DNA of 58,443 nucleotides, the filler included, from Sluysia triapertura (Eukaryota): NCBI GenBank assembly GCA_046118255.1. It is 5 parts of 5 records of this genome, joined end to end, with 100 filler letters (N's around TTAATTAATTAA, not from the genome) between each part and the next. Parts side by side here need not be neighbours in the genome. Positions count along the whole stretch, not along the records: positions 12,832 to 24,420 come from JBJNIA010183091.1; 4 more parts are not named here. One strand, given 5' to 3'. The notes beneath the pieces were generated by a model, which worked only from the letters and a program-made list of their open reading frames with translations, made no database searches and had not been told where the DNA came from. The position numbers were made by a program, and so were the translations under genes. This document shows, piece by piece, positions 1 through 58,443 of this stretch (within the stretch, counting starts at the first letter, position 1; each line of letters starts with the position of its first letter).

Positions 1-298
1 AATTTTATTTTATCTAACTTGAAATATGCACTAATTAATTAATTAATTAATCAATTCTTTTTAAATTTATTTATTTTCGAATTAAAATTTACATAATCAT
101 TGATCTTGTCCTTTTTACCTTTTTACATACAATGATCTTTTAATATCTACATTACTTCCCCATTAGGGAAGATTCGTCTCGAATCTCACAAAAATATCAA
201 AATAAAACGATAAAACGATAAATAATGATAAAAAATGGTAATAATAATAAGAATAATATAATAATACGAGATTGTTAAAAAAATAATGAATATAAAAA

Positions 299-1858
299 TC
301 AGTAATCGTCCAAATCAACGTTATCATTATTGTTCCAGTAGTATGGTCGCTTTCTCTGCTGTTGAGTAACTGAAGAAGTGGCAGATGAAGTTCGCTGTAC
401 TGACTTTGTAGTAGTGGTTGGTGGTGATGATGGCGACAAAGTTGATGTAGTAAATCTTGATAATAATGATGGTGATGATTTGGATGAGAATTGTTTTGTA
501 GAAGAAGGTGCAGATGGTGGTGGTGTTAATGACTTAATCGTTGGGAGTGCTGCGAGAATATCAAAAAGTGTAGTAGTAGAGGGAAGAGAAAAAAGAGAGG
601 GAGGAGGAGCCGAGCAATTCGGAATAAAAGACACATCCTTCTTGCGAATTAGATTAAGTAAAGGAACTAACTTTCGCGGCGGAATAGGATATAATAATCT
701 AAAAGTTTGACGCCCCCTTTGGATAATATCGTCCGTAGAATAAGACAAAAGGTTGTGATTAGTCAGGTTAATCACTCCATTAAGCCAACCAAAAGCCAGA
801 TCGACAGTTTCAATGATAAGACATGGGTTTAACGACACCATGATCTTATCATGCAAATGACCCAAAAGAAAGGGTGCACGACATCGATGTCCTTAGCTTC
901 AGAGATATCGAAATCTTTCATCTCTTGAATGTCCCTAAGAAAGTTTCTTATTCGAAGACGGGGTTTTATATTAATGTTTATGTGAAACTGTCTTGAATAA
1001 GGCGTACAGGAAAGCTGCGTTATGTGAGGACGGTTCATAAAGTCGAATGTGTACGAGTAAGAAATGAAAACAAGACGGTCCTCATCATAAGCCGACATAA
1101 GGGGACATGAGTGAACGAAGTCCCATTTCTCCAGCGTTCCAAATTAATGGTGTTCTCCTTATAAAGGTTAGGCAAGAAAGATCTAAATGTAGATAAAGGT
1201 AAAGGAAAAAGCAATGCTACAGATGTCGGATATTCGGTGGCCTCTATCAGAACAGTACATTTCTTATGTAATTTGGTCAGATATAAAGATGAGAAACTAT
1301 GAACGCGTGTATAAAAAGGTGCGCCAGTATCAACCAAAGTCACCTTAACAATTCCTCTAGCAACAACCAAATAGAGGGATTCGATAGTCTTAGGGACCTG
1401 ACTGAGACCATCCAAAGTGATGAAAGAAGATTCTGGCTTCAAGGAAAATATGTGTGTGGCCAGATTTACATTCAGCTCGGATTTCAAAGAATTAGGTGTT
1501 GAAACAGAATCGCCAAAGAAAGCAGGAGTGATACTTTCGTGGCAGTATTTGTTGATGTACACATAGAAATTCTTTTGCTGATTCACTAGTTTAGCTTGCA
1601 TTTACTAAATGAAACAAGAAGAAAATAAAACAGTACAGAAAAATAAAATAAGTAAGCTATTTTAATGATGATTATGAAATTTGAATTAATATATAATAGA
1701 AATATATAATTTTAGTTATATATAATATATAATATATAACCCTTCCTCTTTAGAAAAGGGTTAAAAGGCTTGATTGGTTTAGGAAGATTCTCATCTTGAT
1801 TTTTGTAAAAATGCTTTAACTGTCGTCTCTTTCTGTTTCTTTTCTGAGACTTAGTCAA
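299..1858 (-). pseudogene. Unknown gene family copy 1: basic upstream exon, intron, frameshifted main exon (beta-rich, possibly cupin-like N-terminal half; Ser/Thr/Pro tail)
   Basis: ORFs 1035-1601, 829-1098 and 299-865 overlap in successive frames and align collinearly with 20961-22053 (+), e.g. ATHIFS..GLSQ..VVA.GI.KV.L..TRVH.FS.L, IKPRLRI.NF, TFRLLYP. A pyrimidine tract plus AG precedes 1601. The upstream exon ~1741-1858 reads LTKSQKRNRKRRQLKHFYKN..KPI. Confidence 0.75.
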
Positions 1859-4800
1859 ATTTTTTGGAAAATTTGGGGGAGTGTAAATTGTTAATTAATT
1901 AGCCATAAAATAAAGTGTAAATTGTTTATTATCTACAGTTTATTTATCGGCGATTTCTACTTAAGGATTATCATTGAAATCAGTTCTATAATCTGATTTC
2001 TTTACATTATTTAATATATCATCCTTTTCTTTATTAATTTTGTCAGTCATATTTTCAATAATATTCTCGATAGTATCCGTGTCATGTTCTATCAATTGTT
2101 TTAATAAAGAACGTGGAGTGTTATCTAGTTCCACATTATCAATATCATCTTGGGTTTCATCAGTAGATTCATCTGTAACCGCGTTAACTACCTGAGCTTT
2201 TAGTATCTCCTTATGTTTTCCCAAGGGATAGCTATAGTTGTTTAAAAAATCATCTGGTGCTAAACACAGACTGTTGAGGCGTCATTAGATTTAATCATAT
2301 CAGTAATTTCTTCAACTAAGGTAGTCACTGGTAATTCCACTGGTAATTTACTAATCCATCAATTAATATTTTTATTTTCATCAAAGCACTTGGTTCTGTT
2401 ATTCTTTCCATTTTGGCAATTTTTCTTAATAAATTTCTTGCTTTTGTTTTCCACAAATGGATTGAGGCGGTGTCCCTAAAGTCTTTTATTATTCTCATTT
2501 TATTTCTAGTCCAGCTAACTTATTATTTTCCTTGTATTTCTAATTTTACTGCAAAAGTCTAACTGCTTATATAGTAGTTGGCAATCGTTTTGGAGATTGG
2601 AAATAGGACAAGACCGAAATAATTACTTATTCAATCCAACCAATTTTAATGATTAAATTTTAACAATAATTTCCGTCTAAGTCCAATTTCATTATCTTTT
2701 ATAATGGGATTTCTCCTTTCAACATAATTAAACCAAAATTTAACATTGTTATTACATGAATATTCTGTTAATAACAAAATTTATTAACTTATATTCAGGA
2801 TAAAATTAATGAAACAATAAATTTATTTTTCATAGAAATCTTTTGTATAATACGTTGTGCGACAACTGTATATCGCATGTCGAGTTCAATAAGATATATT
2901 TGAATTGGTATCTTCATGAATATCAATTTAATATATACTTAAATAAATAAATTTAATAAATAACTTAATTTTAACTTAAATTTAATTTAAAATAAATAAA
3001 TTTAATTTTAAATTATAAAAACTAATTAAGATAACTAATTTTTACATAATTAAGAATACTAATAAAACTCCTCATTTTACACTAATTCTAATGTTATTTT
3101 ATCATGGACAATCATTCCTCCTTAACTTATCAAATTAGACAAATTTTAATTAAATTAATTAATAAATGTACTTTTAATAAAACCCAATAAAAGGTTATTT
3201 CTTCGTGTCTTTCATTTTTTCATTTTGATTCCAATATTTTATACATTTATTTTGTTATCAAAATTCATCATAATACTTTATATCGATTCCTCAATGATGT
3301 TTATTTTATTTTTATACTATGATTATAACCCTTATGTTCCTCCTTATCTTTAACGAAACCGAACATATTATTTCATATATTATATGCATGTTTATTTCTT
3401 TTATTTTTCTTGTCATCAAATTGTTAATAAAATTTCTGAATATATATGAAGTATTTTCATAGGAGTTTAATCAAGACTAATCCGAGTATGTGTTAACAAA
3501 TAAGTTTCAAGTAAAGAATTTAAGTTAAGTATATATACTTTCTTGAGAAGAAACTCATAATTATAGTATTACGAAATAAATAAAGTGCTCTCAGATCAAT
3601 ATTAGCATTTTTGATGTTATAATTTTATGTTTTAAGAAAAATTGACCAATTAAAATTAATTATAATTTTATTTTGGTTGATGTCGCGTAAGTTGCAAAAT
3701 CGTTTAATTCATTAAGGTTGAAAAGACGAAAGAGTGAATTATTATTGAAATATGGATTACTTAAATTATAAACATTGTTATTTATAAACAGATCAAAAAT
3801 TAAAATAAGGAATTCATAATTACTATAAAACTCATTTATTAAATCAATAAACATTGGAAGGATAAAAGTTGATAGAATGTTAGGAAAAAATCTATTAGTA
3901 TAAAAATTGTAATTAAAACTCCTCACTTTAATCTTGCCACTGACAAATTCGATTAAGAGGTAAAGACTTGGAGCCACATAGAAAACCATAATTGACCAAT
4001 TAAAAATTGAAAGAAGAAACACAATTTGGCAAGTGTGTTATACGAGTATTTCTACAATAAAAAGATTTAAAATGTTTATATACCATTCTTCTCAGACATT
4101 GAAATCGCATTATACATACATATAGTCCTAGCCACTCTGATCGGTTTGGTAATGACTTTAATTTTAGCCATGAGATTCTTTTTATTTACAACATAAAAAC
4201 TAATTAAAAACTTCATTCCTTGGTAAGCATCAATTTTACTTTTAATGAGCCTCTTATCGACAGAATGAAACTTAATCATTAACATAAAAATATCATTTGG
4301 CGTAGCTTTAATTGTAGTAACCGTTTTATCAACATTGTAAGCTTTGTTCATAAAAATGACTTTATCGAAAATATTAATTTTACTTATTATCAGTATGACA
4401 AGCTGTGTTCATCAACATGAATTTATTAATAATGTTGAAATTAGTCGTGAACATGATGATTTCTTTGATTATAACTTTGTTGGTGATGATTGCTCGACTT
4501 TGCATTTAATTATTACAAATAAATTTACGAAAAAAATGAAATTTATTGGTAAATTTAAAAATTAGAATTAAATCTGATATTTGTGACATTTATTGTAATT
4601 GTCAATTTTATTGCACTTTTGTTGTAACACCTGATGTGAAAATTTTCAACAACTTTCTCGTTTCTAATTTATTATACTTCTGATAAAATTTTGTCAACTA
4701 GTATTTAGTAGTTAATTTATAATTCTCTAAATTACCATATTTTACGATGCAGTAATTTAGGAATTTATTATTTTTACCAAATGACAGTACTTTGATTATC

Positions 4801-5215
4801 GATATCACTTTATGCTTAATAATACACAGAAGACAATAACGAATCATTGAATTTTGTGTTAATGTGGGATAATGAATTGATGTAGGTAAGCCAGTAGATA
4901 TAGCGGTTACGAGTAATTTATCAGTAGATAAGGAATTAAAACAATAATCTGAGATTGCATTATTATTAGTAGTATTATTAACACTGATATTATTGTGATT
5001 ACTGTTTCCTTTACAAATTGACATTTTTGAGTTATAATTCTGAGGTTGGTGTTGTATATGAGATTTTGTTAAATAATTTGGATTGTCATTTTCAAATGAA
5101 CATATTGACTATTTGTTAAAGAGTTATGATTTTTCTTTAATTTAGCATTGTTTGCATTATTGTTCTTGGACGCCAAAGATAACAATTCTCGTTTGATTAT
5201 TATCGTTCTTTACAT

Positions 5216-5500
5216 TTATACTATTACTGTTGCATTGTGACAAGCTAAATCCACTAATTGATAATCAATTCTCATATTTGTGTAAAACTGACCTAAATAT
5301 TTAATAGCCATACAAACTAAGCTTAAATAAGAAAATGGCGGTCTTGTATTAGTCATGTAAAACAAACGACTATTTTCATCTAATTGTTCTAAACTGCACG
5401 TAATTTCATAAAATCCACTGTCTGCGATATCTATTATTGGTGACAATGAAATTGTTGAAGGTAGCTTGCTTAAATTTACGTTCGGATACCAGTTCTTCAC
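5216..5500 (-). pseudogene. Truncated forkhead-domain fragment
   Basis: TNTRPPFSYLSLVCMAIK matches the forkhead helix-1 signature (K/R)PP(Y/F)SY..LI.MAI. The rest of the domain (WQNSIRHNLS) is not visible. Confidence 0.6.
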
Positions 5501-6422
5501 GTTTTCTTAGAATTTCTGGAACTGTTTTGTCGAATATTTCACTCTATTTGTCTTCTTTTTTGTCGTTGCTTAAGGCTCATCTGAGAATTTTTATGTTGTG
5601 CAAATGATTCTGCTGTATGTTATCCGTTTCTGCATTACAAAGACGAAAAAATTGTGGTTCATAAGAATTATGATAGAAAAGAAAAATAATGTGATAAAAA
5701 GTAATAAAAGTGTGGTGACAAGTACCGTTACACAAAGTTTTCAACACACCAAGAAAATATATTTATACAACATCTTAATTTACTCATTATATTCAAAAAA
5801 TATAAAACTAGATAAAATTTCCAATAAACACCTTCAATTTCACTAAATTTCTCTTATAACTCTTTCTCTTATTCATCTTCACTCCTCCTTAACCTCCTAT
5901 CTAACTGTTTCTTAGACTCTTCTTTTCTATTATCTCCTTTCAATTCTTTACTTACAAACGAAGAAAGAAACTGTATTAATGTAAGAATAAAAGAAGTAGA
6001 CGTAGGATGCAAATTTTCAATTAACAAACAAAAAGCCGTTTAAACCAGAAATTATTCAACATGATTCTTTAGCTGTAGAATATAGAAAGAAATTTTGAGA
6101 GACCAAATTAATTATCTTTGGAATAAATTTATCGCATAAGATGAGATTTCGTAAAAAACAATGTTTATTCATGACATTAAGAATTAGAAGAGCAATAGTT
6201 AGAAATAATTTAGTAGAAAGATTATCTTAAGTCATATATCTATTGAGAAGATTTTTCAAGAGGATAGATAATATTTAAAGTAAATCAATGTCTTTATTTG
6301 TATATTTTGTTGACTAGATTAGATTACTGCAACGTATTAAGTTGCAAATTTTTTGTTTATGTCTATTTTTATATAATAGTGAAAATGAACAACAAAAAAT
6401 TTTATAACATTTTTTCCCAGCT

Positions 6423-7335
6423 ATGGACATTACTTGCTACTATTTCTAATTGTATTTTTTTGCTCCTGATCTATTAGAATGCATAAATAAATTTATCAAG
6501 TATCAAGGCAATTTCAATGAATCAAAATTCATCCATAAAGTAATCAAACTGATCATAAATAAAGCTCATGTAAATAATTCAAAGCTAATTCATTCAATTA
6601 TTAAATCTATCATAAGTAATATCTATGTAAATAAAATACAGCATCGTCATAAACTCATCAAATCTTTCAAAGATTGATCCTATTTAAACAGGATGGAACT
6701 CTTTTACGAAGTTAGCAAGTCTATCATAAGTAGAACTGATCGAAACTCATTCATGAAATTATCAAGTGTATTATAAATGAAGTTCATATGAATAGAGTGA
6801 AGTGTTTAAATGAAAATATACGAGATTCAATGGATAAATTGGTCATTCATTTTAACAACTATAACGTTGATGTTTCTAAACTTTATCAAATCTATGAAGA
6901 ATTTCAGTTTTTAAACAATCCATTGGTTTACGAAAAGGAATCTAAAATAGTTAATATAATAAAAGAATTCCAACACTGTAGAAAATTTATACCATTCAAC
7001 AAAGTTATGTTTTCCATCTTCTATTTATCGATCCTTATGTTTACAAAAGTGAAGTCTGGTGCCAACTTGTGCTGCTCATATAACGAAGTAATTTCTTGTG
7101 ATTCTATGTTAACATTTATTTTTTGTCTTTGACTTTTAACGGTTTCTCAATATGTTTGGTGTTAAGTTTCATTAAAAATAAATCGGACTTTATTCATTAT
7201 CTTTGTATAATAATTAACGAACGTTTTGTTACGAAGTATTTTACAATTTATCTAATTGATTTTAATGCTAAGAAATTTTATTATTCAATAAATAATCATA
7301 TAATGAATATTTCTAAGTCCATGTTTTACTTATAA
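6423..7335 (+). pseudogene. Decayed ORF with ~19-aa tandem helical repeats
   Basis: NESKFIHKVIKLIINKAHV / NNSKLIHSIIKSIISNIYV / NKIQHRHKLIKSFKD*SYL / NRMELFYEVSKSIISR / SKLIHEIIKCIINEVHM, interrupted by stops and frameshifts. Confidence 0.5.
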
Positions 7336-7663
7336 AAAGTTGATAATGTTTTTATAGAAATTTTATTATTGTAAGAAAAGTATTACTAACTATAAGTTTT
7401 TAATGATTTTTTTTGTTTTTGGTGTAATGACTGTATGAGATTGTGTAATAGTATGAAATAACGTGAATTAAGTACGAATTAAGTCTTAATAACAATACTT
7501 TAAAAAAGTGAATTGGACCACCGCAGCATTACCATTTAAACATTATGTTGAATCGTATAAAAATCGTATAACGTCTTCCTTGTGGACGTAAACCGTTGAT
7601 TACAGCTGAACCCATACAGTTTACTCTTTTGTATGATAGGTTCAAAAAAACACTTGAAAAATT

Positions 7664-7680
7664 TGGCGCCGAATTGGGAC
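7664..7680 (+). mobile_element. Putative LTR-retrotransposon primer-binding site (tRNA-Lys-like)
   Basis: TGGCGCCGAATTGGGAC resembles the Lys PBS TGGCGCCCGAACAGGGAC and is near-identical to 42228-42244. Confidence 0.5.
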
Positions 7681-8012
7681 CACGCTGAGCTAAACATACA
7701 AGTTATAAGTTTAATAGAATATAAATTTTATAAGTTTTACAAGTTAAGTTAATGTTGCATAAGTAATACTATATGAATAAGACTTGAATAAAGTTGTTGA
7801 ATATTTGAAGAAGCTTTTGCGACAAGTGTAAGATATAAGTTATGAATTTTATTGGAATATATGAGTGTGGGGAATTCAAAAATTTTTATTATATAGTTTT
7901 CTTTAAATATTAAAAAATTATCAAATTTTAGTTTTAGTTTATCACTTAACAAAAAACACATAAATGGGGCTTAAGGTCCTTTAAAATAATAACACATTTC
8001 GTAAACATTGAA

Positions 8013-8587
8013 TTAAATAAATAAAAATGATAACAAGTTAAATGTTACTATAAAAGCTAGCAGAATAAGAAGAATGAGAATATAACCAATTATAATAAAA
8101 ATTAACCAAAGATTCACGATTAGAATAAATAGTCTGTTTGTAAGTATTCTAAGACTTAAGTATTCTAAAATATTGCCTTTAGCACTAGGATATGAATGGC
8201 AATATTTTTCATCATAAAATTTCTCCTCAACACAGAATGAAAATTCACCACAGCATTCTTCACAAGTAAAACAAAAATCGTAGAATTTTTCACTACAATT
8301 TAGAGTAAATTCACTAAAAATCATATAAACGTCTGTAGGTATATTGTAATCAACTGGTTATTCTTCATGCACGATAAATGTCGCGCTTTCAAAAGAAAAA
8401 ACATACGTGCCGTAAAGTATATGATAACTTTTGAATTCGTCAAATTTTGCAAAGTTATGAATTTTAAGTAACATGTAAAATAGTGCAGCGATATTCTGCA
8501 CATATGTGGTACTAAATATGTACAACTTTCATTTCGTTCTAAAGTACAACTCATATTAGTAAAACATGATTCTAGCATTTTAAACAA
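8013..8587 (-). other. Cys-rich coding relic or exons with a predicted C-terminal hydrophobic segment
   Basis: ORFs contain CSEKFYDFCFTCEECCGEFSFC..C and CFTNMSC..C..C..C, followed by a long hydrophobic run. Family not recognised. Confidence 0.3.
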
Positions 8588-9831
8588 ATATGTAACAGAT
8601 AATAACCATTCCGTTTGGGTATGTAGTTGAATTCATATTGAAAACTGACGTATTAGTCACAATTATATAAAATAAGGCATACAAACTGCTTAATTTTAAT
8701 TTCATATTCACATCACATAAAATTATACTTTTAACTAACTTTTACAAAAATTGTCATAAAAAATCAATAACTATTAATTAATATTAATTTTTTAATACTT
8801 CATAATTTTAATAATTTCACAGTTGGAAACAACAATGGAAGCAGTAATATTAGCGGCGGTAACTAACACTAGTGATGGTAGTAGTTGTAATAATATTATT
8901 ATTAATAAATTGTAATAGTAGTAGTAGTAGTAGTTATCATTCTACTAGAATAAAATGTTTTAGATTTCTTTTTACTTTCACTAACATTTGGGGAATATAG
9001 TTAATTTCGAACATTTATATATTTAAATATTTAATTTAAATATTTGATTTAACAAAATTAATTTCTAGTAAATTGGTTTGTGGTGGCCAACCCATTACTT
9101 TTGAGTCTTATTTTATCACTACACAACAAAATCACCTTTCACAATATTTCGTAATTTTTTTACTTTCAAACACTTTAGACAAAATTCCATAGCATCAAGA
9201 TCATATTCAACATAGGAAATCATCAAACATTACTTCAAAAAAATTAATCGAAACATTTAAAATTAATTCAACACATTTCATATAAAACTACATTCCATAA
9301 CATTTCAACTAGTTTTCCATCTAAACCTTTTTCATATTTTATTTCTTTCAAATTCACCAAAACTAGTCTCATTTCAAAACCATCAATCTACATTTAAAAA
9401 TTAATCTAAAACATTTTGCACTTTAACTCATAATATTTCAATCACAATTACATTCTAAAGTAAAGAACAAACATTTTCAAATTTATTTAAAATATTAAAT
9501 AAACACTTCGAAACCAATTTCAGACATTGTAAACAAAATAAGATCTCTTAAACATTTTAATTAGTAATTATTTCCTCTAAAAATTTTCTTATCACTTTTT
9601 CTATAATCCACACTTTGTTAATTACTTGATGAATTCTTTTCCAAAAGTAACGAGATTTAAAACTAGTGTTGCAAATTTTACCTAGAAAAATATAAGACAA
9701 CATAGATAAAATAGAATATTATTTACGCAATTTTATTCATTTATGTTAAGAAAATAAGGAATTAAAAAGAAAGATTACGTTATCTAGAAATCACAAAGAA
9801 TTTATGTTTTATCTTAAATTTATTTAGTTGG

Positions 9832-9875
<44 letters not shown>
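9832..9875. repeat. (ATT)n microsatellite
   Basis: Direct reading. Confidence 0.95.
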
Positions 9876-10278
9876 CATTTTTACTAATGTAGTATTCCAT
9901 ATAATTATTTTTATTAATTAGTAACTACTGTGGTGGTCCAGCCTACACCTGCCTATATATCACATCAATCATAACATTCATCTACGCAAACCTCATGGCA
10001 AAAATTACATTATAACAAGTCTCACCTGTATCATTTACATTACAACACTCATCCTTATAAAATCTCACATGCCTAATAAAATCCTTTTTACTAACACCGT
10101 TTCATCAAAATAAAACACAACAATTGTCACTTTGCCATCATTATTATACAATATCTTTTTATCTGTATATTATAACCTTTTTATTTTATACTTCTATATA
10201 TTTTATAATTTTCTAATAATTTCCTTTTCGAAAAAAGGTTATGTAGTAATAAGCAGATGAAAAGTACAAAGAGAATAA

Positions 10279-10510
10279 TTGGATGAAACTGAAGGATTAA
10301 AAAGACAAATTAAAGGAATTCTTAATAAAATTGTACCTCAAAATTTTGATTACTATCTTGATAATTTCATTAAATTAAAGATTGGATTTCAGGAAGGAAT
10401 GAGATATTTTGTAAATGAATATATTTTTAAAAAGCAGTAAAAGAAGAAGTTCATTGTGTCATTTTTGCAAAAATTTGTTTCTATTTATTAAGTAAGAAAG
10501 CAGATGTGTC
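10279..10510 (+). pseudogene. MIF4G (eIF4G-like) domain fragment with a frameshift
   Basis: LKRQIKGILNKIVPQNFD...YFVNEYIFK(fs)KAVKEEVHCVIFAKIC matches the MIF4G N-terminal pattern R.V.GILNKL.P..F...IFEKA..E.....YA.LC. Not in the ORF track. Confidence 0.7.
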
Positions 10511-10708
10511 AGAAAGCAAAATTGTTTTAATATTAGAAATTTTTATCGTATATTTTGAAAATTGTATATTTTTGAAAGTTGCATATTTTTGAAAGTCGTA
10601 TAATTTAAATGTCGATGCTGAAGTAATTTTTAATAGTTCAGATGAGTTAGGAAATGGTTTTAAATGGATTATTAGCAATAGGTCTATTGTCAATCAGAAA
10701 AACAATAA

Positions 10709-10711
<3 letters not shown>

Positions 10712-10739
<28 letters not shown>
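10712..10739. repeat. (AT)n microsatellite
   Basis: Direct reading. Confidence 0.95.
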
Positions 10740-12731
10740 GGAATTACTGAGAAACCTCTAACAACCGGCGTAGTCTACCGAAAAGGCGGGAAATTATACA
10801 TGTGAAATGACTTTTAGTGCAGTTTCCAGAAGGTTAATGTCAATAATCCAAAGAAGAATTATCATATCTGTAATATATTTTTTATGTTTAATGTCTCGAT
10901 CTTTCTTATATTTGTGAAATATTCTCAAATTAAAGATTTTTTTCTTATAAACCTTTTTATGTTGAATATTATCATCTAAATGAGTCTGTGAATTCCACTT
11001 ATGTCATAAAGAGAAACACTACCTATAAGTTCGTTATTGTTCACATTGATAAAGTAATTTACCAATATAAATCAGGAGATTTAATTCTATATGATAAGGA
11101 AGATGTAAGTGTTGTTTTAGAAGGGTTGGATAATTCGACATTGATATTTACCTATCGAGTATAAAATTTACAATGGAATCGAAACGTAATTTTGCATTGT
11201 CCTATCTCGAGTTTGAAATTGAATATCAACAATAATTTTGAAACTATTTCTAATATAAAATAATATTTCTGCTCTAAAGAGGGTTTCAGATTACGTAGTT
11301 TGTGGAGTTTATCGATTGCATAAAATGGTTTACTTAAGTCTCGTAACTAATTTTCTAACCAACACCCAAGTCAAACAGGAACATTACTTGCTCAGTATCG
11401 AGGGTGAGTTTGTAGACTTACGAGTCCATGGTGTTATTTTTTCTTCAACTTTTAATTTGAATTTTAATCTCATTTTGAAATTAACATGCGATTTAAATTC
11501 TGGTATGTTTTTTTGCTTGTTGATGCTTGTTGTTCGTTGTTACAATAATCTTACTTGGATGATGTATCCCCACAGCCCGGTCATCGAACTAAACTTCTTG
11601 AATAGTTCTGTTATTCTCATGTTTTGCCGTGTAGACGTAAATTTTTATCACGAATTTAACAATTCAGATGAATTCAAAGTTAAAAGGTTGGACATAATTA
11701 ATAGTTGCAACACAAACGTACGTATTCGTCGAGGCCGGTATAAAGTTTTAAATAATTTTAAAATCAATTACAATTACATTATTACATATGATTTTTTATC
11801 CTGTCTAAACCTGATAACATAACTCAAAACTTTGGGAAGAGTGTATGATGTGGACTGACATTAGTGTGTCAACAATTTTTGTCAATTTCATTTTATTTGT
11901 ATAAAATAAAAATTTTTCACGTCACTTTTATCCAAAAGCTTTTCTTTATACAAAAATTTTCAAGTGCCTTAAGTACCGATATTGTCATAACTGTAGATTT
12001 TACGTAAATAAAACTCCTAGTAATAATGTGAGTAACAAAAGTGATAGCAATAATTTTAATTCCTTAAATAACAAAACTAAATCTACAATGACTATCACTA
12101 TCAATAATGACAGTTTTAATTCGTATTTACAATTTGCTGTCATTCTTGATAGTTTTTTGGCCTTGAATAAACATCATTCTTACTGCGCTATCATTGGTTG
12201 TCCAACCAGAGTAGTTGTTTTCACTCTGTCTATCTTTCTGGTTGAACAGCCTGTAGGTATGGCCGATGTTTATTACAAAAATTTATATCGTTATTAATAA
12301 AAATATTTATCTAGTTAAAGTAATTATAATGTAACTTTAGATTATTATTAAATTTAAATAAATGAAAATAAAAATAAAAATAAAAATAAAATTTCATCTT
12401 GTTATATTTATAAAAACAATGAATAATTGAAACACAGTCGAAACCAAGTTTAAAATAGTCAAGGATTTTGATTCTAAAAGATCTATACGTTCCGCACATA
12501 CCAGAATTTACATCAAATGCAGCCACATGGCAAACAAGGAATTCCAGCTGGATTTCATTAACATCAATTAAATCATTACTATTTGCGATATGACCACTCC
12601 AGGCACTCTCGAATAAATCAATGCTGGGATCTACTTGACCGACAAAATGCTTAGCGCATTCGTTATGCAATTTTATAAAAATGAAAATTAAATCAAAAAA
12701 CAAGTCAGGATAGTAAAAACATAAAAAATAT

Positions 12732-12831
12732 NNNNNNNNNNNNNNNNNNNNNNNNNNNNNNNNNNNNNNNNNNNNTTAATTAATTAANNNNNNNNNNNNN
12801 NNNNNNNNNNNNNNNNNNNNNNNNNNNNNNN
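12732..12831. other. Artificial contig linker (N44-TTAATTAATTAA-N44)
   Basis: The identical 100-bp spacer with stops in all six frames recurs four times. Confidence 0.97.
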
Positions 12832-15120
12832 ATCGGCATTATTGCGCAATTATGATTTTATATTTCACACGTATTCCTTATTTCACTGCCATTTGCGCCA
12901 TTACCATTTGCTTTATCTCTCATTCACTCCACTGCTTGATATGTAAACTACTGCGAAATTTCTACATCTTTAAGAGTACAACCTTCAAGCCTCACGTTTG
13001 CTGCTCTTATTTAGCCCACTATATCAATCTTTAGTTACATAATGCAACAAGATCCTCTTGTAAGCTCTCAACATGATGAAGTGTAAGAACTGGTCTTCGT
13101 TGGGTAATTTTTATTACTCAACCTACCGTTCCTTACAAACAGTTGGCTCTTTACTCAACTTGGTCACTGCCTCGGCTGCTCATGGAACAATTGCTGATTT
13201 TTTAAAGAATACTCCGCGTGAGAATGTTCGGCCCAGTGGCGGGGGGGCCAGAAGATCATATTATTCGACTCGTCTCGAGCAATCCCTTGAGGAACTACTT
13301 GGGGCCCTACACCACACCACCCCCAAAAGGCAGCATGGTCAGCGCTCCTCTGCCAGAGAAGTTAAGAGAGTGAGTGAGTGTAGGAACTCCTCTTTGTTTC
13401 CAGTCAGCAGGTGAACCCGCTTCACAGAAGTCTATGAAATCAGCAGTTCCCAAACGATCACAATGGAACCTTTACTCCGCGTGTTCACGCTGGATCCAGT
13501 AGCGGAGGGATCCGAAGATCTCGTTCAATGAACGATTCAATCCAAACTAGGCAGGTGGACCTGCCAATCTACAGATGGTCAAGTGTACCACCTACGCGAA
13601 ACTGAAACTCCACGCGTACATGTTGAACCTAGTCGCGGAGGGGTTCGAAAATGGTCACCAACTATCGAAAACCGGACAGTTGAAAATGACAATGCTGGAA
13701 ATCAGAAACTTGGTAACCACAAAGTCAAAACTCCGCTGGTACACGCTAAACCTAGTCGCGGAGGGGTTCGAAGCATAAACAAAAACCCACAATCATTGGC
13801 CAATGAGAAAAATGGAGAACAAAGCATCAAGAAAAGGAAAGTGAGATGCCCAGTAGCGCAGGGGCTCGAAGATCGCAGCAGCACGCAGCACGGAAATCTC
13901 AAAATGAAAATCTAAAGGATAGTATTTGTTCTCTATGCCAAAAATATTTAAAATCACCTTTTTTAAACTTTCTAAATATCTCAATCCAAGTTAGGGGTTA
14001 TTGTTGCAACTTTTTTCACTTTAACACTTTCTTTCAATACTTACTACGGACCGAAATGTTATTGACTTGCGAAACTTTCTGCATTATAATACTTTTCTTT
14101 CCTCTTCTCATAATTTCCGAACCCCATTCCCTCCTTTTTGTAAGCATGTACTTAAGCCGCATCAATAACGAATTTAAAATTCTCTATGGTCATTCTGACT
14201 TTTCACATCTTCATCTCAAAGCTCCTCCTATTTCGAAACGACCTGTAAAGGCTACTACAGATATCATCTTGGAGACTCAAAAACCAATCAATGACTTTCT
14301 GGAAGGACTTCAGTTACTTTTCGATGAGAACTCCCTCTTGCCTCTACAGACTCCAAACTTCTTAAGTTTAAGTTTAATACTACTAATTATAATGCTACTA
14401 CCGTCACCGCTACTGCCACTAGTACTGCCATACCTGATGTCTGTCATCCGAAGTACCTGATGACATTGACCGGTTCGTTAAGTCTCAATAATTAACTTCT
14501 GACTTTTACTTCATTTCTGACTTCGCCAATGAGCCCTTGTATTTTGGTTCGGTCCGGTAGCGGAGGAACTAGAAGATATCCTGTAAATAATACTCAGCAT
14601 GCCAGGCCCAGTTGCAGAAGATCTGTTTATCCAATAGTGCAGAAACTCCGTGGGTACACGTTGTACCCAGTCTCGGAGGGGTCCGACGATCTCATGGTTT
14701 CTACAACCCAAACCAACTCCTACGACTGCGGTCCTCTTCTTTACGGATATATCAGACGCATCTCCTCTCAGAGGTCTTGCACTCGACTAACTGCTGCCAA
14801 CATTCGCTCTTACATCAAATCTCTTCGTCCTGAAAAACGCCTGATCGGGGCAGGTAAAATCTCTTCTACTCTTTTCTACCATTTCTACTTCTGTCACTAT
14901 GATGACAAGTATTCAGAATGACTATCATAATATGCAGTTGAAGCCTTCCTTCGAGACCAAGTCTGTCTTGACTCTTCCATGAGAATTATAAAACCTATCT
15001 GTTCCATTTCTCTTCTTGCTGGCGATTTATACGGGTTCTATAAATACTTTCCCTTGTCTCACTTCGCGAAGACCCAAAGAGATTTTAAATATACTCCGCG
15101 TGTTTATGATGGACCCAGTT
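12832..15120 (+). mobile_element. Copy A of the Ulp1-protease / pseudoknot-repeat element (rearranged, internally deleted)
   Basis: Repeat units at ~13211, 13474, 13607, 13730, 13846 (partial), 14530-14690 and 15093 (partial). The protease C-terminal part QTNSYDCGPLLYGYIRRISS...EKRLIGAGK aligns with 17836-18954. 12832-12917 matches 17508-17590 in inverted orientation. Confidence 0.7.
14695..15060 (+). pseudogene. Ulp1/C48 protease C-terminal fragment (catalytic Cys motif), zinc fingers deleted
   Basis: QTNSYDCG motif. FYFCHYD is joined directly to DKYSE*, whereas copy B has the zinc-finger segment between them. Confidence 0.75.
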
Positions 15121-17835
15121 AGAAAATTTAAAGATTTAAATTTTCTTCTTCATTATTCTTCTTACTTCTCTTTTGAATCTTTTTCTGATTCTAAAATACT
15201 CTCTAAAATACCTTCCTTTCTCTCAACATCTGTCTAGAATCTCTCGTTCTAAAGTTACTACCTACACCTTAATCTTTCCTTTTCTTGGCACTACTTATTC
15301 TGAAAAATTTACTATCCTTAAATCTGTCAAATTCCCGTCCTCACAAGTCAACAAAAAATAATCGACATCGCTTAAATAAAGATGGAAAAACAAGTAAATA
15401 ATTTTTGTTCCGCCCCACCATCTCAGTCAGCAGTGTCGATGGATTCTCAGAAGAGAAAATATTTTACATGTTGATGAACATTATATGTTCAATATCCAAT
15501 CAATACAAATTAGTTAATTATTTAGAATTATTAAGTATGGGTTATCTGATATCGACCAATATCATGGTAATGTTAAATTATTATAAAATTTATAATTTTA
15601 TATTTAAAATATTGAATATATATTCAATATTCATTTATTTAGATAAATGTTATGAAATATTAAACATTATTTAATATTCAAAAAGATAATGATGAATAAG
15701 AATAAATATAAAATTTATAATTTTATATTTAAAATATAAGTACAAGTTAGATAATGTAATCACGTTGAATTTTAAATTTTATAAAATTGGTAGTGTTGTC
15801 CTGAAATAAGTATTAAAGACGTTAGAATGGCACGTAATTTGCATCCAGATGACCAGCATGCGGTTATATATATTACTCAAGAAGCTGCAATAACAATTTA
15901 AATATCGGTCAGTGGCAAAACCATCACGTGTCGGCAAGGTCTACAAATAACCTAAGATGTAATAATTCTATGTTTTATATGATTAACAATTTTGTCAATA
16001 AATAGAATAACTTTGTATTTTTATATTGTAATTATACTTAATTGATACGTGCCTTAAGCACCATTTTCGTAATCATTATTGTTTACAGATTTATATGGAT
16101 TCTGATAATAGATCAAATTACAAAGTTGATTGTAAAACAATTAATAATAATTTAGTAAAATGATACTTTTAAAGCTAATAAAAATAATACCACAATACTT
16201 ATCTTTATATAAAGCAATCAAAATTGTTTGCACTTACTAAAACTGCTATAGAAAACCTTTCGAAACCTTACTACCTTCTAATAAAATATCAACCCTGCTA
16301 GAAAGCTTAATCGTTCGCTCAGAGATAAATTATTATTGCTTAAAGATAAGGCTTCATTTCATAAAGATTCAATCAATAAAAAACTTCTGCTGGCATACCT
16401 GATCAAATACGCAATGATGTAATAAAAATTACTGATAATTTTAATCAACTTAATAAATTAAATAATGAACTAGTGTGTCATGAATAATTATCGAAAATAA
16501 GTTCAAGCTTTTTTGAATATACAAATGCACAACTAACCAAAATGCAATATATTACATAACATAGAGACTATTATTAAACGTAGGAAAATGTTACTTAATG
16601 TTATACAAAACCCACATTTAACTTTACATACCCTCATATCTTCAATCACATTAAAATATTTGCGATATTTCACAATGCAGCCTTACTACCCAATTTCGAC
16701 ATATTTTATACTTACTGATAGGATAAATCATTAAAAATCATTAAAACCATCACATTTAAAATACATTAAATAATTTATAAAACATTATAAACTTCTTACC
16801 AAAATCTAAGTCTGATATGCTTCCAGAATTCAGTCAACTGAACCATTTTCAATCTTCCATATAAATGACTAAAATCCACTAATTCAGCTCTTAATTTTCT
16901 AAGTCATGTTTATTAATTTATTAGTAATTACTTATAAATTGCAACAATTATTTCGCAATTAACGATAAAAATAATTCAAAATCATATAGAAAAGTAATAC
17001 TTAAAATTCATACATTTAAACAAACGTTATAAAAGTAAATTATACAATTAATTTTTTTAAATAAATTAATTTAGTATCTCTAGTTTATTTATTTTATATT
17101 CAAAATATAATTTTAGAATGACTTAAAAGTGCAGTGAGTTTGCAATGTTTATCAAATAACTGCAAAAAAAATTTTTAAAACAAAATAAATTAATGTTCTA
17201 TCTCTTAATTCTTTAAAATTTTTCTTGTATTTTTAAACTATAACTATTTTCTATTTCGTTGGAAAATAAAGAATAACGAAATAAATTAACAATTTTGTTA
17301 TTGACAAAATTTTACTCGATGTTGTAGTATTATGCACTTAAAAATCTGCGTCGATCATGAAATTTATAAATATTAGCAATTTAATAATTGAAAATTATAT
17401 AAATTATTCACATTATATATAGAATAAAAATTATACAAATGTTGGATTTAGTGAAAGGTGGAGTAGATATGAGTGTTGTAACTTGTATAAAAATAAAAGA
17501 ATATTTATAAAGCAAATGATAATGGCGCAAATGGCACTGAAATAAGGAAAACGTGTGAAATATAAAATCTTAATTCGCAATAATGCTGATTGTAATTGAT
17601 TTAAGTAAATTAGCATTTAACACAATATATACTACTGCCAAAATACGCCAAAGTAGTACAATAAACTTTTGAAAAAATATAGCTAAACTTCCTTCGCGAC
17701 TCTTAAAAGTTGCTCATGTTGGCTACTAAAGTGATTAAAAATTAGAATTATCGAATAGGTGGGTTTTATGATTCTAATAGAATTGTCGGAACAGACCTGG
17801 TCACGAAGAAAAGCCTCAACTGCGTTCACAGATAG

Positions 17836-18954
17836 TCAATCTGATGACTTATCTTGAGTGTTTACTGGAAGATCAACGAGAGAGTCAATTTCAATAGAAA
17901 AGTTGGAGACGGATTGAAAGTGATGGAACAGAGAGCCGATGGAAAGAACTCGGAGACAATGGGAACAAAAGAAGGATGTGTCTGAAGGATTGAGGTCATG
18001 CGAAGCAAGATGGCGAGTTACATTGTTGTTGGTATCCGTAGGAGTAAAAGATTGGCCACAACGGTTAACGTGACAGTACAAAAGACAGTCAGAGTGGCAG
18101 AAATAGAATTGATAAGAAGAGAAGGAAGAAGAAGAAGGTTTGCCAGCTCCGACCAAGCGTTTTTCGGAATAAAGGGCCTTAACAATGAAAAGGATAGAAG
18201 TCGCATTAAAACGAGTGCAATGCCTGTTGGAAGAAAGGCGTTGGATGAATCCACAGAGAAGAGGACCGCAGTCAAAGGAGTTGGTTTGAAGAGAGTGAGT
18301 GCGACCGGCGACGATAGAGTAGGAAGGATGATTGTAAAGTAAGGAGAATTGAGAAAGGATAATGCGGGCCTTATCGGTTCGATAGGGATGAAGATTAGCA
18401 GAAAGAGGATCCATAAGTTCGGCTTTTCCAGTGCATTTGTCAGCAAAGATAAGGTACCAGTGTTTGTTAAGGTTAAGAACAAAGAATATTTTAGTAGCGG
18501 AAAGAACTTTGTAAAGGTCAATAAAGGTATGATAGGTTGGGGATTTGTGAAAAAGAGACTCGGTCGCGAAATCAGGTACAAAGAGAAAGTCTGGAGATAG
18601 ACTGAGACTGTCAACAAAAGTTATGATGTCATCAGACGAGAAAAGATATTGTAGATGGCGAATGTCAGAAGGTTTAGCATTCCTAGAAAGATGAATTTGT
18701 TTAAGTTTCGAAATCTTTGCGTCAATAGTAACAGGGGAATCAAAAAGGTTCAGTGAGGCATAAAAGTCATCGAAAGAAGTTTTAGATGCTGCAGAATCCT
18801 GTTCATCGTTATCAGAATGAGTAGATGACGCAATATAAGTGGAAGGAGGAACAACATCAAGAGGAGGAAGAGCAATGGACTGGATTGATTCAGAAGAAGA
18901 AGGAACATCAGCAATAGTAGGAGTAACTTGATTATTAGAGCCGACGTTTTTCAA
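17836..18954 (-). CDS. Ulp1/SENP-like (C48, clan CE) cysteine protease followed by C2H2-type zinc fingers; part of a longer decayed polyprotein
   Basis: Catalytic motifs in order: IFFVLNLNKHWYL (His), ELMDPL (Asp), QTNSFDCG (Gln/Cys). Then CHVNRCGQSF..VTRHLASH and FFCSHC..LFHH. No introns. A Ser/Pro-rich linker continues upstream to the repeat array. Confidence 0.85.
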   Translation of the reverse strand: MKNVGSNNQVTPTIADVPSSSESIQSIALPPLDVVPPSTYIASSTHSDNDEQDSAASKTSFDDFYASLNLFDSPVTIDAKISKLKQIHLSRNAKPSDIRHLQYLFSSDDIITFVDSLSLSPDFLFVPDFATESLFHKSPTYHTFIDLYKVLSATKIFFVLNLNKHWYLIFADKCTGKAELMDPLSANLHPYRTDKARIILSQFSLLYNHPSYSIVAGRTHSLQTNSFDCGPLLCGFIQRLSSNRHCTRFNATSILFIVKALYSEKRLVGAGKPSSSSFSSYQFYFCHSDCLLYCHVNRCGQSFTPTDTNNNVTRHLASHDLNPSDTSFFCSHCLRVLSIGSLFHHFQSVSNFSIEIDSLVDLPVNTQDKSSD

Positions 18955-19276
18955 GAGTTTTTCCCGAAGTGCAGGGCAGAGTTTCCGAACCGGTGGGAGG
19001 TTTGAAGGAGGAGGTTAGAGTGTAATTTTTGAAGACTTAGGAGCAGAGGATGGAAAAGCAGAAGAAGAACGCCTAAGAAGAGAAGAATGAGATTGACAGA
19101 ATCGAGCAGGGGCATTTTTAGGAATTAAGTAAAAAGAAGAAGTAGCAGAAGTAGAAGCAGGTTTAGGAAGATCATAAGAAATAGTCCTACAAGGAGCAAG
19201 GCTTGGTAGAAGATAGAAGTAAGGTGCAGAAAGAAGCAGAGGAAAGTCAGATTTTGGAAAAATATCTGCAGCGGAT

Positions 19277-19853
19277 CTTCGGGCTCCCCGCTACTGGGCC
19301 CACTAAGCGGAGTATTATTTTTAATAATTGGTTGTTTGGACTTTTTGGATTTTCTAGCCCCTCCGCTACTGGGCCGGACATGCGGAGTATTCTTTAAATC
19401 TGTTTCTGGTTTTCGGTCCCCTCCGCACTGGGACCAGCATTTACCAGCGGAGTATATTTATTTCTAAATTTTCGGGCCCCTCCGCTACCGGGCCGGACAT
19501 GCGGAGTATTCTTTAAAATATCATGCTGCCGGAATCTTCGGTCCTCCCCGCTACTGGGACCAAAATGTACAAGCGGAGTATATTTTTCGAAGCCATAGAG
19601 TTTTCGGACCCCCCGCGAATTGGTCCACTATTTACACGCGGAGTATCTTTATCATGTTGGAATAATCTTCGGGCCCCTCCGCGACTGGGCCGGACATGCG
19701 GAGTATTATTTGACATTAACATGGATCTTCGGACCCCCTCCCGCGAATGGATCCATTATGTACACGCGGAGTATTTTTAACATTTTTAAAATTCTGGAAA
19801 ACTCGAAAATCTCTTCGGGCCCCTCCGCGACTGGGCCGGACATGCGGAGTATT
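19277..19853 (-). repeat. Tandem array of nine GC-rich units, consensus ATACTCCGC-N6/12-GGNCCC-AGTA-GCGGAG-GGGNCC-GAA, with unique AT-rich spacers
   Basis: Unit starts (A of ACT) at 19850, 19772, 19704, 19644, 19579, 19507, 19453, 19388 and 19313. Confidence 0.95.
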
Positions 19854-20749
19854 TTTTGTCACAGGAGCCGAATAAGGTGATCTTCATTTTGCGGGAACGA
19901 ACAAAAGTTTTTACACAATATTAGACCATGCAGTGAGAAAAATAAGAGTTTTCTTACATTTTCAATAAAATATACATACCATCTCGGTTTTACTAATCGT
20001 TTCATCACCGTATCTGGCTCTTAAGGATTAGACCATACAGTGACAAAATAAGAAATATGCAATTAAATACATCATTCTCGTAAGTTATCAGACAACTTTA
20101 AATTTACCTTTATAAGTATTATTTGTGGGCGTTTAAACTGAGTGTTACGACTTCTAATTATGTCAATGGAATAATTACTAATTAGATCTTAATGATATTT
20201 CTTTTTGCAACACTTACTATTCATTTTATTTTTCGAATTCATAGACTTTACTTATTTATAAACGAACTTATTACCATTTTATAAGAACTTAAAGTCGGGT
20301 TGAGAAATTAGGAACACAAATTATTTACATACCTCACCATTTGTGATGGTTTTCCATCCATTTTTAGTCATATGTGATGGTATTAATTTTCACACTAAAA
20401 TAAGCAGTTATATTATAAAAATATTTATTTTAATAGTGTTACTTAATTTACGTAATTATTCTTTATTTACTTATTATATTTTTATTTTTAGCTAGTTAAT
20501 ATTTAGTGATCATGATTTACACAACCTGTTTAATTTGTCTGCGGTCCATACGAAAATTTACAGATTTCGTTTCTTCTGTCTCTATCTTTTGTTTAATACG
20601 TCTCTTTCTCCTTTACCATCATGTCCCCTATGTCTTCACTGTCGAATTCATTTCTGACTCGGAACAGCCAGGGATTGATATTATTCAATCAGTAGGAGGA
20701 GGAAAAATCTTGGTAAGCATGGGTTGGTGAGACCAACCGTTGAGTTTAT

Positions 20750-22053
20750 TGCAGGTCTTACCAAGTCAAAGAAACGTAACAGTCGTAGACGGTACCTCAA
20801 ACACCTTTATAAGACTAATAATTCTAATAATAAGAAACCAATTAACCACTTTTCGAAAAGGAAATAGGACTTTCATAACCTATTACATTTACTTTTAGTA
20901 TATATATATATATATATAATTTTAAAAACTTACGATTTTTATTATTGTTCATAATTTTAGCTCCATTCAAGCTCGTATTTTACAGCAACAGAAAAACTTT
21001 TATATCCATGATGACATGTTCTGTCATAAAGCATTATCCCTGCTTTCTTTTCTAATTCTGTAGAAACTCCCAACAACCTTAAGAGTGAGCTAAATCTTAA
21101 CATGGCTACGCACATTTTTTCAATGAACCCTGATCTACCCCGTATTTCTTTGAATGGTCTTTCGCAAATACCAGACGACATTAACTCTATCTATATAGTT
21201 GTGGCTGGAGGAATTACTAAGGTCTCACTTTTGGAAAAAGGTTTACCCTTCATTACCAGAGTTCACGGGTTTTCCACACTGCACGTTACAAATATTCATA
21301 AATGGTGCAGGATTATAGTTGAAGCTGGTGAGTTCCCTACATCTCTTTACCCTCTTCTTGTTGGAGAACAGTCGTTTTTGCCCAACTTGTATGCCAAAAA
21401 TATTGTTAATCAAGACCAATGGAACAAATGTTCCCTTTTTATCAACCTATGATGAATACCGTTTAACTTTTGTAGCTTTTTCTTACGCCTTCGATTTTCT
21501 TCATAAACCTTATGTCCCCTAATCAAAACAGTTTCATTCAGAAGCTAACATTAAACCTCGCCTCCGAATAAAGAATTTCGTATGGGATAGAAAGGATATA
21601 AAAGATGAAGATATCGCGAAGGCTAAGGATGTAGATGACGTCCGACTTTACTACATTATAAGATATTAGTTTCCTTACATTCTCGTATTATAATTGAAAG
21701 TGCGTTTGCTATTCGGATGGCTTAAAGAGGTCAAAAATATGTCGAACCACTATCTGTTATCTTATGACACAGCTGATCACATTTCGCGTGCTCGACGAAC
21801 TTTTCGTTTACTTTATCCCGTTCCGATACGTATGACATGCACACGTATGACGTTTGAGTTAATATCGCTTTTTGATTACATCAGAAAGACATTGTTTTTA
21901 CCTAGTTGTAATTTATCACCTCCCTCTTTTTTTCCTTTTGTTTCTTCTTCATCTGCTAATTCTACTACTTTGACTACTACAACTTCTCTTTCAGCACCGT
22001 CATCATCATCGACATCAACTAAATTATTACTCACGGGAGACTTTAGTGTGTGA
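20750..22053 (+). pseudogene. Unknown gene family copy 2 (paralog of 299-1858)
   Basis: Exon GLTKSKKRNSRRRYLKHLYK..KPI, an intron ending TTTTAG at 20960, then IQARILQQQKNFY..LKSELNLNMATHIFS... Roughly half of residues are identical to copy 1 by eye. Frameshifts and deletions are present. Confidence 0.75.
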
Positions 22054-23783
22054 TGTACCCTAAGCCAATTTAGTTGTTTAAAGATTTTTTGATGATTGAA
22101 TGTGTTTATAAATTCATGAATTAGAGACGTTATTATAATTTTGGGTTTTGTAATGAATTTAATATTCTTTCTGTAACATTCGTGTTGACGATGTTTTAGA
22201 AGTAAATTTAGTACGCTGTAAGTAATTTTGACGCTGAAAGTAACATGCGGATCACTTAAATCTTTACTAAGGTCCATGAACATATTTTTTGCGTTAGTTG
22301 AGAATTGCCTAAGCCTAATTTTAATTTCTTTTACTAAATTATAGATTTCAAAATTTTTGACAAATTGAAGAGGTTTAGCTTCATAGTAAACAAAAATTTC
22401 AACAAAATTAATTTCTATTAATCTTAATATACATTTAATCATTAATAAATTAAGAGATAAATCTAAAGTTCCTTTTAGATCGTGAATGTCAAAATTAAAC
22501 ATAAATAGATAAATTGATATATATTTGGTTATTAAAAATGTCCTAATCAATTTTAAAATTTCGTTTTCACCTAATTCTTCTTCCTCTGAACTTTCAAGAT
22601 ACGTCACATTTTGTTGTTCTTCACGAATCCATTTAATGGTTCTGTAAACTAAATTAAAACTAAATGAACATGAATTATTTTAGTATAGTACAAATAATTA
22701 AGAAAGAAAACAGCGTTTCCTTGATACATCGATTCACAAATCAATAATGTGCATCTAGATAATCTGCCGGTGTAGAGATAATGCATCGCTGACTTCAGAA
22801 CCTCAGAATTATCGGAATAAATAGAGTTTAACTCTTTTTCGAATGTTCGCATAACAATGTCTGAACGTAGATCGGTTACGTCGTGCAAAATACTAATATC
22901 AACTTGTGGCGGTACTAGAATTATAGTGCAATACTGTGACTTAGTAATAATTCGTAGGATTTGATCATGACTTTCCTTTTTTGATTTGTTTGGAATGGTA
23001 AGTGTATTAATTTCAATTAGAAAATTCCTGTAATACTTCTGAGAAAATTTCATCATATTAAATACTTTATACACATAATTGTTTATCATGGTAAATTCGT
23101 TTAGATACGATATCGTATAGACGTAATATTGACGTAATGATTAAGTAATACCATAATTACTAATGGTTGAACAGAGTAGATTTGGTAAAGAATTAGAGTG
23201 TTTTTGACAATAGTTTGCTGAATCATAGTGACTCCTTTTTTTAGATTGTCATCATTGTGTATATCTGCAGATCCATTTCGAGTAGAATCATTGTCTGGAC
23301 ATCTCAGAAAAGCTAATATTTCGTTGGAGAATATTAGTTCGTTTGAAAACTTTATGTCTACAAAATTGAGGTACCTCATCATTAGCTGCATATGATCCTA
23401 AATAATTATCTTCAAAAAGTGTGCTTGCTAATTTTATCATCATTTCTTGTAATCCTGATCTGCAAATACGATTTATAACATTTATCTTTATAGTTGGATT
23501 TTCGCAAAATATACTTGTATCTTCAAAATAACTAAATCGTAATTTAAAATGTGACTCAGATCGATTCAAACGTTGTACACAATTAAAATACGAAGTCGTT
23601 CAATTTTTTTTGTTTAACTTTACATTTGTCCCGCGATTCGTGAAATCTTTTAAACTCCACAGTATCTAAATTAATTTGAAAAGTACTGCTTTTTAAACTC
23701 TTTACTATGTTTTTTAGATAGCTCAGACAGCGGATATATACGATTACAAAATTGTGATAATTTTTTACTTTGATATATTTCAC
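22050..23783 (-). pseudogene. Long intronless frameshifted coding relic including a divergent BTB/POZ-like segment
   Basis: Five abutting ORFs. YCTIILV...DLRSDIVMRTF...NSEVLKSAMHYLYTGRL resembles the BTB pattern (DV.L.V...LAARS..F..MF...E.F..LL.YLYTG.L). Confidence 0.45.
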
Positions 23784-24420
23784 TGCACTTTTGAATTTTG
23801 TCTAGTCTGGAATTTTAATTGTGTTGCTTTTTTTGTTTTCTGCCCAATTAATAAAATTTTTATTTTATTTTCAATTCTATTATTAGTATACCCAATCAGA
23901 GTATTTTAGAGTATGGTAAGAAATATGCACTCTGATTGGGTTGTAAATAATTTTCATTTGTAAATGTTAGACTAATAACCGTCATCAGTACTGACATTCC
24001 AAAGACGTTTTTAAATTGTAGTATCAGTACTGATGGCGGCAGCAACTAATTTAATGGCTTTAATCAAAATTATTAAAATTATGTTATGTAAACAAGAGCA
24101 ATAATAATAATAACAACAATAATATTACTGTTATTATTATTATCAAGAAATAAAAATAAAGTACATAAATATTTCTTTTATTGAAAACCACAAGATCTTT
24201 TCTATTCTACATTCTTTCATTCTACATATATAAAATTAAGAGACATAAAACTGATGAAATACTGTGAAGGAGCAACGATAACAAGGTATACTCGTCTCGG
24301 TTATCGCTGTTGCTTCATATTTAAAATAATGAACTCTTTAAGACTTTATTAAGTTTATTTATAAAGGTAAAAGAAATGACTTGAGTTATACTTAAGACGA
24401 AGAGTGTTAGAATAAATTAC

Positions 24421-24520
24421 NNNNNNNNNNNNNNNNNNNNNNNNNNNNNNNNNNNNNNNNNNNNTTAATTAATTAANNNNNNNNNNNNNNNNNNNNNNNN
24501 NNNNNNNNNNNNNNNNNNNN
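24421..24520. other. Artificial contig linker
   Basis: N44-TTAATTAATTAA-N44. Confidence 0.97.
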
Positions 24521-24622
24521 TACTAAAAGTTTTAAAAAATGTGGTGTGGGTTTGTTTGGGGGCGCTAAGTAATATTTATTCTGAAAAGGGGGCGGTACGA
24601 CCGAAAAGTTTGGGAATCACTG
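24521..24622. mobile_element. End of a hAT (Buster/Charlie-type) element, truncated by the contig edge
   Basis: Terminus ...AAAAGTTTGGGAATCACTG (reverse complement CAGTGATTCCCAAAC). The flank TGTTAAAT fits the nnnTAnnn target. Confidence 0.7.
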
Positions 24623-27600
24623 TGTTAAATGAACGTCAGAACATTGTCAGCATTTTTACAATGATGATCATATTCAATAATATTAATTTCATTATGATAC
24701 GCATCATTTATTTCTTCAATTAGATCTCGTAAAATATTTATTTAGTACAATTATAGATTGTATTTTTTGACTTATTCTCAAGTTTTTCACTCAGAGAACC
24801 AATCTAATGATATTTTAGATTGATTAAAATAATTTTCTATATTTTCTGTTATGGCGAATTAAGTTTTGAAATTAGTTGTTGTGTGCTATAGAAAATTTTC
24901 ACTTTATATATTACTTTTTACTGTGAATTTATTATGACCAATAATTTTTAAATTTCATTCAAACTTTTCTATAATTAATTTCCATTAAATAATTATAGTT
25001 TAATTATTTATTTATGTACTAAAACTTAATAGTTATTTCGTATATGTATGTCTACTACTGTTCGTTTTGTCATTGCCATATTATTAAAATGGTTTGTTTT
25101 TCACTTATTCCTTCTTGCTAATTAACTGTGGTGAATTTCATCCTAAACTTTTATCACTCTATTTTTATTTTCTTCTTGATTTAGGTACATTTTTGAAATA
25201 TTTCTTTCTTAATTTCGGATTTTGAAGCTTTTTCTTTCAAACTAATGAGAATACTCCAGTTTCGAGTTTTAATTATCATTTATATTGTTGTAATATTGTT
25301 AAGATGTAAAAGTGGTATGTTTTATTTATTTTCATTTAATGTTGCATTCAAATTTTTGTAATAATGTTATTATATATTAAATTTATATTTATGTACATAT
25401 TATGAATCATTTATGTATTTATTATTATGACAATAGTGATTATTAAAATAAAATTATTTCAAGTACAAATAATCTAAAATAATTTTAAGTACCAAATAAT
25501 TTAGAATGCCTAGATTTAATAATTGCTTTTAATGTACAAAATACTTTACCATATTTAAACAGATCTCTGATAATAGCATATGAATCAACTGACTATTAGA
25601 CCTTCAAAAATAGTGTAAAAGTACTTACAAAATCAACATATATTGCCAGAAAAATATTTAATAATTTTAAAGAATCTTTTAATTATCTTCGATTGTTTCT
25701 ATTATACAAATTCAAATCAATTACTCTTCGACTATTTTATCACCATTTAAAGAATTATTTTGTAGAATAATCACTTGATTTAGAAAACTACTACTGCATC
25801 GCATCTTTTGAATTGGAATCTGATTGAAACTTTGATATATTACCTGATTTAAAAATTAGTCGTTGTCGTTCTACCTTTTTTACCGCGATATTAATCCTTA
25901 ATCTAAGGGTGATCCTTTATATAGTTAACTTATTAATTTAATGGTGATCCTTTTGTCGATTTTTAATTCTTTCAAATTAAATCAAAGAATTAATCAAAGA
26001 GTGAGAACTGTATAAATAATATAAACACCAGATATATAATATATTGGTACATTAAGTGTAATTCTTATTACAAAAGACTGATTTTAAATTCAACTTTAAA
26101 CTAGATATAAAAATATTATAATTTACGTGTATTTTAAACCTTCACTTGAGAAATCTTACTGTCAATAACAAAAGTCGGGGTTTCAAATCAGCCAAAAAAA
26201 TTTCGGCTTGGATTATAGCGAAAATTTTTCTAATGATTCGAAAGCCAATAGCTCGTTATCATTAGTCTTCATTACACACAATATGGACAGAATAGGTAAA
26301 AGTTTCTGTTAATTTAATTAGAAACATATTTGATCACAACTTTTCTAGTGAATGCTTTTTATTATTTTGTTTTGTTAGGATCTAAATACTACTAATGTCT
26401 TAATGCAAAATAATAATATTATTATAATACTAATAATAATAAATTGTAAATAATAATAATTACAAATAATAAAATTAATAATATTATATTATCATTCTTC
26501 TACAATAATTTTAATAGTGTAGTAAAAATAATACTAATAATATTAATAAGGCTCTATAGCCTACATTTTAAAATAAAGAATACAGAATAATCATATTTAA
26601 AAAATTCAGTACAAATAGTATGCGTGTACTCATTTATTTATCTGTCAGCCAATTATCTAGTTTACAGTGCACACTACTCAATTTTAATGCGCAAACCAAT
26701 AAAGAATACGTATACTCTTAAATTAATATTTTAAAATAAGCACTCAAGAGCATTAGCAAGAATTTCACAAATAACATAAATTAACTCTATTATTTTTTAG
26801 TCATTATTTGGAGAAAAGATAAACTATTTTAAATCCATTAATTTAAAAGAAAAAGATTATTTATATCAATAAAATCATCATTTTTTATTCGATAACACTC
26901 ATAACTTGCCAAATTACTTCTTTTCGTACATATTTCTACGTTATATATACCTATTGTTATTAACGTCACATTTTAGTAATAATATACATCTACAGTTTAA
27001 TTTTAGCCAAACCAGACCTTAAATATTAAATCTGCGCGCATCATTTTTATAAATCCTATTTAATTGAATTTAAAATATAAAGGGTTCAGTTATAGTTTTA
27101 CAGTGTTTTGTAAAGTTGTATCACTTTGGTTTAAATACGACGGTAAAATCTTATTTTTCGTCAAATATATCATTTAATTTAAACTAGATGAGGCTAGAAA
27201 ATAAATTTTAAAGAATTAACAAAAACTCAACCAGAATTCACATAGCAATTTACACAATATTAGCAAAGTTTATAAGGTTATTGCCTCTCGAGTGTTTGAC
27301 TCCAAGAATTACACTATCTTTATATGATATAAGACTTCTAATTTAGGCATCTGACCTCGCTTAACTGTGGACGAGCCTTTAATCCACAGGCGAACTTTTA
27401 AATTATTAAAAACAATTGTGATTGTAGGTTTTTATTAGGAAACCACATTAATTTAAACATAGACATTTCACTTTCAATTTTATTATTATTGAATTATATC
27501 TAAACAATTTCATTTGTTTTGTTTTTAAAAAGGGTTGACGATTTCGCCGAACAGTTTATATTAGAGTATAAAGTAATATTACAGTTATTGTATATTAAAT

Positions 27601-30600
27601 CATTATATTATCAAGCTGTACTTTTTTTGTCAAATTTTACTTTGTAATATTTTAATATATATTTAAGTATTGTTATATTTTAATGTATATTTTTATGTTT
27701 AATGTATGTTTTTTTATTAATTTAATTAAAGAATTTTTGTAATTTATAATTTAATAATTTTATTATTAAAATTTTAATTTTAATTATTATTAAAAATAAA
27801 CTAACGGTTATATAAATGCATTTATTAATATACAAATGAATTTATTTAAAATTTTTAAAAAGCGAATCTAGTACCATTGTACTTTAAAAAATATGTACCG
27901 TTGTACTCTGCAAAAATGTGAAGACCGTTTCAGGTCAAATCATTTAGAGAAAAGTATAAATATATGTAACACAGACTCAATCAAACACAACAGAAGTTAC
28001 TTAAAAAATCATCAGTGAATATTACAATATGTTTAAAGATCATTCAATAAATCATTCTGAAGATTAAGAATTTTTTCGATTAATTGAGATAAACTTTCGG
28101 AAACTGTTGTGTCTTGGACGAATCTAAGTTAACTTTTTATAAAAAAACCGATTATAATATTCGCAGAAAACGTACTTCTTTTAAATATCCTTTTTACTTT
28201 AGGATCTTATTTAAAATATCAACGCAATCTCGCTTTGAATACGCGAATATTAAATCTTTGAGCTATATTCCTTAGCACCTAAGCAACAGTTATTTAATAA
28301 AATATAGTACTACTACCACCATTAACCATTGTCTCTTGGCATCTGAGCAATAAATAATAATAATTATTATTAACACATAATAGAGAAAGTTATTAATCTC
28401 AGTTAACATTATAAGATGAAGTAAACTATTCAACCTCCATTAACTTATTTTTCTTCAAATCCTGCGGACTAGTCCTTAAGTACGTAAGCCTTGGATCGTA
28501 AGTGGACTCACTTTACAATTTACATCTTCATAACACATTCTTTCTTCTTTCCTCATCAATATTCATCGGATTGTATACTGTAAATGATAAATTGGTAAAT
28601 TTTAAAGGTTGTTTTCAGAGTGCATCACTTGTCATAATTCTTAGTTTCTGTTTTCAGAAAATTCAAAGAAACGTCAATGGAGCAAAATTTGTACAGTCTA
28701 CTATGTATTTATAAAACATTTCAGTGTACGTGTAGCAATAAGGACACCCTCAACAATTAAAGTAATTAACAAAATTAACTCCAATTATTATAAGAATTGA
28801 AATAAATTATTACCCACGTACACGATGTGACATTGGACCTGAAATAAAACTTAGCCATTTTACTCTGTTTCTAAATACAAAGTACATTCGAACAGAAATT
28901 GTGTTTACGTAAATAAGAACAAGATAAACAAATGCCATAGTTTTATGATAATTAAAAAAATTAGATTCGAAATTAGGTTTAATTTGGGACTAACTTGCGA
29001 TTAACTGAGGGCGTTTAACAAATGATAATTTTACTGATTTATAATTAATTGATATTGTTATTAAAGAAAAATTAAATTTGTTGTAATAATAACGATTGAG
29101 TAATGACAAAAATAATTATGGACTTAATTAAATATCATTTTCGTGATCATTGGATACGTAGTCTAAATAATATCCATTAATAAAACTAAAATGTAGATAA
29201 TACATATCTTTTAAATTTTTCATAAAAGTATGAATAATCTATTTTGACTTAAAGCTACATAATACATAAATTCAGCTGGAACTAATATTGGTACCATCAA
29301 AATCACATTTCTCGATAAATCTTGTAGATTAGACATTTCTTTGCAAGGCATATGGGACAAACCAACGTCATTGTAGTGACTTCATCATACTAATTAAAAT
29401 TAAAATAATAAAACTAATTACATCAAATGCAGTCATTTTAAGTATTTCAAAAATCATTGGCTGAGATTATACATGAACAATGATACGAAATGCACAACGA
29501 TATGATGATGATAAGAGAAGTGATGATGAAAATGAAAATAGTATATGAGATGAGAAGATGATAATGATTCAGACGATAGGGTTGACGATGATAATTGCAA
29601 TGATTATGATACTGTCATGATGTACAATGACAATATTGTTTACTTATTATGTTATTTATTTTAATTTTTTTATTGTCTTAATTGACGATTATTGCAATAA
29701 AATTCAATAGAATTTAATAGAATTTAAAATCCAATTAAATTTAAAAATATAATAATAATTTTAAATACTACGAATCAATAATAGTTTTAAAAGTAAAAAT
29801 ATAAATATCAGGCAACATTGGCAAAAATTAATTGAAAAAACATTATTCGACTCTTTGTTCTTTCGCTGTTTGTTAAAAACGATTTTGTGAAAAAATATAT
29901 CACCATATTCAAACCATTTTATAAACTATTTGTTATTCACTATTATTGGAAGAAAAAACTGTTAAAACATTTTGAAAAAAATATATCAAATTGCAATAAT
30001 CGTTAGTTTAATATTTTTAAGTCGACAATTTTAACAAAAAGTCATTAAAATTTACTCAAATTTTTATTTATTTGAAATTTCTCAAATGACCTTTTAAATT
30101 AGTCAGTATAAATTATCATTAAATCTGATTTAAGAAAGAATTTTTTAATCTTGCAAAATATTTTTTATTATTATAAGAATTTTATTACTCAAATTGCAAA
30201 AGGTTTATTGTACTGTTGGTGTATATTTAAATTTATTAATTAATTTTGATAACGTTACTCCTTAGGCTTGTAGATCGTATTGTAGATCATCCTAAACTCA
30301 TATACTTATTTTTCGATCCTTTTAATCCAAGTCGAAGTCAAATAATTTAAATTATATAGTTTTATTTTTATCAATTAATTAATTTAATTAATAAAATCAA
30401 TTTTATTAATTAATTAATTTTATACATTAATTGAATTTTTGATTTTTCGGCTTTTAAGACCGATTAATAAAATTATCATCTTTCGGTAAAATTATTGTCG
30501 TAATTAATCTCATTGTAAAGCGGAAATTGAACCCATCATATAAATTAATGCATAAATTTTACTAAATTCGCTTAAAACTGGAACTAGAACCTATAAGCCT

Positions 30601-32389
30601 ATTTTTCTGACTTTAATTGTAATTGCATTCCATAACATAATCTTAAAAGCTTGTATCTAAGTTAAGAATAGCATTAAAGTAGTTAATCGACCTCTATTAA
30701 GTTAGATTCTTTACAAATCAGTATAAGTTTAAGTGTTCATTAGTAGAAACCTACCAAAAGTAATGAACAAGATGATGATAATACTTCAGACAATAGAGCC
30801 ATTAATAGTAATAATATTAGTAACGGTAGAAATATGATTATGTGCATATTATAATAAGTGGAGTAACGATGATGATGACGAAACTAATGTACAAAATGAT
30901 GATTAGAAATGTGATTACAATGATAGTAATGAATTTGATATAAGTGATAATGAAGATGATACCAATTAATAGCTAATTTGCTATCAATAACTGAATTTAA
31001 AAAATTTATTTTATATTACCTAGAATAATAATATTAATAATAACAATTGTGATATTGTAAGATAGCAACAGCAATAGAAGATTCATAATACTTATAAAGT
31101 ATTTTAGTAACATAAAATACTCAGAAAATTTTCTTATAAAATATTGTAAATAAAATGGAATGTCTGAGAATACTGTGCGGTGTTTTAATTAGGTTCGAAT
31201 GTTGATTAAAATTTAGAAGCATCAGCAATTACATTGAAATTAGAATAGTAAAAAAAGCAAAAAATGATTAAACAGGAATTAGAGAGACAAACAATTGGGC
31301 GAACAACAAGCAACGAAGATCGATATTACTGACTCGTGATCGAACTATCAAATAATAAGGTTATTCAGTTTTAAACATTATTTATTTAAAGTTCGCCTAT
31401 TAATTATTATTTTTTATTACTCTCTTATGAATACGTCAATTATTGTAGATTTTCTTATTTTGATATTTAATAATCGTACATATAATATTTGTAGTTAGTT
31501 AAATTGATTTTTGAATAAACAAATTATTTACATATTTAATGTTACGTTAAATTAAAAGAGGGATTGAAGAATAAACTCTTAAACAAAGCACTTCCAGCTC
31601 GAAGGGCTGAGGCAATTGTAGGACTCACGCTGTCATATACAAACTCTTGGTTAAGAAGTAGTTAAGCAAGAGAATAAATTAAGAGAATAAATTAAACAAG
31701 TTAGATACAATATCTACGAAGCCTTAAAGATAATAAAGACTAAAAATAACTAAGTATATTATTGATTGAGAGCATCTATATTAAACCACGAATAGGAAAT
31801 TGTTATTATTTGACAAGTAACAACGCATTTTAACTAACGAACTCGACGAAATATTGTTTTAGAAACAGCAACTTAAATCCATATATACTTTTTACAATAT
31901 TTATAATAATGATAAAACAAAAATGGTAATAGTAAAATAATAAAAGTAATAGTCATAATAACAATATTAATAATAAAATATTATATTAATATTAATAATA
32001 ATGTTGGGAATCGAAACAAACAGAATCAGAACTAAACAAATGTAAGAGTAACAATAATTCTGCTGGAGTAACAATAAACAACAATATTAAATATTACTGC
32101 CATTGATTATAATAATATTAAATGATTTATTTATTATTTCTAACTATTATTTTATTTTAATTTTGTCTTTATTTTAACATTTAAACATTTTGGTAATTCC
32201 ATTTTGGTTATAATATTTTACTCTATTGATATTTTATTTTATTTTATTTATTAATAGTTTTTAAATATTATTATTATATTATAATATAAATGACAATTTT
32301 AAAAAATTATTGTTTTAATAAATCAAACATTTAATATAGCAAAACAAAAACAAGTAGGAAGTAAGAATTAGTATATATAATACTAAAAT

Positions 32390-33050
32390 TTTAGGAACAA
32401 AACGCAGTTTAGAATCGAAATACAAGAGTTGCAGCTGTAGCCAAAGATTATTTAATTCAATTTGTATTCCATGCATAAGTAAATTTTTAGTTGATAAGTT
32501 TTTAATTCTAACCTTAAATGTAGGATATTAAAATCGACTTAAATTTTAACGTATTATCCTATACCGTAAACGGATAGGTTAAAATCATTTCTAAAATCAA
32601 TTATTTTAGTATCTAAACAGTAAGTTTAAGATACCACAGTGTATATCTTTATTATCAGAGTAAAGTTAAACTGTAAACAACTAAATTATTGTAGATTTAT
32701 TTGTGTATAATAAAAGTATTAAGATAAACGTAGTTTTTAATTAACCCCTAAATATGAATCAGACCGTAACAGGCTGGTTTAAATTGTAAAATCTCTTACA
32801 TAATTACCAGACCGTACAAAGGCTGGTTTAACCATTAAATTGGACTGCAAATTTAAGGCTATAAAATGAAAGATAATTTCACGTTACTAAATCGCTTAAT
32901 ATAAACCTTCAAAGAGGCTAATTGCTACTTCTCTTACCTTAAAGACTAATTAGACCCTCGCCAGCTAGTGATATAAATCGTCTCTAATTAGCCGTTCTCC
33001 TCCAGACGTTAAAAATTTTGTTAAGTAGGTTCTTTTTAAGACAGAACACT
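32390..33050. repeat. Dispersed non-coding repeat, inverted homolog of ~44830-45520
   Basis: Collinear blocks ATTCCATG.ATAAGTAAA, TTATCCTA.ACCGTAA, TCAGACCGTAA.AGGCTG.TTTAA and AAATCGT.TCTAATTAG. Confidence 0.65.
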
Positions 33051-33250
33051 TGCAATATTAGTAATGATGATAGCAAAGAGTTAATGATAATATTAATAGT
33101 AATATTAATAACGATAATAATAGTAATACTAATAATAACGATAATAATAATAATTGTAATAAAGATAATAAAATGTTAATAATAATGATATTAACAGTAA
33201 TATCATTTAATTATTTAATTATTAGATTATGCTTGAATGTTATAATAATC

Positions 33251-33620
33251 CAGGGGTGGCCAAGCTTCTTGAGAGTCCGAGCCAATTTTCAAAATTCGAA
33301 ATTTTTCGCGAGCCGCAATTAAAAACGGAGTCCAGAGCACAATATCAACTGTCCGTTGCAATGAAAGTATACAAATTAAAAATCGGTCTGGAGTAGGTCG
33401 ATTAGTTCGTTCGCGCAGTTTTCGATGAGTCATATCATTCTTAACTTGGACGGAAATGAAATATGTTATATTTAGTCTTTCATATTTGTTGTCAGTAATT
33501 TAAAAGACATTTTGAAACACATACGGAACGATAATAATTTTTTAAAATATAACACAAAAATGAAAAGGAACTTGGTCCATTTATCGAGAGCTTCAAAGAG
33601 CCACAGTTTGGCTACCCCTG
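33251..33620. mobile_element. Complete 370-bp non-autonomous hAT (Buster/Charlie-type) MITE
   Basis: TIRs CAGGGGTGGCCAA / TTGGCTACCCCTG, with a perfect 8-bp TSD TAATAATC at 33243-33250 and 33621-33628. Confidence 0.93.
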
Positions 33621-35346
33621 TAATAATCGAATGTCTGAAAGAATAATGTGGGAACAAACAAAATCATTTTAAATTGAGATTATATAATGATAGTATGAAA
33701 TCCAAATTTAGAAACATTAAATGTTAATTATTATATGAACGAAATCATTTTAAACTGAGAAATAGTGCGGAATTTAAATAAAAAAATATAATAATAATTT
33801 TGCATAATAATTCCGAAATAATAATAAATTAATGTCGGAACAAATGCATCAATGGAATGTATATTAAATAGTAATGTGTATGTTTGTAAATAAAATTATA
33901 TTGACATTAAACGTATGATAAGGAAAGTAATAAATTGTATATTATAAAATTTGTAATATTAAAATTAAATAATGAATTGTGCGTAAAATAATAATAATAA
34001 AGTGTTATGTACAAATGATCTATACTAGTATAGAATAAATTTTTATAGTAATAACTTGTATATGTAAAAAGTAACTTATCAAATAATTAAAATTTTATGT
34101 CTTTCGTATATAGTGATAATAATTTGTACGAGTATATAAAAAGAAAGTCATTGGAAAATAAAAGAATATCAGAGATTTACGATAGATTTTATTAATAACG
34201 AAGACAATTATTCAAAACCTATCGATTCCATTAAGAAGAATTATCATTTAGACGAGAACTATCAATATTTAACCATTATTATTCTCATAAAGGTAATTTA
34301 TATGATTCGAATGTAGATCATAAATTTAACTAAATATAAATTTATTAAACCTATCAAACAACAAATTCAATGTTTACGATTATATGTATAAACATTTTTG
34401 GAGTTTATTGTTGAAATAAAAAATTTATTTTTGTGTGATTTTATTGATTTTTTAAATAGAGATTTAAAAAGAGGATTGAGAAATACAGTTAGAGAAATTA
34501 AGTTAGAAGTTTTGACTTATTGATTAAGCATTTAATGAACTAAACTCGACACAGTTCATAGCGCATAAAGTATAAACGTTATTAGACAAAGAGAAATTGA
34601 ACTTAATATTTTTGAGCGAATTTTTAGAAATAGTTCGAGAATATTATTACCTGAACAAGTAAGACTGATTAAAGTATAAAACATAGCGAGAATAAAAGAC
34701 CTGACATATATTATTATTATTTGCTAAGAGCATTAACATAAAAGATAGATTTTTTTAATTTTAGAATAATAATGATAATGTTAAAAACATCATAATACTC
34801 ACACTCATATAATACTTAAAGTTAATATTTAATAATTGTAAATAAAACTGCATGTAATGCTTGATTGAAATGTTTATCCAATAATCGAATGTTGAGATTA
34901 CAAAATTCTTATTTTATGTGAATATTAATAAAATGTTTGAAAAAGAAAAATAAAACCATTTTTAAATTGAGATAATATGAAATCAAAATTTACAAGCGCT
35001 TACTTTTGATTATTATACGAATAAAATCATCTTAAATTGACAAATAATACGAAATTTAGAGTTATTTTATGGAATTAATAATAATTCTTTATGTAGTAAT
35101 ATTTCATCTGTAGCAATTCTATAACTATAATAAATAATAATAATAAATAATAAATAGCTAATAAGTTAATACTAAATGATAATTTATGGGTTACAAATAA
35201 TTTTGTGAAAATAAATAGTTATTTGTTACTGAATTACTGAATATTGTTAGTAACATAATTGAATACTGTTTGTAATGGCCGGATATGAAAGGGCATTAAA
35301 TTGCAGTTTAAATTTAGAATTAACGTTGATGAAAAATAAGACTTAA

Positions 35347-35446
35347 NNNNNNNNNNNNNNNNNNNNNNNNNNNNNNNNNNNNNNNNNNNNTTAATTAATT
35401 AANNNNNNNNNNNNNNNNNNNNNNNNNNNNNNNNNNNNNNNNNNNN
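35347..35446. other. Artificial contig linker
   Basis: N44-TTAATTAATTAA-N44. Confidence 0.97.
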
Positions 35447-35483
<37 letters not shown>

Positions 35484-35490
35484 TAAATAC

Positions 35491-35971
35491 CTTTATTCTC
35501 AGTTAAAACTTTGAAAATATTGGAACCATTTTCTAGTTTGAATTCTTCGAATGCTTCCGATCTTGAAGGAATTCTAAAAATGAATTTATTATTATAATCA
35601 GTCTCTATAATTGGGAAGTTAGGTTTCTATCTCGTCTGTGATGACAGAGATGGTAATAGAAATCATTAATGTTTGAAGTCTGTAAATGTGTTTATAATAG
35701 AAATAAATCAACCAATAATATTTGAATTTATATATCGTACTTACTAAATCAATATTCACTAATAAAGGATTTGTGTGATAAGTCCAATAAGTGTACAGAG
35801 CTTCAAAATTGCATTTCTATTGAACTTATAATAATGTTAGACTTCGTAAAATGGACGGACCGGGAATCGAACCCGGGACCTCTCATGATTAAAAAACATG
35901 TATTAATGAAATAGTTTTAGTCACTCCTTTCCAATTTTTCATAAGGGTGGGAAAATAAAAGAAGTTCTACA

Positions 35972-36008
<37 letters not shown>

Positions 36009-39000
36009 TAATAATAATAATAATACTATAATATAATAATAAATTACCAACCCAATTACTTTATCTTTACTATCTACTCCATCTTTATCAGTTGTATACA
36101 CTTCATCTTTTTCTCCAGAATCTGCTTGTTTAGCCACATTATTAACCAAATATTTCTTGCGATCCTTTTTGCGACTCTTTAGTATTAACGATGTAACATG
36201 TCATAATATTTTAAATAAAATACTCAATATTAAAACAATTTATTATTATATATCTACTTGTAAATATGGACTGTTTTCTTCAATTCCAGTCTTGTCATTG
36301 GAACCGACTCCAAAACCACCAGTACGATCTATATCTCCAGCTTTTGTAGACGTAGGTTGTGGTGTTTCAGATGATGTGGTGCCAGTAGTTGATTGCTGCC
36401 TATCTCTTTTACTACCAGTACCAGTTTGTCTTGTTGTAGCTGCTGGAGGGGTTACTGTAGTACCAGCCCTTTGTGCCGGAATATTACTGGTAGTATCAGC
36501 AACACCTTGGCGTAAACGTTCGTCAAAATCCAATTTTTGTTGCCTATAACAAAAGCCAGTGATTATTTCTAATGAAACTTCATATTACATCAGCTTATTT
36601 TATATCCTCACATCCAAATAGAAACCGCATGTCAAATTTAAAACCAATTGCCGTAAAAGTTGCATTGCCATGGTATTTATTAACGAATATGATTTTTTTT
36701 AAATGTTTATCGCCAAAGTAAAGGTTCGCATTTTTGTGATTTATTTTCTCTAGTTTTAATTTTGAAAAAAACAGCATCATCAAATTGAAAATGTAAATTA
36801 AATGCAATTTGATTGGTCAATTTGAATGAATTTGTGGTCAAATTAAAAACATTCAAGAATAAAAACAAAAAAATTAGACNNNNNNNNNNNNNNNNNNNNN
36901 NNNNNNNNNNNNNNNNNNNNNNNNNNNNNNNNNNNNNNNNNNNNNNNNNNNNNNNNNNNNNNNNNNNNNNNNNNNNNNNNNNNNNNNNNNNNNNNNNNNN
37001 NNNNNNNNNNNNNNNNNNNNNNNNNNNNNNNNNNNNNNNNNNNNNNNNNNNNNNNNNNNNNNNNNNNNNNNNNNNNNNNNNNNNNNNNNNNNNNNNNNNN
37101 NNNNNNNNNNNNNNNNNNNNNNNNNNNNNNNNNNNNNNNNNNNNNNNNNNNNNNNNNNNNNNNNNNNNNNNNNNNNNNNNNNNNNNNNNNNNNNNNNNNN
37201 NNNNNNNNNNNNNNNNNNNNNNNNNNNNNNNNNNNNNNNTCTTAAACGCTTCGTATACTGTTTCGATTTGTCGAACATTTACTATCTGAATAAATAAATT
37301 TTATTTGCACTGTATTTAAGTCATCAATGAAACTACTTCATAAATAACACGTTGTTGCTATTATATTGATTTTTGTAATGGTAAATGTAAAATTTTCCAA
37401 TTAGTATTGCATTCAGATTTTAAAATTTTAATATCGACATTTGTTTTATCAATCTACTTAATATTTAATTATCGATTTTGTAAACCATTATTTTATTGTT
37501 ACATTTTTTCCGAATTATATTAAGATTCATTTAAATTTTTGCCATTTGTATCGCAGTATCACCTCTTAACTTTAGACCTTGCATCATTACGAAGTTTCAA
37601 CTCATAAATTTGAACTTTAAAAGAGACCTTAAGGCATTTTAAGGCAAGTTTGGTATTTGTAATAAAAAAAAGAATAAAAACTAAAATTCAATTTAAGGTC
37701 TATTCAAAAGTTTAAAAACATGTAAACAAAATTCAAATATTCGATCTGCTTCTACTCAAATAATCTTGGTATGACCTTTTGTAACTATAGAATCGTAAAG
37801 TTTGTTATTTTCCAGTCATCCAATGAAAATTGAGAACATTTCCAATTGATCATTTTCTTCAACCTATCAAACACTATGATTCACATAAAACTTTCTTGAC
37901 AGACATAATTGTATATCAAAAGAAATTTTATATTTTAAATTATATCCAAATTTTCAATTTTTTTGCATTTAAATCATCCAATAATATTATTTTCGTTATT
38001 TAAGTCGCTATTTTCTTTTTTTATTTGCTTTTTACATAATTGTACTTTACTAGCAAATTAATCAGACTCGTTTTCTATATTTTCTAAACATTGTTAATTA
38101 ACTTATCTTTACATCTTTCTGTATGTTTTCCTTGTTGCTTTTAGTTCCAAAGTCGATTTTTTTCGAAACCACTTTAGCTTGCTTTATTATTGGCTTGAAT
38201 TATACCGCAGTTTTAAAACTGACCTATCATCAATTTTTTGCACAAAATTTGCTCATTGGTCCTTTTCATCATTACCATTGTCAATCTTGGTTTGACTTGA
38301 ATTTCTCATCTTTTTCCCATTCTTTTCCAAATTTACATATTTAATACTTTCTGATCAAAATGTTTTGTATTAAATTTAACACTGTATAAATAATAAAAAT
38401 ATCATAAAATAATAACAAACAATAAGCCAAAAACAATTAAAATCTCTTATTAATTCCAAAGTTTTTTTTCAAATCTCTTCACATAAATTCATTTAAATAA
38501 TAGTGAACCTTGATGTGCTGAAGTCCTATTTCGGTGATTTTCATTTTCAACAAGATGGAGCACCTACATTCTATACCAAGGATGTTCGACAATGGCTTGA
38601 TGAAACATTTCCTGGACTTGGATTTGACGCGAGGACCAATCGAATGGCCTGCCAGATACCCTTATCTGACACCGCCTGATTTTTTTCTATGGGTAGAACG
38701 CAGTTTATGCTAAACATTTGAACATTTGTAAATACTACATATACCTATTAAATTTGTCGTTTTTGATATCTAATTTTTATTTAAGTTTGTGGTTCGGTTA
38801 CTTTTGGATCTTACCAGACTTAATTAGCATAGAATAAGTAAGAAGATGGAAATAAAAAAAACAGATCTAAATATAGTTATATTATCAATGTTTCAATTTT
38901 AAATGAAACAATACTAAATTTATGATTTTCGTAGTTTTAAATAAATTTAAATCTAAGACATTTATAAAATAAATATAAAAATCTCCAAAACTAACATCGA

Positions 39001-39100
39001 TTTTCGATATTTCTCCTTCTGCATAACGACGTACTTGTTCTCGAATTTCAAATTTCTTTTGCTCACTCATTTCTTCATAAATTGCATGACTACGATTATT
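35491..39100 (-). CDS. KIF9: Partial multi-exon kinesin KIF9-like gene (post-motor region)
   Basis: AG/GT-bounded exons: 39100-38996 (NNRSHAIYEEMSEQKKFEIREQVRRYAEGEISKID), 37285-37240 into the gap (IVNVRQIETVYEAFK), 36543-36258 (QQKLDFDERLRQ...GDIDRTGGFGVG), 36176-36060, and 35573-35491 (IPSRSEAFEEFKLENGSNIFKVLTENK). These match, in order, recalled KIF9 motifs QVRRYLEG..EID, ISLRQIKEVF, FGLGVAP and AFEEFKNEQGSEINRIFKENK. One exon between 36060 and 35573 is unresolved. Confidence 0.8.
35852..35886 (-). pseudogene. 3' half of a tRNA (Ala-like), intronic
   Basis: Reverse complement reads TGAGAGGTC-CCGGG-TTCGATT-CCCGG-TCCGTCCA-TTTT: perfect T arm/B box, 3' acceptor strand and oligo-T. No D arm or 5' acceptor strand upstream. 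Confidence 0.7.
36880..37239. other. Intra-scaffold gap (360 N)
   Basis: N run without the linker; KIF9-like exons lie on both sides. Confidence 0.95.
38500..38700 (+). mobile_element. Tc1/mariner-superfamily transposase relic
   Basis: FQQDGAP....VRQWLDETFPG.WI..RGPIEWPAR.P.LTP.DFFLW with frameshifts and a stop. Lies in a KIF9-like intron. Confidence 0.85.
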
Positions 39101-39744
39101 CTAAGATAATTACAGCACTTTTTAAAAATTTATATTGAATGTTCCATTTTTTAACATTTTTGTAAATATTTTAGAAATATAAACATTTTTTTACCGTTTA
39201 TTTTTTGTACTGTTCGTATTGTATTTTAGAGATTTTTCGCAAGTTCAATAAGAATATAAATATATTTGTATTTGCTCATTTCAGTGTTAAAATATACTAG
39301 TTCAAAATAGCATGCATTTATCAAATAGTAAATATTTACCATTAGTGAACTCTACCTTTTCAAGGAACCACGACATTTGATTCACATTCAAAGTATGGAA
39401 CTAATACTTTGATATATTATTAATTGTGTTTGTATGTTAGTTGAAAATTCAAAGCATTTTGTATAATAACAATACACAGAATGTGTGTGCATTATAAATT
39501 TTAGAGTGTATTATAGTGTATAAAATATAAAAAATGTGATTGTTTGCTTTCAAAATTTATTAAAATAAAATTAAATTTAGAAATTATGATAACAATAAAG
39601 ATTTAGATTTATCCAATAGAAAATGTTTTCAGTTTAATCTAAGGTTAAAATTGAAAAGACAAAGACGGTTCTAAGAACATAATGAATATTGGAAAAACAA
39701 TTATTTGGTTATGTAACATAATGATCAATCTGTAGCACTGATTT

Positions 39745-39815
39745 GTCATCATGGTACAGATATCGAAAATACGGAAGAATTATGGCAACAAATCGAGAAT
39801 AGCATTGCGATTCTT
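39745..39815 (+). mobile_element. Possible Tc1/mariner C-terminal relic
   Basis: DIENTEELWQQIENSI resembles the post-catalytic tail of these transposases. Confidence 0.3.
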
Positions 39816-40444
39816 ATAAGTAAATAAGAAATTGAATATTGAAAAATAAAATCTAAGAGTATTATTATTGATATTGTTATACATACTGATCAACTAAAAT
39901 GCAAATTGCAATGTAATAAATACTACTTTGTTGCAAATACCACTGGAGATATTTAAAAAAACTCGGATACTAAAAATACAAAATAATATAAAAAGCAATA
40001 GGTTGTATACATTATTCGATTGACATCAACAAAAAGAGTATATTTTTAATATTTCCAATTTTGAATAACACTTCTAATTTGGCTAATCATTTGTCAACTT
40101 TATGACACTTATGTTTATCCCATTAATATACATTTAAAAACACATTTTATTTACTGTTTATTTATTTTATTCAAACAAAATAAATTTATTTAAACAACTT
40201 CATATTATTTTCAATTATTATTTACGTAGTTTTTCGATCAATTAAATATCCATTATATAATTTATTGAATATTTAAATTTTAATAATTCATTTCTTTAAA
40301 TTTCAAATTTATTCAGAAATTGAACTAATAAAATATTATTTCATCAAATGTTCCAGATGTAAGGATTCATATTTCAGTTATTGATTATCTCCTATTATCA
40401 AATTTTTCCAAACAGAAAATGCATTTAATATAATACCTAGAAAT

Positions 40445-40841
40445 TTTCAAGCAGCAAGACTAATTCTCCAAGTGGAAGATCTCATAAAACCACCTTATCT
40501 TAAGGAATTACATCGGTTGCCAATAAAAACAAGAATAGAATTCAAAATCATGACAATAATTTACAAAAAAAATTTGGAAACCAAGATGGATATTTCATTG
40601 AGACATAATAATCTATACAGAATCCACAGTGATAACAAACTAGGTGAAAGGTTATATACCGTTTATGTTTCAAAAATATACAACCAGTTACCAGAGAATG
40701 TCAAATTACTGGAAGAATATGAAATATTTAAGAAAATGGCAAAGTTGTTTCTGTTTCAGAAGTATTATAGTGAATGATTTATTTTAAGCACTTTTGAGTA
40801 CTTACTTTGTAGTAGATGTGAGCGCAATATAAATTAATATA

Positions 40842-40897
<56 letters not shown>
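40445..40897 (+). mobile_element. 3' end of an L2/CR1-group LINE (ORF2 tail, 3' UTR, (TTA)n tail)
   Basis: AARLI..LKELH.LPIKTRIEFKI..IIYK..GERLYTV...IYNQLP....FKK..K..LF. The 3' UTR GCACTTTTGAG...GAGCGCAATATAAAT is followed by (TTA)n at ~40845-40897. Confidence 0.85.
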
Positions 40898-40900
<3 letters not shown>

Positions 40901-42005
40901 TGCTTACATTAATTTCTTAATGTAAGTTTTAATATCTAAGTTTCTTAATATCTAAGTTTTATAAATTGTACCAGTGAAATCAACTTACATTAAAAATAAT
41001 CTCTTGTCTTTGGTACAAGATGTGGAAGTACGAACTTTAGCAGTTAAGTTTGATTTAAATGGTAGATGTATATATACCACAAAGATCTAACACAGTCTAT
41101 ATTAAGTTAAATAGAAAAAAATGAATAAAACAATAATACAATTAAAGCAAGACTATGCGTAATTATTGACACTAATTTTAAGTAAATGTTGGTTATTGAA
41201 ATGTTTAATTACGTTAATAATTTATTAATTTATTAATAGTTGATTGTTAAGTTCAGCATAACTCCAATGGACTTGAGTAAATGTCTAAGGTTTTGAATAT
41301 GTTCTTCAAATAAAGTGCAACAATTAATCCAATTTAATCTCAACTCAACTCAACAATGAAGGAACAAAAATAAATAATTCTATTTAATGTTCAATAAATT
41401 ACTATTATTATTTTCATATTTTGTTAGGTTGCAATCACAATCATTTAAAATCATAAATTTTTGATAAAAGAAAAATAATTTCTAAAAAAAGAAAACATTT
41501 TACTTGATTATGATGGTCATTGACGAGTATAAGTACTAGCTTCAGTTGAAAGTCAATCACAATTAAATAGCACAATTTTGTGTTGAATTTATTATCGCGC
41601 AAATAATTTATTAAAAATATTAAGTAAGAGTAAAACATTAAAATCAACTTAAAATATTTGTTTAGAATTTTTGATACATAGATTTAGTGAGGGGGAAAAT
41701 CACTTTAAATCACTTTAAAATCACTTTATTGGATTAGATGTTCAATTATCATATTCTTTTTGATTTTTATATTTTGTTACACTATTACTATCTTCTCCTA
41801 TTGTACTGTATAATTTTTTAATGTGTTACTAATAAAATTGATAAAAAATGATTGTCAAGTTTTTGTCATTTGTGAATTAATTGTTGTAGATTGTTTAAAA
41901 TATTAAAAAGAAGAATTGTATTAAACATTAAATAACATGAATATTTCAATTACCAAGAATTAAACCTAAAACGACCTAAATTTAATAAATTAACGAAGTA
42001 ATCTA

Positions 42006-42244
42006 TGTGGAGTTAAGTAATAGAAATAAGCCTTCAGTTAGTGTTAAAGAACATTTAATTTATTGATTTGTAACAATTAAAAATCCAGATTTGAACGTTC
42101 ACTGTAAATTCATTAAGTCGACTTTAAGGTTGAGACATTAAAAAGTTAAATTTTATTAAGAATTAACCGAGCCCTGATAAAATTTATTTTACCTTAGGTT
42201 AAAGATAAGGAAAACCACAGCAGAATTTGGCGCCTAATTGGGAC
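42006..42244 (+). mobile_element. Putative 5' LTR (TGTGG...CCACA, 42006-42219) plus tRNA-Lys-like PBS (42228-42244)
   Basis: TG..CA inverted ends followed by TGGCGCCTAATTGGGAC. Confidence 0.5.
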
Positions 42245-44558
42245 AATATAAATTGAATTCTTTAAGTTTAGCTGTATTTTAACATGACATATTGACAATA
42301 GATTTTAATTCTTGTAACAATGATAAATTGAGCTCGCGATTTTGTTATTTTGATGTATTTTCTTTCACGATTCACGATTTTCATTTTGGGGTAAGTTTAA
42401 TTTTTATGATTTACGCGTTTAAGTTAAATTATTGAATTGATATAAGTTCTTTCTGATTTAATTTCAAAGATTTAAGTTTCTCGTTATTGCTGATTTATAT
42501 TTATTGATAAGTTTAAGTTGTTTTATTTGAATTTAAGTTAATTATTTAAATAAGTTTAAGAATAGTTTTCAATTATTTTCCGTTGAATAAGTTATGTATT
42601 CGATAAGTTTAGGTTAATATTTGATTTTACTTATTATTAAGTTATATAATGTTCATTCTGTTGCGTCTTAAGTTTATTAAATGAAGAGGGAGCTTCCTGA
42701 AAAATATTATTAAAAATTTTCAACAATTAAATTAGTTTGCAACCTCGATATATTTTTCATTACAACAGAAAACAAAATACAATTTACTAATTGATCTCTG
42801 CTAGATAAGAGCCATTCTGAGTTTTTAATAAAACAGTCCTTCACACAAATCATCACAGCATTCTTTGAGAATTCAGCCGACAATAATAATGACGTTGACA
42901 TTTACATGGCATGGTCTTCAAAACTTTATTAGATACAGAACTATTAATCTACTCGATCTACTTTCACTTAAATTACTCCTCACATTAAGATAACAATGCA
43001 TTATTAACATGCATTAAAATAATGAATTTAATTTTAGTTTCTATAATTCAATTGATTTTCGGTTTTCTACACTCATTTTTCTATTGAAAAATGTTTAAGG
43101 TTTTTATTCTCAAACAAACAACTCCACAGACACTTCATACTTACTTCTAGATTCTCCTTCTTCATAGCAATCATCTCATATACAATTCATTATATTTTCA
43201 TCGTTCTAGGTATTAAAAATTCAACATTCCATGATTTTTTCATCGGAAGGCCTTTTTAAAACAAACGCATACTACATGCAAACGTCATTTAATTAAATTA
43301 AGTTAATTAAGATTTTAATTAATTAATATATTTTTAGACTTAATCTTATTTTATATTTAAAGGTTTTTTTATTAAGGTCGTAAAGTTATTAGTAGTTCTT
43401 AAGGCATTCATGAGGCATTCAACTTCACCACTCAGAATAATTTTTCTAATTCTTTATGTTAACTACAGCTATCTTTAATGTTAGCAGCAATAATTTTATT
43501 TCTCAAATATTTTAAATATTTCAACTACTTTATAAGGTTTTTCAAAAGTCTTAAATGCTTATCAAGGTCTCAAAGATTCTTAAAGGTTAATTAAGTCTCA
43601 GATGATCTCAAGGCCAATAAAAAGTTTTGCTACTCAAGAAAAGAAAATCTAAATCTTAGCAGCCAATAGGAAATAGAAAAAAAGGATACAATAAATTTCT
43701 AAAAGTTTTCATCAAAAAATAAAATATTTTGAAAAGACTGAAAGAAAATTATGTTACTATTAACAAAATGGCTGACAGTGATACCGACGAAGCTACAGTG
43801 AATTGGAACTGGAATATAATGAAATAGATAATGAGTCGATTGAGGTTTTGAAAGCGGTTGAAGTAGATAGTACTGATGAAGAATCTACGCTTAAAACTAA
43901 AAACTAAAACTAAAAACGATGACTAAGAACAAAAGTCAAATAACGCTAATGATGAATTGAGTCTATCGATTCTCATGAAACTAAAAATGATGATGATGTC
44001 TGCTACTCAAATACTTATGATAAAGAACGAAAGTCGATGATGAACTATCTAAAATTACTAATATTACAATTTATACTTAAAGTTATCTAGTATTTTTTAA
44101 TCTTTTTCTATCTCCTATAAATTTAAAAATAATGATTACGTCTACTACTTAAATAATAACAATATAGATGTTAACTCAAGTAATACTGTTGGAGAATGCA
44201 AGATTAACTATCTTTATAACTGTGAGAGTAACATATATTTACTGTGCACATTTCATTTCGATGTCGAGAGTAATTTCATTGATACCTGTGGACATGAAAG
44301 AAATAACAACTTACGTTATTATGTTATACTCCATTGCCATAATTTCCCTTTTGCCACCTTCAAGAAATTGCATGAATCAAATGAAGAAATCAAGTGCTGT
44401 TATAGTTTCGCCATGGATTTTCAACTGCGAATCAACTTCCACGCCAACGAGGCCTTCAAGTCAGATGAAATCAAACAGGACATGGCCGCTGCAAGCTAAT
44501 TATACCAATATAAAGTAAGACTTAATATCTTCTATACTTTTTTATGTGATGATCTTTT

Positions 44559-44692
44559 TGTGGAGATACAATTTAGGTCTTTACATTGTATTATTTTCTA
44601 TAAGGGTTACTCAAACCGTTAATTGTGTAACAATAAAAAGAGTTTCAATAAATATTGTTTCGTGATTAAAAGTTAAATTTATTCGCTCCACA
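44559..44692 (+). mobile_element. Putative short LTR (TGTGGAG...CTCCACA)
   Basis: 7-bp terminal inverted repeat and AATAAA. It shares the TGTGGAG start and TTAAAAGTTAAATTTATT with 42006-42219. Confidence 0.4.
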
Positions 44693-44829
44693 GTAATAGT
44701 CGACTGGAGCAAGTTATTAATTCGCAAATAACTACAATTAAATTTAATTGATCTCATGATTACGCAGACCATAATTCGTTTAACAAGTTAATGAATGATT
44801 TATCTAAGGATAACAAATTGCAAGTGTCA

Positions 44830-45520
44830 TACTTAAAAAAATTATTAACCTATTCTTGCAAAAAGATTCTGGATGTCAGTTCGCCTAATTAGACACGATT
44901 TAGATCTAGACGAAGACGTTCTAAGTAGGATTTTAATCTTAAGTGGCAATATAGTTCACTTACAACAAATCCAAAGTACTTATAAAGATACTTGAAAGAG
45001 TTCGTATAAATTTAAAAGAAATGGCCGAAATATAATAGTCAGATTATATGAAAGTTCTTAACAGAATGACTAAATTATATGTAAAAATGAAATTATCTAA
45101 GTAAATGAATGCACAAATTAAATCAGCCTTTTACGGTCTGATAAACGTGTGGATATTTAATCAAATTTAATAACAGTTAACTTACAACGTAAATTCACTA
45201 AGATATATTATAAAAAATTAACTTATGAATGTACACAAACGAATTGCAAAAATATAAGTAATATACAGTAAAAATGATATAATATAAATAAAATTTTAGT
45301 ACCTTAAGAATAAGTCTTATGTACAAAATTTATATCTTAGTTACGGTCTAGGATAAAAATTTAAAATTTATGTGAGATTTAAAAAACCCTATCATTAAAA
45401 TTAAGGTGAATAAACTTATACAAAAACTTTACTTAATCATGGAATTGACGGTATCTGCTATCTGGATAACTTGAGAGAAAAACAAACTGCGATCATAAAA
45501 CGAATGCTAAATCCAAATTT
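44830..45520. repeat. Dispersed non-coding repeat, inverted homolog of 32390-33050
   Basis: The same blocks appear in reverse complement and reverse order. Confidence 0.65.
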
Positions 45521-47126
45521 TCACTCTCTATTTATTTTAATAGTTACTATATTGTTCTTTTATTTAGGAATTTATTTATTTAAACGAATTAAATATTTCT
45601 TTTTTTATAAGAATTAATTTATATCAAAATTCAATGTTTTAAATTTTAATTTATTAAAATTTTTAATTCTTTAATTTTAATGTTAGTATTTATAATAAAA
45701 AATAATATTTAAAATATATAACATAATATAAAACAAATTATTAACAAAAATTTTTAAAATTAATTATTAAATAACAAAATGTTTGTCAAATAAAATTGCC
45801 AAATTCCACTTTCCAATAAAATCAATAAAACTTTCACCCAACTTTACCAAATCCAAGTTATTTTTCTTATATCTCTTCAATATAATCATTTGTCGTCAAC
45901 TTTTAGAATATGATTTTCTGAGTTGAATATTATTTCTTCCATGTGGATGTTTATATTAACCATATTCTCTAAAAAATATATATATCGATTAACTCGATAT
46001 TTTTCTTGCGTAATGTTTGACAGTACACTTAAAAATATCTTTCTTCTACTGCCCATATTTTGGTTTAACATTTCTATTTTACTTTATTATTATTATTATT
46101 GTTTTATTATTCTATTATTGTTTTATGTTTTTTCCTATAAATAGTTTATTTAATTCTTTATATTATTACATTTGTTTTCAGGAGGTATTTCTTAACTTAA
46201 TGTTGACAAACGAGATTTAGTATCTATAAATCCATTTATAGATCATTTATAGATGTTCTGTTATGGATTCCATAAGCGTTTCAAAAATAGTTCTTTCGAT
46301 ATATTCTGATTTGTTATAATTACGCTGAATTTCTTCAAGCCTTTTGCCTTCATAAATTAATTTTACGTAACACATTCCTTCATTTAATCGCATAATTTTC
46401 CGAAATCTTATTTATTAATTGAAGAAGTTCTTCTTTAACTTGACTCACAATGTAAGTTCATCTAAATTCAACAAGGCGGTACATGTTATACATACATTAT
46501 AGTAATTGCTTCAACGACAACATAGATTCCAATATATCCAATTATTGAAAATTTCATTGTATTTTCTGGAGTAAATTGTAATACTTAATATTATTTCATT
46601 AACATTGCATTACGTATCATTTATAACATCAGAATATTAACCTTCACTTCGGACCAAGATATTACCAATACAATTATTACAGTAAAGTAATAACAAAAAA
46701 TGTAATATGGGTTTTTTGTAATGTAACAACTTTTGATATCGATTTTTTAAATAATTAAATTATTTTTAAATTATTCTTTTTGCAAATGTTACTGTTAGAG
46801 TTATTAAGAATTAGGGCAAAATATTTTATTAAATATCCTTATTCATGTTATGTTGAATTAGAATGATTTACAGTTGAAATTATCTCACAGGTCTGGATCT
46901 AAAATTTATTAAATTATAAAAATTAAAGTAATACTAAAATTTATGGATTTTTAATATTTACAATGAAATTAATAAAAATAATTGTAGAAATTAATAATTA
47001 TAGTTAATAATAATAATAATAATGCTTGTAATGGTTATTATTTATGAATAATATTGGTAATAAATGTCAAAATTGATAATAAGCATATTTTCAAAATATG
47101 TAGAAACCTTGAAATACGTTCTAAAG

Positions 47127-47198
47127 CAGTGGTGTCAAAGTGGCGGCCCGCGGAGGCAAATCATGCGGCCCGTGTATTTACAAACAATACCAGGATAG
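47127..47198. mobile_element. Start of a hAT (Buster/Charlie-type) element, truncated by the contig edge
   Basis: CAGTGGTGTCAAAGTGGCGGCCCGCGG...GCGGCCC with flank TTCTAAAG (nnnTAnnn). Confidence 0.75.
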
Positions 47199-47298
47199 NN
47201 NNNNNNNNNNNNNNNNNNNNNNNNNNNNNNNNNNNNNNNNNNTTAATTAATTAANNNNNNNNNNNNNNNNNNNNNNNNNNNNNNNNNNNNNNNNNNNN
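47199..47298. other. Artificial contig linker
   Basis: N44-TTAATTAATTAA-N44. Confidence 0.97.
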
Positions 47299-49472
47299 TA
47301 AATACTAATATCTTTGCAATATATTCTCACTCAGACAACACTTATAAGTCTTAACAATTAGTTTAAAACTTTCCAGAAGATATCTTTCCGTTTATTTCAT
47401 TCTGTGGCGATTTAGCTCAATTTACGTTAAAATTTATTATTCCAGAAGATATCTTTCAGTTTAACCGGTGGCAATTTAATTCAATCTCCATTTACGAGAC
47501 AATAGTTTTTTGACAGCTCCTTCGATTATATCGTTAGTTTTGATTAATAGGTGATTGCGCAGTATTTAACACTGCATTTTTAAACTGATACTTAAAATCA
47601 ATTAAACTTATAACAGCTATCATTTATAGATAGCTTATTAAAATCTATTTATTAAATTTTTTGATTCGATTATTTAATCCAAATAATCTACAGCCAAATT
47701 TCTTATATATATTATATTTGTAAAATAAGTTTTTATACTATTCTGTAAAGATTTTTTTTATTATTGATTAACAATTTTGTATAATAAACGTATCCAACTT
47801 TAAATTTGATATTTTTTTATTTTGAAATCACAAAGAGACAAAAGGTTTCGCGTAAGAACCTTATTAAACTATTAACGATATATTTACAGGTTCAATTTAA
47901 GAACCTTATTAAAATCACTACTGGTTCCAAGTAAGAACCAAATTAAAATACAAGTAAATTGAAATAAAGTAAATTTTTAAGAAGAAACCTCCAACTAAGT
48001 ATAAGACATTACAATATTTTAAGCTCATATAAATTTTGTAAAATAAATCGAACGGTTGGCCATTTTCAGTAAGCCCAATACGTCGGTGGACTCACTTTCA
48101 ATTTATTTTTATTCTGTACACACTTCACGTCTTTTTTACAATATGTAGATCTAGACAAAAAGAATTTATTATTAATATCGAAACATCAATATTATTTATC
48201 CGATAAAACTATAGAATTAAGCGCTTCAGAAAATTCTTTAACTGAATTAAATGTTAGTGAAGTGGTTATTACGACAAATTCACGAAAATCAATAATCAAA
48301 ATGAATTTTATTCAAAATTTATACAATTCGGACAAATTTGAAGAACTACGTTATGTATATATTTCTCAATCTGTTAACTGATTTAAGTGGTTTATCAAGT
48401 GTAAATCAGATCAAGATTTTCTGCTTGCTTTAAATGTTATGCATGTGAGCCCTTACAATCTTAGTCTTAATCACTTAAGGCTTAAGTTGTACGTGGTAAA
48501 CAAAAGAAAGAGTAATGGAGGCTAGTAATGATCAACTATTTTGTAGGGTAAAGTCAATATAATATTTTCTTTGAAATGTTATAAAAGTAATTAGTTAAAT
48601 TATAATAGATGATAATTTGCGTCAAAATCTTCTACCCGATAGTAAAAACGGTATCTCAAATCAACTCTTTAATAAATTTCGTGTATTTTACGTCAGTGTA
48701 AAAACGGTGTACCTTACGTATAATTACAATTAAAATATAAAATTTTACACTGTATCAAAAAGTATTAAATAAAAAATGACAAATAATTAATAACAATTAT
48801 ATTAACAGATTATAAAATAATCTTAAATATATATTTTAATAAATTAATTTTTCGTCTCTCAATTTAAAAGGAGCGATAAAAAGAAATAAAAGATTTTACG
48901 TTTGAGGTTACGCCATAATAAAATAGGCAATTCCTACAACAAAAAAAAACTAACGAATAAATTAGCGAAAAATTGCTCTAAGTTGTATCCAAAAAATTCA
49001 AGTTAACTACTCCTCCAAAGAAAACTATTAAATCCAAATAATTAATTGAACTCCGAAAAATCCAAATTGAAGTAAAATTTAAAAATTAAATGTTAATTAT
49101 GTGAAATTTGACAATAATTTATATACTTATTTGAATGGCCTTGATTAAATTTTAAACAATTTATATTATTTATAATAATAATATTTTTGATTTTATAAAA
49201 TATAATTTAAATAATATAATAATTTCAATAATAACAAGCATTAAAATATTATAATAAACAAGCACAAAGTTAATAATACTAGAATTATTTTATCTATTAT
49301 TATTTTATTTATTTTTAGACATAATTACTAAATAAATCTATTGTATATTAACATATCTATGCACATTGACAAATAAATATAAATTAAATATATTTTTAGA
49401 TTTTACAATTTTCTGTGTGTATTGACAATTTAAATGTAAACTACAACTCTTTAAAAAGTTTAAAAAGATGTT

Positions 49473-50216
49473 AAAACTACTATAGTGAGGTTTACCAGAA
49501 ACGAAGATTTTGAAAATTCTACCCAAAGAATGTATCATTTTACTTAGCTTAGTTGCCCAGGTACAGAAGTTTAGGATGAACATTACACAACATCGAATAC
49601 CAAAAGTTTAAAGGTTATTAGAGATGATGAAACCATTGTAATCAAGTTTACTAGAAAAGATTATTTTGAAAATTGTGTGGAAATGTGTCATTTTAATTAT
49701 TTCGGTTGTCCGGGTACAGAGATATTAGTTGAACATTGCACAATACAGTTTGTTATTGAAAAATAAAATTTTGAAAATATAAAATATTTTAAATAAAAAA
49801 TATTGTGAAAAATGAATTGGCTAAATCGAAATTAAGTTATGACAAACTAACGAATGAAATGAAACAAAATGTTTTAGCCATTTGGAACGCAACAAGATAG
49901 CCTTGTTATATAACCACTTTTACCGTGATATGAAGAAGCCAAACCCAACATTTTTCAGAATCGCTGTGATAGTGCTAATGTTGAATCACATAGTTTTACA
50001 TTATTTGATCATCAAGGTCGATCTCAAATTCTTATGGCAAATAAATTTGAAATTTTAAAAATTAATAATAACTTTTTGGAAAAATACTTTAAAAATATAA
50101 AATTTCCGTTGTATTTATTATGTTTTTAACGAAACTGTAAATGTGGGCTAAATTCTTGTTATGATTTAAATCATTTAAATTATTTATGTGAAATGGATCT
50201 CATTAAAATAAACTAA
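49473..50216 (+). pseudogene. Decayed ORF with a duplicated ~52-aa domain
   Basis: TTIVRFTRNEDFEN..MYHF..SCPGTEV.DEH and TIVIKFTRKDYFEN..MCHF..GCPGTEILVEH lie in one frame with TAG stops. Confidence 0.55.
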
Positions 50217-53200
50217 GTCATTTTGAACAATTAGATAATATTTATTTTATTTAATATTTAATAGGGCTTTAGTGCCCTACTAAACAGATCCGCTCCTAGA
50301 AGTTTCTTAATTCTCGCGGAGATTTCAAGAAAAAATCGTAAATTGATTATGTATAAGTTTTCCCTTTCATAAGGTACACTCAAAATCCAATTACATTTTC
50401 GGACAGATTAATTCCAGCCTTAAAATCACTATAAATTTCCAATTTCAAATTAAGATGTAACCTTAGTTTTAAATAACTATATAGATTATAATCATAAGTG
50501 TTGTAACGTAATCATTTTTATATTACGTTATTTTGTATAATTTATTTTCGTGTGTATTAATTTTTTTACTTAGAAGTAGTTTCATAATAAAGTATTTTAA
50601 TAATTAGTTATAATACAAAATAGATTAGGATAATTGTAAAGACACTCGATTATATAAAAGTAAGAGAAACAGTAGGAATCGTTCAACTTACATTAATTAA
50701 GGATTCCTGTTAAGCTTCGTTTGTGTTTCATAAATTCTTGTAACTGTGTCTTCCAAATAGCACGTTAAACGTTGACTACAAGCGAACCAAAAATTGTATA
50801 TTTGCTAATCCAAATAGGGAAAAAACCCATCATCATACAAACCATAATATTTTTACATCCTGATAAACGAAATTCATCCATCACATAAAGTCGCAAGGGC
50901 GCCAGTTATAATTCATCGCTACAAGTAAATACCGCTTTATGTTTATCTCTTTCTTCAATCTCAGTCAATAACCGCTTTGAAAATTAAGAATCGTAAAGAA
51001 AGTAATGTTTGCAATATAAAAACAAGTTACAAAATATTTAAATAAGAATAAAATAATGCTAGAACGTATATAGTATTATAAGCTATTGTTTTTTTTTGCA
51101 GTAATTTAAATGTTAAAGCATACTCAAATGACTCAATTACTAAAACTTGAAATTTTTAATTTCCCTATTAATCGTTAATTTTCAAAATTTGAATTTCTCG
51201 ATACAAAACATATATAGCTCACTAGCCACGAGTTTTGCATCGTAAGCTTAGATTAATATTGATTAATATTATTATTTGTACAGCTATTATATTTATTACT
51301 ACAATTACTGATATTATTATTATTATAACTTATTATTACTATTAATATCATTTTAAACATGTCAGAAGTGCGACTTAACTATGTTCTTTAAAACAAAAAT
51401 AAACGGGAGTATTATCATATATATAATATAATGTATGATAATCAATCATATAATATAATCAAACTTCTCATTTGAACTAAAGTAAGATTTGATAAATCAT
51501 CCCCATATTGATTTTTTCATTTGCTTGACTTTTAACTAAAGATTTTTACAAAGATTTTTGCAAAGATTTAAGTTTTTGCTAAATGGCATTACAAAATTCT
51601 GACCAAAGTGGAATTATTCATTTTATAATGTGTATTATTTTGTATTATCTTATTTTATAAATATATTATGTTGATTTTTACGTGTATTTTCATTACATTA
51701 TTTCTCGTATTATAGTCAAAATAGTTTTTCCTTTTCTAAAGTATACATAATTGATTTCATTTATTATTTAGTATAATTTTCGTAATTTTTTAAAATTTAA
51801 TAAAGTATTATATGTTTACTGCGTTTCATAGTGAATTTTAATTAGTTTTCCTTCTTTTTTCTTGTCCATTTCCTTTTAATGGGTTTTAATTTTTTCTTTT
51901 CTTTTCATGTTTTAATGTTAATTTTTTAAATCTTTTATTTCTGGGTTGAATGTAATTTTATTTATTATTTTTAATTCATAACTTTTTTGTTAGATTTATT
52001 TTTATTTATACTCTTTCTTAAATTAATTTTGATAGTGAAATTGTCATTTTTTTAATTATGTAACATAATTAAAAATACATTATTAATATTTATTATTAAA
52101 GATGTTTTAAGTAACGAATATGACTACAAATATTATGAAATATAAATAATTTTCATAATTAAAATTATTCATTCACTTTTTAATATAATAATGGAATCAT
52201 TAAACGTTGACAGAAGATTTATTCTGGAATTCTATTTATTTATTTAATTAAATGATGCGTTGACAATACTAATTAAGACTTTTCAAAAATCGCGCATGAT
52301 TAAGTTATTTCTCTGCACCATATTTAAAATGCATATAATTTTGTCTGTCCTTTACTTATTTCATTGTCAGATACAGCTGAGTAAGTAAGATAATTCTACA
52401 AAGTGGCCCATTTTTAAATAGCCTAAGACTTCAACAAAAAATATTTATTTAACTAAATTTTATTTATAAAACAATGATCAATAAACTAATAACTATTGTA
52501 AATGGAGTTTAAATGGAGTGTAATTAAAGCGTATGGTGAATAACTACTTTTAAATTTAAGTTGTAATGAAAACTTGTCACTTAGTCTAAATTTAAATTCG
52601 ACTTAATGCATTTAAATCTACTCTTTATGATTGTTTACTGATTCTTACTCACTTTAAACTTTAAGCAAATATAAACTATAAAACTTTTACTTTTAATTCT
52701 GTTAAAATTGCTCTAGTTTAACTTTAGGTTCAGTAGCGTCTAAGTACTAATATTAAATAACTTTAAAATCAAAGCGTCAACTCGTTTATGATGTAAGAGA
52801 TGTACATGGCATCAGAACGAATTTACATAGATTTGGTACTGCCGATAAGATAATTAAAAAAATGCACAAGAACCATTATATGCTTCAATACTTAGTGATT
52901 TCTAAATTGTTGCAACGCGTAAACTATAAACTTAACGTGCAAATAAGTGAAACTGTGTTCCACGATTTAAGCTGTAATTTTATTTATTTATTTATTCATA
53001 CGTGTGTGTGTATTGAGGGTCTATAGAACAATATTTTCCTTAGGATGGTCACTTAACTTCTTTTGATAATTAACATTTATTCAGCCTGACTCTTTGAAAA
53101 GTGAATTTGTCCCTTAGAGACCTTATCGAATAGTATTCTTTTAGTTTTACAATATTCCTTCGTTATTATATAAATTATTTAGTTTTCTGTATGAGCGCCT

Positions 53201-56200
53201 TATCATTTTATACGTAATTCTTATTTTTGCTTCCGACTGATTTGCGACTTACCTTTTTATTAATTTGTTACCTTTTCTCGAATCGAATGTATCAAAAGTT
53301 AAAGTTACTTATTTATTAGTTTCTCACTAACTAAGCATAACAATAACAAAACTTCTTTATTTATTTTAATAATTCTATTAATTCTTTTATTTATCACAAA
53401 ATCTCATTATAACACTCCAAATATTTATTATATGATAAATGAAAAAGGTGCTAAATTGATAAATGACATAAATTAAAATTACAAATGTACACATTCAGTT
53501 TATAAATTAGTTATTCCAATAAAAATATTAATCCTAAAATTTCTTTTAGAATTTTGCTATCAGAATATTAAAAATAAATTTATTATATCTAAGTTAACCT
53601 AGATTAATTGTAATACTTTTAAGAAGTAATTTATTTTTCAATTAACAGAAAATAGTAAAATATAAAAATATAAAAAAAATTGTAAAATATAAATTTTGTA
53701 ATATAAATCTTGTAAAGGTAAATAGATAAATTAAAATTTAATAATTCTTATAAAAACAGAAATTAAAATTTCGTAAATTTAAAATATTATAAAAGTTAAA
53801 AAATAATATTTGTATAAATTAAAATTTTAAATTAATGAAAAAGTTTTATTTCAATTAGAAAAATAAATTTTGGTTAATGTATTTTTAATGTAAATATATT
53901 TTAGTATTCAAAAATCAAAAAAATAAATAAATGTATTAAATAAATAAATTCATTAAATAAATGTAATTTAATCTAGAAATAAATGTATTTTACTATTAGT
54001 CCATTAAGGTAATGGATTTTTAATGGAATGTAAGTATAAAAAGAAGCAAATTTAGTCAACAAGGTAAAATAAAATTTAATTCAAAAATTTATAATTCAGC
54101 GATCTCGCATGGCAATAATTAATTCGCAGACGATCCAAAATTCAGGATTTTATTGAAATTACTATCCAGTTAACAAGTTGTCGTTTTTCACCTCTTAATT
54201 CAAAATTTTACATTACTCTGTTCACACACAAAAACAGAAATTGCTCACTTAAACAATCACCGCACATCAAATTAATAATTAATAACGATACGTTATACAG
54301 GCTCATCGCAATACATTAATCACGTTACGCTATAACATAAATTCTTAAATAACACACTTCCTAGAGAAACAATAACATGTTATTTATTACGAAATAAAAA
54401 ATTAATTATTATTAAAAAATACAAATAATATAAATTATTAAATATTATTATTATCATAAAATAATTTCAGAAATAAAAAAGGAATTGTCAAAAAATATTT
54501 ACATTAGTTTAATAAATTTTAGCCATTAACTAATGGATTTCCAAAATTATTAATTTATGTATTACCATTAGCCTAATGGATTTTAACCATTAACTAATGG
54601 ATTTTTCAAAAAATATTAATTTGTGCATTATTATTAGCTTACACTAGTCTAATGGATTTAGTAATTGACGAATGGATTATTTTTGCTTATAAATAAACGT
54701 AACTAGAATAGATGCAAGCACAATTTTATAAATTTTTGAACATTCAAAATTGATTTAAAAATATTTTTGATCAAACCGAATTGTTTGGAAACGCCTCACA
54801 AACGACTAATTGGAATATCAAAAAATACTCATTCCGATTACAATACTGGTACCGATTACATCCGTGGAAAACTATAATTTATTGTGTTGAATATTATTCA
54901 AGTAGTAAGTCTAAGTTTTATAAGTTCTTCAAACTCGTAAGAGTTAAAATATTACTTAAACTACTCATATTTCCGTTGGTCCTTAAGGACAATGATAAAA
55001 TCATTTTAAATTCTTTAATAAAAATTCGACCAAGCCTTTATTAGACTAGGTCTTTTGAAGCAATATTATTATTTTTATTATTATCATTGTTTTTATAAAT
55101 AATTTATCCACATATTAATTTCACATTTTTTGTTATCATTATCATATAAATAACTTACTCTTACATTGATTATTATTGTTGTTATCATTATTTTGTATAA
55201 CTTTGCTATAAATTTTTTTCGTTTATAATAAACCTGAAGACTATTTGTTATTTCGTTCTACAACTTATAATTTATTAAGAAATAGAGCACTAATTGTTCA
55301 ACGATTCTACATAATTTTATAGTAAAAAATACAGCAACGTTTAATATAAAATACGTTTTATCAATAAGAAACTTCCTAACATAACTAGTAAGGTATCCCA
55401 TTGAATTTCATATTACCCATTAACTACATTCACGTCCCTAAAAGTACTCCATTCGTAAGTCGTATATTGTAGACGGACTCTACTGATCTATTTTGCTGAT
55501 TAGGTTTAGTTTAGGACATTAAACCATAGCACACACCTCTCATTCTCACTTATTCAGCTTTTCTTCACCTATACAAAAAATTTCCTCATTCCAAAACATT
55601 CGGCAAATAACAATCGTTGGCAACAGTAATAATTAATCATAATTGTTTTAATCTTCTTATCATTATATTTTTCATTTCGTGTACATACATAAACTTATTT
55701 TTTATCCAAGAATATATGTTTTTACTAGAACTTTACAAAGTATCTATATAACCCAACAGAACTTTTAAAAAGGCCATTATACGATGAAAGCTTGTTATCA
55801 AAGAATTATAAGTTGGATAAGATATTGCAAACTGAGAAAACATAAGTCATCAAAAATATATTTGAAATATATATATATATATAATGATCATGAAACTTTT
55901 ATTTTATTTATTTTTCTAGATATGTTGCAATCTAACTGAACATTAAGTTATTTTTTGGACAATTAATTTTGATTTTCAAAGTACTTTTAATTTTAAAGAG
56001 ATAATTGGGTTAATAGAATTAATATTAAACAAATAAATTTCATAATCAATTAGTGGTTGTACGCATATTGCTATTATTACTATTATTATTGCTATTTATT
56101 AAATTTTGGTCTTTAATTTTTGGTTAAATTTTATCTACTTAAAGTAATGTATAGATAAAATTTAATTAATATTTTATATTCTATATATTATTACTGTGTT

Positions 56201-58389
56201 ATCATTTTTAAAGTTATTATTATTTTAAGTACTACTATCATTACTACTATCACCACTGTAACTAATGCTGCCAATGCGATAACTCCTGAAAATATAAAAA
56301 TAATAAAAAGAATTAATAATAATTAAACAAATCGTTTTAAAAATTCGATGAATGTAAAATTAAGAGCAATTATTAGTCGTAAATCGGCTTCATACGTTTA
56401 AGTTCATTATCAATTGAATGTGATCATTTTTGTTGAGACTACATTAGTGAGCGAAACTCAAATGTTGATATGATCATTTCAAATATTTTTAAAGCCAATC
56501 TAGAACCAGTTTCATTAGATAAAATGGTAGTAAATTATGTCGAGGAAATATCAATGAAAGTGGGCATGTCAGGGCAAAAATTTTGTTAGAATTAGGTAGT
56601 TACTAGATAAATAAATTGTAGATGGAGCAACATGTGTTATTTTGATGATAGTAGAATTACCAAAAACGGCTGGTGATTTAACCAGTTATGGATATATTCT
56701 GCTGTCAGTATAAGCGAGTTTAGAATGATCTATGAAGAATCTAGCCGTTTTTTAATGAATAATATGATATTAAATGTGGAAGGTGTTGGTCAAGAATGTT
56801 TAACAATTTTTACCAAGACAGCAATGTCTAGCAAACTGATCAGGATACATGTAAAGTTTTCCATCAAGATGACAGTTGATGCAACAATTGGTACTGAAGT
56901 TGGTAATAAAAGCAGCTCTGCGTCATATTCAATATGTTGTATCCATGTCTTAAAGACTCATGGTGTTTCAGTGATAGTAAAAACTCGTTTAAATGTCTAT
57001 GAACATAATAATTGCAATTCAGGTTTTATGTAATAATTAACATTTTGAATTCGATATTATTTATTTTGTTTTTTGTTATCGTCACAATGAAAAAATAATC
57101 GTTTAATGTGTTTATTGTTGTTTATTAAAATCAGTTGAATTGAGGTTTTATAATTATTTTGATTTAAAATTGTTTAAAATAAACTTTCTTAATTTATTAA
57201 TAAAAATAAAGAAACAATCTTTTTTATTTAAAAGATAATTATAAATTATTAAATGAAATAGTAAACTTATTGCTCTCAATAGAAATTCTAAATTTAGTTT
57301 AAAATATTATGATTGCTTTTAATATTAATGTTTACAACTTACTTAAGACTACCATTAAATAGTTGGAAATTGAATTATAATTTAAGTTTATTTTGATTCT
57401 TACATAAATAAGACAAATCCTTACTAAATTAAGTCTAATATCGATTTCTCAGAAGCGTATATCCACAAATAGTTGGAACGGAATGATTGGTTAATCCAAA
57501 AATCGCAAACTTGATTTATTTTGCTTTTCAACTTTTATTTCTGAATTTTTTGATTTTGTTGTTACATCTATACCAATACGTGTTTTATACCAATACATTT
57601 TGCCATACTTATTTTCATATCTTATTATTGCATTAATACAATTAAAAACACTTTATTACACTCATTAAAATAAGATCAAAATATTTTATTCTAAAATTAA
57701 TATTTCATCATAAATTTTAAATTTATTAATATCTTATAATGCATTGCAAAATGTACCTTAACGAATTAATTAATTTAAAATGGTTTATGTAATATTAGTT
57801 TTTATGCTAATATTCTAAATTAAATTACAATCTCTACAACCATATATCAAGTTCAGTTGAATTGAATTGTTTCTGTTCAAAATATTAGAGTTGTGTTCTT
57901 ATATACATCACTTGTATCAACACTTTAATTGTGAATATATCTTTCGTAGTCTTTTGTTGAAATTTAATAGATTCAAATAAAAGATAAGATAAAATTTTTG
58001 AAATTATATTTTATACTAATTTCTTCATAATTAGTATTAATCCATAATTAACTTCATCATACAGACAAATGTACAAATGTACAATAAAAGATACATTTTA
58101 ATATTATTCCATGTATATTTACCATTATATGACCAATATTTTTCATGTAATAGTCAATTACATTCTGCTTAATAATTCTGGCCACATTTTCATTTGCTTT
58201 ATTTATTTGTTATATATGCTATAGTAAATTTTCAGCAACCTTAATTTTATTTTATAATATAACTATGTTTTTGCCAGTTTTTCGTCTTTCTTATTCTCTC
58301 CAGCTCTTATTTAGCTAATTAAGTAGTTAATCTTCTTTCTAATAAGATTCTTTTTTCAAATAAGATTAAGTCCTTAAAAAAATTCAATA

Positions 58390-58391
<2 letters not shown>

Positions 58392-58441
<50 letters not shown>

Positions 58442-58443
58442 TA
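58392..58443. repeat. (ATT)n microsatellite
   Basis: Direct reading. Confidence 0.95.

Follow-up and report, generated by a model that had tools for sequence, protein, structure and literature searches.

An in-frame UGA-CUA stop shared by two decayed copies of an Ulp1-protease element in Sluysia triapertura, a candidate for readthrough

Several mobile elements and viruses can be compared with the locus described here; they are taken as presented in the available parts of the sources cited. Ulp1-like proteases are known in the NeSL clade of non-LTR retrotransposons, i.e. nematode NeSL and Utopia-1_TSP, to which the R5/LIN lineage of flatworms is related (PMC4640811). NeSL elements are described as coding for one protein, and R2-group elements generally as single-ORF (PMC3636483). 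When non-LTR retrotransposons have a second ORF, as in SART1 and LINE-1, its known modes of expression are reinitiation or translational coupling, through a stop-restart overlap or a spacer (PMC5972666). Ulp1 domains also occur in the DNA transposons Ginger1 and Mutator, at the C-terminus in the case of Ginger1 (PMC2836005). UGA-CUA and UGA-CGG are the type II readthrough contexts of alphavirus and plant-virus replicases (PMC3159437), and in gammaretroviruses the RT-bearing gag-pol fusion is limited by an in-frame UAG followed by a pseudoknot (PMC5009743).

Two copies (A and B) of an Ulp1-protease element were analyzed in a window of 58,443 nucleotides of S. triapertura DNA. They are about 70% identical to each other, and both are decayed relics. 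Like NeSL and the R2 group, the element has an N-terminal Ulp1-like protease and zinc fingers; unlike them, it has an in-frame stop, common to both copies, which separates the Ulp1 domain and zinc fingers from a probable second Ulp1 domain, and RT and endonuclease are missing from A and B. R5 is reportedly organized in two ORFs. With the viral replicases the element shares an in-frame UGA-CUA between coding segments, with an enzyme presumed downstream, but here the site is a candidate, in a retroelement relic, and has no detected 3' stem-loop. The likeness to gag-pol would lie in a stop that limits an RT-bearing fusion; the difference is in the stop codon, the pseudoknot and the LTR class of the virus. 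SART1 and LINE-1 are comparable as two-cistron non-LTR RNAs with a controlled second product, whereas in A and B frame and constraint run straight across the stop and no start is shared. As to Ginger1 and Mutator, an Ulp1 domain in a mobile element is the common feature, but no transposase was matched by Pfam in the scanned ORFs and the best relatives of our element are RT-linked.

In copy B the TGA CTA lies at 17838-17833 (minus strand; TGA at 17836..17838), directly after a stop-to-stop ORF of 392 codons (17839..19014, minus) composed of a Pro/Ser-rich part, an Ulp1 domain and zinc fingers, whose sole in-frame ATG (18414) falls within the protease domain. The first Ulp1 (Peptidase_C48) domain (18154..18651, minus) has a Pfam match above the gathering score (18501-18220, E 7.6e-6); by inspection its HW, DP and Q...DCG motifs are intact. 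Two C2H2-like zinc fingers follow (17920..18075, minus), the first recognized by pattern, the second by visual inspection together with an alignment to the relative P0005. Upstream, the same frame continues for 91 codons (19015..19290, minus), closed by a TAA (19017-19015) that is probably a nonsense lesion. Past the shared stop, the CTA and 31 further codons (17740..17835, minus) are under purifying selection; homology to copy A is lost about 32 codons after the TGA, and the frame stays open until a TAG at 17685-17683.

Copy A carries the TGA CTA at 14919-14924 (plus strand; TGA at 14919..14921), the position homologous to that of copy B. It is preceded by the C-terminal part of the first Ulp1 domain and a linker (14709..14918, plus) and, in a different frame, by a fragment of the start of this domain (14459..14551, plus). 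The CTA and the constrained codons follow (14922..15017, plus). Decay is visible as frameshifts and as TAA codons at 14489-14491, in the domain start, and 14928-14930, in the constrained segment. The 78 codons of copy B that hold both zinc fingers (18087-17854) are absent from copy A, missing in frame at 14903/14904, five codons before the stop, so that the TGA codons are at the same position in the sense of local homology only. The coordinates and translations given for the two stops in the earlier note were recovered. Nonsense codons other than the shared one amount to 2 in 133 aligned codons in copy A and 1 in 516 in copy B. Both copies break off on the 3' side, and neither a remnant of RT or endonuclease nor a further copy of the element was found in the window; tRNA genes were absent near the copies.

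The shared TGA is present in 2/2 copies, the only two available and both degenerate, with a probability of coincidence of 1-7%. The mean chance of any identical shared stop among the aligned codons is 1.2-4.0% for transition weights of 2 to 4, and reaches 6.6% under the most generous setting; a stop common to both copies by chance is thus unlikely. Such a coincidence would be needed if the active element carried a single uninterrupted ORF in which this site was a sense codon (TGG, probably), and each copy gained its TGA independently after death. Both copies do carry other nonsense codons, the change is a single transition in an AT-rich genome, and one ORF is usual in R2-group elements as they are described in the available part of PMC3636483. 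The relative P0007, which has 28 residues ahead of the matching place, reads a W there, so that in this distant family a sense codon may stand at the site. Against this, the joint probability is 0.15-1.7% at this particular site and 1-7% anywhere in the alignment, and copy B has no other stop in its 392 upstream codons. If the TGA of B were a lesion at a Trp codon, copy A would carry TGA too with a probability of 8-24%. Two independent mutations also leave the CTA in both copies without explanation: only 2/44 Leu codons of the copy B ORF are CTA, and 0/8 of the other aligned Leu/Leu pairs have CTA in both copies. We consider this explanation unlikely.

Selection downstream of the stop was then measured. 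Over codons +1 to +25, 11 are identical between A and B, 9 differ synonymously, 4 non-synonymously, and one is a sense codon facing TAA; this agrees with the nine synonymous against five changed codons counted previously. Over codons +1 to +29 the differences at the three codon positions are 4/5/15 (binomial P 0.003). Pairwise codon maximum likelihood gave a dN/dS of about 0.10-0.15 for these 29 codons (likelihood-ratio test against 1: P 4e-5 to 1e-4), with a grid interval of 0.02-0.3 around an estimate of 0.10; a value near 1, which the earlier note had named as contrary to its proposal, is not what was obtained, and the segment evolved under purifying selection. Before the stop, dN/dS is 0.15 over 101 aligned codons. 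Since the two values are equal, translation of the segment continued after the two lineages had separated, and a common stop within sequence that evolves like protein code indicates that the active element probably allowed ribosomal readthrough. Synonymous changes flank the stop on either side (codons -5, +2, and +7 onward), and the +1 and +2 frames downstream are interrupted several times by stops, in one copy or in both. Recent gene conversion between A and B was rejected, 12/23 of the amino-acid-identical post-stop codons differing synonymously.

Constraint could in principle come from an antisense ORF open at the site: the mirror frame has a low dN/dS (0.17) and no stop there. Such a value is to be expected as a shadow of the sense frame, which fits better (LRT 17.0 vs 10.3), and the antisense frame runs into bounding stops after no more than about 30 codons in B and about 55 in A, with many stops across the Ulp1 region. 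These bounding stops largely refute it, and we give it next to no weight. Another possibility is that UGA was no stop at all, being read as Trp in the host nuclear code or as selenocysteine. The host is very AT-rich, but the single Trp codon of the copy B ORF is TGG, and a second repeat family has 6 TGG and 0 TGA over 313 aligned codons. The latter is the opposite of what an AT-rich genome with this code should show and counts against it; altogether 7 TGG and no other TGA were counted over the coding frames considered, whether aligned or open. As for selenocysteine, Cys occupies the site in 0/7 homologous domain starts, and neither a SECIS element nor any other Rfam match was found in 12800-24400. 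Recoding of either kind is very improbable. Restoration of a sense codon by A-to-I editing of the UGA was also rejected, the 5' neighbour being a G, which such editing disfavours.

A conserved stop followed by constrained codons is accounted for equally well if the TGA is the true end of ORF1 and a separate ORF2 is translated by AUG-independent reinitiation or translational coupling, as in LINE-1 and SART1. Non-LTR elements offer documented cases of termination-reinitiation (PMC5972666, available part). In support of this reading and of readthrough alike, the predicted relatives show a similar partition: P0005 terminates 12 residues past its last finger, and P0001, P0003 and P0008 begin just past the site, at three different Met located 13-29 residues beyond the stop-matching position. 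These ends and starts may reflect gene calling or contig edges. However, the two copies share no start codon, AUG or near-cognate, after the stop and ahead of the constrained codons: the candidates are a GTG at +3 in B only and an ATG at +20 in A only, and the sole ATG near the stop (TAATATG, in A) is out of frame and missing in B. Moreover, constraint begins at codon +1 with no spacer, and the rare CTA is left without a reason. Reinitiation is, in our view, distinctly improbable.

Splicing was considered on the same segment. The stop could lie in an alternatively spliced intron whose acceptor is the GCAG|TT found at +19 nt in both copies, TGAC being part of the branch point. The CAG| is indeed shared, codons +3 and +4 (including the TAA of A) differ just before it and are followed by 11 identical residues, and a donor in frame, CAG|GTAAAA, is present in copy A 65 nt before the stop. 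Yet the two copies have no GT donor in common, B having GC at the donor of A; no T-rich tract precedes the acceptor, in contrast to the apparent TTTAG acceptors seen by eye elsewhere in the window; and conserved Ala-Val codons account for the CAG. Changes of synonymous type at -5 and +2 are in keeping with translation across the site, and a retroelement would tend towards intron loss. An intron here is a poor prospect.

Six protein relatives were matched among 1.84 billion representatives. The best are R2-group/NeSL-like non-LTR retrotransposons with an Ulp1-Ulp1-RT order: P0001 carries RT together with two stretches of Ulp1, in P0002 an Ulp1 domain runs into an RT-like region, and the P0005 alignment (E 2e-11) covers Ulp1 and zinc fingers. 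RT is found in P0001, P0007, P0008 and P0009, with endonuclease motifs recognized by visual inspection only. Protein searches by word index, using copy B, gave 0/2535 among longer and 0/1928 among near-length candidates, and of 62 pattern matches of the relatives' alignment in GTDB genome scans none was confirmed. From these relatives, the RT-less A/B element is most likely an R2-group (NeSL-like) non-LTR retrotransposon.

The segment after the stop is probably the start of a second Ulp1-like domain, as had been proposed. In favour of this, tandem Ulp1 domains occur in relatives, and with a hand-anchored Ulp1 profile, built after the extension had been inspected, the extension shows a modest match: in its predicted register it ranks 81 in B and 284 in A among 116,702 positions, with shuffle frequencies of 15/3000 and 14/3000 (P about 0.005) and a positive control at rank 1. 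Automatic comparisons did not recover it: the best tile ranked only 1366 of 19957 against a MAFFT-built Ulp1 HMM, the extension had no match in Pfam (Peptidase_C48 included) or PDB, and BLASTP against P0007 was negative. Both sequences end before any second His-Asp-Cys triad, and a single-sequence fold of the copy B ORF (pLDDT 35) was too poor for use. The claim that UGA stands at a Trp position was not established: the residue at the matching site of seven homologous domain starts is W in 2/7, H in 3/7, A in 1/7 and Y in 1/7.

We favour, with a probability of roughly 0.6, a conserved ORF1 stop with type II readthrough into a second Ulp1/RT region. The leaky context named in the earlier note is indeed the type II motif (UGA-CUA; PMC3159437, available part), and an in-frame UGA between coding segments, a 3' CUA in 2/2 copies and constraint past the stop are all observed here. 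A and B are taken as the dead remains of one mobile element with Ulp1, from two of its lineages that have diverged; in its active form the frame encoding the N-terminal region, the Ulp1 protease and the zinc fingers would have ended at a conserved UGA. Most ribosomes would terminate there; a minority, helped by the 3' CUA, would insert an amino acid (Trp or Cys expected) through a near-cognate tRNA and continue into the second Ulp1-like domain and, by analogy with the relatives, RT and endonuclease. In this way the UGA would determine how much of a rare enzyme fusion is made relative to a plentiful protease/zinc-finger protein. Stimulatory 3' RNA structures are frequent at type II sites, not universal; none was found in the roughly 100 homologous nt that survive here (z = +1.63, +0.66 and +0.17), and the consensus fold 3' of the stop (-4.65 kcal/mol) showed no stimulator.

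If correct, conserved readthrough would be a retrovirus-like control of enzyme dosage new to the non-LTR class, and gene callers would file such elements as dead or shorten their proteins; the odd starts of P0001, P0003 and P0008 hint at such shortening. No title or abstract start reporting such readthrough was found, in a literature coverage without most subscription papers and Repbase reports, so that this is weak evidence of novelty.

The two copies are accompanied by 18 twister-like pseudoknot units. Nine form a tandem array 5' of the ORF in copy B (19274..19857, minus). In copy A, five are dispersed 5' of the coding fragments (13204..13877, plus), three stand in place of the first Ulp1 catalytic core (14542..14695, plus), and a partial unit lies near the end of the post-stop frame (15087..15119, plus). 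By comparison with Table 1 of PMC8501958, they combine a CCC-type pseudoknot with a CUCC/GGAG P2 to which GC is adjacent; by inspection, 18/18 units lack both the P4 stem and, beyond P2, the GAGGG 3' loop strand. Rfam gave nothing at E 1 in 12800-24400, and at E 10 two chance-level matches in the array, neither of them twister; the repeat motif had no match in GTDB genome scans. We tentatively suggest, at somewhat under even odds, that this R2-group lineage combined two features: an alphavirus-type UGA-CUA readthrough, by which one frame yields much Ulp1/zinc-finger protein and little of an Ulp1-RT-endonuclease fusion, and a 5' tandem array in which the repeated unit is an undescribed twister-related motif without P4. 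These units may cleave themselves, perhaps in dimeric form, or promote initiation that needs no AUG. As a minor observation, the 8-mer TGACTATC occurs 3 times in the window, against 1.36 expected.

Copies A and B, two decayed relics of one Ulp1-protease mobile element, are both carried by the second contig (12832-24420), where they are diverged and in inverted orientation: copy B occupies about 19860-17740 on the minus strand and copy A about 13200-15120 on the plus strand, with 69% identity over the longest blastn match. Five unplaced contigs from an AT-rich eukaryote (GC mostly 20-28%) are joined end to end to make up the window; the spacers at 12732-12831, 24421-24520, 35347-35446 and 47199-47298 are artificial (100 nt: 44 N, a six-frame stop linker and 44 N). 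An inverted repeat pair of 85 nt, 93% identical, possibly another small repeat, has one member at the contig start (12832-12916) and the other just past the 3' break of copy B (17507-17590). Both copies are dead, with additional stops in A (2 in 133 aligned codons) and in B (1 in 516). Copy A is without the 78 codons encoding the zinc fingers of B, the gap being in frame and five codons ahead of the shared stop. It is also a mosaic (14400-15120, plus strand) in which repeat units occupy the places where the protease core and a 3' continuation would be expected. This mosaic and the exactly in-frame loss point to template switching, or to copy A being a rearranged derivative that is non-autonomous.

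The earlier note had proposed programmed readthrough of a UGA-CUA shared by the copies and followed by constrained codons. TGA CTA is indeed present in both, at 17838-17833 (minus strand) in B and 14919-14924 (plus strand) in A, and the translations of the two copies were reproduced. Homology continues for about 32 codons beyond the stop. The count of nine synonymous against five changed codons, from +1 (the CTA) to +25, was recovered: 9 codons differ synonymously, 4 change the amino acid, and 1 is a sense codon in one copy and TAA in the other. Over 29 codons, codon positions 1, 2 and 3 differ 4, 5 and 15 times (P 0.003). In a pairwise codon model, dN/dS is 0.15 before the stop (101 aligned codons) and about 0.10-0.15 after it (interval 0.02-0.3 for the 0.10 estimate); the latter is not close to 1, neutrality being rejected with P 4e-5 to 1e-4. 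Given this low ratio, the analysis concludes that the post-stop segment was translated in both lineages after their split.

Independent lesions in each copy could also have produced the shared stop. From the nonsense rates of the copies, the probability that TGG mutated to TGA twice independently at this site is 0.15-1.7%, and that of any identical shared stop across the alignment is 1.2-6.6% (means of six settings; upper bounds 5-21%); with the lesion in B given, the same lesion in A has a probability of 8-24%. CTA is rare in B's ORF (2 of 44 Leu codons), the other 8 Leu/Leu pairs in the alignment include no CTA/CTA, and UGA-CUA, rightly called a leaky context, corresponds to the type II readthrough motif described in PMC3159437. 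This context adds weight against chance, and a stop shared through independent lesions appears unlikely. The related predicted proteins P0001, P0003 and P0008 start at three different Met, 13-29 residues past the position matching the stop, and P0005 (951 aa), which aligns to B across Ulp1 and fingers (E 2e-11), ends 12 residues past its fourth finger. These ends may be a weak hint of a conserved stop, to which P0007 is contrary, with W at the matching position and 28 residues upstream; they could instead be contig edges or gene-calling choices.

The conserved stop is most simply crossed by readthrough (probability about 0.6), because constrained codons begin at +1, with no spacer and no start codon common to both copies. 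AUG-independent reinitiation, as described for LINE-1 or SART1 (PMC5972666), we regard as improbable. Splicing to a CAG common to both copies at +19 nt would also excuse the TAA of A at +3, but the copies share no GT donor, and this route is quite improbable. A code in which UGA is Trp is very improbable, being contradicted by the examined frames, where TGG occurs 7 times and TGA only at this stop, and an antisense ORF, closed by stops, is practically negligible. Near-cognate tRNAs that induce readthrough include those for Trp and Cys (PMC8136774). Readthrough would yield abundant Ulp1/zinc-finger protein and little fusion with a second Ulp1 and, by analogy, with reverse transcriptase (RT) and endonuclease, a product ratio following the same logic as gammaretroviral gag-pol (PMC5009743). 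No 3' stimulatory RNA structure was found after the stop in the copies.

The extension had been likened to the start of a second Ulp1 domain, with UGA standing at its Trp. Pfam gave no match, PDB and BLASTP no support, and in an automatic HMM the best tile of the extension ranks 1366 of 19957, B's first domain being ranked 1. A two-block profile, built exclusively from the starts of 7 homologous domains, places B's first domain at rank 1, the extension of B at 81 and that of A at 284 among 116,702 six-frame positions; its score for the extension is matched by 15/3000 and 14/3000 shuffles. Since the blocks were anchored by hand after the extension had been seen, this support for the resemblance is modest. 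In the profile register the stop falls on an aromatic/His position. Trp there is plausible, being present in the RT-linked active domain of P0007, but not established, with W in only 2/7 domains (H in 3/7, A in 1/7, Y in 1/7).

B's ORF (392 codons) matches Peptidase_C48 of Pfam (E 7.6e-6), followed by two C2H2-like fingers. Its single in-frame ATG lies within the protease domain; in the frame at 17839-19290 (minus strand), the 290 codons upstream of this domain have none, and this frame starts inside the last repeat unit, looking as if initiation were AUG-independent. Word-index protein searches with copy B found no relative. A full HMMER search of 1.84 billion representatives found 6 matches with an E-value of 1e-3 or lower, all six with Peptidase_C48; P0007 and P0008 were found via P0001 (4 matches among 3894 candidates, P0001 included). 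These three proteins belong to non-LTR elements with tandem Ulp1 stretches ahead of RT; by eye, a zinc knuckle and an endonuclease motif occupy the C-terminus, and catalytic His and Cys are missing from the second Ulp1. Three relatives start within the first Ulp1 domain. P0009 has a similar layout, but one Pfam Ulp1 stretch; P0004 and P0006 are Ulp1 proteins uninformative on architecture. The architecture of the element and its relatives fits NeSL-clade elements with Ulp1-like protease (PMC4640811); as RT and endonuclease sequences are absent from the window, we call it like NeSL, not a member. Ulp1 is also carried by Ginger1 and Mutator transposons (PMC2836005), and in strict terms the element could still be one of these. 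Every ingredient of the proposed readthrough is already known; a literature search, judged from its listings, gave no report of readthrough in an R2-group non-LTR element. R5 has two ORFs. R2-group elements are described as single-ORF (PMC3636483). The readthrough candidate is real and credible but unproven, coming from two dead copies.

A GC-rich unit of 40-60 nt occurs 18 times in the window, always on the sense strand of the copies: a tandem run of 9 units immediately 5' to B's frame (19274-19857, minus strand) and 9 in and around A (13204-13877, 14542-14695 and 15087-15119, plus strand), of which three replace the protease core. A profile built from these same 18 units found no further unit in the window, and neither this motif nor the relatives' alignment had a match in two scans of prokaryotic genomes. 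The unit would fold into two interlocked helices (a pseudoknot), with pairing in 84% of 202 cells; the second helix covaries and accounts for all 12 two-sided changes. Slid controls reach 47-61%, and 0/500 shuffles reach the observed level, statistics that overstate the case, the units being related and the structure derived from them. CUCC-GC, GUCCCA, GC, GGAG and GGG also occur in the twister ribozymes of Schistosoma (Table 1 of PMC8501958); the unit lacks the 3' strand of P4 and the GA in the 3' loop, has no Rfam match and is not classed as a twister. Searching for additional permutations of the twister is reported to have yielded no candidates (PMC10085705). The unit is a candidate self-cleaving or initiation element, possibly more novel than the shared stop.

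Another two coding relics, diverged and frameshifted (670-1870, minus strand; 20745-21830, plus strand), share 40-64% amino-acid identity; their scanned ORFs are without Pfam match, and an AT-rich intron-like gap lies at the same place in both. Two short ORFs on the plus strand, 40385-40777 and 44101-44499, likewise without Pfam match, by eye resemble a LINE RT protein tail and a transposon-derived fragment.

Follow-up and report, generated by a model that had tools for sequence, protein, structure and literature searches.

Small predicted pseudoknots, in tandem and in frame, ahead of a Ulp1-type protease in Sluysia triapertura

We found that a decayed element copy in Sluysia triapertura begins with nine tandem units of a small predicted pseudoknot, that the spacers between these units all keep one reading phase and are free of stop codons in it, and that this phase is the frame of a Ulp1-type protease encoded downstream. 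For this copy, a dual constraint, on RNA structure and on a frame that stays open through to the protease, is well supported and in our judgment highly probable. Structured RNA in the 5' coding region of R2-group elements is already known, in the form of a single domain. What is new is that a small, uncatalogued pseudoknot is repeated in tandem and kept in frame, an arrangement that is not described in the literature that we found.

The window, i.e., the whole stretch of 58,443 nucleotides that was analyzed, is mostly AT-rich (18 to 30% GC), with nine N gaps and hardly any long frames. It contains two GC-richer islands, copy A at ~13070-15130 on the plus strand and copy B at ~19890-17750 on the minus strand. 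These are diverged relatives, sharing 61% amino acid identity over 67 residues of the protease region and ~70% nucleotide identity. Copy B, which has the nine-unit array at its head on the minus strand, is a dead copy: from its start to the protease it has suffered six lesions, namely, an off-phase ATG, four indels within cores, and a stop ahead of the protease. The evidence base is therefore one well-preserved dead copy (B) and one scrambled copy (A).

Several other features of the window were recorded. N fillers of 100 bp, which are assembly padding, lie at 12732-12831, 24421-24520, 35347-35446, and 47199-47298, ~11 to 12 kb apart, and contain a central 12-bp palindrome with stops in all frames; a gap of 360 N's lies at 36880-37239, and AAT/ATT microsatellites are plentiful. 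Positions 21876-23600 (minus strand) hold overlapping frames of 98 to 267 codons, probably a single broken gene, for which Pfam gave no match at an E value of 0.01. Finally, an 85-bp stretch is present in only two copies in the window, inverted and 93% identical, one upstream of copy A at the gap edge (12832-12916, plus strand) and one downstream of copy B (17507-17590, minus strand). This pair is far closer than the elements themselves (~70%) and could be a target repeat, another element, or an assembly effect.

Reading frame through the copy B array

We divided each repeat into a core, from ACT as far as the GAA tail, and an intervening spacer, from the tail GAA to the next ACT. On the minus strand, each unit starts at the higher coordinate of its core. 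Five of the nine cores have a standard length of 37 or 43 nt: B1 (19814..19850, short loop, 37 nt), B3 (19668..19704, short loop, same sequence as B1), B5 (19537..19579, long loop, 43 nt), B6 (19471..19507, short loop), and B8 (19352..19388, short loop). The other four carry indels, which were called against the 37- and 43-nt cores of the remaining units. B2 (19728..19772, long loop) has 2 additional nt in its G run, B4 (19603..19644, long loop) and B9 (19278..19313, short loop) each lack 1 nt in the G run, and B7 (19412..19453, long loop) lacks 1 nt in its 4-nt middle loop. A covariance-model scan detected no unit upstream of the array, and the alternation of stem-2 types along it had a P value of 0.13.

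A preliminary description of this DNA had given the unit spacings as 78, 68, 60, 65, 72, 54, 65, and 75 nt, and these values are exact, as is the 6-nt difference between the short- and long-loop variants. The three spacings that are not multiples of 3 do contain indels within the core (+2 in unit 2, −1 in unit 4, and −1 in unit 7) and become 66 nt once corrected; however, the same description missed a fourth indel, the −1 of unit 9, which lies between the array and the linker. The ATG proposed as the start (19885..19887, minus strand, with A at −3) is, as claimed, separated from the units by an A6 run and out of their phase by one base, and the 11 open codons that precede unit B1 contain no in-phase ATG.

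All four frameshifts of copy B fall within the 357 nt of cores and none within the spacers or the 1,436 nt downstream. This placement would be expected about once in 1,000 if frameshifts were uniformly distributed, and it is not explained by a simple decay model. Three of the four lie in the G run, where the two 3' strands meet. The indels in the G run and the loop may be due to sequencing error, to slippage of the DNA, or to slippage of the element's reverse transcriptase (RT) on the structure.

The in-frame character of the array was confirmed in copy B without any repair. The eight spacers measure 42, 24, 24, 24, 30, 18, 24, and 39 nt, all multiples of 3, and all eight share one stop-free phase, that of the protease frame. 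In the phase defined by the cores, the 75 spacer codons include no stop, while the other two frames are closed in three and six of the eight spacers, respectively; all 13 stop triplets present in the spacers are off-frame (probability, 0.005). Among 100,000 shuffles, zero stops were obtained in 0.04% when the spacer ends were left free, in 0.4% when 3+3 nt were fixed, and in 1.8% when 3+6 nt were fixed, and the value was 1.9% when a single spacer was used for each of the five lengths. Under random phase, joint agreement of the spacers (with each of their five lengths counted once), of the phase downstream, and of the loop variants, which differ by 6 nt, would be expected in 1 case in 2,187, a figure to be read with the phase tests having been picked after the data were seen. 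In their middles, the four 24-nt spacers are no more alike than background (23% identity versus 28% expected), indicating that these spacers are not fresh duplicates and that the phase has outlasted the spacer sequence.

Beyond the array, the phase of the unit tail continues through 87 open codons of a Ser/Pro-rich linker (19018..19278, minus strand), a TAA at 19017-19015, and a frame of 392 codons (17836..19014, minus strand); over this stretch the three frames hold 1, 6, and 44 stops. The run from the array into the Ser/Pro linker had been anticipated, and it has the same phase as the unit 9 tail, but the TAA ahead of the protease had been overlooked. An in-phase UUUAAAG is found 4 nt before stem 1 in B6 (19515-19509, minus strand), B8 (19396-19390, minus strand), and A1 (13201-13207, plus strand), probably owing to common ancestry of the spacer end.

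RNA structure of the unit

Fourteen full units, nine from copy B and five from copy A, were aligned. Stem 1 is CUCCGC/GCGGAG and stem 2 is of the GGNCC/GGNCC type, formed by a GGNCCC-type strand and a GGGNCC-type strand that directly follows stem 1, the two 3' strands being joined without a linker. The first loop measures 5 nt, or 11 nt in the long variant, the middle loop measures 4 nt, and the third is absent, an unusual layout. An AGU and a GAA are conserved and unpaired.

In a covariation test on the same related copies from which the structure had been drawn, stems 1 and 2 were paired in 92.8% of 166 cells, and 11 cells were altered on both sides. None of 500 shuffles equaled either value, and controls with slid strands paired in 35 to 58%. 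At the center of stem 2, the pair is A-U in six units, G-C in six, and U-A in two, and stem 1 shows no two-sided change in the 14 units. Counted by pairs, 3 of 12 have a two-sided change, which was equaled by 50 of the 500 shuffles. There are seven G-U wobbles on the coding strand versus three on the opposite strand, which makes an antisense function less favored. Either stem alone contributes about −3 to −11 kcal/mol. Pseudoknot-free folding of single units, tried for 5 of the 14, was no better than that of shuffles (z, 0.87 to −1.21), and the minimum-energy fold of the whole array mixes units. Stems 1 and 2 presumably form simultaneously. A sequence-blind descriptor applied to both strands of the window recovered nine of the 14 full units, with no other match, and the covariance model added three further partial units, in copy A.

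The codons of the cores are constrained where the protein is indifferent. Core third positions are T in 14 of 14 units, G in 13, T in 14, C in 14, G in 13, and A in 14, and one further third position is A in nine units, G in three, and a gap in two; for the protease, copies A and B have 12 of 20 four-fold sites in common. CCG is present in 13 of 14 cores versus 1 of the 36 Pro codons downstream, and none of the nine downstream Gly codons is GGG. T33 and A50 (the U of AGU and the A of CGA) are synonymous and unpaired, yet they are fixed in all 14 units, and this suggests a part in tertiary contacts, in recognition by a protein, or in catalysis. Conversely, the compensatory RNA changes alter residues (Arg/Gly/Glu/Lys and Ala/Asp/Val), whereas synonymous sites are frozen. 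The RNA thus dictates the core sequence, and the protein side mainly demands that the units be in phase and without a stop. Dual coding as first proposed is borne out by the phase, the avoidance of stops, the stem covariation, and the frozen synonymous sites, but the term "peptide repeat" overstates the protein side, the repeat being largely a by-product of the RNA motif.

We compared the unit with known RNA classes and looked for relatives. Rfam gave no match in the window at gathering thresholds and three and two unrelated weak matches at E values up to 10. HDV-like ribozymes are built as a nested double pseudoknot with P3/L3 and P1.1; this class was rejected, as the unit has only 4 nt where P3/L3 would sit and no Rfam match. 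A −1 frameshift pseudoknot is preceded by an in-phase slippery heptamer 5 to 9 nt upstream, and it was rejected as well, since such a heptamer is found at this distance in 1 of 14 units (UUUAAAG lies at 4 nt in three units and AAAAAAU at 1 nt in one). Searches of phages and plasmids by blastn returned no match. A scan of prokaryotic genomes returned two loci, of 68% and 75% GC, against 0.4 to 59 expected, and these were rejected as chance; the covariance model scored one at an E value of 0.07 and missed the other. The former, at positions 2001-2040 of an actinomycete contig (L001), is a chance-level pattern match with four possible stem-2 pairs. Altogether, neither phages, plasmids, nor prokaryotic genomes yielded a relative, nor did the proteins searched include one with the peptide repeat, and no report of a tandem in-frame array of pseudoknots or ribozymes in a NeSL-type element was found in the openly accessible literature.

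Protease, element class, and the second copy

Within the 392-codon frame, which has the unit phase and comprises linker, Ulp1-type protease, and zinc fingers, positions 18220..18501 (minus strand) match Peptidase_C48 (Ulp1) in Pfam (E value, 7.6e-6; 26.3 bits against a cutoff of 20.7), and His185, Asp202, Gln243, and Cys249 are present. The predicted fold matched SENP/Ulp1 structures first, in a low-confidence model (pLDDT of only 52.6), and a sequence search of the PDB gave only two weak matches (E values of 0.56 and 0.82). The protease is followed by a pair of C2H2-like zinc-finger motifs (17914..18081, minus strand), recognized by sequence pattern and by alignment to the Cys/His pattern of database protein P0005; the pair has no Pfam match. 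In both copies, an L-x-G-A-G-K lies 38 residues past the catalytic Cys (18154-18137, minus strand, and 14841-14858, plus strand) and is a possible self-processing site. The frame ends at a TGA, beyond which 50 codons are readable (17836-17680, minus strand) and match copy A at 14904-15007. Because the similarity to copy A runs on, this TGA is probably a lesion rather than the end of the open reading frame (ORF).

A search of 1.84 billion representative proteins yielded six matches at an E value of 0.001 or better, all at 5.6e-8 or weaker and restricted to the protease. Peptidase_C48 was found in all six and RVT_1 in one. The best match combines two Peptidase_C48 domains with RVT_1 and, by eye, a restriction-like endonuclease end, and another runs into RT-like sequence. 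Among protein clusters at 90% identity of similar or greater length, none matched the 392-aa frame, and an alignment of seven repeat-bearing stretches had no match in clusters at 90% identity either; the Atlas search gave no usable match, and the peptide repeat was not seen by eye in the 600-aa N terminus of P0005. Given these data, the locus appears to be a 5' fragment from a NeSL/Utopia-type (R2-group) non-LTR retrotransposon, a class inferred from the protease alone, as none of the 120 window frames of at least 62 codons matches an RT and both copies end early. A Ulp1-like protease at the N terminus has been described for NeSL and Utopia-1_TSP elements (PMC4640811). These members of the R2 group, which have an RLE endonuclease, resemble the present locus in their N-terminal Ulp1-like protease with zinc fingers (PMC4640811); the locus differs in that RT and endonuclease are missing from the window. 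Likewise, no U2, spliced-leader, rRNA, or tRNA target was recognized by Rfam or tRNA matches in the window, from which the 3' ends of the elements are missing. The accessible text of PMC4640811 does not mention a repeat array.

Copy A has an in-phase ATG 46 codons before its first unit, within a frame of 113 codons that runs through A1 (13073..13414, plus strand). Its array (13211..13870, plus strand) has long spacers and consists of four full units, starting at 13211, 13474, 13607, and 13730, and a 3' half unit (13849-13870). The two peptides reported to lie in frame 123 nt apart in this copy do so. As support for the in-frame reading, copy A is divided. In its favor are the in-phase ATG, reached without repair (1,194 of 20,000 shuffles were open here as well), and the 196 codons that stay open in the unit phase past the last array unit (13870..14460, plus strand), a length not seen in 20,000 mononucleotide shuffles, with the other frames closing after 14 and 11 codons. 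Against it, only two of five intervals are in phase, compared with 1.7 by chance, and single-base adjustment performed no better than on shuffles. Since BLASTP found no similarity between the post-array frame of copy A and the linker of copy B, and since copy A is frameshifted elsewhere and starts near an assembly gap, we regard it as modest evidence.

Further downstream, two partial units and one full unit (14549..14693, plus strand) occupy the place where copy B has the His/Asp part of its protease. They are followed by the C-terminal part of the protease (14709..14903, plus strand; 67 aa, 61% identical to copy B) and by an isolated 5' half unit (15087..15130, plus strand; covariance model E value, 0.002). 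The array fragments at 14549-14700 (plus strand) thereby replace ~250 nt holding the catalytic His and Asp of the copy A protease, and one of them is shortened by an in-phase deletion of 9 nt. Unit fragments may have come to lie within and behind this protease by template jumping, microhomology deletion, or misassembly.

Possible functions of the array

The reading that we favor, with a probability of about 0.4 and by analogy with R2 elements, is that the modules are binding sites for the element's own protein that lie inside the ORF and refold after translation. On this reading, the locus would be the 5' part of an ORF, the only one of an R2-group (NeSL/Utopia-like) non-LTR retrotransposon with a Ulp1 protease, and a 37/43-nt RNA module would have been amplified in tandem within the N-terminal coding region. 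In the active parent, ribosomes would have started upstream, at one AUG, and crossed all nine units, unwinding the modules (two stems of 5 to 6 bp each) and producing a disordered basic N terminus. The modules would then refold into repeated cis-acting binding sites, the zinc fingers being their likeliest reader, and binding would help the element protein to load on its own RNA.

R2 elements offer precedents in their structured 5' coding RNA and in a 3' pseudoknot with a purine tail (PMC2346776, PMC12203849, PMC11601368). The 5' coding RNA of R2Bm holds a pseudoknot and directs the R2 protein (PMC2346776, PMC12203849). It is likewise a pseudoknotted structure in the 5' coding region of an R2-group ORF that acts via the element protein, but it is one 323-nt domain with one pseudoknot, whereas the present locus has nine 37/43-nt modules in tandem, and the likeness is one of analogy and not of homology, the window having no Rfam match. 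In avian R2, a pseudoknot and a GGAAAAG hinge are read by ZnF3 and other domains (PMC11601368). The avian and testudine R2 3' UTRs thus provide a small pseudoknot with a purine tail that undergoes base-specific reading by the element protein, ZnF3 among others; unlike the array, this pseudoknot is single, noncoding, and in the 3' UTR, and the two are likened here by their general layout.

Other explanations have to be weighed against this reading. If the array were located in a UTR, the phase pattern would have arisen accidentally, through the way in which the units were duplicated and through slippage by 3 nt in a genome rich in AAT. The chance-level intervals of copy A, the confinement of all copy B frameshifts to cores, the off-phase ATG of copy B, and the abundance of AAT/ATT microsatellites are in line with this, but all eight spacers are in phase despite their saturated sequence, all 13 stops are off-frame, and the phase coincides with the protease frame, and we consider this explanation very improbable. 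The peptide itself could matter, either because the element's own Ulp1-type protease cuts each unit at its Gly-Gly or because the array encodes an RGG-type RNA-binding tail. Clan CE proteases cleave after Gly-Gly. Read from the unit start, 10 of 14 units encode Gly-Gly, compared with none of the 480 downstream codons of copy B, and a Gly-Gly or L-x-G-A-G lies 38 to 43 residues past the catalytic Cys in both copies and in three of the six protein matches (Gly-Gly at 42 to 43 residues in these three). However, the Gly codons are also paired strands, so that the RNA may force Gly-Gly; moreover, residues vary with the compensatory pairs when synonymous sites do not, and the spacer peptides are not conserved. 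A predicted complex of the protease domain with a 35-aa unit peptide, modeled without an alignment, scored 0.00 and spoke neither for nor against cleavage. A role for the peptide itself seems improbable to us.

Explanations at the RNA level include mechanical roadblocks, which would slow ribosomes and so limit the element's own expression or would block 5'-3' exonucleases on an uncapped transcript, as xrRNAs do. Tandem redundancy at the 5' end and the conservation of unpaired bases would fit such a role, and the R2 ribozyme fold shields from 5' exonucleases (PMC12203849). Tandem xrRNAs are known, as are xrRNAs in coding subgenomic RNAs (PMC8374639), and those of flaviviruses and plant viruses are likewise serial small pseudoknotted modules; they are, however, viral and form a ring of 15 to 16 nt round the 5' end, whereas the array units are predicted pseudoknots without an Rfam match. 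The units also have short stems and no three-way junction, and only 1 of 14 has a slippery heptamer at 5 to 9 nt; we therefore regard roadblocks as unlikely. Alternatively, each unit could actively cleave itself as a ribozyme, be it a collapsed twister or a member of a new class, with any unit making the transcript's 5' end and translation starting there or after it. As any unit could be the 5' end, every downstream spacer would be forced to be in phase and open. Non-LTR elements carry ribozymes at this position (PMC8501958, PMC6765202), the segments by eye follow the order of the Schistosoma twister, CUCC, GC, UG, CCG-G-U-CCC-A, GC, GGAG, GGG (PMC8501958), cleavage-linked initiation has been reported (PMC13725137), and unit fragments break up the copy A protease. 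Yet at the general-acid position 11 of 14 units have U and only three have A, and changing this A to U or C killed activity in five of five natural twisters (PMC11662667). In addition, GGAG followed by GAGGG and the loop CCCAAGC are each found in 0 of 14 units, no Rfam ribozyme matches at E values up to 10, and copy A has an ordinary in-phase ATG. Active cleavage is, in our view, quite unlikely. The same holds for its most specific version, a joint claim that the twister would have collapsed to a pseudoknot of two stems in which the former P4 5' strand pairs past GGG, that its catalytic purines would be resupplied by the conserved AGU loop or the GAA tail, and that it would represent a natural noncanonical form or a new ribozyme class of less than 45 nt. 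If it were true, the array would be a ladder of alternative 5' ends, each with an open in-phase frame, and unit-length fragments would be stop-free and multiples of three.

The similarity to twister deserves separate mention. The unit has the order and letters of several core segments in common with type P1 twisters and the Perere-3 T-variants, and it is also located 5' in a non-LTR element. Twister P2 (CUCC/GGAG) and the GC and CCC/GGG pseudoknots are present as stems 1 and 2, in contiguous register. It differs in being in frame and in tandem and in having no P4 3' strand, no L2 linker, and no G-A between P2 and GGG; GAGGG occurs in 10 of 14 units solely by sharing the P2 strand. A canonical twister was therefore rejected: the general-acid A, the general-base G-A, and the P4 stem are all wanting, and there is no Rfam match. 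Judged from these segments, descent from a twister with loss of catalysis may be an attractive lead, because a ribozyme that cuts would be hard to amplify inside an ORF. The accessible text of PMC10085705 reports that other permutations of twister were searched for and that none was found.

For the biology of these elements, the array provides a 40-nt module with which to test how NeSL-type elements recognize or translate their own RNA. It is also a possible example of a ribozyme scaffold retained after catalysis was lost. Finally, with its cores and its spacers, it represents a natural case in which selection at the RNA level can be separated from selection at the level of the frame.

What the first reader, a model, noticed from the sequence alone, without database searches (positions are those of the whole stretch)
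19277..19853. Tandem array of covarying RNA pseudoknots at the 5' end of a Ulp1-protease element
Seen in sequence: every unit on the protease-sense strand has two interleaved stems. S1 is CUCCGC/GCGGAG and S2 is NNNNCC/GGNNNN, ordered S1a-loop-S2a-AGUA-S1b-S2b-GAA. Across both copies S2 covaries at three positions: GGCCC/GGGCC, GGUCCC/GGGACC, GGACC/GGUCC, GGAUCC/GGAUCC (13492) and GAACCU/GGGUUC (13624). A synonymous GGA/GGU change tracks a non-synonymous GUC/GAC change, which protein-level selection would not produce. Several other variants are G.U wobbles only on this strand, which points to RNA and gives its polarity. I do not recognise the motif. Inference: an undescribed structured RNA (ribozyme, nuclease roadblock, ribosome-pausing or recoding element, or packaging signal) deployed in series by a mobile element.
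Basis: partly seen in the sequence, partly recalled or inferred. Interest (0 to 1): 0.9.

Follow-up and report, generated by a model that had tools for sequence, protein, structure and literature searches.

The report
Arrayed twister-like RNA pseudoknot modules
Upstream of a mobile-element protease gene sit nine copies of a 40-base GC-rich motif whose two interlocked stems are kept complementary by paired mutations, and which looks like a stripped-down relative of the twister self-cleaving ribozyme rather than a wholly unknown RNA.

Summary
Nine units lie at 19274-19857 on the minus strand, just 5' of a 372-codon Ulp1 (Peptidase_C48) ORF. A second, decayed copy on the plus strand carries five full and four partial units.

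Every unit has CUCCGC/GCGGAG (S1) interleaved with GGNCC/GGN'CC (S2). S2 shows real compensatory change at three pairs. Its central pair is G-C, A-U or U-A in 14 of 14 units and is the strongest covarying column pair in the alignment. S1 never covaries. The G.U argument for strand polarity is weak.

Conservation is at nucleotide level, not protein level. No Rfam family matches, and no relatives turned up in the metagenome, viral or protein collections.

The motif is probably not unrelated to known RNAs. Its ordered blocks (UA-CUCC-GC ... GGNCCCA..AGC-GGAG-GGG) reproduce the T1-P2-T2 core of twister ribozymes, including the CUCC/GGAG P2 of the Schistosoma twisters found at 5' ends of non-LTR retrotransposons. 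However, P1, the 3' strand of P4, the UAAA strand and the GA are missing, and the twister models do not score it.

Best reading: a twister-derived compact pseudoknot module, repeated in the transcript leader. Its function is untested.

The parts
19274..19857 (-). Array of 9 units (copy C). Short-loop units of about 39 nt mostly alternate with long-loop units of 44-47 nt, spaced 54-78 nt start to start, with AT-rich spacers of 15-39 nt.
   Evidence: Units at 19810-19853, 19724-19775, 19664-19707, 19599-19647, 19533-19582, 19467-19510, 19408-19456, 19348-19391, 19274-19316. Higher-order repeat: 19342-19715 vs 19461-19861, 73% over 417 nt. Units are 78% alike, spacers 53%.
18955..19273 (-). Pyrimidine-rich, G-poor leader between the array and the ORF.
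   Evidence: Sense-strand composition C 32%, T 38%, G 10%; sequence.
17836..18954 (-). 372-codon ORF (copy C) with a Ulp1/Peptidase_C48 catalytic domain (about 18220-18501) and a C-terminal Cys/His zinc-finger-like region (about 17905-18087). There is no ATG near its start.
   Evidence: ORF. PF02902, E 7.5e-6, 26.4 bits against a cut-off of 20.7. H, D, Q and C are invariant with relatives; best relatives carry Peptidase_C48 with a reverse transcriptase; only a weak C2H2 match, E 0.87.
17507..17835 (-). 3' region of copy C. Its last 84 nt (17507-17590) recur at 12832-12916.
   Evidence: 93% over 85 nt, repeat I1.
12832..12916 (+). 3'-terminal segment of a further copy (copy A), cut off by the edge of the piece.
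13195..13880 (+). Copy B, first part of its array: 4 full units and 1 partial unit, spaced 123-263 nt.
   Evidence: Units at 13208-13257, 13471-13520, 13604-13653, 13727-13776; partial at 13846-13874.
14529..14691 (+). Copy B, second part of its array: 2 partial units and 1 full unit. These are positional counterparts of the second to fourth units of copy C.
   Evidence: 14547-14578, 14589-14623, 14642-14691; 14585-14706 vs 19711-19584, 69%.
14703..15085 (+). Copy B, remnant of the protease ORF and its 3' region. This is a broken gene. Relative to copy C it has two large internal deletions, removing the N-terminal half with part of the protease and the Cys/His region. The retained coding stretch has no stop or frameshift.
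   Evidence: 14709-14902 vs 18288-18089, 69%; local alignment continuing into the ORF end and 3' region; tblastn.
15090..15128 (+). Partial unit (5' half only) lying 3' of the copy B remnant.
   Evidence: 27.9 bits, E 3.9e-6.

Best explanation
Each unit is a cis-acting RNA module on the sense transcript of a repeated Ulp1/zinc-finger gene. That gene resembles ORF1 of a retroelement.

The fold. The contiguous 3' strand GC-GGAG-GGGN'CC pairs with two separate 5' segments: CUCC-GC, and the GGNCC(C) that lies in the loop between them. The result would be a compact pseudoknot of about 11-12 stacked base pairs. This is the T2-P2-T1 stack of a twister ribozyme, with T2 joined covalently to P2' and T1 lengthened to 5-6 bp. 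The twister parts P1, the 3' strand of P4, the UAAA strand of L2 and the GA of L1 are absent.

Origin and role. I take the unit to be a deletion derivative of a eukaryotic, Schistosoma-type twister that was kept for its fold. It was then amplified by tandem duplication in the 5' leader.

Shown: the array, the complementarity, compensatory change in S2/T1, nucleotide-level rather than protein-level conservation, and the block-by-block likeness to twister.

Inferred: that the molecule is RNA, that it descends from twister, and what it does. My preferred role is marking or stabilising the transcript's 5' region, or binding the element's own protein. Residual self-cleavage at the conserved U^A is less likely. 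Repetition would buffer against 5' truncation and unequal crossing-over.
For: Structure and covariation.
- 92.8% of cells are paired, against 35-58% in slid controls, and three S2 pairs carry double changes.
- Pair 24-43 is the top mutual-information pair of all column pairs.

Nucleotide-level conservation.
- Units are conserved islands: 78% identity against 53% for spacers, and G is 34% in units against 10-12% in the spacers, leader and ORF.
- Alignment column 33 is an invariant C, although it is a third codon position whose first two bases vary.
- Unit cores of 32-41 nt break any reading frame.

Orientation. All 18 units are on the ORF-sense strand.

Likeness to twister.
- The Rfam twister-P1 consensus, obtained from a real phage twister, reads UAA-P2-GC-(P3)-cCG-GUCCCAAGCC-CGg-UAAA-P2'-GAGGG.
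- The units read (A/U)A-CUCC-GC-loop-(CC)GGNCCCA(GU)AGC-GGAG-GGG.
- P2 is CUCC/GGAG in 7 of 7 S. mansoni twisters in Table 1 of PMC8501958, and in 0 of 26 phage twisters.
- The twister review PMC5408937 states that T2 stacks coaxially on P2, and T1 on P2's other end. A fused version is therefore sterically credible.
- The A immediately 5' of CUCC, which is the conserved A at twister's cleavage site, is invariant in 14 of 14 units.

Context. Twister variants sit at the 5' ends of Perere-3 non-LTR elements (PMC8501958). The window ORF's nearest protein relatives are Ulp1 proteins fused to, or followed by, a reverse transcriptase.
Against: - S1 (P2+T2) never covaries, so it rests on complementarity alone.
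- The S2 signal comes from about four events in 14 paralogous units at one locus.
- The G.U against A.C polarity count is weak: 7-9 against 3-6.
- The twister covariance models give no hit even at E<=10 on 611 nt, while a real twister scores 73 bits.
- No P1 pairing: cognate flanks give -2.96 kcal/mol against -2.80 for non-cognate flanks, p=0.34.
- P4 and the UAAA strand, which the review calls key to the active site, are missing.
- I noticed the likeness to twister after the fact, from a published table.
- The two stems sum to -15.4 kcal/mol on average, against -12.4 for the nested optimum. Thermodynamics therefore does not settle the fold, and nested folds are no better than shuffles.
- No further copies could be retrieved from any collection.
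- There are no expression data.
Confidence: 0.45

Rival explanations
1. DNA-level array. The units are repeated binding sites for a DNA-binding protein, acting as promoter, enhancer or insulator monomers in the element's 5' region. Known parallels are the tandem 5' monomers of mouse LINE-1 and the Su(Hw) site cluster in gypsy. Both parallels are from my own knowledge.
For: - The units are GC-rich islands in AT-rich spacers immediately upstream of the ORF.
- The array evolves by tandem duplication.
- The distant relative L001 also has tandem repeats upstream of its Ulp1 ORF1, with a 134-nt period and unrelated sequence.
- The ORF itself carries zinc-finger-like Cys/His motifs.
Against: - A duplex binding site gives no reason for base 24 and base 43 to change together into three different Watson-Crick combinations.
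- It gives no reason to tolerate G.U.
- It does not explain the ordered likeness to the twister core.
- This reading is not exclusive: a module could serve both as DNA and as RNA.
Confidence: 0.17
2. Decayed protein-coding repeat. The array once encoded a repeated peptide of the type NTPxV..GPSxGGxR at the N-terminus of the protease protein, and the complementarity is a by-product of Pro/Gly/Arg codons.
For: - Two of the three sense frames are open through most units.
- Neighbouring units are in phase in 5 of 8 cases.
- Runs of 2-3 units can be read in one frame.
- The ORF has no ATG near its start, so it may once have extended upstream.
Against: - Unit cores of 32, 33, 38, 39 and 41 nt shift the frame inside units.
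- Third-codon positions are invariant while first and second positions vary, so the residue changes R/S/G/L while the base stays fixed.
- A synonymous change pairs with a non-synonymous one.
- The array reading frame is interrupted several times.
- The array ORF has no protein homologue and no Pfam hit.
- Relatives' ORF1 proteins have no such repeat.
Confidence: 0.07
3. Neutral relic. The units are a satellite-like amplification of a dead twister fragment. The complementarity is inherited, and the few paired changes arose through a mutational mechanism, such as template switching between the arms of a short inverted repeat, without selection for any function.
For: - Only about four compensatory events can be counted.
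- All evidence comes from one locus of duplicated units.
- Copy B is clearly decaying, yet its units still pair.
- S1 is simply invariant.
Against: - Units are much better conserved than spacers.
- Uncompensated changes cluster at the ends of the helices.
- The unpaired positions A4, U30 and GA46-47 are also invariant, which inherited complementarity alone does not explain.
Confidence: 0.15
4. Active self-cleaving ribozymes in series. Each unit cuts at the U^A 5' of CUCC, as twister does, and so trims read-through transcripts to a defined 5' end.
For: - The UA-CUCC-GC context matches the twister cleavage site, and the A is invariant.
- Ribozymes at the 5' ends of non-LTR elements are established, for example twister variants in Perere-3 (PMC8501958) and HDV-like ribozymes in L1Tc (PMC3185411).
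- Variants without P1 exist in S. mansoni.
Against: - P4, the UAAA strand and the sheared A-G spacer, described as key to the active site, are absent.
- No ribozyme model in Rfam matches.
Confidence: 0.12

Closest known systems
[quoted passage not shown] 2021, PMC8501958)
   Same: - The order of blocks is the same: N^A, a 4-bp P2, a GC dinucleotide, an L4-like GGNCCCA..AGC, P2', then GGG.
- The three pairings are the same: P2, T2 (GC with GC) and T1 (CCC with GGG), stacked coaxially.
- The P2 sequence CUCC/GGAG is identical to that of the S. mansoni family.
- Both sit at the 5' side of a retroelement-type gene.
   Different: - There is no P1.
- The 3' strand of P4 and the UAAA strand of L2 are missing, about 10 nt in all, so T2 runs straight into P2'.
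- The GA between P2' and GGG is missing.
- A GU is inserted in the L4-like block.
- T1 is lengthened to 5-6 bp, with a covarying central pair.
- The unit occurs in tandem arrays.
- The twister covariance models do not score it.
Classical H-type RNA pseudoknots found in series, such as the upstream pseudoknot domain of tobamovirus 3' UTRs (from my own knowledge)
   Same: Two interleaved short helices that can stack, with several copies in a row in an untranslated region.
   Different: - Here the zero-length junction lies between the two 3' strands, not between S2a and S1b. This makes the connectivity a permuted form of the classical H-type.
- The unit could equally pair its GCGGAG with the CUCCGC of the next unit. 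S1 is invariant, so the sequence cannot tell the two apart.
- There is no sequence similarity.
Tandem 5' monomer arrays of LINE elements, as in mouse L1 (from my own knowledge); compare the 134-nt 5' repeats in the related element L001
   Same: Tandem, variable-number units upstream of ORF1 in a retroelement-like gene, evolving by duplication.
   Different: Those monomers are about 200-bp promoter units with no reported base-pair covariation. Here the conserved part is a 40-nt structured core.
NeSL/Utopia-type non-LTR retrotransposons with an N-terminal Ulp1 protease (Kojima & Jurka 2015, PMC4640811)
   Same: - A Ulp1-like cysteine protease followed by zinc-finger-like motifs.
- The window ORF's best database relatives are Ulp1 proteins fused to, or followed by, an RVT_1 reverse transcriptase.
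   Different: - No reverse transcriptase or endonuclease is present anywhere in the 11.6-kb piece.
- Copy B is an internal-deletion derivative rather than a simple 5' truncation.
- No target gene was recognised.

Membership tests
Twister ribozyme | 4-bp P2 preceded by the cleavage dinucleotide N^A, with a conserved A | tested here: met
   CUCC/GGAG pairs in 14 of 14 units. The A 5' of CUCC is invariant, and the base before it is U in 11 of 14.
Twister ribozyme | T2: the conserved GC after P2 pairs with the GC at the 3' end of L4 | tested here: met
   Columns 9-10 pair with 32-33 in 13 of 14 units each. However, here the GC is covalently continuous with P2'.
Twister ribozyme | T1: the CCC of L4 pairs with the GGG 3' of P2' | tested here: met
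   Columns 25-27 with 40-42. The helix is extended by columns 22-24 with 43-45, which covary.
Twister ribozyme | P4 helix closing L4 | tested here: not met
   There is no separate 3' strand. In short-loop units CCG...CGG exists, but it shares its GG with P2' and so competes with it.
Twister ribozyme | UAAA strand of L2 between P4' and P2', and GA between P2' and GGG | tested here: not met
   Both are absent at those positions in all 14 units. Long-loop units carry GUA(A/C)A, but on the 5' side of the L4-like block.
Twister ribozyme | P1 helix between the 5' and 3' flanks | tested here: not met
   Cognate flank duplexes are no better than non-cognate ones: -2.96 against -2.80 kcal/mol, permutation p=0.34.
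Twister ribozyme | Score at or above the Rfam gathering threshold | tested here: not met
   No hit at E<=1 on the piece or at E<=10 on 611 nt. A genuine phage twister scores 73 bits against a threshold of 67.2.
Twister ribozyme | Site-specific self-cleavage | not testable with these tools
   There are no transcript or biochemical data.
H-type RNA pseudoknot | Two interleaved helices, each supported by covariation | tested here: inconclusive
   S2 has three pairs with compensatory change. S1 is complementary but invariant, or shows U.G only.
HDV-like ribozyme | Nested double pseudoknot with P1, P1.1, P2, P3 and P4 | tested here: not met
   Only 4-5 nt lie between S2a and S1b, and 0 nt between S1b and S2b, which leaves no room for P3 or P4. 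There is no Rfam hit.
Pseudoknot that stimulates -1 ribosomal frameshifting | Slippery heptamer 5-9 nt upstream, with overlapping ORFs | tested here: not met
   A heptamer at 5-9 nt is present in 1 of 14 units, and 8 of 14 have none within 20 nt. There is no long ORF pair across the array.
Exoribonuclease-resistant RNA (xrRNA) | Match to a described xrRNA family; resistance to 5'-3' decay | tested here: not met
   No Rfam family of any kind matches. Resistance itself cannot be tested here.
Peptidase_C48 (Ulp1) protease | Pfam score above the cut-off and the catalytic His, Asp, Gln and Cys | tested here: met
   26.4 bits against a cut-off of 20.7. H165, D182, Q223 and C229 are invariant in the alignment with relatives.
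NeSL/Utopia-type non-LTR retrotransposon | Reverse transcriptase and restriction-like endonuclease downstream of the protease | tested here: not met
   tblastn with two related reverse-transcriptase proteins finds nothing in the piece. The relatives P0001 and L001 do have RVT_1.

The most novel reading that the evidence does not exclude
The unit is a natural minimal form of the twister fold, about 40 nt long and lacking P1 and P4, with T2 fused to P2. It is still functional, either as the smallest twister-type self-cleaver or as a former ribozyme re-used as a modular structural element. A retroelement-like gene deploys it in series of nine or more copies. This would be a kind of rearranged or reduced twister that a dedicated search for missing twister permutations did not find (PMC10085705).
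Probability: 0.15. Interest if true: 0.85.

Novelty: new variant of a known kind. Interest (0 to 1): 0.6.

Why it matters
If the fold is real, it shows how a ribozyme scaffold can be pared down to its stacked pseudoknot core and then multiplied as a module by a mobile element. That bears on how small a twister-type fold can be, and on what ribozyme-like structures do at the 5' ends of retroelements: processing, protection, translation or protein recruitment. It also offers a compact, naturally varied pseudoknot with built-in compensatory mutants. If it proves to be only a decaying ribozyme fragment, it is an ordinary repeat.

Tried and rejected
**Known RNA families.** Rfam gave nothing on the piece at E<=1 or on the array at E<=10, apart from two meaningless sRNA matches.

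**Folding.** Nested MFE folding of each unit is no better than shuffles, as expected for interleaved stems.

**More copies of the unit.**
- A degenerate 24-nt pattern of the 3' half was scanned in viral contigs (1 chance hit).
- The same pattern in metagenome contigs gave 47 single hits, all GC-rich bacterial contexts with no full unit.
- Exact look-up of the ORF found it not on record.
- A word-indexed protein search with the ORF found nothing.
- A full HMMER search of the representatives found only 6 weak Ulp1 relatives.
- A protein search with an array-encoded ORF found nothing, and one with a neighbouring ORF also found nothing.
- The unit covariance model finds nothing in the relatives' loci L001-L005.

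**Element type.**
- No reverse transcriptase is present in the piece.
- Terminal inverted repeats were looked for. Only a 71% AT-rich match (repeat I4) was found, which I judged to be chance.

**Other roles tested.**
- The coding-repeat and frameshift-site readings are rejected.
- A P1 helix is rejected.
- An HDV-like fold is rejected on geometry.

**Literature.** A string search for the unit sequence found nothing, and no supplements are held for the twister paper.

**Organism.** It could not be identified. Neighbouring ORFs have no Pfam or protein matches.

I did not make a formal alignment of the units against the seven published S. mansoni twister sequences. They have no reference id, and I did not type them in.

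Full report
**What is there**

The piece (12832-24420) is AT-rich and looks eukaryotic. The finding's interval holds nine copies of a 38-47 nt GC-rich unit on the minus strand, separated by AT-rich spacers of 15-39 nt. Read on that strand, a unit is AAUA-CUCCGC-loop-GGNCC(C)-AGUA-GCGGAG-GGGN'CC-GAAGAU. Short-loop units (loop AUGUCC) mostly alternate with long-loop units (11-12 nt loop, mostly containing GUA(A/C)A). Together they give a higher-order repeat of about 120-146 nt.

About 320 nt downstream on the same strand begins a 372-codon ORF (18954-17836). It has a Peptidase_C48/Ulp1 domain (Pfam E 7.5e-6, above the cut-off). The catalytic His, Asp, Gln and Cys are invariant against relatives. 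Two C2H2-like Cys/His motifs follow.

**A second and a third copy**

A second, decayed copy lies on the plus strand at 13195-15130. It has five full and four partial units, and a remnant of the same ORF and 3' region. Relative to the first copy, that remnant has two large internal deletions and no stop or frameshift in what is left. An 85-nt 3'-terminal segment of a third copy sits at the left edge of the piece (12832-12916, 93% identical to 17590-17507). The gene and its array are therefore a repeated, probably mobile, element.

**Checking the observation**

A covariance model built from the 14 full units recovers all of them at E 4e-16 to 2e-12, and four partial units at E 4e-6 to 0.014. All are on the ORF-sense strand of their copy. 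The best match anywhere else in the piece is E 0.12, and nothing turns up in the loci of distant relatives.

No shuffle out of 500 reaches the observed covariation score.

- **S2.** It carries three pairs with changes on both sides. Its central pair (columns 24-43) is G-C in six units, A-U in six and U-A in two. It is by far the strongest covarying pair among all column pairs, at 1.45 bits against 0.79 for the next. The partial units that retain both sides also keep this pair.
- **S1.** It is complementary in every unit but invariant apart from U.G, so nothing beyond complementarity supports it.
- **Number of events.** Units sharing a state are duplicates of each other, so the paired changes amount to about four events, not many.
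- **Polarity.** There are 7 G.U cells (9 if two alignment gaps are re-placed). Against them stand 6 A.C cells (3 without the frayed end pair), which would be G.U on the other strand.

**Protein or nucleic acid?**

Two sense frames are open through most units, and 5 of 8 spacings are multiples of three. Four observations argue against a coding constraint:
- Unit cores measure 32, 33, 38, 39 and 41 nt.
- The array is not one open frame.
- A third-codon position (column 33) is an invariant C while the two bases before it vary, so the residue would vary R/S/G/L.
- Neither Pfam nor the protein collection knows such a repeat, and the ORF1 proteins of relatives lack it.

Conservation is therefore at nucleotide level. 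Units are 78% alike against 53% for spacers. They hold nearly all the G of an otherwise G-poor sense strand, 34% against 10-12%.

**What the element is**

The ORF has almost no relatives in 1.8 billion representative proteins: six hits, the best at E 1e-7. The informative ones are a Ulp1 domain fused to a reverse transcriptase (P0001) and a 951-aa Ulp1 plus Cys/His protein followed by an RVT_1 ORF (P0005 in L001).

An N-terminal Ulp1 protease is a known feature of NeSL and some Utopia non-LTR retrotransposons (PMC4640811). The window ORF thus resembles ORF1 of such an element. However, the piece contains no reverse transcriptase, and copy B is an internal-deletion derivative. The class of the element stays open. 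L001 also has tandem repeats upstream of its Ulp1 ORF, with a 134-nt period and unrelated sequence.

**Comparison with known RNAs**

Rfam gives no match. The geometry excludes an HDV-like fold, and slippery heptamers at a usable distance occur in 1 of 14 units.

While reading about ribozymes at the 5' ends of non-LTR elements, I found that Table 1 of Liu et al. 2021 (PMC8501958) writes the Schistosoma mansoni twisters as:

I then fetched genuine twisters from phage contigs with a pattern taken from that table. From one of them I obtained the Rfam twister-P1 consensus:

UAA-P2-GC-(P3)-cCG-GUCCCAAGCC-CGg-UAAA-P2'-GAGGG (73 bits)

The window units have the same blocks in the same order: UA, CUCC, GC, then (CC)GGNCCCA(GU)AGC, then GGAG, then GGG. 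In these terms:

The twister review (PMC5408937) states that T2 stacks on P2, and T1 on its other end. A version in which GC-GGAG-GGG is one continuous strand is therefore sterically reasonable. This also answers my initial worry that the zero-length junction between S1b and S2b would be impossible in a classical H-type knot.

The P2 sequence CUCC/GGAG is shared with 7 of 7 S. mansoni twisters and with 0 of 26 phage twisters. This hints at descent from that eukaryotic lineage rather than convergence.

**Why it is not a twister**

- The 3' strand of P4 and the UAAA strand are absent, about 10 nt in all.
- The GA before GGG is absent.
- There is no P1: cognate flanks pair no better than non-cognate ones, p=0.34.
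- The models do not score it.

The review calls the L4-P4/L1-T1 architecture key to the active site, so I think catalysis is unlikely but not excluded. The likeness was noticed after the fact and rests on short blocks. I treat it as the closest known relative, not as a classification.

**Most likely mechanism**

I take the unit to be a sense-strand RNA module that folds into a compact stack of about 11-12 bp (T2-P2-T1). It would be derived from a twister by deletion, kept for its fold, and multiplied in the leader by tandem duplication.

What it does is inference. I favour a role at the 5' region of the transcript, in stability, end definition, or a binding platform for the element's own zinc-finger protein. 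Serial copies would buffer against 5' truncation and unequal crossing-over. Residual self-cleavage at the invariant A is the most interesting alternative.

S1 is invariant, so the sequence cannot say whether GCGGAG pairs with the CUCCGC of its own unit or with that of the next unit downstream. The latter would give a classical H-type knot and would link the units together.

**Rivals**

- **DNA-level binding-site or promoter monomers.** This fits the position and the L001 parallel, but not the covariation.
- **A decayed coding repeat.** Rejected on the frame evidence.
- **A neutral relic of a dead ribozyme.** The event count is small, but unpaired invariant bases and the contrast between units and spacers argue for constraint.

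**Limits**

All evidence comes from 18 paralogous units at one locus. No further copies could be found in the viral, metagenome or protein collections. The organism could not be identified, and there are no expression data. Thermodynamics does not decide the fold.

- While thinking about possible target genes, I began to write part of a U2 snRNA sequence from memory.
- One search printed three-frame translations of the array regions in which stops are visible. No list of break positions was made, and none is given here.
The consensus lines that the alignment tools printed were not used.

Noticed in passing
window 15450-15790 and 16735-17280: The very AT-rich stretch (19-28% GC) between the two element copies consists of self-complementary and directly repeated low-complexity sequence. 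For example, 15490-15756 is its own inverted repeat, and there are 125-nt direct repeats at 15542 and 15667.
   Followed up: no
window 19920-19941 and 20027-20048: A 22-nt direct repeat (91% identical, 107 nt apart) lies just outside the 5' edge of the minus-strand array. It may belong to the element's 5' region, or it may be flank.
   Followed up: no
window 17836-19275 (minus strand): The sense strand of the ORF and leader is strongly G-poor and pyrimidine-rich (G 10-12%, C 28-32%, T 36-38%), which is unusual for a coding strand. The units are the only G-rich islands.
   Followed up: partly
L001 1-330 and 6640-6870: The distantly related element with a Ulp1 ORF1 and a reverse-transcriptase ORF2 has 134-nt tandem repeats at its 5' end and 43-nt AT-rich tandem repeats at its 3' end. 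These are unrelated in sequence to the window units.
   Followed up: partly
window 20500-24420: Several AT-rich ORFs of 74-243 codons lie on both strands, for example 21876-22607 on the minus strand and 21102-21452 on the plus strand. None has a Pfam or protein-collection match, so the neighbourhood gives no clue to the organism.
   Followed up: partly
L054, L064, L068, L069 (phage contigs): These loci carry the twister L4/UAAA/GAGGG pattern. Even so, of the five loci scanned only L062 reached the Rfam gathering score for twister-P1. L068 also holds a ROOL RNA and tRNAs. The unscored sites may be other twister permutations.
   Followed up: no
window 13880-14528: About 650 nt with no counterpart in copy C separate the two parts of copy B's array. 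The stretch contains a 204-codon ORF with no Pfam hit. It may be an insertion or a diverged region.
   Followed up: no
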